Shown here: positions 1-64,000 of the stretch, piece by piece | Numbering within the stretch: position 1 is the first letter of the stretch | Layout of the letters: each line of letters opens with the position of its first letter | NCBI RefSeq assembly: GCF_008831285.2 | Contig: NC_045138.2 | Span: forward strand, 24,924,001 to 24,988,000 | DNA: 64,000 nucleotides | Direction: 5' to 3' | From: Nymphaea colorata | Lineage: Eukaryota | Made by a program: the position numbers and the translations under genes | Notes under the pieces: model-generated | The model's database searches: none | What the model was told of the DNA's origin: nothing | The model's input: the letters and a program-made list of their open reading frames with translations, nothing else

Positions 1-456
1 TTGTAATTCTTTTCAAAATTTATATAGAAAATGTTTTTTTTTCTTTTACATTAGTTGGTAGGTGTAATTTTTAATTAACAAACATGTTTTAAGTTGATTG
101 CTTTTTTAATTTTAATTCATAAAAATATCAGCCACCCTTATGAGTGAGTGAAGAGGAGTATTGCTTACCGTTCTACTGAAAGCCGAAGCTTCGAGTTTTT
201 TCGTCTCCTCAAACCAATAGCCTTACTTTCGATGTCTTAGGGGCAGAGATAAGTAGGGTATCCATGGGGCATGTACTATGCAGAACCACTTTGAAACCTT
301 AATTTGATAAGTAGACCTGGGTTTAGTTATATGTGGCATCCCCAGGAGACGGGAGTCACTGCTCCATGAACTTGGGTGGATTTGGTTGTTAATTGTATAT
401 TTAATGTTCCATAAAAAAAAGTTTTGGCTTTGCTTCTGCTCTTACTATGTTTCAAA

Positions 457-600
457 TTGCATATTGTTGTCCTTCTTATGCAGCATAAGAAGTTAACGCT
501 ATAGGAACTCGAAACAAATATGTTTCACCTTGCATATTGTTGTCCTTCTTATACAACATAAACAACATAAGATGTTAACGCTATGGGAGCTCGAAACAAA
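457..600. repeat. Imperfect tandem duplication, ~62-70 bp
   Basis: TTGCATATTGTTGTCCTTCTTAT...CATAAGAnGTTAACGCTATnGGAnCTCGAAACAAA at 457-518 and 530-600. Confidence 0.85.
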
Positions 601-3600
601 GACTGATTGCTTTTGAGCCCTCGTCTCACTCTCATCTGTTGCATCAACCCTCTCCAAATAAAAAAAATCAACTACCCTTATATCACCAAAATTTTTATAC
701 TAAAAAAAAAAAATTCTTTTCACAAGATCAACTTGAACCAAACAATGTTTTTATACTAAATCAATAGTCATCAACACTCTAGGGGATTGAAACTATGTAT
801 AAAATATCTTTTAGCATGTTTTTTAGGCGGTTTACTTCTTGTCCATGACCTAAGTGACCTAGGTGACGCCCATTCTCCTCTCTAAGCGGTTTACTTGTTT
901 CTAAAATATCTTTTTAGTCATAAACACTCTTAGCGGGGTGAGATTATTTTATTGAACTTTTATTTTTCTCTTTTAAGGGAGCACTAAATGGGCGTGCACT
1001 CCTACGCCTTGACCAGTGACCGATATAATAAAAAAAATAAGATCTTCAAAACTGCAGTAGGAGATCGAACAATCAAAGCTTCTAAATTACCAATTCATTT
1101 GAAGTATTCGATACACAGCCGTTGGATCTGTAGCTCAGTAATTATAAACACAGCAAAAGTTTTGCCTCTCAGAAAAGAAAATTGGACCCTTTTAGGACCA
1201 CGCCACTTGGTGGATCTGGTTCCCATTTATTACAACTTCAATTTTTTCTTCTTTTCATCTTTCAAGCAATTTCTTACTGCTTACAGTCAAGAAGGTTACA
1301 TCTTTGAACCGGTTTGAAAGTATATATATATATGCCTGCATCTACTTTCTCTCACTAACCCAGATAAAAAAATTAAAAAGTAGTTGGAATAAAATGATAG
1401 TGATACTCTTTTTATGGGCACCAATCACATATTTTAGATTTGAAAGGATAACATACAAAAGAAATGAAGGTGATAGAATAAGGCTTGCTTTTGAAAGTAT
1501 AGCCAAGTGAAAATTTCTTAGGAAAAAAAAAGAGCGGAAACGAGCAAATTGATATTGACGCATGCTCTTGAGGTCCCCAAACTGGGAACTTTCCTCCCCT
1601 TTTCACAACCAAAGTGCGTGATTGACATGCCAAATGAGATCATTAAGTTCCTCGTCATTTTCATTTTGGTCCATTTTCTATTTCCTGCCTTTGTTCTTCA
1701 AGATGTAAACTCCAAAGATTTCAGGTCGAATTCAACTCAAATCCGCGTAACATAAGATTTCGATGTTTATATACACTTGGTTTGTATTTTTATTGGATAT
1801 CAATCGGATATCTGGCTCAGATCCAAACTCGGTTGTAAAGCTTCTAACCAAATTCGACTAAATGAATCTAAAACCTGATTGGTAATCTATTACATCTAAC
1901 CCATTTGTCCCCAAATCCCACATACTGAATTTTTATATCAGGCTTAGATCCAAATTTAGTAAGAAAGCATCTTACCAAATCCGACCAAATGAATTCAAAG
2001 CAGATAAGTTCTCCTTAAAAAAAAAAAAAAGATTACACAATGAAATTTCACACCACCATGCCAGTCATCTTTATCTCTGAGAGGTGACTTCTTTGAGATG
2101 CAATTCTGGAAGCAAAGAGATTCGAATATCCAAAATCCAGACCCGTTGACCCTGACCAGCTCCTGCAATGGCAGCCTTTGCAAAGAGGTGGATGTTTTCT
2201 GGAAGGCGCACCTCTCTTGTCTTCACACGGAAGCAATTATTTAAATGCGTTTGGATAAGTTCAGTTCCAGTTTTTCCTATATGTTTATTTAGCTTTTAAA
2301 ACTAGTCCCTGGTTCCATTCTCGCTGGCCGCATCAACTAATCATCTCAAAACACCGAAAGCGGCATTGGACTTTGAGGGATGGAGAAAAGGAAAGGCTTC
2401 GGTTTTCACTCCAATGGTGAGATTAACCATTTTTCATTCACCTCCGAAACTCAATCGACTCGACTGTGTCGAGACTCAACTGCCTGAGTTTAAACCCACT
2501 ATGTCAACCCATTTGAGTTTCAATAAACTGAAGTCGTGTTAACAACATTCATCGAACCCACTTGGGCAGAGCTGTCGAGCTTGACACAAACTTAGTATTA
2601 CTAGGATCAAGGGGGAAGGCCAAACTGGGCTTTGGATATATACCGATTAGGTTGAAGAAAAGTCTCAAATCGGGCCTGATCAATTGAGAATCTCTCAATC
2701 AAACGGGACCTACCAAGACAATGACTCGATCGGCCGACATCCAAGAATATTATGTTATATCCCAGAACTAAACTCTCGACCTAATTGTTCAAAGTATCCT
2801 ACCCATCGTAGAGTACACGCGATTTTTTATGGATGTTGTTATGTGGTTAAAAGTTAAGAATCAATCGTTAAGAGCACCATGAACCATTGTTGTATCATAA
2901 ATAATTACTAATATTTATATAAAATTAATTTGATTAATTACAAGTTTTTAATTTTTAACCATCCGACAACATTTTATACACAATTATATATATATATATA
3001 TATATAAAAACAAATTATGACAATTATTTTGATGGTCTCAATTTTATCAGGCAGTCCTAAACAAGTGATAAAAAATCTGTCCGTGAGATACCTGTTATGA
3101 AAATATAAACGAACACAAATATTCTTTATTACAAAGAAAAAGAGTTCCTTCTTTTTTTCTGTTGAAGGCTTCTCGTATACAATTTTTCCGGTTGATTTAT
3201 GCAATATACCAACAAATAACGGCCACAGACGATATATTATTACAACTAGCAACCGCGACAATGATGAGTAGCCAATTTTCATCTCATCTCTCTCGTCTCT
3301 CTAGAAATATAGAGGATCATTTGATTTGATGGTTATCAAAATTAAATTTCTTATATATATAATATAAAAGACGGCCAAATGAGAACTCATTCTTACCATG
3401 ATTTTTTTAGTACTAATGTAAATGGCTGATAGTTTTCAATTTGAAAGGACAATATACAGTAGTACAACTTTAATTGTTTAAATCATAAGCTTTAATGTAA
3501 CACCTTATTCTGCGGCTGGTAGTAAAAATCTGTCACCATCGGAGCAACTGAATCAAGGCTAATTTTTATGAATTAAGATCAATCAAAATAAAGCGCGTAA

Positions 3601-4485
3601 ATGAGGGGAAGGCTATGTGGGCATTTAAAATCCGGAGACTTTCTTTGTCCTCGACCAAGAAAATGCCCTCGGTTTGAGGAAATCTGCTATTTTATGCCAG
3701 TAGATTCTCATTTCTCATGCAGGAGAGAGGGGTCGATCCTTATCTTGCAGGCGACTGCAACCGCGTATTTGACTTCTCCTGGATTAATCTTCTATAACCA
3801 TTCGAGGGAAAAAAAAAAAAGTCTGCGATTCATGAGTCATGACACCCTTCCCTTCTAAGTTCAGTATGCATGAGCGAGGAATCCTCCCTTTTTCTGCTTC
3901 TTCTTGGCTCCTTCCTGGCTTGAGAAGAACATATTGGTGGTGGTGCCCCTCTGTCCCTGAAAAGGCAGGGTCCCTCCGTCATCCCTCTTCTACGCACCAC
4001 CTTCAGATACTGACTTGATAGAACTTCCTTTTTAGCCAAAACATCTGATCACCATCTCAAGCATCAGCCCCCCACCATGGTAGGACTTTAGCTCTAATTC
4101 GGTTCCGTCTCTCACCTTTGGCTCTTGGTTTATTGTTTTACCACTGCTTAGATTTGGAACAGGGAAGGGAGGGCGAAGAACTCACAGAGATTTGGTGTAT
4201 ATTGAGGTAATACAATTCTCTTGCTAAGCGAATCAGAGACCACCTTTTCAGTGATCAGTTTTCCCAGTCAAACGCTAGAAGAAGCCTACTTTCCATCAAA
4301 GTCCTTATTAGGTTCCCTTGTTCAAATCTGGCTGCCTTCTTTGACACGGAAGATACCTTGGCTATCTTTCTTCAGAGTCCAGGATTCACTTCTTTCCTAC
4401 CAAATCCGATCTGGGTTCTCTTTTTTGCTTCCTTTCTGGCACTTGAGATTTGCTTTGTGGGGATTAAGAAGACTGGGTGTTGGAG

Positions 4486-8791
<4,306 letters not shown>

Positions 8792-11700
8792 TTTGAGGAT
8801 GTGCAGGTTGCTGGAGTTGTTGGAAATAAGATGCCTGAGTTGCTTTCCGCTTATCTTTTCCTGAAGATCACAATTGACTCAGTACTACACTCATGGGCAG
8901 CTTTGCTTGATGCAATCCAAGACATGGATATCCTGGTGTTGTTCCATTAGTCAAACATTTTTCATGTTATGGAGATTAAGCTGTGTAATCCTCTCGGTAT
9001 TGTACATCTGGATCTGAAGCAAGATGTTGCACTGGCAGTTTCAACGGTGCCTGTATTCAGAACATTCCTTTGTATTCTTTTTTGGCTGTTCGTTTTATTT
9101 GAATGGTGTGAATGAGTTTATGTCGTTGTATTCAACAGTTTGCTCGCTCAAATATTGCTCCGGCAGTTGAGACCTGGATGGCTGGACCAACTTGTGTGAT
9201 GCTTCAATATTTTTGTTTTTGGATTCCATGAATAGCATTTCCACGAACAAGCATTGAAAGCTATAAAGAAATCAATATCGAAGGACTTGGTAGTTTATTA
9301 TCTGCCATGTTCAGAATGGTCTAGTTCAGCAATTCTTGAGCTATCTGTTGCCCTTTTCTATGAAGCAAAGGAAGTTTCTCATGGAAAAATTCTTTCGTGT
9401 TGCCATACCTTGAAACAGCTGAAAGAAGAAGCACATTTCCCGTAAAATACGTTTGGTCTATGGAATTACTCTGTTCTTTGTGACTTTATATTCGAAGGTG
9501 CGTTTTTATTTTTTTCAAAATGCAACAGAAATCACCAAATTGTCTTGAACGCCTCGGACTTGAACACCTAGAGGTGCCTGTTTACCATGTCTTCTTCTGA
9601 GTGTCTGTCCATGTAGGACCCTTGCTTTATTACTCTATAAGAAAGTCTGCCTGAACATCAGGTGCTTGGAAACAACTTTGCTGAATGATGGATCCCTTTG
9701 CGGCAGGTGATTTTTCTCAAGGCATTCAACTTGAATGACATGAAGAATTCAATACCTGCAGCAAGGTTAGAACAGCACAATGGCGTTGTCAATTGTCAGA
9801 AGCGGAGATTGAAACGCTCGATGCCAACGCTGACAAATCAGTGAACTGTTTATCCATCTTCAAACCATCTCTAAATGTGGCTTCTTTCACTGCCAAGGAA
9901 GGTAAATGTGAATGCGGCATGCATATCAGACCTTCTATAAGCGGTTGGTCGCTGAGGGAGCCATCGATTCTGCAACCAAAACAAAAGAATAACCATGATA
10001 CTAGTAGTTGATTCGTATGGATCATTAAATGTAAGAAGCAATTTGGTTCTTAAGGTTTCAATTGTCTTTATGAGCTTCTGTCAGGGCCGTTGATGCTGAA
10101 ACCTTCGTAAAAATAGATTCACGGTTTTTTTTTTTGTCTGACAATTTTCGGTATTCACTAGAACTTTCACAAAATTCAGTTTAGAGTTTCTTTTTGTCCT
10201 ACGCAATTGGCATTTAACATTTGTTTATATTGTTAGATTTGTGAAAGCATTTCGCTCACGAATTGAAAGACCCAGAGAACAAGATAAGAGTGGGCAGCAA
10301 AGAACCAAACCACTTGAATCACAATGATCAGATCAACTCACATGTCGACAATTAAAGTTAACATATTAGAATGACGGACGATTAATAATATTCTGACGAG
10401 GAAATCGTTACCAGATATTTTACCGGTCCCAAATTTTACTGCCCAATGTTATGAGCAAAAAAAAAAAAAGACTAAACAATATTTATCATTTAAAAATTGA
10501 GACAACATGATAACTCCTCCTCTAGTCAGGAAATTCAGTAGCTCACTCCAAGAGTCCAAGTAAGAAACTTGTGTTCTGTTTGCATGTCATTAAAGGACGT
10601 CTGATAAGGAAAACATGATGTTTTTGCAATAGATATTTTTAAAATATTATATTTTTCTTTTAAAACCTTTTCAGTGTTTGGTCGTTCAATTTACGCATAA
10701 TCACAATATATTTCAAAAACAAACATTTCTAATCAAATGCTTTGTTTGAGGTCTAAGTGACGTTGTGGCCCCTTCTTTTGTCTACCCTTAATTCCGTTTG
10801 TAAAAAGAGTTGGCACCTACGAAATTCGAACTCACGACTGTTCAAGAGACAGCCTGACCGTTTCTAAATTGAAGTCGATGAGCCGGGAGAGTGGAGACGC
10901 GAGTGACGAACCACAAGCTGTGAAGATTGACCATCAAAGTCTAAACAGGGAAGAATCAGGTGCTATCCGAGTATTACAAACAAAAGTACGGGGACGTTAA
11001 TGAAAGATTGATGGTTGCGACTTGCGAAGAGGTGAAAAGGGAAGACCAAGAAGTCTCTGCATCTCTCGCTGTCTCTGATTCTCTCTCTGTAGGTAAGCAC
11101 GAGAAGATCCTCCGCCATGGATTAAATCGAGAGTGGTGTTCTGCAATAATCTACAAGGTGCTCTCTCTCTCTCTCTCTCTCTCGCTCCCCACACCCACCC
11201 AATCCCAACCCAACGATCACCTAAGCTGAATCATCTTTGAAGTCAACACCAACGTAGACCCTGTGGGTTTCGTTTAAATTAGAGCGGAGAAGCACACCGC
11301 AACAGTGTGGGTCCAATTTATGTTGGTCGGTTCTTTTCTTAGTTTGAATCATGTCCCATTAGACCTCTAAGATCGGCTGGATTTTCGGGAAGCAAATTGA
11401 GGAATCAGAAGAGGTAAAACTAGCTTTTCCCCTTAAGAAATCATAGGGAATTTGATTCTTTCCACGAGGAAAAAAGGAATTATGTTGAGAAGGGGATTTG
11501 GATTTCCCCGAATCTAACTAGGCCTACCTGCATTGTGGTATTGCAACAGAATGAATGAAAAAATTGAGCAGAATGGAGTCATGTTTAAGCATTTCTAGAA
11601 GGTTAACGAGATTCTGGGTCACTTGGTTGGGGTTCTGGGAGATAATTGCTTTTGCTTGGCTAGAAATTTTTAATTTGCACCCGACAGAAAGCGAATATGT

Positions 11701-12117
11701 TGTTCGTCGAGCATGAATTCTTAGATTTTGATTTTAGATGTGATTGTGCTTTATGAAGGACGGTTTATGATGCATAATGCTAGAAAAATAGAGAAACAGG
11801 ACGTGCAAAACAGGTTCCATGTAGCTGTGATGAGTCTTGGTGGCGATGTCGCTGATGTGCATTTATGTTTGAAGAACAATTTGATGCCATACATACCCGC
11901 ATGTGCCTAGTTCTACAAGTGAAACCTGAGTTTATGGTTTTCCTTATTTACAAAAAGTAGTGATGAACGATATGCTTTAGTGCTGCTATGTTGCTCAATG
12001 TATTTACATGCTGTGTCAGTTTTTTGGTTGAATGACTTCTAGACGCTTTCCTGCATGCTAACAGCGGAACTATTTCTTCGTTTATGACCTTCTCTAGGTT
12101 GTATCTGCAACTCAGGG

Positions 12118-13044
12118 ATGGAGGAGAACTGCTCCACCGGAAAGTCCATAGGAGCTTGTAACGAAAGTGAACCTGGTAAAAGTACAGTTCGTCATGGTGA
12201 TGCAGTGGACACCAGTATAACGCCTGAAGTGGGAATGCAGTTTGAAACACATGAAGCTGCAAGACTGTTTTACGATCAATATGCTAGACATAAAGGGTTC
12301 TCTACCAAAATAAAACGCTCGTGGAAGAGGGGACGTAGTGATGAGTTGTCTGCAATATTGTATTCATGTTCTAAAGCCGGTAGTAAACATGAGAACAAGA
12401 ACACTCAATTTGAAAGAGGGACTTCATTGACAGATTGCAAAGCAGAAATGAGAGTTAAGAGAATGGACACCATGAAGTGGAAAGTGACCGAAGTTGTACT
12501 TGATCACAATCACGAGCTCGTCCCTTCAAGCGTAGATCTATATAGACCCAACCGGTGCATAAGCTCTGGAGTCAGGAGGAAGTTAAAAAAGAGGCTTGTT
12601 TGTCAACCTCTGTCCACCCAGAATCACATGAACAACATCCCCAGTGAGATGAATAAACTTTTGGATATTCAACCTATTTCCTATTTACGAGAGGCAGAGG
12701 GCACGGTGTGCACACCTGCTGATATCAAGGAGTTACCTGGTTCGTACATCTACATCATTGACATGCCTGGACTTAAATCAGATGACATCAAGGTGCAGGT
12801 TGAGGATAACAATATTCTCAGTGTATGTGGGGAGAGGAAGAAGAACGAGAGGGAGGATCCAGAAGCCAAATTTATTAGAATCGAGCGGGTGGGGAAGTTC
12901 ATGAGGAGATTCACACTTCCTGCCAATGCTAATGTCGATTCCATCTCAGCCGTTTGTAGAGATGCTGTAGTCACTATAACAGTAGCCAAAATTCCTCCTC
13001 CTGAACCTAAAAGACCTAAGGTCATAGAGGTTAAGGTTGGCTGA
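12118..13044 (+). CDS. Single-exon 308-aa chimera: FAR1/FHY3-type DNA-binding (WRKY-GCM1-like zinc finger) domain plus cytosolic class II small heat-shock protein (alpha-crystallin/HSP20 domain)
   Basis: aa ~36-135 ([26 protein letters not shown]...YSCSKAG...[11 protein letters not shown]...[14 protein letters not shown]) is a FAR1 DNA-binding domain with C/C/H-N-H ligands. aa ~164-308 ([32 protein letters not shown]...GER...[10 protein letters not shown]...[18 protein letters not shown]) is a class II sHSP. The ORF is uninterrupted, and a plausible 3' splice site (ttctctag, ~12098) lies just upstream of the ATG. Confidence 0.88.
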
Positions 13045-16000
13045 AATTTTTCAGTTGTACTGTCTTGTTGTAGGGGTTCTATTTTTTGTGTCTCAACACT
13101 TCTTTTTTTCTTTTTCTTTTTTTTTCTTTCTCCTGGTCCTTAATGTTCTTCTCCTTCTTTGTAATGAAATTTTTAAGAAATGTAAGCTTTCTCCATTACA
13201 TCTGAATCTTGATTATTATTCTTGAGTTTGATTCTCAAATATTAGTTTGCACCCTCGTAATGACTGCGATTGAGTTACTCTCTTACGTTACTCCTTTTTA
13301 AAAGTCTCCGATAGCCTCTCTCACTTAGCACAGACACAAAGGATACGTCGTGGCTTCCAAGTTTATCAGGATGTAACAATAACTACTACTGACACACACC
13401 TTAGGTTACCTCATTAAAGAAACTGGAGTGTGAAGATAAAATTCACAAGCCATGATGAAAATATCGACAAAAATTGTTGAGGTATCAGCCATTTATAGTG
13501 ATGTGTCAAAATCTCATACGATCCAAAGCAGTTCTGACATGGATCCTGCCTTTTATAATGAAAGTGTTTTTATTTGGCTTTCTGAATATTGTTCTTTGAG
13601 CGCTACACTTATGATTTTGGTACTCCATCTAGCACTGTTAATGAACGAATCTTCATTCCTTTTTTTTTAACGTGGTGTTTAATCATCTAACATGAACAGA
13701 ACAATATGAGGAACAGAGGTTTGCGTGGTACCCAACAGTACTGAGGTATCACATTTAGTCGTCGTCCACTTTATGCTCCTTTTTTTGGAATACTATTCAC
13801 ATACAAAGTCCTTCCAGTCTTTCTGGTTCTTGTCTTGAGTCCTCTGGCTTTTGCACTTAGTTCATCTGAACATTGTCAGTGGCATTCTAACTAAGCTATC
13901 CTTTATCACACTCCCTAGACTCTGACTCAACCTCCAAAAAGGTCTCCCAACTGCTCATCTTTGTTAGTGTTATTGATGTTGAGCTCTACTTTGTTTCATT
14001 TTTTTTTTCTTGTTCAGATGGATGTAGACATGAAATTTTCTTTCAGCTTCAGTTGATTCAGTTTTAGTTCTGTTGCAACACGAAAAATGTGGAAATCGTT
14101 TAAGTATCTGCACAAAGGTTATGCAAATTGTGGCTTTCCTAAATTCCAATGGAAATAACTTTCGCTGTTTTTATCTTTGCAGCCTAGAATAGCTTTTTTC
14201 TATTTACCTGCACGGTACAATTGCGTATGCACTAAAATGACGAACTTACAGATGGAGACGAGGTAACCTTTAAGCAAATTAAATGAAAACATGTCTGAAA
14301 CGTGCAAGATTAGAAGCAAATTCATTCTCACTCCAGCAACTGCGAAATACTGTGTTGAATGTTGATAACTTGATATTAATTATTAAATTTTTAAAAACTG
14401 TGGTACCTTTTTTAAGATATTTCATACTCTGTGGAGGCAGTTGAAAACGCGGGAGAGCACGTTGAGATTGCCCTTCTTGCTCTGCTTCATAAAAGAAACA
14501 GCATGTTGAACAATGTTTACAGTGTCACACCATGCCCATCATCATAGTGTGACCCTGTCCATCATCATAATGTTTACAGTCACTCCACGTCCATCAACAT
14601 TAAGCATTCTTCGAAGAGTAAAAAGCAGCCCAAAAATGGAAATCTCAAAATTTCAATGGTACTTTCTGATGCAAACAGTTTTCTCTTTTCACTAGACTGG
14701 CTGGTGTTGAACAGATCCTTGCTAGTGTACGCGTCATATTTCTTCTCTTTTAAAAGACCAGCTGATTCTCAGCACTGTTACAAGTACATGCCAAGAGGCT
14801 GACGAAAACATGCAAACTATTGCGAGTTCTTTTAATACAATTTGCTCCTGCAAGGTTGGCGGCTTCGGTGAACAAATCTCTAAAGTTGCCATAAACAAAT
14901 CAGTTGTATTTTTTAAATAGCAACTCAAACACCTTCCATGACAACAACCACTCGATAATGCAGAGCCAGTCAGGGGGCAGTTGATGTATTTCTATTGATT
15001 ATTTCATCAGAACCTTGCTTTTGCTGCAATCAAGCTAAGATGTGTGAATGCCCGTTGAATTGAGAGCCACCCCCTTATGCCAGTTGAGATGTTTGGGTAT
15101 AAAATCTGCTTTGATGTGGATGTTCGTCCAGTTATTGACTCAACGCACCCTTAATTGTATCAACTGCAACCTCCGGTGGCTAATTTTCACGCCTATAAAG
15201 AAAATCAGATCCTTTGCTCTTTCATCAAGTTTTGAGACCACAACTTTTGGCCAGACAGCTGATTGGGCTGTTCTCCGAACAAGTAATCTGATGCAACGAG
15301 GAAGAAAACCATTGAGCATCTCTTCTGGCAATGTCCTATCATGCAGCACCTCTAGCAGTTCCTCGGGCATTCTCCTGCGATCGCTCCTCGGCCGCATTCA
15401 TCACTCAAGAAGTCCTCTTCGGGCTGGCATGCTGCCAATTTTCCAAGGTTGGCCGCTTACGGTGACAAATTTGGCTTTCTACCACCTGGTGGGAGGTTGG
15501 TTTTGTGCGCTTGTAACGACTTTTTTTTAATCGAGGCATTAGGGTGGACCCTCTGAGGCTTGCCAAGTGGATTTTATGTGATATTGCCTCTCTCATCAAT
15601 GGTCGTCAACTTGATGTGGACAGGGGTTTTGGGTTTATCACGTCTGCTTTGTAGTCATTTTGTAAGTTATTTCCTTCGCCTTCCTAACAGAAAAAAAAGT
15701 TAACACCTTTCTATATCCTCACATGGACACACACAGAGAGAACTTTGTTTAAACCCGATTAACTTCACGTTCGGTTTCGAAGAAATCTGGAATTAGGAAT
15801 TTTTCCCGTTATCTCAAGATTGCCACGTTTTTTTGGAGAAAAATTGGTGCATATAAAATAAATGCAAATGCCAGAATAACAATACAAGCTAAGAAAAGGG
15901 ACTTAGTTTGGAGATGTCCGAGAAAATGATACAATTTAAAAATTAAACATTCCCTGAAATTTTGACAATTCCCTCAATATCATACCAGCGATGATGGCCA

Positions 16001-16658
16001 AATCGTATTCTTTAGAGGAAATATGTGAATATTCTCTGCAACATGTCGTGATAGTATTTGGAGTCAACCTTCTCAACATTGCACCAGCCTAGATAATATA
16101 TTGACGAAACGATATATTTTCATAAACAGGTCAGAGCAGCAGCAAGTGCACAAATTTCGAGAACACGAATTTGTGTTCATTTTAGTTCAAAAGCCTAGAA
16201 GACTAGAACTAAGTACTAGAAAGAATACATCCAAGTACACAGACGCAACAAACAGCCAAACCCAGATGCATACACATACAGAGGCGAAGGCACAAGGATC
16301 CTTCACAAGATAAATAATAAAAAGCAAACGAGTAAACTGCCCGAAGAACGGAAAGCATGCAAATCATTAGCACAGCGATGTGCTTATAAGAAGTGGATGC
16401 ACGTATCTCAACTAAAGACTACACTGCCCCAGTCACCTGATTCTATCACAGCTAGGGAGAACGTAAAAGAAGTGAGTTAACTGACTAAATAAAAAACTCA
16501 CGCAGGAGGAATAAAAAGATCCAAGTCATAAAATATGACAAATATATTAAAAATTTGAATCAAATATCGGATATCTCAGAAGAGACAATGAATCAGATAT
16601 CACAATGAATTATGAAGCCAAACTATTTGACAACAAATAATGGATTACATGGAAAGAA

Positions 16659-18581
16659 TCAAGCAAAAAGTTCTTTCCAACACCTATCAATGGCAATTTG
16701 CACTCTTTTATGCTTGCAAATGCCCTGTATTATCTCCCATGTATGAGCATTTGGAACAAGCACTTTTTGCAACATTATTTCTAGTACTTTACTAGCAGCG
16801 ATCAACCTTCCTCTATAATATAATTTACAGATTAGTTCATCCATAAACTTGGAAGCAACATTTAGTGCTTCAACATTCCAGAGACTCCGCAGGAAGGTAT
16901 TACATGTAACCATGTCTGGGTCGACACCTCTGTCGATCATTGCATTTAGCAAGTTGATAGCATGGGGTAGTTTGTTTTGTTTGCACAAAGCATTAAACAA
17001 GATATTATAAGTAACGACATCCGGTCCACAACCTTCACATAGCATTTGATTTAGTAGTTTGAGAGCCTCTTCAACCCGACCACCACTGCAAAGGCCATGC
17101 ATAAGCGTACCATATGCAACAACATCCAGCTTAACTCCATCATCAATCATGTATTTCCACACTGTAAGTGCCTCATCTATCTTTCCTTCCCCACAGAGAC
17201 CATCAATCAGTATGCTGTAACTAACAGCATTAGGAGAACAACCATTTGCCATCATTTCCTTCCATAAAAGATTTGCTTCCTCGCTGTTCCCAGTCTTAAA
17301 ACACCCTTGTATTAATGAGCTATATGTCGTAACATTAGGTGGACAACCATTTTCTGTCATCTCCATCAAAACCCCCTTAGCTTCAAACAGTTTACCTTCC
17401 CTACAGAGCCCATCAATTAGAGTGCTGTACAGAACGACATTTGGATTGCATCCTTGATCCATCATCACCCTCCACAATTTCAATGCTTCTTCTGCATTGC
17501 CCTCCTTAAACAATCCACTAACAAGGACTGAGTACGTAAATACATTTGGTTGGCATCCCTTCTCCAGCATGAGCGACAAAATATGTAGTGCATCCATAGA
17601 CCTCCTAATCTTCACAAGACCATTCACTATTGTGCTATAAGTCACGATATTAGGCACATAGTTGCTTGAAACCATCTTTTGCAACAGGTGAACCGCTTTC
17701 TCTATCTTCCCCTGAATGCATAGACCATGGACAAGTGTATTATAAGTGACCTCATTTGGAACACACCCTTTAAGCAGCATATTTTCAATAAGATTGGATG
17801 CCCTGTTCAAATCACCATTTTTGCAAAGACCATTGATAAGCACATTATAGTTGACTGATGTAGGAAAGCAACCCTCCACCTGCATTTCATCCAACAATGC
17901 AATCGCCTCCTCTATCCTATCCTCTTTGCACAATCCATCCATCAATGTACTGTATGTAAATGCATCAGGCTTGCATTTCCTGACAGGCATCTCCCTAAAT
18001 AACTCGATAGCCAAGTCAGTTGAACCCTTTTTACACAAAGCTTTAATAACCAGATTAAAAGTAAGCACATTTGGTGAAAAACCGTTTCTCAAGCACCGGC
18101 AATAAAACTGGTATGCCTGCTCGAACAGACCTGATTTTACAATGACATTCAGAACTGAGTTGAATGATCGTATGGTTGGTCTGCACTTGTATTTATGATA
18201 CATTGAATTGAATAAATAGATGGCTTCATTGGGAAGGTGAGCATGCCCATACGCTCTGAAAACAAGTATGAAGATCTTCTCTGAGAAAACACGATTCTCC
18301 TTCTTCATGCGATCAAAAACCTGCCCTAATGAAATGAAATCTCCTGAACTCGCATACTTCTCAACAATCAGATAGTAGGAAGAATCCCCTCTTGTGTAAG
18401 AGCCCCATCTAGGGGAAGCCTTAAAAATATCATATGCAATTTGACTTTCATGTTCCTCATTCCTTTCAAAGTTTTCTGACAGATGTGATGAGAACCAAGA
18501 CAGGGAATGCCGGGAAAGGGAGGAACACCAGCGCTTCAACGCATGAGACAAGCTATTGTTCCTTGTTATCAATATCCACAT
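16659..18581 (-). CDS. P-class pentatricopeptide repeat protein (resembles At4g20090/EMB1025 as recalled)
   Basis: Intronless 640-aa ORF with more than a dozen tandem 35-aa repeats (e.g. PDAFTYSTLMDGLCKEDRIEEAIALLDEMQVEGCF, PNVVLYSTLIDGLCREGKLFEAKGVLMEMTENGCP). No E/DYW extension. The S/R-rich N-terminus suggests an organellar targeting peptide. Confidence 0.93.
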   Translation of the reverse strand: MWILITRNNSLSHALKRWCSSLSRHSLSWFSSHLSENFERNEEHESQIAYDIFKASPRWGSYTRGDSSYYLIVEKYASSGDFISLGQVFDRMKKENRVFSEKIFILVFRAYGHAHLPNEAIYLFNSMYHKYKCRPTIRSFNSVLNVIVKSGLFEQAYQFYCRCLRNGFSPNVLTFNLVIKALCKKGSTDLAIELFREMPVRKCKPDAFTYSTLMDGLCKEDRIEEAIALLDEMQVEGCFPTSVNYNVLINGLCKNGDLNRASNLIENMLLKGCVPNEVTYNTLVHGLCIQGKIEKAVHLLQKMVSSNYVPNIVTYSTIVNGLVKIRRSMDALHILSLMLEKGCQPNVFTYSVLVSGLFKEGNAEEALKLWRVMMDQGCNPNVVLYSTLIDGLCREGKLFEAKGVLMEMTENGCPPNVTTYSSLIQGCFKTGNSEEANLLWKEMMANGCSPNAVSYSILIDGLCGEGKIDEALTVWKYMIDDGVKLDVVAYGTLMHGLCSGGRVEEALKLLNQMLCEGCGPDVVTYNILFNALCKQNKLPHAINLLNAMIDRGVDPDMVTCNTFLRSLWNVEALNVASKFMDELICKLYYRGRLIAASKVLEIMLQKVLVPNAHTWEIIQGICKHKRVQIAIDRCWKELFA

Positions 18582-20719
18582 AGGAATTCTTCTTCCAACG
18601 TGAGGTTGTGCTTCTCGGCTCTTTAGGAGGATGAAGTCGCTTAGGACAGTTCTTCTAAATCAGGTTTTCTATTCTGTCACGAAAAAAACTGTGCAGTGAA
18701 GAAAGGATAATACTGGAAAGCTTCCTTGCTGCATGATTACCGACAATGAATAAAAAGGCTTGCAGAGACTCCATCTCCCCCTCCCCATTTTTGCTGATAC
18801 TGCTGAGTCCTTGAGGCTGCACTAGAGGAAGATAGCAATGTTTTCTCCCTCTCTCGGTCGGACAGGATATTGATACTAGACATGACAGGACGGCTTCTTG
18901 ATGTCCTACCTAACCAGAGTACTCCTAAATGAGAATTGTACATGAAGCCAGTGAAAAAATTCTTGGTTTATCCAGTCCGCACTATATGCATTTTTGCCAC
19001 TGTAAAGAATAAAAGAATTAAAGAAACGCAAATTATGTCCATCACACAATTCACAAAGGAAACAACCCTACGACAAATATGACTCCACATAGTAGGAAGA
19101 ACTCAAAAAGCCGGATTCACCGTTCTTTTATTGTTTCCAACTACTTAAACAAGAAGCACGTAAGGAAAATAAAAGATTGCAAGGCACCACCAGAAAGAGA
19201 AAGGAAAGAACATAAATTCAAAAATCTGTGTAGGACACTAGCAGGTCCTGTAATGACACGAGCACGCCTAGACTTATGAAAATATCGCCTTCCGCTTCAA
19301 ATTCAGAGCTCGTCAAGCAAACAGCTTGCCGATGAAGGTGCTCAGTTATCGGTTTGGAGGGTTTGCTAAAAAGCCAATCGTTAAGTCACCCTGGTGAAAC
19401 ATGCCGTTCCTAGAAATGACGAAAGAAACTTGGGCTGTGGTACTTTTTCTCAAGAGAACATAAAGCAACTCTCGCGATTCCGACATGATAGTCCGATGGT
19501 TGACATCAAATGAAAAAACATGATCTTTGTCCAACATGCATGAAAGAGATACAGAGTTGTAGAATAGGGGGTCTCCAAAAGTTCAAACAGTATGAACAAA
19601 CGTGAAAAAAAGAAGAGAGAGAGAGAGAGAGAGAACCTTCCGGAAGACGAGTAGACGACGGCAAACAGCCCGGAGTAGCCCATCGAAATGGAGAGATTGG
19701 AGGGCAAAGAAGAAGAGGAAGAGGAGGTAGAAGCGGGGAGACCGGGGAGGGAATGTAAACGGATCGGGTAGCAGTAAGGTGGGCACTGGCCCAGGTACCG
19801 ATGGGTAGGGTACCCGGTGCCCGGTTTGATTGAGGCTTGGAGTTGGGGTTCGACTCGATAATTTATTTAAAATATCAATTTAATTGAATATATATATATA
19901 TATATATTATAATTCACTATATTTATATGTTACATTATATTTTTTATATATTATATTTTATTTATTTAGGGCCGGCCCAATCCCCACCTCTTATTGGGCT
20001 TAACAGGTTTGAAACCCATTCTAGTTAGAAATCAAAATTGAGCATGCTACACGAACCAACTAAATTTGCACAAAATCCAATTAACTTTAAATTTGATACA
20101 TTTTAAAATTAGTAATGCATTTTAGTAATGCACTTTAAGATATCACCCCTTCTCTTCACATATAAGATAAATATGCACACACTCAAAACAGAGACTAATT
20201 GCCTACCAGTCACTCCAATTACACTCCTTCGGCCAAACTTTCTTCTCAAAACCTGCATCACATTTTCCAATATTCCTGAAATTTGATATCATGGGCATGG
20301 CTTCAGCATGAATTTAACTTGATACTTGCTGCAAACCCATCCGGGTCATCTGATTATGTACTGAAAAAGACCAAGCTGGTTCATTAATTTATCCAAATAC
20401 CTCAGTGTGGCTTATCATGAAATCAAGTTATAGGTGGGAGAAACTCAGGATAGATTCAGAACTGATTTGCTTTAAAAATTTGAGTGTATATGTACATTCT
20501 TTAATAAAGGTAACTCTTTTAGAATGTAAGACTAGCCATTCTACGGACGAAATGAAAACATAATTACCACTCTCTAAGTACATAATTAATATATTTTCAT
20601 TTCATACTTCGAATACTGAAACAAATCTCTCTACCCATATTCAGTTGATCCTCTCCCTTCATTCCCTCCCTCATACTGCATTCCTTGAATTGCTTTAATG
20701 GCACTTTTTATTTCCAACA

Positions 20720-22150
20720 GGTCGTTCAAAAAACTTTCTTTTGCCATGGCGTAAATATGAGCGTGTGCATCGTTGGGTGAAATCCAATAGCTTCTTCTCT
20801 TCATCTAGCATTCATACGAAATGCCTACGCATTTTTTTCCTGGTTTTGAAGAAACTAGAAAGTGCCGTTTTCTCCCGAATCCAGGTTCCATCTTTTTTAC
20901 CAGTAGGAAGACAGGAGGAAGAAGCAAAGGATACTTGCCCTGCACCAAGTGCATCTGGTAAACCTGAGATGGTAGAACTCCACTCTGAGAGTGGCTTGAT
21001 TGGTGCTTTTCCTTTGTCTATACTCTATTGAATGCAACAATCTTGGGAAACTCATGTCAAAGAGTCAACTTCCCTTGCCAAAAATTGCCAAACTTTTCGA
21101 TGGGGTGCCAGTTCTATACTTCCTCCGAATCATCCACCCGATGGATCAACTAATGCAAGACAAAGTGATGAAAACAGAAACGAACTTAGCGTTGCAGAAG
21201 TTTGTAGCGTATATCTTTATGGCAAGCTCAATTGCAAAAAATGGAGAGTCTTTCTTCCTCCGTAACTCATTGGGTAAGTAGCTTGTTAACAGCACCATTC
21301 ATGCCAACGACCGCTATGATGAAAAACGTGAAAGCAAATGTTGGAACTGTCTTAAATGAATTTTTCTGTCCCTGCAGTATATTACTTGTACAATGTTCAT
21401 TATGTGTCTTTGTCTTAATGGTATTAAATATTAATTATAAAACTTTTCTAGGTCTTGTCGCTGCTAAAATGATCAACAGACAGAAAACAGAGGCGAAGAT
21501 TGCTGACGTTGAACATTACAAGAAAAAAATGCACATGGCCCCAGATTCCAGGAAGCAACATGCTCCTATCAATGCAGTTAAAACAATGGAAGAAGATCAT
21601 ACAATTGTAAATTAGATGTGTAGGGGTGAGATGCCAACGGATATAGATAGAATTATGGATTATGATGTTGTTGAGAATGAATGTCAGGACACGCATGACT
21701 GCATCAATGATTCTACACAGGATGACAATGGCGTAGAAGGACTTCAGCAATGAAAACGACTTCAGAAAGACGAAGAGTCCTGATCACTAAAATTCAAGAT
21801 ACACATAAGCCATAAATTCATCCTTCAAGCTCCTCTGTCTCCACTTTTCGATATCGGTATTCTTGTAACCCTCTGAACGTTATTTCTACGGCGCAACATA
21901 TGCCGATCCACAATCCAGTGGGTCATAAATCACGACTCTCATGTGGTTATGATGCAGCCAGAGCTTCACACTTTCCAGTCCTTGTTGGCCACTTTGCTCG
22001 TTACACTGCCTTCCCTCCATGTGCACCAAACCAACATTTTCCATCTTCTGTTTACCATAATCCAACTGCTTTGTGCTTGGCTTTACCAGACTGCACTTGG
22101 ATATCATAAAGCCCCTAGCGTTGCAAAATATGATGATCAGTCTCAGCCTT
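20720..22150 (+). pseudogene. Probable decayed gene containing a degenerate CCCH zinc finger
   Basis: 21203-21266 reads C-x9-C-x5-F-x3-N after correcting a 1-nt frameshift in an A6 run. It is followed by a phase-compatible GT-AG intron (21274-21451) and a D/E-rich frame broken by stop codons. The outer boundaries are approximate. Confidence 0.4.
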
Positions 22151-22388
22151 AATGTGGACAGCCAAGTGGCAAGGATCTTCAAAAGAATGTTACGAGCATC
22201 GTGGGATAACTTTTATCTAAAAATTTCAGCAAATCACTTACCAAACTGTTGCGAAGCACGATGTGTGCATCTGTGTTGCTGTTTCTCTCTGCATATCACA
22301 ATCTACAAAAAAGAACCCGGTGGGTTGTAATTGGCAAAGCCTAACGGTTTGATTGTGCTATTAAACTATTAGTTGCATGTGAAAATAA

Positions 22389-22392
<4 letters not shown>

Positions 22393-22449
<57 letters not shown>
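22393..22449. repeat. (CT)n microsatellite
   Basis: Uninterrupted CT dinucleotide run. Confidence 0.95.
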
Positions 22450-22453
<4 letters not shown>

Positions 22454-23630
22454 ATTTTTCCTTCATTTACTGCAAAGCATTGTAAGCTTTTACTTAGTGA
22501 TATTAGAATTGGTTCTGGACCGAATAAGGTAGCAGGACTGTTCAATGGATCGGTCAAACAAAACCATTGCAAAATCACTTTCGATTCCGTATAAATTCAT
22601 CGTAATATATTTGTATCTTCCAACATCAGAAGGCGAACATTTGTTTGAAAAGTAAGAAAAAATTATTGAGGATAATAAAAAAAATAGTGTAACAAAACAT
22701 GACATGTGAAGCCATAGAGATGGCAACGCAATTGAATTGATCTGTATCGAGTCCAATTCTAATTGGCCTATTCAAGTCAATTTTAAGAACAAGGTTTTCC
22801 TGCTCCTTGATTGGTTTTGCATTTATTACTCGACAAGGAAGTCATTCCCTTCTCTGAATTAGAATCGAAAATTATGTTTACGCTGATTAAACAAAGTATC
22901 AATTAACAACTAAGACCGCAGGTTTGCAATTGCTAATAAGCTGGGCAGGTAGTCTAAAGTACTTCAAAAGGAAAAAGAAATGATCGTTTTCCTTGTCAAG
23001 TTGCTGCCCGATTACAATCTTGTCAAGAAAGTGAATAACGTTGACGACATTCCACAAGAAACAGGCAACATGTCCAACAAAGACAGAAGTTGCACCTGTT
23101 GTTTATAAAAGCATGCTCTTACAAAACATATCTACAACTAATGCCGCAATAAAGTTTGAATCACTCTGATTTCTTTAAGCTGCATGATGGAGTCCCACTA
23201 TCAGCTGTCTTATTCCAACAAAATAAAGGATGGCATCGATTGTCATGAGTCAAAAGCTCTCCTCCCCGCTTTTGGTTTTCATCTCTCAGTTGCTATTATG
23301 AAGTTTTCCTTGGAGATAAAGAAACTATACCAACCGCAATTGTGCCTCAAGCTCCCATAGCTCTGGTAGATCCCCACATGCTGTCACAGCCTTCCATAAG
23401 ATCATAGACATAGTTGCATGCATCTAAAAAATCTGTCACAGCGGAAACTTCTACTTCGCGCCACAGAAGAATTAACTGAAAACATTCTTCCATTTTGACT
23501 GACCGAAAAATAAACAAAACAGCCAAGACTTAGATTTAAAACTAAAGAACAGTCACGTACATAACAAAGAAATTATGTGTGGTTTCAAAAGCAAAGATAC
23601 CGTGTTAGCAAGCATCTTGTCCTACCATAT

Positions 23631-26600
23631 TCATGGATGGTTACTCCTTGCATCACGGATATAGAACATAAGCTGCAAAAGGACAAGCATGTTGAGAAAT
23701 AAAAATAGCTGAAAGTCATGCGTATGATGGCAAGAGAAACTGTAACATTTACGCAATCGCACGAAAGCCATAGATCATACCTTTGTCCCTACGTAAAATG
23801 ACAGGAAAATGCCAAAAACTGTAGGCAGCCCTGCAAAATGATGAGCATAATATGAGTTAATGCTGCATCCACTTAATGAAATTAAGAAAGTAAGTTGCCA
23901 TACCATCTTTCCTCAGCATTCTAGAAATCAACCAGTCCACTCCAGATGGCCCAATGACATAACCAACGAGGTTTGCAATCTACAATTTTCAGCAGTTCAG
24001 CGGAAAGGCCAAAGTTGAACTACAGTCTTTAGACATCTCTTATAAATCATAATAATGGAAACATTACTGGGACAATTGAGAGCACTACCAATAGGAATTT
24101 CTGGGTATCAGTGACATAAAATTTCAACAGTAGAAGAAAATACAAAATGTCAAAATAAAACAAGCCCTTTTTCCTCATATCTTTTTTTGCAGACAATTAG
24201 CAATATGCTCCTCCAAAATTAAGTACAAAGTTGACCTTGCTTACAAACGAAGTATACCATACTTAAGGTCATCTATAATCATGAATACACCACAAGAGCA
24301 AGGAGACCAGAGAGGGGAACATCCAGGCTGTCTTGCCTGCTCTATGGCGTCATATATCAACTAATCAACTTAATCCGCATCACTAAAAAAAAAAGCTTCT
24401 TGACTTTTTAATCTAAATATTGATTGGTTCATTATTATAATATAACAAGGATAGAGCAATCCAACCGTGGATCATAAATAAGGGTGGGCGTCGGGCCGGG
24501 CCGCCGCCGGGCCTGGGCATGGAAAAACCTGGCCCTGGCCCAATAGACCGGCCCGGCCTGTTTAGATTAAAAAAATGATTTTTTTTATTTTTTTGTTTTA
24601 ATAATATATATTTATTATTAATAAATATATTTTATATTTAAAAAATATAATTAAAATTTTATTTTTAAATTTTAAATGGGCCGGGCCGGGCCGAGACCCG
24701 GGCTCACCGGCCCGGCCCGATGCCCACCCTTAATTTTGGAGGAGCATATTGCTAATTGTCTAAATCTCAAGGTTTTGAATAATTTATCTTAAAAGGAGGT
24801 TTTTGCATCCCAAAAGTTAAAAAGTTTTAAGCTAGATAGTCCAAATGCACTAAATTGTCCAAGGCTTGAAAGACCTGCTTGTATATCAGTTAAAAATTTA
24901 AATTCCAGACATTCCAGAAATTATGATTGTGATTGCTCAAGGACATATGACGAAGAGATTTGATAAAGACAATTTACTGGACAAATTTAACCAGGCATGC
25001 TTCCACAAGAATAATTGATTGATGAAAAAACTATCAGAACTTGCCACGCTACCTAAATATTTCCTTGTTTACAGTAGCAACTTCATAATCTTTTGAAAGT
25101 ACATTTCCAGTAAAGCATCACATGAGAAGGCATACCATAAGGCAAGAAATTGTAACAGCACCACAAATTGCACTGATTTCTCGTAGGATGAACTGGCCAA
25201 AAGCATCCCTTGGCTAACAGTTGCAGAAATAAGCACAATTAGCCTTCAAGAAAACTTGCATTTTAAACCAAGGGAAAAATAAGAAGTCCAACTGAGAAAA
25301 CAAAGCATTCAACTGCAGACTTATAAATGTAGTCACATCACCGTTTCAGGAAATAACATCATAAACTGAAATAAATCATCAATAAAATGTTCTAAGGACA
25401 TTTTCTTCTTAGCTGAGCTAACCGGACGTACTGGATTGATCATATAAAACTCATTTATGTGGGGCAATTCTTTTACACGCTGTTGACCTTTTAATACAGG
25501 TTGTAGGATACCAGAAGGTTTGACAGCTGCTCATCCTGAAAACATTTATTCCTTTGCCCACTGCTGTTGGTTTATTATCTTCTCCATTCTCCCTAATTTC
25601 TTTAATCTTTTAACAGATCCTATTCTGAGAATGAATTTAATCTACTCAACAACCCTATACATTCTGCAAAGACATGCAGGATATCTTTCTTATGTTTTCT
25701 GGCTATGCACTTAGGTAGTGTATCTTCTCACATATGATATAAGATATGAACTTATATCAGGTAAATATGGTTGATCCTATAACACAGTCCTATTTACATG
25801 ATTTTTTTTGTTCTCTGATATGCTCAACTGTTATTTTTCATACATTCAAGTCTAACTATATAGGCCAATCTGCTATACTATGAACAGTTCCCAATATGAC
25901 AAACATGCTGAAAACACTGCAACATTAAACCTTGTAACAACCTCTAAAAGTGCAGAGTTGCATAACATTAACATGATGTCAGTACAATAACTAGAAGCAT
26001 GACAACATTATGATGTTTCAACAGAAATCGTTACATAGAGAAACTTTTATTATTTCTTTCATTATTTAGAGAAAATTTTACTGTTTATATTTTTGCAACA
26101 AAAAGGTTGCTAAAGTTTACTGCCGATCTGCATTTGTCTTACATCAAAAAATCTACTAAAATATAAGATATTCCTTGCCAAGAAATAACTAACTAATATT
26201 GGTTGGTATGTCAAATTCAGAGGAAAGAATAAGCCACACAAATAGAACGAAAGGTGAAGAAAAAAATGTCTACCTGGAAAGAATTCAGCACTGACTTTGC
26301 TATGATCTCAGGCACAAAAAACAGACACGTTAACCATGCCCAAGAAATCAGCTTCCTGGCAAGAAATGAAAAGCCAAGCAAACAACAAAGCAATATCAGA
26401 AAATGTTTCAATTCAAAATGGACAAAGCACCACAAATTCTTCTATATTTCACAGCATGTGGATGCTGATGTCACCTAACAACAGCATCCGATGAATTTCC
26501 TGATACACACACTTTAGTTGTGTAGGTTCATAAATGGTACATTGATTTCAGAAGCACAATAAACATATAAAAGAAAGGACAAAGCATGAAATTTTGACAT

Positions 26601-28331
26601 GGGGATTGGTAACAACTAAAAAAACCTACCATTCCAGGTCATGCCATATTGCAACAAATGTGAAAATAACCCACACATTCAGCAACTTTCTTTTTGATCC
26701 ACCAAGGGGAATGTACATATATCTACAAAGTTAAAATATGTCAACATGAATTATAAGGATACTTTAAAATGACAGAGACTAGAATCTTAATAACCAGAGA
26801 TATAGGTTTGCACCTAACTAGCCATTTATTAAAAGATGCATGCCAAGATTTCCAAAATGTTTCCAAACTGTAGCAGTTATTGATACACCTAGGCATATTC
26901 TCAGGAGCTTCAATGCCTCCTACCTGCAATCAAGAAAAATAATTGGATTAGTTATTAGGAGCTTTAAGGTTTATTTGTTAAAGTCAAAACATAAAACATA
27001 AAGCTTATAGTTAGACCGATGTTCTGCATCCACAAATATCCTATCATCTTCATATGATGTGTGTGTGTGTGTATGTGCGTGTGTGTGTGTGTGTGTGCTG
27101 TGGCTGCATGCATGTGCACCATTGTTGCATGTGGGTTGCATAACGTGTGTGTGTGAATGCAATATTAATAATATTACTCACAAAGCAAGACAGAGAAGGT
27201 GCAGAAAGGAGTATCAGCGCTCAATGGGGACAAATTTGATGGAGTTGTTTCCGACTTCAACATGCACATTGGATGCGAAAGTAAGCATTCTATATAGGAC
27301 ATGCTTATTCATGTACTATGAGTATTTCCCTATCAGGACCCTGCAATGCCATGAAAATAAACATGCTTCACAACCACTTTGTTTCACCAAGTCACCCATA
27401 TTTGCATTTAAGTGGGTTGATGGAATGGTCAAATGCATGATCACGGCATTTCCCCCCAACAGAAGTAAGCATATTACTGTACAAGATACTGTAAAAGGCA
27501 TAAAACAGTAGTGTTAATCATACCAATGCCCAAAATCGGAAATAGCGCCAAATAAGAAAGAATTTCAACCACATGAAGTTCAAGACCTGCATTGTGAGTA
27601 GAAACAGACAAATCAGCAATGCAAACATGGTGCAGAAAAAGCACAAAAGTGATTATCAAATAGATACACACGGGCATTTGATTGCTATGTCTACATGTTT
27701 CAACTTACAGAAGAGGCTCTTTAAAATAAAAAATTGAAAGGAGAAAATTGAAAACACAAAAATATAAGCGGAAAAAAAAACTCAACAGCTTAATAAGCAA
27801 CGAAAGTAGGCAGTCAATTAAAACAAAGTCATCAAATCCAGAAAGGTAAAATGTGAACATCTTTACATGCTCTAGAAGGTGTTCCGTCTCACACACCACG
27901 TTCATTATATCAGCTACCAGGCCATATGCTAAGATAATCCATGTTAGAAAGGTGTGTAATCAAGATTGTCATGTAGCATGGCTCCTGTATTTCATTGTAC
28001 CATGTAGCAGCCATATTGTACAAGTTTGCTCTTGCCATATATTTCAACTTTCAAGTTCCTAGTCTTCAGAAAGTGGCATCAAACCCAACTTTGGCATTCT
28101 TTAATGAATCGCTTTTCATATAAAGTCAGACAGGAAATTGGAAACAAGGCTGAGAGAGGCACAGTTTTAAATGATCTGGTAGGTTACAACAGTCGTGCTC
28201 TAACACTATTTATGCATTCTCACGTTCCATCAAAATGTTTGTATTGACAGAAGAAAGGAACAATATAGAAACCACATTCACAAGACAAGCATTGCCAAAG
28301 TCATTTACACATTATACATATACATACATAT

Positions 28332-28387
<56 letters not shown>

Positions 28388-31300
28388 TGTGAAAAATGAA
28401 TTTGTCAAAACCACAGCAGTCACCAAGTTAACTGGGCAAGTCACGTGTCAATCAACTCTGAGTTGAGCCCTGGGTTTTAAAATATGTATTGCCCCTTATG
28501 TTGATCTTAAGATGTCAGCTGCTATAAAGCTCACAAAACGTAAAATAACAAACAAGTATCTTAGTGTTCACAAGATAACAATTATTTACACATAATCGTT
28601 TATTCAATGAATTCTTTGTATTTAGCATGCATTATCAAATAGAAGTGATAAAACATGAAATCCCCATCATGCCTAGCACTTAAGCTAACAAAAGTCTCCA
28701 TGCATCAGGGACTTTGCTGTTTGGTCCTCTGGAACCTAGATATACAAAATCATTTATACAACAGAGATCTACTTACCCCATATCCAACAATGAAAACTTC
28801 CAATGGTGAGAGGTACGTCCACAAGCCACTGAAGATTACAAAAAGAAAATGACTTAAGTTTTTATCAATAATGAAGAGAAGAAGTTCATCATTGAATCCA
28901 GATATTACCTAATTGCAAAGGCATTGTAATAGAAAAAATGTGTCATCAACTCCATAAGGAACAGACTGAGTATCCAACGGATACAGTACCAAGCCACTCT
29001 GCCAGCTGAATAATTCTTGTTAGGGACATCCAACTGCCAAGAAAATGGAGCATTGGTTTAAAAATCAAAGAGATGGTCTATTCAATGACTTTTACATTAA
29101 GTCTCAAAAAGAACCAAACTGCACCATCTTCTGAACGGATCAATACATGATATTGAGATATTTAGAGACAACGATAGAAAAAAAGGATCACAAACAACCT
29201 GTGACGAGAAAGAATTGAAGCTTATAATCGGACCAGCAATGTAGAGGGGTGCATATATCAAATAACATAGATATGTCTCGAATGAGAATCTCTCTCCATA
29301 GACACTCTTCTCCTATTATATAACAGAAAAGAAGAAGACTTAGAAGTTAAACATATCCAGCCAAGTAAAAGGAATCTAAGTAGATCAGCATATTTGCATA
29401 TCTTTTAAGGCAGCAAGAGTAAGACAGAAGTACCGAATATAACATTGACATTTACCTTTTGATCAACACAACTAGTGTGAGCCCAGTAATGATCGTATGC
29501 AAAGCTGATCATTCGCAAGATCACTGCAATAATTATATAAAAATGAAAATACACACAAAAAGTTTAAGTTTAATAATTTTTTCATTACATTGATCAAGAG
29601 ATACGTTCATTATGATACACAGACACTTACATGCACATGTATCAAATTTTCCTTCTTAAAATGAAAACAGACATTTTTTTGGAAAACAAATGATACTGAT
29701 TGGAAGAGAGGTATTTCCCACAGAACTGTAACAAACTAGAAAATATGAATGAGCATAAAATGTAAATTTGTACCCAACAGAACAGCAAGAACAGTGTCAT
29801 GGTGATGGAAAGTGACATACAGACACATGCCGTTACAAGATATACAAATCGTAAAGTGAATAGAGGAACATATAATTATTCTGAAGAGATGAATGGATTA
29901 CCAAGATTGAAGCAAATTTGCCACCTGAATGTACCACGATAGCCATCCAAGAATGCCAAACCTTCTCTGACAAAATTCATTGCAATATATAATTGGTCCA
30001 GTAAAACAAAATCCACTCATGGAAACTAAAAGATAGGAATATAAAGGCTTCAGTTGACTTACCCAAACCAGGAAAATGAATATCCTTCGTAAACGCGATT
30101 ACAAAGAAGAACCAAAATGTTGAATGACCAAATTACAAATGAAAAGTACACAGATTTCAAAAATATCTGCAAAAAAGAACAAAGTTAACTAATTAGAAAA
30201 TTAAATCCTAAGCTTTTTTTTTTTTTTGTTTCAAAGATGGGAAGGGAAGGTGGGGCACTTCCTTGGCTAGATTAATTTGTTTACTAGCTAATTGATACAC
30301 GAAAATCTAGTGATATACTAATGGTGTATTCTAGAGAAATTACAAAGTCCAAAATCACTATGACATTCTTTTCTTTATAAACGTTTGAAATCAGCTGAAA
30401 AATAAAATATCCTAGTTTACTTTTTAAGTAATGATATTATTGCTGACTTGGTGAAGATGGAAAGGAGTAAAAAATGGTGGGTCATAGATTCTCATTTAGG
30501 ACAAAAATAAGAATATATTATTTGCAAGCAGACAAAAGAGTAGGAGGAAGATGTGTAGCATCATACTTTTTAAAGTTTTATCTGTATTGCAATGTCAAAA
30601 TTCAAAAGTTTGAAATACTAAGGTTTAATCTGAATCTGTCCACCTATAAAACTTATGCAATTGATACGCTATAATGTACAAGAAACATAGTTAAGCACAC
30701 CAAATTTGTAGATAACAATCTCATGACATAAGTAATATTTAAGTATGATGCACCCATATGGAAGATTAAGAGCTTTTCCAAAAACTTGTAATTATATAAA
30801 TCGATTGAAAAAGAAACACACACCACCAAAAATTTGAGGCCATAACATGAAGATTTTGGCCACAATAGAAAACCTCAAATAAGTACATCAGAACCTCCTT
30901 TTTGTGAAAGCCATCAAAAAATTTACATTTTAAGATGGCATTGTTGCCCTCTTCATCTATTTTTCACATCCTTTTATTGGTAACTTCACCATTCAACTGC
31001 AGAAGAATAAAAAAGCTGTCCCTACAATGGAAGAGACTAACACACCTTTACCAACAAGAAGTTCAATGTTGCAATAGCAAGGATAAATATGACACTGCAA
31101 ATTGACAAAGAAAGTTTAGACCAATTATGAGTAACAAGAAAATGAGAACTTACTTGAAGACAAGTACCACAAAAGTAACTTCATACCAAGCACCATGTAG
31201 ATAAGATATATAACTCAAGGAGAGTAAGAGCCAAACAATTGACATGCCTCTCCATTTTAGGTGCAGCTTCTTTCTCAAGAGATATGCCAGAAGCGTAAAC

Positions 31301-33019
31301 ACTCCAAATACAATTGTAAGAATAGCCAAATTCTCACGAAAATTCCTCCATTGGCTATCAGAAAGGTCCTACAAAAGTAATGAACTTAGGTAAATTTACT
31401 AACTTAAAGTGCATACAACCTAGCCAAGTTCGACAATTTCATGAAAGAACAGCAGAAGACAGCCTACCAACATGCCTTTAGTTTTTTCACATATTAGCAT
31501 GTAACATTCATTCTGGAGTTTGAACTTCTAGTGAATCAGTGATATGCTCAGAGACAGATAATTCTGGCAGTTCCATAACATTCAGTTTCAAGTTTGACCT
31601 TCTACTGATATGCTTAGAGCCTTAGAGACAATGATAACTTGTGATAGTTCAATCAAACCCATTCCTATGTTTGGTACATGTCTCAGTGCCAGGGCATCGA
31701 TTACATTGATGCAGATGGCATAAGTGCAAAGCTGTCCAAGAGGAAGATGAGATAGACACAGACAACCTCTGATACACAGGTGCACCTGTGCACCTGAAGT
31801 GTCGATGTCGACTCGCCTGAACACGGGTGCGGGTACGGACATGCCTCCGACACTTCAGGGGCACAGGCTCACCCGTGTATTGTTGTATCTGTAATTATAT
31901 GTTCAATATACAACATAGAATTTATATATTCAATACATTACAATATAATTATATGCATTGTATTGGATTGTAATATTAATGAATGTCTTTTTCCATATTT
32001 TTTGTGTCAGTGTGTGTGTGTGTGTGTGTATTATGTAAGGCCAGCCGTACCTGTGTACCCATGATTTTGAATTTTATCTGCACCCATACCCGCAACCCCA
32101 CCCGAACCCGCACTCGTGCCCATGTGACATAGTAGACAACAAGGTTGAAACTTGAAAGAGAAACACATTCTGGAACTTTGCAAATCAATCAACACCCAAA
32201 GTTCTTTATTTTACTTGTCCAACGTTTCCAGATTATTCAATTATACATATCTTCCTTAGATTTAAATGACATTTGATGTCAAACAGGAAGGGTATAAATT
32301 TGCAAGTTGAAATACTCGTCAGCATGTAAGAACTGCAAGGTAGCAACTCATCTTTACATCAGCATGCAGTCATATGATGTCTGGAGCACACCATAGCTCC
32401 GTTCCTCCACGCATAAATATCGAGCAACGAACAAGAAATCAGCATCCTAATTATGGAGCAACCATCTATTCTGAGTAACCCACATTTTCGATAGCGTTAT
32501 TCTTGACCTATATCCTTATAAAATACATAAGAGGCACAGCCCAAATCAAACTATTCATCTTTCAAGCAAAGAAAACGAAGTCCAGACATGTAACGAGTTA
32601 AACTTAAGGTCTCGTGCCTTTCTTTTACCCTATTCCATGACATTCAGATATCCTCTGACTCACAAAAAGAACGGAAAGAACCAAAAAGAAAAACAAGGAA
32701 GAAAGAAGGGTAGTTGAAGTACATTCAATCGATGTCCCATCCATCCTTCTCGAAGACCAACAAGTCTTCTTGAGCTCGAATAATCTGTATAATCTGACAA
32801 AAACTAAGATGAAGTCACAACGAGAATGGGAAAGACCATTAAAGTAGCCAGTATGCTCAACTAAGAAATAAAGGATAAAGAACAGGGTAGGAAGGGAAGG
32901 GACCCACCATGAGAGAGTCTCAACGACCGTTGGATGATCACTATGTAGAACGCAACAGCATAGAGTACAAGGCCCGTCGGTTCCACGAACTTCCAAGAAA
33001 CCCAACCGTCAATTGCCAT
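23631..33019 (-). CDS. Membrane-bound O-acyltransferase (MBOAT), GUP1/HHAT-like, 18 coding exons, ~511 aa
   Basis: Exons 33019-32908, 32793-32723, 31368-31187, 31094-31046, 30166-30063, 29966-29902, 29523-29456, 29312-29199, 29033-28909, 28828-28777, 27586-27524, 26923-26814, 26722-26630, 26355-26274, 25213-25136, 23979-23904, 23830-23781 and 23672-23631. All introns are GT-AG and the exons total 1536 nt in frame. Motifs [64 protein letters not shown] and the catalytic-His motif FVAIWHD. Confidence 0.92.
24479..24732. mobile_element. MITE with GC-rich terminal inverted repeats and AT-rich core (hAT-like), in an MBOAT intron
   Basis: Left end TAAGGGTGGGCGTCGGGCCGGGCCG; right end CGGCCCGGCCCGATGCCCACCCTTA. 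A related copy lies at 41628-41888. Confidence 0.8.
28313..28385. repeat. Compound (TACA)n/(TA)n microsatellite
   Basis: Seen directly, in an MBOAT intron. Confidence 0.95.
31767..32132. mobile_element. hAT-like non-autonomous element in MBOAT intron 2
   Basis: Ends in ATGTGACATAG, the same right end as 44869-45224. Flanked by an 8-bp near-duplication CAGACAAC/TAGACAAC; contains ACCCG subrepeats. Confidence 0.6.
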
Positions 33020-35205
33020 CTTCTCTCCAAATTATGAAATCTTCGTGTTCGTTCGTTCTCAATTCCTCCGCTGGTTACACCTTACCTTCCCAAGTTTCGA
33101 TGAATCGGTTCTGACCAGATTCAAGAAAATGGAGCAAGAGAAATCAGTTACCTCTGCCAACGAGTTGGATTGCATTCGGATCTGTCATTACCAAATCCAT
33201 GGGGCTCAGGACAAGATTGAAAAAGGGACTCGATGCCTGCCTTGACATTTCATCAAATGGTTGGCGCAAGGTTATGAATCCAATCTGAAGCGGCTTCCGG
33301 CGGACCGGGTCTTCTCCTGCCTATCCCCAACGGAATACGTCGCTACAGACGAGTAAGAAATTGAGAATGCTTTGACGAACAATGCTGCAGGACGGAAATG
33401 ATCTGCTTTGACGAACAACACCTATTACTATTGTTCCTAATATTCACGGAGGGAATATAGTTGGAACGTAGGAAACTGTAACCCTACTCTCTCATCAAAA
33501 TGACCTGCCTTCGGGAAGAATTTAGCTTCAGCACACGGCCTGGGAAAAAACAGCTATTTTCCTGGGAAAGTCCAGCATTTCCACGAGAAAGTGGTAGAAA
33601 CAAACGAAACCTCAAAATTTTGTGTCCTTCTAGACGTAGAGTCCACTGGTGGCACCACCGTGCTAAACTTCGCCCACTTCAGGTAACACGGTAACAACTC
33701 GAGTCTGAGTTCCATAGGCTCAAAATCAATTCAACAGTATCAACAAGCTCAAGCTCGACTTGCTTAAATCCTATAACGCGTTTATGTTTACTTGTCTCAT
33801 TTAGTTTAAATCATTTAACTTGTTCGCTCGTTTAATTAATTCAATTACGACGAATTGGTCAGTAGTTGAATTAAACTGAGTTTAAATGAGCCCAATTAAC
33901 TCGAACTCGACTTAGTTTGACATTTTGGTCATAAGTTTCACTCAAGCTTTTTCGAGCAAGTTAGCGCCAATTGACTCCATTCATTGTGCAGCAGCAGTTA
34001 CATTCATGTTTTTTTAACAAGGATTTTAAATCTCATGTTTGAAGACCATAAACTACAAGGCTCGTCAAACCACCGATCCATGCTTCATTGGCAGCATTTG
34101 AATCCATGTGTGGAGCCAAGAAACTTAGGTTGAGGGGGCACTAATTCAAGAACATTAGTCTCTTTTGAGGACACGGAATGAAGGTCGTGGTTTATGGTTG
34201 CTTTGAGATTTAGGTAAAGAATAGTACATTCATTAATTAGAGTATCACACATCTAGTTCATCAAGCATTGAACTAACAATTAGACTTTCACCGGCCCACC
34301 AATTGAACAGCTGCGCTACTCCCTAAACACAAAAAACATAGTATGTTTAAAGACACCACTATATATAAGTAAGTAAAAATTTGAATGTATCAATATAAAA
34401 TAAATAATTTTTATGGGGCTCTTTTAGGTGATATACCACTGTCAATCTCGATTTGAAACAAATACCTGCTATTTATATTGTGAACACAACTTGGATCCAT
34501 ATATCATCACAAAAAAAGAGCACCTTAGATTCACATAATTTGATTTTGGCATGGCTTTCAGAGATATGAGCCTAACCAGCCCGGCACGGTCTGAAGGTAG
34601 CCGGGGTTCATTAGTATCCTCGTGTTTGAACTCAAAACCATACAACTCTGGCGAGAAGCAGGACGCACAGTTGCGTACGTCACAGTTAACTTGGTTGCGA
34701 AATTTCTTGGGGATTATTTTTATGCCTACTCATGAAATAATTGATACGAAAAAAATATCTTCGATTCTGGCCATTGAATTATGAAGCCATTTGTTTAATC
34801 GTCGCACTTATTTCTTGAATTTGCCGTTGAAATTCATGGCTTCTGTTCCCTATGCATGGAACGTCCCGCATCGTTCGTCTTGTTGGCCCAAATTTTGAGA
34901 TCACAGAGCATGAGAAAGAGATGCATGGCTGTACATGGTCACGAGAGGACGCCCATCTATGTATTATTATGTGAAGCAGTACATGGGAAAGCAAAGCTGG
35001 GCCATGCCACATCATTCACAAAAACTACTACTACATCATCATCATGCATAATGCACAGGACATCATCATCATCAACAACCACCCCCATCATATCCCACTG
35101 CCACAGCACTTTCTCACTAAGAAAGGGAAAAAGAAAACAAAAACAAAGAGCACGCAACACCAACACCTTCTTTTCCTTTTTCTCGTGATCACTTTCATGG
35201 AGGTT

Positions 35206-36856
<1,651 letters not shown>

Positions 36857-37493
36857 CTTGGCTACTCCAATTCACAGTGCCAAGATGTTGGGGTGCTCAG
36901 AAGTGTTCACCCTCCCCTCTTAAATAAAGAGAAAGGATGTTAAAGGGAGCACATGGGCATTAAAATATAAAGAAAAGGAAAGTTTCAATACCCATCCATC
37001 TTTTATGGAATTTTATCCTCAGGTCGAGTTCAATGGAATCCAACCATTTCCCCTTAGGTTAAAAACTGAGACAGCAAGTGAGTAAATGACCGTAACATCC
37101 GCTGAAGAAATGAACAAATACTTTCAACTTGGCAAAACACCATCTACGATCCTTATCTGTAGTGGTCGCTTGAAGTTGAGTTCACATCAAATAATTCAGA
37201 AATATGAGGCTCATTTTTTAAGTTACAGAGAAAACGAGATTCCTCCTCAGCGGAAAACGATGTCCTTTTCTTGTCAGCATCACTGCACTATTTTCCCTCT
37301 GCGGCTACTGAGACCTACTTGAGCTGAAGAAGAAGGCTCGATCGGCTTACTCCATAAATGATCCTCAACTGCACATGCCAAGCCAATATTTAGGCCAATA
37401 GGTACGGCTTAAATTTGTACAGTTTTGTTTCCTAATTGATGATACAAACTTGAAGTTGGTGAAGTTTGTAAGTTGCGGAAGAAATAATATCTT

Positions 37494-37563
37494 CTATTAA
37501 CCGGCTGTAGTTGCACTCCACTGCCGTCCTATTAACCGGCTGTAGTTGCACTCCACTGCCGTC
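37494..37563. repeat. Perfect 35-bp tandem duplication upstream of the peroxidase
   Basis: CTATTAACCGGCTGTAGTTGCACTCCACTGCCGTC occurs twice in tandem. Confidence 0.9.
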
Positions 37564-38644
37564 TTCATCTGCTTGTTTATGGTTTTATATTCATAGTTTT
37601 CTTTCTTTAATCATATCTTTGCGTGAATATAAAGCTTTGGTATCTGGGATCAAGTTGTTAACTGTTTCAATTGCCAAACTAGTCCTTAGGTGAACCTTAT
37701 TCCCTTGAATGGGCTGTAACCCATCTCTTGTAAGAACGGGGAACAGGAGACTGCTCTTGTAGAGTTCGGCGACCGTTTATGTTTTGGATGAATGCCATCC
37801 ATTGCCGATGCAATGGATGGCCGACTGCAAGGCCCCAACAGCGGTTGTTCAGTGCTCAGCAAGGTTGCAATTCACATTCAAACACGATAAAAAGCCAAAA
37901 AAAATGACAGAACTCCTACATTATATTCTGTCAACTTGAGACCTTAGAGGCCGTTTGCGAATAAAAACATTATGTTATTATTTCATGCATCAAACATTTT
38001 AAAAAGTGTTTCATGAATATACCTCATTTTTTTAGGTAGATACATGAAACATGAACATATTGTTACCATTCATATTATGAACATATTGTTACCATTCATA
38101 TTGTTCAGTCTCTCTCTCCATTTATAGTAGTCCGCAAGATTTTTTTTTAATGTGGCAACTTTGCTAAATGGCATTTCAATGTCATTTGACATAATTTTTC
38201 TATGGTTCTACATTAGTGTATGAAATTTCTCTCTCATTACTATAGTTATTGTGACAAATGACATTTCGAACGTCATGTCTATTTCAAAACATCACAAAAT
38301 AGGAACCACAGAAAGAAAAGATTAACTTGGTCCTTAAAACAGGGTGAGATTGCAAACGCAATACGACTGAATTACTCAATTTCATTCAAGTGTTGTATGA
38401 CTGGATTCCTCGCTTAGAGGACACCAAAATACCAATGACACGTAAACCACAGAGGATGAGTTGACGGAAACGGAACCGAAGCAATGGTTATGGGGCTTGA
38501 AAGGCCATTTTAGGAGGCACGGGAATGGCGCCGGACGAACTGTGACGGTCGACAGAACATCAGGAACAGCACTTTGGATGCCATTGATCACATTAATGAA
38601 CATAGGACACGAAAGAGACTCCACCTCATGCAACCCTACCTACC

Positions 38645-38966
38645 TAGGGCTGTATAAAGAGACTCTCTTCCTTAAACTGGCTCGGTTAAACGAGTTGAGT
38701 TCAAGTTTAACTGAAAATCAAGCTTATAAATGAGTCGAGTTCGAGTTACATGAACTCTATTCGATTAAACTCGAATAATCTAGGTTTATATAACAAAGGA
38801 AAGAGACCAAGTTAAATGGAAAGTTGGTAAACAAACTTAAATGAGTTCAGCCTGAGCTGCCACTCAGTCTATCAATCGAGCTCGAGCCGACCTTATACAA
38901 CTCGAGCTCGAGCCGAGGAAGGTATGAAATCAAGTCGAGCTCGACTCGGGCTCATGTACAGCCCCA
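38645..38966. mobile_element. CTCGAG-rich MITE (hAT-like termini)
   Basis: Termini TAGGGCTGTATA and TGTACAGCCCCA, with many CTCGAG/CGAGTT subrepeats. Related degenerate sequence occurs at ~2440-2590, ~33695-33990 and 61220-61365. Confidence 0.65.
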
Positions 38967-41627
38967 TGGCCCTACCACTCACTAGACGACATGACCAATA
39001 TTCTAGATCCACTGTCGAGAATCAACTTGATTTGAACAAGCTGACGCAATAGATCACTAGATTTTGCTCTTTCAAACTGGGAAGGAGCGTCTAAAATCCA
39101 AGAAGGCCAAACTGTGTTTTTGTTTAGGCAACCAGACTATTGGTGGAGACCACCGTGACCATTGAGAGGACCAATTAGATAGATGCCATTATTGTGGGTG
39201 ATAAGGGTGTCAGCAGGCCTTTGGCATTTTTCAGAAGGGAGGGCGTTTGATGTGAGAAACAGAACATCATGTCCACACAATGCAGCACCGAGCATTTCTC
39301 TCGCTGTTCGATCAATTAATTGGAGTTGATAAGAAACTCACTTAATTTTCGCGTCTGTTCGACTCAAGTTCAGATAACACGTGTTCTGGCTACCCAAGTG
39401 CCTGTACCCAAGGCCAATAAAGATGAAAGGCAACAAGACCAACTCTATCTACCATGGATAAAGCCACATCTATTATTGTCCGCAAGGAATTCATATAATG
39501 TCGGCTAAGTGGTAGTTGTAGAGTGCCCACAAACGCTAAGATCATAATCAAACAAAAAATTTCGTTGAAAAGCAATTAAGTGTATTTGTTGGTGACAAAT
39601 GGTACACCGACTGTATTTCATGCTCTAAACCGATCTTGAACTTATAGGCATAAGGAAAGAAATAGGGGTTTCAGATCCCTCTTAATAGAGGTGGATTGTT
39701 TATTTGCTTTTACATAGTCTTATATAGATTTCTTATAATTATTTACATTCGAAGTTTTTTTTCTTTTCTCTTTTTTCTTTTTCTTTGTTCTTCTTACATT
39801 CAAGATCATTCTCTCTTTATCATTCTTTCTTTTTTCTTTTTCTTTTTGTTGCATTCAAATCAAGAGCTGTATTGATATATCAGATGTCTACATATTTCAC
39901 CTTGCAGTAGCTACCTACCCAAAGACGGCAACACAACATAATGGGTCCCAACCCATTCATTTGAACTCTGCCTCCGCCAGAGCAGAGCCGAGCCGAGCCG
40001 AGCCGAGCCGAGCTTGGTTGGCTTCCACGATCGGTGTGACCACCGACAGCTCTGACTCTGACACCCAAGGAAAATCATGCAACCGTCCACGTCATCGCTC
40101 ATCCCCATCCTTAACTTAACCACGGTTAACCCTGCTCTCAGAATTCTTTTGGCATCTTCTAGCCTTCCACGTGGCAGGTGAAGTGTCTAGGCCGTCCATC
40201 TCCATCTTGTTCCGAAAAGACAGGGGCCGCGTGCTCGACGACTTCGAGTGAAAAGAGAGGGCTAATATCGTCAAAGTGGCGAGATTTTACCTTGACTTCC
40301 TGGAGGCCATTTTCGTCATTGACTACAGAATCACGTGAGCCAACTAAAGAATACGACAGATTGCCGAACCCCATCGAACGCGGAGTTCCGCCCATCTCAA
40401 CCATTAGATTCATCGCCTTTAGCATCAACCGTACACGTGTCTTGCGCAACTTGGCCGCTTCATTTTAAGTCCAAGAGTCGGGTCCTGGATGAATCCAGAT
40501 CCGGATCGATCTGACTCGGAGTTGGACCCTAATGTGGGGGGATGCAAAAAGCAAATGTTTGCTTGTAATTGGATTACGTTAGGATCTTATATCTGGTTGA
40601 AATCCGAACACTTCGAAATATGATTCTCACTGATTTCAAATATTTGGATTCCGATTCCAATCTAACATCAAATTATATGTTGACACTCATAAGATCAGCA
40701 TGATTTTGATTGAATAAATAGGTATAGAATTTTTGTTCATGTGACTTCCCTATTCATGGTTTTGTAGCCATATTCATGCAATTAACGTTACAAAATAGTT
40801 AGATTTAATACTCGTTAAAATGTGGGATGAAACAGATGCTCCAAGTTTCGATACTGATCGATCCGCCCATTTGAAACAAATGGTAAGAACACTTTTTTGA
40901 AATATATTAATAAGAATGTTTCGTAAGAACAACTTGCTTATCTATGAAGAAAAAAAAAAAAAAAAGGAACTCAACGAGAAAGGCAAGCATGACCCCAGTT
41001 TTCTCTCCACTTGGGGCCGCTCTTGGTTTTTATATGCATAAAATGTTGGCTTTTGAACCGTTTAAAGACAGACTGAAGGGAATGTCAGCACCCATTTATT
41101 GTTATCGTCCAGTGATTCTAGCTCATACAATAATATTATGTTACAGGTTTATTCAATGACCGGTGACAAACGACCTCTGAAAGCACTCTAGAATGTCTGG
41201 AAAAATTACCCAAGGTGCCTCCGTCTCGGATAACTTCTCACGCTAAAAAAAGTCGTGCTCTCTCAAGTTTGACGTTTTCACTTCCTTTTCGTTCAAACGT
41301 CCTCTAGTCAAGCTGGTTCCTCATATCTTAACCATGCAGTTTGATCACCGATCCGCCATATAGGCCTGTATTGCCCTATTTTATCCTCTCTCTTTTTTTC
41401 TTGTGAATTGAAAAATATTTTCAAATTGATGCAAAGAACATTATTATAACTGTATGGGCAATGTGTATCGGCTGATATAGACTGACAATAATGACACTAA
41501 TAAAGTATTAAGTCATAGGACCCAGGGGTCAAATCACAAGTCAGAAATGCCCACACGACATATCCAAATCCAAAGATAAAGATCAACATCCAAATCTAAC
41601 TAAAAATGTGGAGACAATGAATCCAAA

Positions 41628-41888
41628 TAAGGGTGGATGTCGAGCCAGCCCGGTTGGGCCTAGGCTTGGGCCAAAATTTTTCGGGCCTGGGCCGGGCCCG
41701 AGACTGATAGGCCAGCCTGTTTAAGTTTAAAAAATATATTTTTTTAATTTTTTTTGTTTTAATAATATATATTTATTATTAATAAATATATTTTATATTT
41801 TAAAAATATTTTATGATTAAAAATTTGTTTTTTATTTTTAAACGAGCCGAACCCGGGCCAAGACCCAAGCTATCGGGCCGTGACCTTA
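41628..41888. mobile_element. Second, more diverged copy of the TAAGGGTGG MITE family
   Basis: Shares the left end TAAGGGTGG, the GGGCCGGGCC subrepeats and the internal core TTTTGTTTTAATAATATATATTTATTATTAATAAATATATTTTATATTT (near-identical) with 24479-24732. Confidence 0.75.
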
Positions 41889-42056
41889 AAATGTGCTTAG
41901 ATGTTTTAATTAGTATCCTCGAATTAAATCGACACAAATGTTGATGGATCAAGAGGTTCAGGTTGGTCTAAGATCCGGAGCAGTAAGAAAAGTAAAATTT
42001 AAAAGAAAAATAATTTCCTCCTCAGCATCCTAGCCTCACCAAGCTATGTACCCCAA

Positions 42057-42311
42057 GGGGCCGTTTGATAATGAGAATATACCACAAAATTTGGGATAGA
42101 TTAATGAACATTTTTTTAGGTGTTTTATAAATCTGTCCCAATTTTTTGGTAGATTCATAGAGCAGTTACACTTCACCAAACAGCCCCAAAGAGCGTTCGG
42201 TAACAAAACGTTACATTTTTTGGAACACAGTGTTTCATGAATGCTCCCGTTTTTTTTTTCAACAAATTCATAGAACACTCCACAGAATACAGCGTTCCTG
42301 TTACCAACGCC
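42057..42311. mobile_element. Two adjacent small Tourist-like MITEs
   Basis: 42057-42187 has imperfect TIRs GGGGCCGTTTGAT / ACCAAACAGCCCC. 42191-42311 has GAGCGTTCGGTAACA / TGTTACCAACGCCC. Target duplications are imperfect. Confidence 0.5.
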
Positions 42312-42906
42312 CTATAACGTTGTCAAATTTGGTGCTGCCAGCTGATATCGGTCCCTCGCTGGAGGAAAAAAAAAAAAAAAAGGCTGACAAAAAGCTAGGC
42401 CATTTTTAGACCTCCAGTCCATACTTACTGGCTCCATCTTATAGCCGAAAATTCTCAATTGTTTGCACGCCAATTTCGAGCACCATGTCTCATGTAGCTG
42501 CATGATAAGAGAAGCAAAATTACAATGCCACTATGGAATAAGTGCAAGTACCATTAATCTACTAAACATTTCATTATTGAGGAAACCACATAAATACATT
42601 TTTCATATTCTAATTTGATAACATTCCATTATCCAGCTACTCCTAAATGTGCAACCTACCCAAAATGGAAGATTCAAAATCTTCAATTAATCTTCCAACA
42701 GAGAGACGTTCCCAACAGATTATATGGACCTTAAGTACAGCAGACAACCTTCTTAGGGCATAAGAACAGACACATTTTCGCACAGTAAGATGACCATGAC
42801 AGTGAAAAATCGGTTGTTTCGGAACAAGCTTGACATGCTAGTTCAACCTCAGCTTCAGTTTCCTCTTGAGCCTTGAGCCAGTTCAGATTGAGAGGTATAG
42901 CCCCCC

Positions 42907-45900
42907 TCAGCACAAAGCCAGGCTACACTTTATGTCTGCAACAAGATGGCGTATATGTGGAGCATACCATTTTACACGTTCTAAATGTTCCAGCTGTACC
43001 TGCCACTGACGGCCTGAAAGAAAGATGAACATACTATGAACTGGACGTTTATGAGAAGGCAAGTTCAAACAAGACGAATGCAATTGCCATGACAGCATCA
43101 AGTTGTGAGACGATAAATCAGCTGCTACGGCAGCATTGGGTCTAACATGTATAAATCATGAAGTCATAGTCAGATAACAACTTGTCCAGAATAGGAATGT
43201 AACAACAATGACCAGCAGCAGGAGAAAGAAACGACCAAACCAATGAACATAAGTCCCAGTGATTATGAGAATGCTGAGTGATTCGAGAATATGTAAATCT
43301 CAGGAGCCAACAGCAAAATTATTTTTAAAATTAAAACCCAAGGATAATCGTACCTTCAGATTTTGCAATTTCCTGTATTGACTGAACCACATAGAGTGAC
43401 CACGAATCCTCTTCTGAGTCCTTCACATTTCCATGCACATGCAGTACACCACCCTGAGGCCTACCGGCCAAATTTCCACAAAAAATAGAGAAGCATGTGA
43501 GTATTGTACTAAATACTAATGTAATTTAAGACAGTGAGCCATTTCAGAGCTACACCAAAGGTAAAAGTAATATTCACAACGAAAACTGGTAATACTGACA
43601 ACTGCCTCAAAGATTTTTTTCCTTTATGTTTCAATCATGACAATCAACAGTAACAAAATTTTTAGCCCTTTATATCTACATAGAGCATGAGACTGGTGTA
43701 TACAGTAGCATACGACTTCTCTTTCTTTTTTTTCATGTTTCTCTAGAATATTTAACTGGATGCAGATGATTTACATACTCAAATCAATAGGAGTTAATTC
43801 TTGAATTATCAGAATCCAATGTTTGTCCAAGTTTTTGTAAAAGATAATGATCAAGTAGTTGAATAAACTTTAAGTGCTATGATTTCAATATTGAACCATG
43901 TGGAGCTCTCAAAATTCCTGCTGTGGTGCCATTTTCAGCATCATTTATGTCATGATAATGTGCAAAAGAATACTGAATTAATATAAATAAATAATTGATA
44001 GACATCAGTATGCCTACATGCACCATATAAACAAGCAATATAAATACATACATACATATATATGACAGGGTGGAAAGGGGGGGGGGGAGAGAGAGAGAGG
44101 GGCCATGAAGATATCAAAAACAAAACCAACAAAACACAGCCAAACTGGAAATGGAACAGTATCAAAAGAGAGACAGAGACACAGACAGACAGAGAGAGAG
44201 AGAGAGAGAAGAAGAAGAAGCCATGAAGGTATTAAAAACAAAATGAACTAAACACATCCAAACTGGAAATAGAACAGTATCCAAAGCATGCAGTGTTGTG
44301 TCAGGAATCAAAGGCATCTTAAGTCAGTCGAATTACTTTAAAGCTCGAACAGCAGTAGGCCAACTATCCTCACTGGTTGGGAGCAAACCAAGGCAGACAC
44401 GATCAGCAACACCCTGAGAGCAATACATACTTTAACAGTTAATCTGGCTGATGCATGTATAGCCTGACTGCTAATGCATTTGTGCAAACTGCAAAGTACA
44501 CACTTGCAAGCAGCTAATACATGAAGTAGTCTGCCATAACATGATGGAACAAGAGAATCTGTTACTGCCAAATATAGATTCTCTTGTTACATCATGTTAT
44601 GACAAACTATCTCATGTATTAGCTGCTAGCAAGTGTATGTTTGTGTATTTGTGTGTGTATGTGTGTGTTTGTGTATGTGCACACTATTGTTTCTAACTTT
44701 GAAGCTTGGATCAGAAGATGCACAATTATGTCCATGGAAAGTACAGTAGCCTATCTCCATAGCCTACTGTTAACAAAGTCAGTTTTCCTTTCAGAAATGC
44801 TGCAACTCTGTACAAGTGGGGTCTCTACTAGTTCTCCCAATGCATGGACAATGTTATTTTGTCCGGAACAATGTCTCAGACTCTCAGTGGTACGTGGGGA
44901 TGGCCCCGGTACAGCGGTACCGGTAGGGCGGTACAGCACTTCCTCCTTCTTTCTCATACATAATACCTATGTCACTTTAAATGAACCTATTTTCGCTTGA
45001 CGCCTCTTCCTCCTTCTTCCTTACCTTCGCACAACATATCTACAGCAAAAAATGGCATCAATTTCTTATATTTATGTTACCTTTTTTGCTGATTTCATGT
45101 ATATAATTAATTAAAAATATATAACTCTCGCTGTACCGCCGTACCAAGGTTGGCAAAAACGCCGTACCTGTACCCGCTTCTCCATACCCGTACCAACACC
45201 CGTACCCGTACCTATGTGACATAGGTCCAGAACTAGTAGTGTAATTACCAAATGCCTATCTCATGATTCCCATCCCCATAAAATCCCAATTGGTTCTCTG
45301 TAAAGTTGTACGGAGTGTTTGTCACTAACAAGCAAAGGAAGGGGACTAATGCCCCAGTGGACTTTGCATTGGGATTCCCAAACACATGAAAATTCTAAGC
45401 ACAAAGGCAGGCCTTCAAGCATGCTAGTAAAACAATTTCAGAAAGTAAGTACCAAATCTAGTGCCATTCTTCGATCCTTACGAATCTGACTGCTCAAGGA
45501 CCTTCACAGCCATGAAGAACAGATCCTTCTCCATTATTTTCTTCCATATCATGTTAAGTTTAATTGTTCAAAGGAACTTTTTCCAGCATGACCAAATAAG
45601 CAAGACAAGTGTATGTTTCATTTTTGGAAGCATGACCAAATAAGCAAGACATGTGTATGTTTCATTTTTGGAAACCAAATCTAGTGCCATTCTTAGATCC
45701 CTAGGAATCTGACTGCTCAAGGACCTTCACAGCCATGAAGAACAGATCCTTCCCCATTATTTTCTTCCATATCATGTTAAGTTTAATTGTTCAAAGGAAC
45801 TTTTTCCAGCATGACCAAATAAGCAAGACATGTGTATGTTTCATTTTTGGAAACCAGCAAAACAGGGAAGGTGCTTATAGGGCACTCCTGGATGTCTACA

Positions 45901-48900
45901 AATATCATAAAAGACAGAATGGAAACTTTGAAAACTAAACTTTACCAAATAATCAAGAATAATTTCACATTGCTATGATGCCATGCCTTGCCTAGGTTAA
46001 GAATTTACAATGATTTAGCAGCTCAATCAACGATATTAATGTTTGGAAGAGGATTGATTTGCCTACTTGTGGTGCCACAATACGGTTATCTCCATCAAGG
46101 ATTATACATCTGTCTGAAACAAAATTTGCTGCAACATTCTTCCGCAGAGCATTCAAAGCATGAGGGTTCCATTCACATGCATAAACCAGTTTTGCACCAG
46201 CTCTAGTTGAGAAGCAAGTTGTCAGTAGTACCCAAAGCACGCAAAATTCCTTATAAATAAGGAAAAGTAGATAACTGAAATGATTGCAAAGAGAAAATGA
46301 CAACATGAAAGGCCATAATGTCAACAAACATGATGCTTACTTCACCAGGAAAGGCAGCACAAAATATCCAATTCCAGCAAACAAATCAACAATGATTTCA
46401 TTCCTGCAGTCTAACTTAGACATGCGAAGCTTTTCTGACAAATTTCCCCATGAAAACATACATTGTGTTGAATCAAAAGAATAGAATATTCCATTCTCAT
46501 GATGATCGACCCAGCCATTGGCACCCACCAGGATCTCTAAGGTACTATCTCTTGTTCCAGTTGCTGCAACTTTCCCCTGCATATCATTAGAAAGGATTGT
46601 AAAAATGGGATTTTTCAATTGCCTAAAATCTTAAGGTAGTGTTTGATGGGCAGGTATTTTACTGTAGCAGTGGAAACATATTTCAAATTTTCAAAACATT
46701 TCTTGTTTATCAAACATAGAATTTTTTTTTTACCGTTAACATGAAAACCGGAAACATATTTCCGGAAATATGTTTCCACCCATGTTTCCACCCGGAGGGG
46801 TGGAAACATATTTCCGGAATTTTTTTTGGAGCCGTTGGGCTCGATCGTGGAAGGAGGGGGGGAGGGAAGGAGGCGGACGTGAGGAGAGGGGAAGGAGGGA
46901 GGAGAAAGAGGGGAGGAGGAAAGGGGAAGAACGGAAGGAGGAAGGAGGAGGGAGGAGAAAGAGGGAAGGAAAGGGGAAGAACGGAAGGAGGAGAGGGGAA
47001 GGAGGGAGGAGGAAGAACGGAAGGAGGAGAGGGGAAGGAGGGAGGAGGAAGAGGGGAAGGAGGGATAGTGGAAGGAGGGAGGAGGAAAGGGGAAGGAGGG
47101 AAGCGAAAGAGGGGAGGAGGAAAGGGGAAGAACGGAGGGAGGAGGAAAGGGGAAGAACAGAGGGAGGAGAAAGAGGGGAAGAACAGAGGGAGGAGGAAAG
47201 GGGGAAGGAGGGAGGAGGAAGAGGGGATGAGGAAGAAAGGGAAGGAGGCAGAGGCCGAAGGAGGAGGAGGAGGAGGAGGGGAGGAGGAAAGGGGAAGGAG
47301 GGAGGAGGAAAGGAGGCGGAGGCGGAAGAAGGGAAGGAGGGAGGAGGAAGAAAGGGGCGGAGGCGGAAGAAGGGAAGGAGGGAGGAGGAAGAAAGGGGCG
47401 GAGGCGGAAGAAGGGAAGGAGGCCGCTTCTTTCCCATTTCCATCGATTCTTCCTTTCTTGCAATCAAACGCAGAAATTTAATTCCAGAAAAATAATTCTA
47501 AGTTATCAAACACAACACACATTTGAAAATCTAGAATTTTATTTCTAGAAAACCAATTCCAGAAACATATTTCTGGAAACTTGTTTCCAGAAATATGTTT
47601 CTGGCCATCAAACACTACCTAAATGAATTCCTAGCAATGCACCACAACACTAGAAGCTGGATGCACTTCCAAAAAAACCAGAAGCATTTGCTTCTCAGAT
47701 CATAATCTACATATAGTTTGAGAACATCATGTGTTAATTCCTTAACGACTCATCCAAACAAGTAACGACAAAAGGTAAGGTAAATTAAGTAATCAAGCGA
47801 AATAAAAACATCCAGCTGTATAACCTAATACATACAAGCATATATTTGTTTATGTTTCATTAGTGAAGAATCTGCCTAAATGCAGTCAAATTGAAAGATA
47901 AAACCATGAATCCAGTCTTTCTACTCATACAAGCTCCAGATTCTTGACCAAAATCAGTTCTGACAATTAAGCAGAAAGTGTTATTGCATGTGCTATTGCT
48001 TGTTCTGATACTGTCAATCAGGAATTCATATTCCCTGCAATACAAACAGATCGCAAGTGCACCTTCAGGCTCATATAGAACGAAAAGATACAACTTAGTG
48101 TTGAAAGACATTAGTAGAACCACGTCGACCATAGTCAGCAAATCATCATAGACAAGGTTACTACATAGACTTTCCTATGAAAGCAAAAAACTACACATGA
48201 ATGTGTATTGACATACTTCGGAAGTGTCTACTTCATTGCATAGTTATGCATAATATACATGAACAAAATTATAAACATACACAAACATATGTCTGTCAAT
48301 ATTGTTCTGTTGTGTTTCTATTTGTTTGTATATATGACTACGCAACAAGAGCAACTGACCACTATAATCCACAAAATCTTGCCTCTAAGGAAGGACAACA
48401 AAAGAGATCATATAGAAATAGAAACCTGACGAGCAAGGCGCACAGCACCTAGAGAACTTGCAACTATGGGCCAAAGCTCAGCACTAACAGAATCCCAGAT
48501 CTTGTGATTAAAAGCCAAGGATGGAAGTACAACTATATTACCAAGCCGCTCCCACCTGGATCACAATGTTTAGTTACGAGTTTTCTTGTCAGCTGGTATC
48601 AAGAACAAAACCAACTAAATCACGTATGTGAAAGTGTCCAAACCACAGCAAGAAAGATTTAGAAAGAAAATAAAAAGTGCACACCTACTTGGCAACTGTT
48701 CTAGAAGGTTTGTAGGCAAGCCTTTCTGGTGTATCAATGACATTACTGCTTCCCTCAGTATCTTCTGTGGGGACCTTGGTTGCCTTCTCATCAGCGCAAT
48801 GTCATCCTCTACCAAAGAAGCACCACAAGCTAGCAGAAGATTCTGCAGCTCAGGTAAAGAAGCCCCATCAAGTGAAAAACCCTTTGCCATACAGAAGGCC

Positions 48901-51900
48901 ATAGAATCACTGGCCTTTGGACTTTCAACCAAGTTATCTGAACAAGCAACCTTCTCCAAAAACCAGGTGTGACATTTTTCAGTAACTGGAAGGAATACAA
49001 TTTGTTCATCTTCAGTTTTGTAAACCTTCCTCCCAGTGTCCAACCATCCAATTTTTTTCACTATATCCTTCCCAAGTTTAGCATATCTTCTTTGAATCTG
49101 TAAAGCCCACTTTTTAGGTTTCATTTCAACTGTATCTTTCGCTATCCTTTGGTCATGGAATGCCCTTGGATTTCCATTAGTAGCATGTGCACATGCGTTA
49201 TAATGTAAATTCTCATCATCTGTCAATCCCTTAAGACCAGCAACAGCAGTGCCATTACCCACCTTTGTCTCTTCAGGGTTTGTCAGAGGCTTAACTGCTA
49301 CACTATCAGCATGTCTGTCAGAAGCCAAAGAAGTCAACAAGCAACAATCTACTTGCATTGGTTCATTGAATTTTGTTCCAAATGCATAACATGATGCTCC
49401 ACCACCAACCATAACTAGATCATCTCCCACAATGCTCACTGTACTACGAACAAGCATAGGATAATTAACAAACCCAGTTTCTACATGCTTCCATACATGA
49501 GTTTGCAGATCAAACAAAAAAATCCCTTGAAGCTGCTTTGTAACAGGACATCCACCAACTATTCCTAGATACCTTTTGTAGATGAACATTGAATGCGAGA
49601 ATCTTGCAGAAGGATTTCTTCCTGTAGTTTTCACTTTCTTCCAGAGACAAATGTTGGTATCAAAACTATAAAGATCTCCCAGTGCTGTTTCTCCATCATA
49701 TCCTCCAAACATAAATAATTGTGAACCTGCCGCCACCATTGAATGGGAATGCCGAGCACATGGTTGCTCCCCTTTGGTATCAATTTCAGTCCATTGCATT
49801 GTTTCTGTATCAAGGACATGCACGCACGGATAGATCAGTTCATGGTAAAGGCCACCATGCACATATACTTTTGTATCCACAACAGCAGCTGCATGGCGGT
49901 GCCTGAAAACACAACCCGATACCAAAAAGTAAACATCAACTCATATTTGTAACCACAACCTCATGCATATTGCACATACACAAATGTTGCTGTGATAAAC
50001 AACCACCAGTTATCACTACAAAAATATCAGGACCAGAAACATGCATATTGATATGAGCAACAAAGAAAAGAATATGTAGACCCACAGAACCATCCTTTAA
50101 TCAGTTTGTTTTTTCCACTGCAATAAACTATCTGCGAGATTAATGCAACCCATCTAACCTTGCAAATAGCATAAAGAAGCTCGGAACGCAATAGCAAAAC
50201 CATGTTTAATCAACATCAATTATATGACAGCAATGAAAATACACTTGTGAGGTAACAAATCACTTTTTCAACAAGAACCTAATCTAGTGGATCCAAGAGT
50301 TGGTAGCACGACTTCTGTATATAGAATTTATTCCCTTTCTACAAGAATCTGGGCTGGGCTCAGAGATTGCAGCCACTATATACTGACATTGGCTGACCTT
50401 TAATTATGCACTAACAACACTATCAGAGATGTTGGGCCCCATTAAGTGAAAATGCACCTGGGTACATGAATTAGATTGTCATGTAGTTACCCATTTCGGT
50501 AGAAAATATCAAGAGTACCATCATTTGTAATAAGCACCTTAATGCTTTCAACCATGAAATAGGACAGGTACCTCAATGAGGCCCTGTTCTGGAGATAACA
50601 GATGAGATCTTTTGGAACCTCCAACCGATACAAGCACAGTATCTTGTTTTTGCTTCCAAATAACAGTAAATCAGACATTAAGAGATCACCTCGGACCAAA
50701 AACACTTCCAGTACATGATAGAATCTCCCATCTACTCTCCTCTGTATGGAGGACCCATACATCACTAAAAATTTGTGTAGGGTCACCCCTCCCGCCAATG
50801 ACAAACATGTGGTTACCAATGACCGAAGATGTGTGTCCAATACGTGGAGAAGGAGGACCTACTGCATGAAGTACTTTTAACATGCCAGTTCTTGGGTCTA
50901 ACAGCAATGAGTCATTTTGCCTTGAATGTCTGCCTACGCCTCCAAAACCACCAAAGACCAAAATCCTTCTGCTGTCTGAGTCATTTAATAAGCTAGCTGA
51001 GTGACCCCAGCGGAAGAGTTTTCCCACAGGCAGGTCAAGTATCTTCATTTTGTTAGCTGAAACGGAGCACCTATCGGTGCTTGATGACCCTGCAGACAAA
51101 GTACCACAAAGTAAATTAGAAGATGAAAAGGTTCCCGACACAAAAGCACATCCATGATCCAAGATTTACGAAGGTTTGACTCCCACCCTGAGGGGAAAAA
51201 GAAGGGGGCATCATAGTTTGCAAGGACTAGAAAAAAGATAGTTTTTTATAATGGCAAGCTCCTTACTTAGTTCCCTTAGATCTGACGATAAAACGACAAA
51301 CCTTATTGAACTGGTAAATTCTAAAATCATGAACCACTTCCTAGTGTGAAACGACCAAAGCTAAAGGATAAAGAAGCTAAGAGAGAGAAAAAGACCATAT
51401 TATAATAACTAGAAAAACATCTAGACGCTTGCCCTGGCGGCTAAGAAGCTGGACCAAGATCTAGTAAATCCTAGGCATATGTTGGCTTGAATCACGCAAT
51501 TATTGGACATGAGTGATAAGGCTGGACAACCTCCTTTAGTGGAATTTCATGTGGATCATTAACCAGTCATACTTACATGATTTGAATTCTTTGTTGTCAT
51601 GGTTGTCGTCAGAGTTACCCTTTTCATGGTGTAGACTTTGGACACCACGATGTATGGGGCATCCTGTTCGGCTGCAGCTGCACTTGATAGGGACTTGAGT
51701 TGTCTTGCCTCGAGATCCAAAACATTTCCTTCTTCCATGCATTCTGTCTGTTTATCATCATTTCCCAATGGGCTTACATCAGCCGGACCCTGTCGCACAT
51801 CAAATTATATTGCACCATCAAGACTACTACAAGTAGGTCAAATGTAATAGCTAGGATCGTACGTAGAGATGCACTATAACGCCGACAGGTTCACATGTGA

Positions 51901-53219
51901 ATGCCACGAGTATCAGCCTTACCTAGAAAAAGAGAACAGGAAACCGAAAAGGCCACCTAAATGCTGGGATAGCGCGTAGAAGGTTCTACATGGTAAAATG
52001 TTTTATCTCCTAGAATCACATTTTGATTTGATGCATGTGTTCAAATAATGCAACAAGTAAATTTATAGACCAGGCGTTCAACTTGCGCCAGATGAATGTA
52101 CATGTATAACAAGTTAATCTTCTACAGTGTAGTTAAGACTACACTTCATACGCACGGGAGGAAGACCAACCTAGGAGAAGCCCCGTACAAGCGCATATAG
52201 GAATCCTTCTTAGCTTATGCAAAATAAGAATTTCTACGTGCCAAGCACGAAGAAATCATATGTTTCCACGTTGTTCCAAATTTAAGCATGAATATTTCGC
52301 CTGAAAATAATGATTTAAGACTTAGAAGTACGATTACCGTCCGCATGAATGTACACATTTGTCAATCAGAAAATATCAATTCAAGTTCAGCCACCAACCA
52401 CCTATTCGGAGAATGACATTGTGCAACAACCATGTCGGAAGACTCGGAAATAATAAACAAGAGAGCATGCAGTAATCTGAGCCCCAAACCTACCTTGGAG
52501 GCCGTGAACAGGCCAAGGAAAGCATCCGTCCGCTTCCTGTTGGCAGCCATCTTCTCATTGGCAATCCCGACCAGGTATCTAACGTACTCGGGCGAGACCA
52601 TCATCCTCCCCATCTCCCCCAAGGGCACCTCTAGCCGTATCGAACACCGAATCGCCACCATGATCCTCTTGCTCACGCTGCTTATCCCTACAGTCAAAGC
52701 ACCCGACAAAAATTCAACACCCAACTGCCGAAAAAATTCGACAACCAGCAAAGGAGGAATCAAGAAGCAGCAGTAATAAACTCAACCCGACTCTCTGAAA
52801 CCGCAAGAAATGGCCATGGCAACCAGAGAATGAGCAGAGGTAACGTCGATACAGTCGACCGCAAGAATGAAAGGCTCGAAGCGAAAGACCATGGTGTCGT
52901 GACTGTCATCGGAAGAGGAAGGTGGGTTGAATAGCAGGCTGGAGACGGTCTCCGGGTCAGCGAACTCATGGGTAATGAAAACCCAATCTCCTGCCTTCTT
53001 CTTCTTCTTATTCTTGTGGCTGCTCTGGTCGTTAGGGGCGGCGTGGGAGAGGATGGAGATCCTTCCCGAGCAGGAGCTAGTGGTGAAGTAGGAAGGATGG
53101 GCGTTGATGGCGTCGAGGAGTGGGATTATGGGCACGTCGAGTGAGCCCTTTGGGGATTTGTCCATTCCCTCCCTCGCCAAGGCAGACAGAGCCATCGACT
53201 TCCTCTTTGCGAACTCCAT
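42907..53219 (-). CDS. tRNA wybutosine-synthesizing protein 2/3/4 (TYW3 methyltransferase + Kelch repeats + TYW2/Trm12-like SAM domain), ~11 exons, ~1090 aa
   Basis: Exons 53219-52787, 52687-52494, 51789-~51564 (donor uncertain), 51089-50690, 49902-48685, 48555-48426, 46576-46341, 46202-46067, 44413-44337, 43460-43354 and 43013-42907. TYW3 motifs DKSPKGSLD and YFTTSSCSGRIS; Kelch repeats (RWGHSA, PRIGHTS, PRHRHAA, ARHSHSM, FGGYDG); SAM-binding VDLFAGIGYF; also ADRVCLGLLP, LHVHGNV and ERVKWYAPHIRHLVAD. Confidence 0.93.
44869..45224. mobile_element. hAT-like non-autonomous element in a TYW intron
   Basis: Termini CAATGTCTCA and TGTGACATAG form an 8/10 inverted match. 8-bp target duplication GTCCGGAA/GTCCAGAA; CCGTAC subrepeats. 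Confidence 0.7.
45451..45855. repeat. Intronic tandem duplication of a ~180-bp unit with a nested 44-bp duplication
   Basis: Units start at 45451 and 45674 (ACCAAATCTAGTGCCATTCTT...). The first unit carries an extra copy of GCATGACCAAATAAGCAAGACAnGTGTATGTTTCATTTTTGGAA (45586-45629 and 45630-45673). Confidence 0.9.
46635..47619. mobile_element. PIF/Harbinger (Tourist-like) non-autonomous element carrying a long purine-rich tract
   Basis: Perfect 15-bp TIRs GGTAGTGTTTGATGG / CCATCAAACACTACC flanked by TAA on both sides (46632-46634 and 47620-47622). Internal GGAAACATATTTCC subrepeats; ~570-bp G/A tract at 46850-47420. Confidence 0.88.
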
Positions 53220-54249
53220 TGCTCTCTCCCTCTCCCCTCTCTCTTGTGCTGAAGAGGTTTACATCTATGCTCAGGTCCGGATTATAGTATTGATTGCAGG
53301 CTGGAATTAAGGTGGTCCGGTTTGACAAGTCGGATCTGGATTATAGTAACCGACTAGCGAAAGTAGACTCCTGCTGCTTGGGGCTGGACATGAGTAAACG
53401 AATCGGGTACAATTTAATGGATTTTCTCGTTAATACCTGGGTTGGATCTAAATCTGATTTCTTACACATTTAACTGGTCGGAATCAGATTTAGCACAAGC
53501 TGAGGATTCCCGCCATAACTTATGTTACAAAAAGATAGGAAACAATATACAAAAACAGTGAAAATTAGCATTTTCGGGTTAAAAAGCTATTGCTAAATTA
53601 TAGTTCAGTGAAATGTTATCTTTGTGTAAGGGGAAGTACCATAATTGATCGGACAGGCGGGCGTATAAAAAAGCATGTTGCTTAGTTGATTTTAATGTTT
53701 CTTATTCTCTTCAATCGTAAAGGATGTGATCATCAAGTTGAAAAATGCAATATACTCCACCTAAATTCAAGACCCCAAATGCATGGGAATGGGAGGGCTT
53801 TCGAATCTTTTTAAAACCATAAGTTGTTAACTTTCTATTCACTCACAAAGAAATACTATCTTCAAAATCAACGAGGAATAAAAAGTTAGGGGATCATTTC
53901 AATAATTCCTGTAAGCAGCCCTTGACACACCTCCGCTGTTCCTTTTGCAGGGCGTACGGACACCTGCATATATCCATTGACCTTGTGAATTTTGAATGAC
54001 ATAAGATTGTTTAATTTGTTGTAAATATCATACTTTATTCATTATTTTACCATGTATCTTGTGTGAGAGACTTATTAAGTGACCCATAATCTTGCTCACC
54101 TCCTTAGTCCTATCACCAACAAATTATTAACCCATCCTTAGAAATTCCAACCATGAGCCTTCACCACAAGTGGTATCCTTGCAACCTACCTTGTCACTTG
54201 CCATGATCCTTCTATGATATTGATCCGTCTATTAAGAAAAGTGGAGACT

Positions 54250-55100
54250 GGCATTAACCACACGGAGACACTGCAGTGTCTGCAGACTCTGCACTTATAA
54301 TGATGTTTGGGCTTCTACTCCCAGAAGATTCACCTATCTCACTCAAAAGAAGAGGCCACAAGGACCAGGCAAAGTTGATGAATGCAGAAGGCGAGAGACT
54401 CCTCTTACGTGGATGCTGAGGTGAGGCATCTAAGCAAGTGAAGCATCCACGACCAACGTTTTGAAAAGGAAGCATTAGACACACCCTGCATGCTAGTCAG
54501 CTTGGTGAGGATCTAAGAATTTTTTTTCATTTTCCTCCTAGAGGCACCACCAAGTTTTTGATTTCACGACTAATGGGCAGGTACATTCTCCAATGAAGTA
54601 TACCGCAAGGCACTTGTGCCTTCATTTGTGAGATTATACTAGACCTTGGATTTCACTTGCTGATGCAGGTAGTACATACTTCTCCATACATTCTCCGGTT
54701 CTTGATATATTCAAGATATCATAGCTTCTGGATTTCCGATGGCAGGTTGATCTCCATGAATCTGCTTGCTTTTGTCACATTAACCTTAATGAAATTATCA
54801 AACTGCATTTACAAAAAAGTTTTGTGGTCTCAAAAGAAGGAAAACAATCCTCATATTTTTCGAAATCCCAAGTGAGAGAAATACACATAAAGTTTCACAG
54901 AAGCACTATTAGATCTACCCCAGCAAGACATGAATTGCATTGACTTGCTTTAGTATATCTTGGAAGTGTTGATATGTCACCCAAGCTCTGGCTTGTCTTG
55001 TACAGGACTCAACCAATTAGAGATGCTCTTCCTTGTAATTGTTTATGTATTTGGATTTGCTTGGTCAAGGGGCCTCTGAGATGGCTGATCTCTCATGAGA
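54250..55100 (-). mobile_element. Possible highly degraded LINE C-terminal (zf-RVT) remnant
   Basis: Only weak, frameshifted resemblance (SLWV..., ..KNLVVP.., C..FAWSLW). Not certain. Confidence 0.3.
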
Positions 55101-57038
55101 TCTGTCATTGGAGAAGTGCTTGGCCTACTAACTTGTATGTTAAATTGTAAACTTGTTGGCTACCTTGTTCATTGCAAAGGCACTTATAGCAATGCTCTGC
55201 TAGTTGAGCTATGCATTTTTTTCTGCCTGCATGATGCATCGCATTGACATGTTACATCCTCTTGTGTAGAAAAAAATTGGTTGGGGCTAAGAAGATACAT
55301 CCTATGGTGTTTAAGAGAATACTAATTTTGAGCTTTCCAATTTTGAGCTTTCCAAACAAACTGTGCATTCAAAATGATGGTGGTCCTCACTTCTCAAATT
55401 TACCGTGAAGTGAAGTGGCTTTTTATTTATTTCCGGACATTATATTGAAAAGCATGTGTAAGGGTATCCAAAGTATGAGGCATCTTCTGTGAGCAACATG
55501 TTTTAATTTTTCCAGGCTTTGTTAGTTTCTGACTGAGGTTTATATTAATTATCGAGCCTCGTTCAACTCCAAAGCTGATATATATGCTATTGTTATTTAG
55601 TTTGAATCTCAAAACTTTAAAATTGCAGCCCTTTGATTGTTAAATGCATATTTTCATCACAGACTATGGATTTGGTGTATTTCCATGAAGAAAATAAATA
55701 AAATGAATGCATTTAATGCACCAAAATTATCATTGCAGTCCTGAGAATAAATTTGCCTCTGCTTGAACTTTTTTTTTCTCCTGAGCAAGTGGATCTCAAG
55801 GGGACCAATGAATACAGACTGAAGTTCAAATTAATTCTGCAGCCTGGACAACTTCACAGGTAGTATGTGTGATATAATTGTTTAGTTTGAACCTGAAAAT
55901 TCTACAAGTTGCAGCCTTTTGATTGTGAGATGCATGTTCTCATTACTGACTACATATCTGGTGAATGTCATGAAGAAAAGTAAATGCAAAGCAAGTAGAC
56001 ACAAAGGCGATGAATGAATTCTGATCACCTATTGCAGGATGATCCTGGAAATTGCAGCTTGCTATCTATTGCATTTTTGGTTGCTTTACCTGCTTTCTGG
56101 ACAACTGGATATATATGAAAATTGTACAGATGTAGTTGCAAGGAAGGTTTCACCAAAAACTGAGATGACCTCCATGAGATGTGCTTACAGAAGCACTCAC
56201 TGGAAAACTAGGTTTGATGTGAATTTTGATCTCTAACTTTTCAGCAGTGGCAAGAGTAACTGTTCCACTGCCGTCATTGTGCTACTGCTACTGCTCCTGT
56301 TAGCTTTTATTATGGAAGATGCAACATTGTGAACGTGTTTCTTATCATTTTTACTGAGAAAGAAACAACTTTGAAGACTAATGCTTATTAATGGACCACA
56401 TCATGGCAGTTAATTTTAAAATAATCACGAGATGTAAAAGCAATATAGTCTCATAATTCAGTCCCTTTTCTTTCTCCTGGTGACTTGGGCTTGAAGTGTT
56501 TGCAGAGGAGTGTACATCCAGTCCCATTCTCAAATCCATCTATCTGTTGCAATATCTATATCTTGATTCCTTTGACAGAATCACTGAAGTGTCGCAACCC
56601 CAGACAGGCTAGAGTGCCAGAGTCCCACCTTAGAGAAGGCTTGGCACAGTTTCAAAACCTAAGAACACGACGTTGGATTGTTAATAACTTAATACTCATA
56701 AAACAGAGGACCTTTTCATCTTTCCAAAGTTGTTATAATTCTAGTCTGTCAAATTTTGAACCCTTGCAAGAACCTGATCATTTGTCAGGTGATTCAGCAA
56801 GCCATCTGTGTAATGGTGTATGAAGATGCAACAGCTTCATAATTTTAACTTGTCATTCATCTTCCTGCTTAGCACGACAATAAAAGGCTAGTTCTGAATA
56901 ATTACACAATGGGTAGAAGCAACACTTAAAGCTTGATGACCACGGCCGGAAGACCTTCCAATTCACAGAGACGATAATTAAAAGACAGGAGTATACATTC
57001 TAATGAAGGAGAAGAGCAGAGTCCTCCTCCAATTGCTT

Positions 57039-58005
57039 TTACTGTCCAAGTGATGTCTCCCTCCAATTCCAATACTTTTCAATCTCCTCTGCAGTTCTGC
57101 CAGGAATCCTACCAGCAATAAGGGACCACCTGCTTAACAACGTCGCTTAGAGTAAGAATTTGAATAATTTAAAACAAAGATGAACAGAACTTCTCCAATT
57201 TCATGCAAAGCCTCCTTGTTTTTTGGGTCAGTCTTCATCTTGAGAAAGAAAAGTGAAACGTTAAGAGTAACCGACCGCAAGTCGAAGGAAGCCAAGTTTT
57301 ACCTCCGTCCAACTAAATTAAACATCCTGACAACAAGCTGCACTTCATCTTCTGAAAAATCCAGTTTGTAGTCTTGGCTGCTTCCCTCTGCAACAAAAAG
57401 CACATGTTTTTGAGTTTCAGATCAGTATAAGCTATTGAATCCTTATCCCTCTAAATCACGTCCAGGCATGAAAATTTACTGTATTAAGTATAGATTTTCC
57501 TCTAACCTATACAGCATAGCTATGAAAACCCGAACCTGGAAATTGAACTCGCTTAACGAAAGGTTTCTTCCTGAATGGCATCGTAGGTTGCGGGTACTTG
57601 TAATTCTTGTGTAACATTTTTGGAACAAGCTCTAAAACCATATCATCAAATGGTCCTCAATAGGGCTGATAGATACCAAGCCCTAACTCTTAATCTGTTC
57701 CTGCTAGTGCTACTTAGAAGCCTATGAGAAGGCAACTTCCGCTGAAAAGAACGCCACATGGGGAGTTGCTCTTCCATGAGAAATTCAAACCTCTCTCCCT
57801 TTCACAAAGAAAAGAGAGTGTTTGCAATTAATAGCCGCGCCTGATTGGCTCTTTCTCAGGAGAGTTTTTGTTTCAGCTGTCTGCAAGAGAAGGACGAAAA
57901 AGAAAATTTCGCCCCTTGAAGGTACTTGGAAGCTGAACCAACCAGCCGGCTATCTGCCATTCAACCTTACAGCCTTTGAACAAGAATATCAAGGAAATGT
58001 GATTT

Positions 58006-58052
<47 letters not shown>

Positions 58053-58105
58053 CCTTCTTGGCAGTCCATTGAGGTGCCTTGAGAAGAGTTGTCTGTACCA
58101 GACAT
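57039..58105 (-). CDS. Single-repeat R3-MYB transcription factor (CPC/TRY/ETC/MYBx-like repressor), 3 exons, 75 aa
   Basis: Exons 58105-58054, 57387-57303 and 57129-57039 (228 nt, GT-AG introns) translate as [75 protein letters not shown]. The exon layout and R3 repeat match the R3-MYB family. Confidence 0.92.
58007..58049. repeat. Compound (GT)n(GA)n microsatellite immediately after the first donor site of the R3-MYB gene
   Basis: Seen directly. Confidence 0.9.
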
Positions 58106-58208
58106 GGATCCGAACAAAGCTCAGATTATCCTAATGCTAGAAGGACCTATGGTTGGTTGTGCACTAGCAGCAAGAAGAAAGTAAGGTGAGAAGTCATGGC
58201 ACCCTAAC

Positions 58209-58331
58209 TTTATATAGCTGCAGACATTCCAAGGCAACTAATTGGGGACGACCGGTAGGTAGCCGAGGAAGAGCATCCGGGCTTTTGAAAAGTAGGTAAA
58301 GCCTTCGCCGCGGACTTTCAGCGGCAGGTAG
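58209..58331 (-). promoter_or_regulatory. R3-MYB core promoter: TATA box and clustered AC-type MYB elements
   Basis: On the minus strand, CTATATAAA at 58217-58209 lies ~105 nt upstream of the ATG. ACCTACC at 58260-58254, ACCTAC at ~58297-58292 and CTACCTGCC at ~58331-58323. Confidence 0.5.
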
Positions 58332-61219
58332 ATCTTGCAGATCTCAGTTCAGGACGTAGCACTCCTTGGATATCACACAGATGCCATTCCCTTTCTTTCC
58401 TTGTTTATTCGTTCAACATTTCACCCCCGTTTGACACAGTGAGGACATTCATTCCCTCCCACAGTGAAAAGAACGTTCTCACCGATCAAACACTAGTACC
58501 CATTTTGAATGAGTGGATGAGAATGTCTCTGAAATACTTTGCCAGAAATTTTTCATTAGGCTGCACTAGTAAAAATTTTAAATCTTTGATGGGTATCAAT
58601 GAAAAAAATTGCTTTAAGGTATCAATACAAAAATAAGTTTTTTTTTTTTGTGGTTTCATGTGGGCAATTGCCCACACTTACTTCTGCTCCTGCCTTTCAT
58701 AAGTTCTTCTTTACCTGGAAGTACCCTTTCTAACATATGACCATGAAACAGCATCGACAGTGTGTTTAAATAGGGAGTCTACAGAATCTCGAATGTTTCC
58801 CTCCACCATTAAAACATGCCGTTGGACTATCTTTGTTTACTGCAGAACTGAGATCCATGGGACGTGCTAACGTAAGAATCATTGTGGATCTCTGCAGCTC
58901 GTAGGTTCAGAATTTAAATCCACAGTTTTCCAATTCCCTGCTGCTGAAATCCCCTGTTTGTTTAAATAGTAAATGGTTTTGGTTCAACACTATCTTTCTC
59001 AATAATTTCTGGTCACATGGGCTTTTTTTTTAACAACTGTTTTTTTTTGTTATAAATATCAATATTTTCTTAATTAAATAAATCACAGTGCCTTTGAAAA
59101 CATACTTGAAATACCCCACACTTTTTAAAATGACCACTCATGCAAGAATGTCTGAAGGGCCGAACAGTAGCCTGATTTCTGACTTAGATTACTAATTTTT
59201 CTCAATTATAAAAGGGGGTCAACACGCGCCTGAGGTCTGATTATATTACTAATTCTCTCAATTATGAAACAAACAGAGTACATGTACCTTAGGGGAGAAG
59301 TGGCAGTTAAAAGGGAAAGATTAAAGGAAAACCCACCGAACCAATAGCCTGCATAAACAAGTCCGACAATTTGTCCAGGATATTAAAGTCCTGACATTAT
59401 CCCATGTGACCAATTTAGCAAGTCACTGAGTCAAATGGGCACGGCAAAGGTGGGCAGGCCCGATTCGTTGTAATATTTTATCCCACGCATGTATACAGAT
59501 CACCTTACATATCTCACATTTATTTCAGAGACAAGCCGTCGTGGGAGGAGTCAGGAAATTTTGGTTAAAAGATACTAGCTATAAAATTTAAAGATTTTTA
59601 AAGGACATCAATATGTAAATTGAAAAAATTACTCTAAAATATCGACATAAAAATAAGCTTCTGCCCCCTGCAAATGGTGCACTGCCGCTTACTTAACCCA
59701 TGCATGTGAACTGATCCTTTAACTTTTGAAGTGAGACTTGCCAAAAAACTCAAAAAAAATCTAATACAGTTGTTTAAACGGTTGTGTTTGTTTTACCACG
59801 GATTTGAAGGTCCAACTCACTCTCTTCCAATTCAACTTTAAACCCATAATATTTAACATGTAGCATGAATTTAAAATCTATGGTATCGAGTAAACTGAAG
59901 ATCTCTCAAAACATGTATTTTGCTGCAGCCTCGGATCTAAGCTATGATGCTACGAACACAACCTAAGGGAAATGCCCATATTAAAATTGGTTGAAATAGT
60001 TAAATAGGAGAATCAAAATGACTGATAGCCCTTGGTAGATCTACAAAAGAGGAACAATGATTTCTCTGACTAAATCAAACTCTAAACCAAGCAAAATCCT
60101 AAATCTACTTCGTTCGGTAACTCGACGCCCATGTTTCGCTCTCGTTGTACGCAATTGAATGCCGAAAACGCGTGCCAATGAAAACTGTGGAGTTCACAGC
60201 ACCACTCCCATATACGACCACGACATTTTTGTCATATCTTTTCTCATTAAATGTAATTTTAATAATAACGAAACAGAGAAAATAAAATACGCCAATAAAA
60301 GTTGTAAAAATGGGTAACTAGCACATTTTAATCACGTGTATATGTGTATAAGGCTAAATCACATAATTATATGTTTTGGCAACAATAATTGAAAAAAAAA
60401 ATGCAATGAACTAACAATTTGATTTTGAAAAGAGTAGCGGATGGTTGGGCGCCTAAGGTGCTTCCAAATGGGTCCAGCGGGGGCAACAGAGGCCCAGGGA
60501 CAGGTGGGTTTGACATGGGTAATACAGACCAGGTCTGGCCCAAACGTTGAGACTACTAGCCGTTAAGGTCAAGAAAGGTGTGACCGAGAACCCACCCCGA
60601 CACTTAGGGTGGAGCCAGGATTTTTTTGGCTGAGGGAAACTAATCACAAATCCGTGTTTGGTGAGAGTATCCCATGTGATTTTTGAATCATCACTGTAGG
60701 ATTATGAGTCATTTGATTGAGATTTTAGATTAGCTGGTATGAACCTCCGCTTACCAAGCTCCCCATTTCCAAATAACAAAAACGCGAGTTTCAAATTTTG
60801 CGTTCATAACGTTTAGATATATGGTAAGAGAGACTAAAAGAGGGAATGGCAGGTGAATAATCTCTCGCTCAGTTCCTTATATTATTCTGAAAAAAATGGT
60901 TATGTTATTAAGTTTTAATATTGTTCCTTGATTTTAGGAAGCGATTGCAAGGATTTGGTGACGGCAAGCTTTTTCCCATTTGATGGGGTCCTCCAAGATT
61001 TCTCGTTTTCTCCATTTGCGCCTTAATAATCGGAATAGATTATGCGGGTTGATTCTCTGTTTTTGATCGTTCCCCAGTTGCTCTTTGTGCTTAAGAAGTA
61101 TAGCTTCAGCTCCTTTGTTTCTAGTTATTACATTCTTCCTCCTGTCCTCTCATATCAAGTTTCTGTTGGAAACACTTTGGTCTCCTCTCAGTCGGCTGTA
61201 TGCAGATGTTGCTAGATCA

Positions 61220-61365
61220 GTTTTAAGACACTCGACTTGAGCACGACTGGTTTAAGTTGTCGAGTTCATTTCTTAACTTGAACTCAACCCGTTTAATAAA
61301 CAAGTCGAGTTCGAGTCAAGTTTATCAAGCGAGTTCGAGTTAGCTTGACTCGTTGAACAGCCCTA
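61220..61365. mobile_element. Truncated copy (right end only) of the CTCGAG-rich MITE family
   Basis: CGAGTTCGAGT subrepeats and the right end GAACAGCCCTA, which matches the family terminus. Confidence 0.55.
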
Positions 61366-61539
61366 GCTGCATGCAGATGTTGCTGGATCATGAAATATTT
61401 AAAACTCATCACTAAATATCATAAACCATGGTTACAAACATCATAAGCACCACAAAAGATTGTTAATGTTTTCGTCGCGTGGTAAATTCATCGACAACTT
61501 TCAAACATTTTTGTCATCCGACTCTATCTAGCAGCAGGG

Positions 61540-61543
<4 letters not shown>

Positions 61544-61583
<40 letters not shown>
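61544..61583. repeat. (TA)n microsatellite
   Basis: Seen directly. Confidence 0.95.
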
Positions 61584-61584
<1 letters not shown>

Positions 61585-61779
61585 CCACAAATATCACGAT
61601 ATTTTTGAAGATATCTAGATATTAATGAAAAATCAAATAGTCATCGATGAGAAGGAAGAGGTAGGTAGATCGACGGGATTTACGTTGTTCAGATTCTCCA
61701 AGAGCTGAACATTGAGATAAGTGCAGGGAGATGATTGTAGATTGTTAAAAAGCCTAACCAACTATGTTGTTCAATTATT

Positions 61780-62380
61780 AGGCTGAAAGCAATAATATAG
61801 TATCACTGTTAATGATAAGAGCGGTCTCATGGGAGCACATATGACAAGTACTTTATGATTAAGGTAAATTTTACAGGGGCCAATTATATATTTCAAAACC
61901 ATAACTATTGCAGACAACGACAATGAGTTGCTTCTGAAACCAGCGGGGAAGGAGGAGGTCAGAACAGTGGTGTTTGAGATGAGAGGCAATGGAACACCAG
62001 GTCCAAATGGGTTTCCTATGTTCTTATGTCAGCAACACTAAGATATTGCATGACAGCAGGAATCTAGATATATAAATTGTTCTTATTCCTAGTAAGACTC
62101 GATTAGAACGACTAAGTATCGGGCTTGTAACTTTCTGCAACTGCCTTTTCAAGATTGTTAACTCTCTTTAGCTAGTTGGCAAATTTGTGCCTCAATGGGA
62201 CCTCTCTGTGACAAGATAAGTTCAATTTTTCGAAGAAGCACATTGTTTCATCCTGGGTTTGATATAGAATGATTGGAGAGTGATGTGTATTGAAACAACT
62301 TCAATTTCAAAAAATGAAATTCAAGGGGTTTCAGAAGGTGGATTTGTATCTTCCAATTATGTTTCTCTTGGCATTAAAAC
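61780..62380 (+). mobile_element. Decayed LINE (non-LTR retrotransposon) ORF2 reverse-transcriptase fragment
   Basis: ~61952-62048 translates EEVRTVVFEMRGNGTPGPNGFPMFLCQQH*DI (compare the L1 consensus EEIKxAVFxM..KAPGPDGF...FFQxxWDI). Downstream are IVLIP, YR..LCNCLFKIV and a degraded GxxQGDPLSPxLFLL-like segment, with stops and frameshifts. Confidence 0.72.
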
Positions 62381-64000
62381 AGAGGTATGTACTGTTCTTA
62401 GAGCTTGAACGCTAACAGGGATTAGACCAAGGCACTGGCCAAATTTTGTTGTGAATAGCACCGTCCGGGTTGCAACTGCTTGGTTTTCTATCTATCACAA
62501 GGACGCTTCAGAAACAAACTTAGTTCTGGTGAGATAACTTGTTTTGACATATTTAACACCATGACTATGTACCTCCCTCTAGAGACAGAAATGTTAAAAT
62601 TGTATAGAAGGGCATACCCAACAAGAAAAATTGTGGTTCTATCTCGTGGCTGCATATTGTTCTACTTTGGAGCTCGAGGAACACTTGACACCTATGAAAA
62701 AGTGCAGGTTAGGGTGTCTTCTATGTTTATCTGCTATTGTTTCCTATACTGCTTTGAATACATACAGGGGACCTCCCCAGAAGATCTATTAATGGTGATT
62801 CATGAGAGCAAAAGATATCCAAAGAAGGACCTAACAAGGGTCAAAATAAGGCAAGCAATTGTGCAACTTGTGACTGTGACCTCCATTCTGTTCTCACCAG
62901 AGCTGCAAGAATTCAATTAAGATAGAATATACAACATCTCCGGGACCTCTTTCATCTTCTATTCAAGCATATTGAGAGTGAATGCTTCTTGACAAATCAA
63001 CAAGCAGCATTAAACATCAGTCCCACTCATATATATATATATATATCACAGAAGTCTACCGATTCACCAAAATCAGTCAAAAAACCACAAACTGAACCGA
63101 CTCTATAGAATCCATAAAAATAACGTTCTTATCATAAACAGAATCCAAATTCAATAGAACAGACAGATCTATTTTATCTGGTTTAATTTTGGTCCATTTT
63201 TCCGCTGTGTAGACCAACGAATGCCGGAGAGTTAATACCAGTGATAAGTTCCACGATCAACCTATTTGGAGTTCCTCATCAGTTCTTCTGTCAAGATAAC
63301 TAAAACGATTCTGATTATCAGAAAGCCATTTTCTAGCTTTAACTTCTTAGTTTATCAGAGAAGACACTACTGGACTCTTCCAAAACAACCAGTACAATTA
63401 GAATAATAGATTTTTCCTGCTCAATTACGAAATATACCATGAACTCCAACTCAAACATAATTTGTCAACGGGTGACGTGTTGAGTAAATAAAATAACAGA
63501 AGAGGAAAAGGAAAATGGGTCGAGGAGAGATGAACCAATGGCACCGGATCTTCATGGTTCGGCCCACAAACTTGCATTCTTTGGAAACAAAAAAAAAAAA
63601 AAAAAGGTCATCCAGCTATTTTTCTCATTTTCGTTTAACCATTGATACAAGTTAAGACTCCAAGACTACATGAGGATTTTAATTGAAAATTTTCACTTGC
63701 TTTCTCCTTTCGCCGTAAATGCTATTAAAAAGAAAACGCAGTCAAATGTCTCGTTCAGTCTCGATTCGGTTCATTTTTGAATACCTCATAAAGATGCGGG
63801 GCTACTGCTGCGGGCTTAGATTTGCTGTTAGAAGCGAGAACGATACACCAATTTTCTGAGATAAATACAAGTATACTTCGTAACGTATGACCGAAAGTTA
63901 AGAACAATTTCATCCTTTCAAAGACTCCCGAATGTCAAAATCAAGATCTCTATGAACAGAAAAGACGTCAGACAAACTAATGCAGTCATCTCTAGATATC

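Follow-up and report, generated by a model that had tools for sequence, protein, structure and literature searches.

An in-frame fusion of a FAR1 zinc finger with a remodelled class II small heat-shock protein in water lilies

The closest described systems to the gene reported here come from two sides. On the DNA-binding side, the FRF proteins have FAR1 as their sole domain, and with it FRF1 binds DNA at the STM promoter; the FRFs may compete with FRS proteins, for which the MULE core and the SWIM domain are needed for activation (PMC6000157, in the portion of the paper available), and the domain layout of the FRS family is confirmed by the accessible part of PMC12112247. On the chaperone side, ARID3 and ARID4 self-interact in planta, which the available part of the source tentatively attributes to their alpha-crystallin domain (ACD) (PMC12071340), and ACD15 and ACD21 drive higher-order assemblies of MBD5 and MBD6 on chromatin (PMC10651127, again from part of the text). 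A DNA-binding domain combined with an ACD is nothing new for plants, which have ARID2/3/4 and LjSIP1.

The locus lies in a window of 64,000 nucleotides of Nymphaea colorata (GCF_008831285.2, contig NC_045138.2, positions 24,924,001 to 24,988,000, forward strand), with a spliced CDPK gene as its upstream and a PPR gene as its downstream neighbour. On the plus strand, window positions 12118-13044 translate into one ORF of 308 aa with zero internal stops (34.8 kDa, pI 9.0), which is represented by an RNA contig and by the orthologous records P0038, P0039 and P0040. That this stop-free ORF joins a FAR1 domain in frame to a small heat-shock protein (sHSP), as had been read from the letters alone, is confirmed by Pfam, with both domains far over their cut-offs: FAR1 matches aa 51-136 (E 1.5e-21, 77 bits against a cut-off of 28.1) and HSP20 matches aa 202-306 (E 8.4e-21, far over the curated cut-off). 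Neither the MULE core nor the SWIM finger gave a Pfam match at E 0.1 in the 308-aa ORF, and Pfam matched no ARID domain in the fusion, the resemblance to ARID-ACD proteins being architectural only.

From its 5' end the coding sequence can be divided into five parts behind a short N-terminal tail. The FAR1 C2H2 zinc finger occupies 12223-12525 (aa 36-136; Pfam PF03101; pLDDT about 90 in the core), with the metal ligands C84, C107, H130 and H132 all in place at the positions given by the earlier reading, which had also placed the C-terminal IEV correctly. It is followed at 12526-12594 (aa 137-159) by a segment that aligns with FYRSHK..RKKLEL-type FRS segments and includes RRKLKKR at aa 153-159. 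This motif had been described as a basic linker; the position stands, while by alignment it is FRS sequence inherited from behind the zinc finger, and the basic segment is a possible nuclear localisation signal. Since the FRS-type segment runs to about aa 159, the junction between the FRS and sHSP parts lies near nt 12595. The class II homology sets in at about aa 160, where LVCQPLST faces LVMEQPLFST of the Amborella protein P0007, and not at aa 186; the description of the sHSP as whole with a diverged N-terminal arm holds. The arm spans 12595-12717 (aa 160-200), has lost the start Met and has its DxKAMA motif replaced, and is modelled with low pLDDT. The ACD spans 12718-12990 (aa 201-291), matches the 5ds1 sequence, and carries a one-residue deletion after E256 together with G283A, L285V, V287I and F212Y. 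The C-terminal extension at 12991-13041 bears the I/V-x-I/V motif, which is IEV at aa 303-305 and VEI in Victoria. The sHSP coding sequence is therefore whole (N-arm, ACD and tail) except for its first few residues, including the start codon.

Eight of the 24 listed sequencing runs were aligned onto the locus. In raw RNA the summed depth over 12073-12423 is about 11 in run X19 and about 12 in run X23, and over the bin that holds the junction (12424-12774) about 11 and about 8, respectively. A single contig of run X1, from 12096 to 13188, covers the whole ORF with 0 other letters and 1 gap, and run X24 has reads in every ORF bin. Transcripts across the junction, which were called for when the fusion was proposed, are thus found. 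In X19 the fusion reaches a depth of about 10, compared with about 200 for the adjoining CDPK. One contig of run X5, from a further organism (B), extends from 11214 to 13095, and neither of its two gaps falls in the ORF. Over 904 intron bases it shows 34 listed differences, as compared to at most 21 in the 978 following bases (Fisher p 0.04), a comparison in which 40 of 109 difference rows were visible and the 21 was derived from totals. Organism B is possibly a species already among the protein records and is not counted as independent. Its contig keeps the leader intron at a depth of 65, which may reflect a retained intron or else DNA in the run. At 12844 a contig of organism E lacks 3 bases, which leaves the frame intact. 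We also considered a separate short transcript of the sHSP part, given the higher depth of X24 in the 3' half of the gene (70 reads in total); the same is not seen in X19 or X23, the gene has no flagged start site, and the idea, though conceivable, is unsupported.

The gene had been called intronless, which is correct for the coding part only. No splice joint was found inside the ORF in runs X19, X23 and X24, the CDPK neighbour accounting for all 8 listed joints (GT-AG) of X19 and X23, so the coding part is unspliced, but the whole gene is not intronless. A 5' leader exon at 11021-11157 (ends approximate) is indicated by a contig of run X7 (11021-11152), by X24 depth over 11068-11151 and by a GT at 11158. 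The putative GT..AG leader intron would then extend over 11158-12097, where the RNA depth of X19 and X23 drops to about 1 or less compared with about 10 across the ORF; contig 6 of X1 begins at 12096 with 26 extra letters unaligned. The joint itself is unlisted, and the repeat at 11153-11213 was skipped in joint calling. The leader has two candidate donors, after 11092 and after 11157. An ATG at 11011 used with the former gives the 342-aa RefSeq isoform P0039, which is 34 aa longer, and with the latter a three-codon upstream ORF would start at 11117 in the leader exon. The 3' UTR reaches from 13045 to about 13188, where the X1 contig ends, and a contig of run X11 ends at 13193.

The same fusion is on record for Nymphaea colorata, N. 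thermarum and Victoria cruziana. The 90% cluster has 5 members: the query, an N. colorata CDPK that serves as representative, the N. colorata RefSeq isoform (342 aa, named 'FRS6-like' with the sHSP unmentioned), a Victoria cruziana protein of 308 aa and an N. thermarum model of 944 aa, and in the last three records the FAR1 and HSP20 Pfam domains are both present. The N. thermarum record (KAF3796762.1, P0040) merges the upstream CDPK (window 4000-9219) with the fusion gene. This is an annotation error, since the RNA depth between the two genes is zero or nearly so over 9265-11019, and it probably explains why a CDPK represents the cluster and hides the fusion from representative-based searches. 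Among 187 proteins checked, both halves are matched by only 4 water-lily fusion sequences; 52 proteins match the FAR1 half alone and 130 the sHSP half alone. One of the protein searches spanned 169-539 aa, and another was confined to the 150 best-ranking representatives and missed the known fusion members; relatives can hide inside the clusters of such a search. The ESM Atlas gave no usable match for the fusion, and a word-index search using aa 25-180 gave a score to 0 of 35 candidates. In the search confined to 150 representatives the top match, P0041, proved to be a doubled sHSP and not a FAR1 fusion. Single records from scattered plants combine a class II sHSP with WRKY, PGG or other domains (P0026, P0025, P0028 and P0027); all four are alone in their clusters and are probably merged gene models. 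The claim that the domain pairing is uncharacterised agrees with this distribution and with the openly accessible main texts searched, in which we found no FAR1-HSP20 fusion. The accessible part of a review found in this way describes no FAR1-alpha-crystallin fusion, and neither FAR1 nor heat shock occurs in the main text of the Victoria and Euryale genome papers (including PMC12177460). The FAR1-sHSP architecture is real and conserved, apparently undescribed, and so far found only in water lilies.

Comparison with Victoria allows us to ask which parts have been kept. The Victoria protein differs from that of N. colorata at 30 of 308 residues with zero gaps, and the differences are spread unevenly: 4/101 in the finger, 2/23 in the basic segment, 6/91 in the ACD, 3/17 (all conservative) in the tail, 9/41 in the N-arm and 6/35 in the N-terminal tail. 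Taken together, the N-terminal tail and the N-arm (15/76) differ more than the finger and the ACD (Fisher p 0.0007), with the finger the best conserved part (96% to Victoria) and the N-arm the least. The basic residues of the RRKLKKR region are identical in all three water-lily proteins. Conservative changes make up 19 of the 30, where 32-35% would be expected for random single-base changes (p 0.002). As a neutral reference we borrowed the Ks of 0.17 at which the Euryale triplication is placed, about 17 million years ago and after the split from N. colorata, Victoria being grouped with Euryale (PMC9314984, in the part available); this value is used as an inferred lower bound of the neutral distance between N. 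colorata and Victoria. Simulated neutrally to a divergence of 0.17, the protein gathered 95 +/- 8 differences, and 99% of the 1500 runs acquired a stop. The figure falls to 33 differences at 0.05, so the conclusion of constraint hinges on the Ks bound. The protein differences combined with this bound would imply a dN/dS of about 0.27 or less. Given 30 differences compared with about 95 expected, and the shared junction, the fusion is neither a mis-join nor drifting DNA. The mis-join at about 12600 that had been named as a risk is contradicted by the records of three species sharing the junction. None of the four outcomes named beforehand as refuting the fusion arose in the analyses made.

The FAR1 half retains the features that define its family but also some changes of its own. 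The four ligands do not vary in 97 of 97 further FAR1 domains, and 18 of the 22 family-conserved columns are kept in the fusion. The changes in the remaining 4 columns include R64K and R104L, with leucine at the latter position in 0 of the 97 other domains (14 redundant records left out); G106D is another change of the finger. R104L and R64K may alter or weaken DNA binding. The finger has a pI of 9.9, and its nearest FAR1 relatives share about 31-42% identity with it, at a distance of 1.5 changes per site. In a tree of 100 FAR1 domains over 133 columns, a set without the Arabidopsis FRFs, the fusion sits on a long stem, and no parent FRS gene was identified among the FAR1-domain search matches and in the tree. 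The predicted finger matches the Aft2-DNA structure 4lmg with a middling Z of 7.6 (rmsd 2.4, 74 aligned); Aft2 is of the WRKY-GCM1 kind. Among the other FAR1 proteins, P0042, P0044 and P0062 have three matched zinc-finger stretches, P0042 with no MULE or SWIM match, and represent another route to multivalency.

The sHSP half can be assigned to its class. Its best PDB sequence match is the core of the class II pea HSP17.7 (5ds1, E 9.8e-31, compared with 2.7e-20 for class I), the alignment to class II is collinear over about 149 aa, and in trees it is nested among seed-plant class II proteins. The named best matches are all plant class II or unnamed sHSPs, except for one Xanthomonas record that looks mislabelled. 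We compared it with a canonical set made of the best 120 of 708 short sHSP matches, in which 96 columns are conserved at 85% or more, and the fusion differs at 25 of these 96. At D192E, A195G, A197V, F212Y, the arginine deleted after E256, G283A and V287I all 120 canonical proteins agree and none has the fusion state. The motifs DxKAMA, ERxVGK and (D/N)GVL, found in 110, 117 and 119 of the 120, are absent in all three fusions, whereas the C-terminal I/V-x-I/V is kept in all three (118 of 120 canonical), as is the equivalent of R263 in the fusion ACD. On average the sHSP half is 56% identical to the canonical set, compared with at least 69% for any canonical member. The sHSP half, judged by these residues, is not a working-type class II copy. 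The three fusions form one clade (100/100), with a stem branch of 0.59 (52 rows) or 0.48 (26 rows) changes per site compared with a median end branch of about 0.06. The sHSP half was remodelled before the Nymphaea-Victoria split, after which both domains stayed conserved. This pattern, rapid change first and conservation afterwards, would be predicted by a shift of function. The N-arm hydrophobicity of 0.31-0.33 (canonical median 0.28) is in the canonical range, so client binding is still conceivable. In plant sHSPs the strand-swapped dimer segment lies just before the site of the deletion after E256; this deletion and G283A, which falls in the most conserved sHSP motif, could impair assembly. 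A G-to-A change in the G-x-L motif is reported to abolish chaperone activity while keeping oligomers, a report that carries no weight in the reading given here.

In AlphaFold models the two domains fold separately and are connected by a stretch of low confidence (pTM 0.45; pLDDT below 50 at aa 136-174 and 181-196). The ACD model superposes on wheat HSP16.9 (1gme; Z 14.2, rmsd 3.3, 98 aligned) and on pea HSP17.7 (5ds1; Z 12.4, rmsd 2.2, 91 aligned).

The simplest history would be that an intronless copy of a class II sHSP landed downstream of an FRS-type zinc finger and in frame with it. AU tests on the sHSP donor rejected none of three groupings (p 0.34-0.44), and the canonical class II genes of N. 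colorata, three in number, sit on another contig than the fusion. An old, decayed Pack-MULE or Mutator element is a possible origin; the search for terminal inverted repeats around the gene (9200-16600) found none, the longest arms being 28 nt at 71%. Elsewhere in the window, a long purine-rich low-complexity repeat at 46736-47495 has open frames on both strands and lies among the exons of the minus-strand gene 48615-53219, presumably kelch/TYW-like. The proposal that the fusion is heat responsive found no support. Heat-shock elements have 3 loose matches in 9500-13100, which is no excess upstream of the gene when compared to the whole-window background of 0.5 per kb, and residues invariant in working class II sHSPs are lost.

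We favour, with moderate confidence, a nuclear, DNA-binding, FRF-like protein that would self-assemble through its remodelled class II sHSP/ACD in the way of the ARID-ACD proteins. The basic segment would provide nuclear import and the zinc finger DNA binding, while the ACD would form dimers that the I/V-x-I/V tail could link into larger assemblies. What makes oligomerisation through the sHSP half plausible is that this half retains its fold, the equivalent of R263 and the I/V-x-I/V motif, and that the ARID-ACD proteins offer a precedent. Such assemblies might show several fingers at once or recruit partners. As the MULE and SWIM parts needed for FHY3 activation are absent, the protein's role would be that of a competitor, repressor or scaffold and not of an activator, and it would be expressed from an FRS-type promoter rather than as a heat-induced chaperone.

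Other readings use the same two domains differently. The protein could be a regulator switched by heat or proteotoxicity, in which changes of the sHSP assembly or co-assembly with class II sHSPs toggle DNA binding. The retention of a whole class II sHSP with arm, ACD and tail and the conservation of both halves speak for such a switch, and the canonical class II genes that persist in N. colorata are possible partners. However, motifs of 110-119 of the 120 canonical proteins are missing in all three fusions, there is no excess of heat-shock elements upstream, and the transcript depth is low beside the CDPK in RNA of unrecorded growth conditions, which makes us regard the switch as unlikely. More specifically, if the class II module still swapped subunits among its own copies or with class II sHSPs induced by heat, then heat or unfolded protein could alter the number of fingers on DNA, an idea that we find doubtful; if true, the heat switch would be an HSF-independent stress sensor made from a transposase finger and a chaperone. 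Alternatively, FAR1 could be merely an anchor or import signal for a chaperone that holds unfolding nuclear proteins, on chromatin or elsewhere in the nucleus. A full-length sHSP with canonical N-arm hydrophobicity and a basic stretch identical in 3 of 3 proteins would fit this. Holdases act in near-stoichiometric amounts, and the depth of about 10 compared with about 200 for the CDPK in X19 therefore counts against it, as do an N-arm that is the least conserved part and the loss of invariant class II residues; we consider it improbable.

The question may also be turned to the finger, which could have lost specific sequence reading and left an adaptor that enters chromatin complexes through partners, like ACD15/21 or IDM2. 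R104L, R64K and G106D, the distance to the nearest FAR1 relatives (about 31-42% identity, 1.5 changes per site) and the existence of known ACD adaptors make this worth considering, but four intact ligands, 18 of 22 conserved columns, a pI of 9.9 and the best conservation in the protein (96% to Victoria) count against a finger that no longer reads a particular sequence, and we give the adaptor only a small chance. Finally, annotation errors do occur at this locus, as the N. thermarum record mis-merged with the CDPK illustrates, so that an artefact of assembly or annotation, or a young chimera without function, has to be weighed too. The junction is common to records of three species including another genus, reads cover it together with contigs of two further organisms, and the substitution pattern shows constraint, leaving this explanation barely credible.

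Plants use ACDs on chromatin in ARID2/3/4, ACD15/21 and IDM2, and in the fusion the parent class of the ACD is recognisable residue by residue. Its changed positions can be enumerated and the same species still has canonical paralogues, so one can test directly which of the changes would convert a holdase to an assembly module, and whether any temperature dependence is left. The gene further offers a clear example of how a domesticated transposase domain was built into a new gene, in an angiosperm lineage that diverged early, and it has been hidden by its 'FRS6-like' annotation and by clustering under a CDPK.

By its defining features the fusion is not a canonical class II sHSP, an FRS or an FRF. 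It has the fold, tail motif and collinearity of the cytosolic class II sHSPs (pea HSP17.7, the 17.1 kDa proteins of Amborella and Nymphaea), but where these are stand-alone proteins of 17-18 kDa it is a fusion of 34.8 kDa that has lost the sHSP start codon and changed 25 of 96 conserved columns. Like FRF1-4 it has a FAR1 domain with four intact ligands and no MULE or SWIM, whereas it carries an additional HSP20 domain where the FRFs have the FAR1 domain only. From FRS, FHY3 and FAR1 it differs in lacking the MULE core and SWIM and in R104L, which is in none of 97 other domains. With the ARID-ACD proteins (Arabidopsis ARID2/3/4 of the PEAT complexes and Lotus SIP1) it shares a DNA-binding domain at the N-terminus and an ACD at the C-terminus, but it uses a FAR1 finger of MULE origin instead of an ARID, its partner is a recognisable whole class II sHSP (56% mean identity), and it is so far known from water lilies only. 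In the systems of ACD15/ACD21 with MBD5/6 (PMC10651127) and IDM2 with MBD7 and HDP1/2 (PMC12228296), as far as the available parts of both papers describe them, ACDs likewise assemble chromatin-binding proteins, and the HDP1/2 found beside IDM2 are Harbinger-derived, domesticated transposon proteins (PMC12228296, same part). There, however, the ACD sits in one protein and the DNA reader in another, whereas the fusion has them in one chain and shows how a stress chaperone may become a chromatin module.
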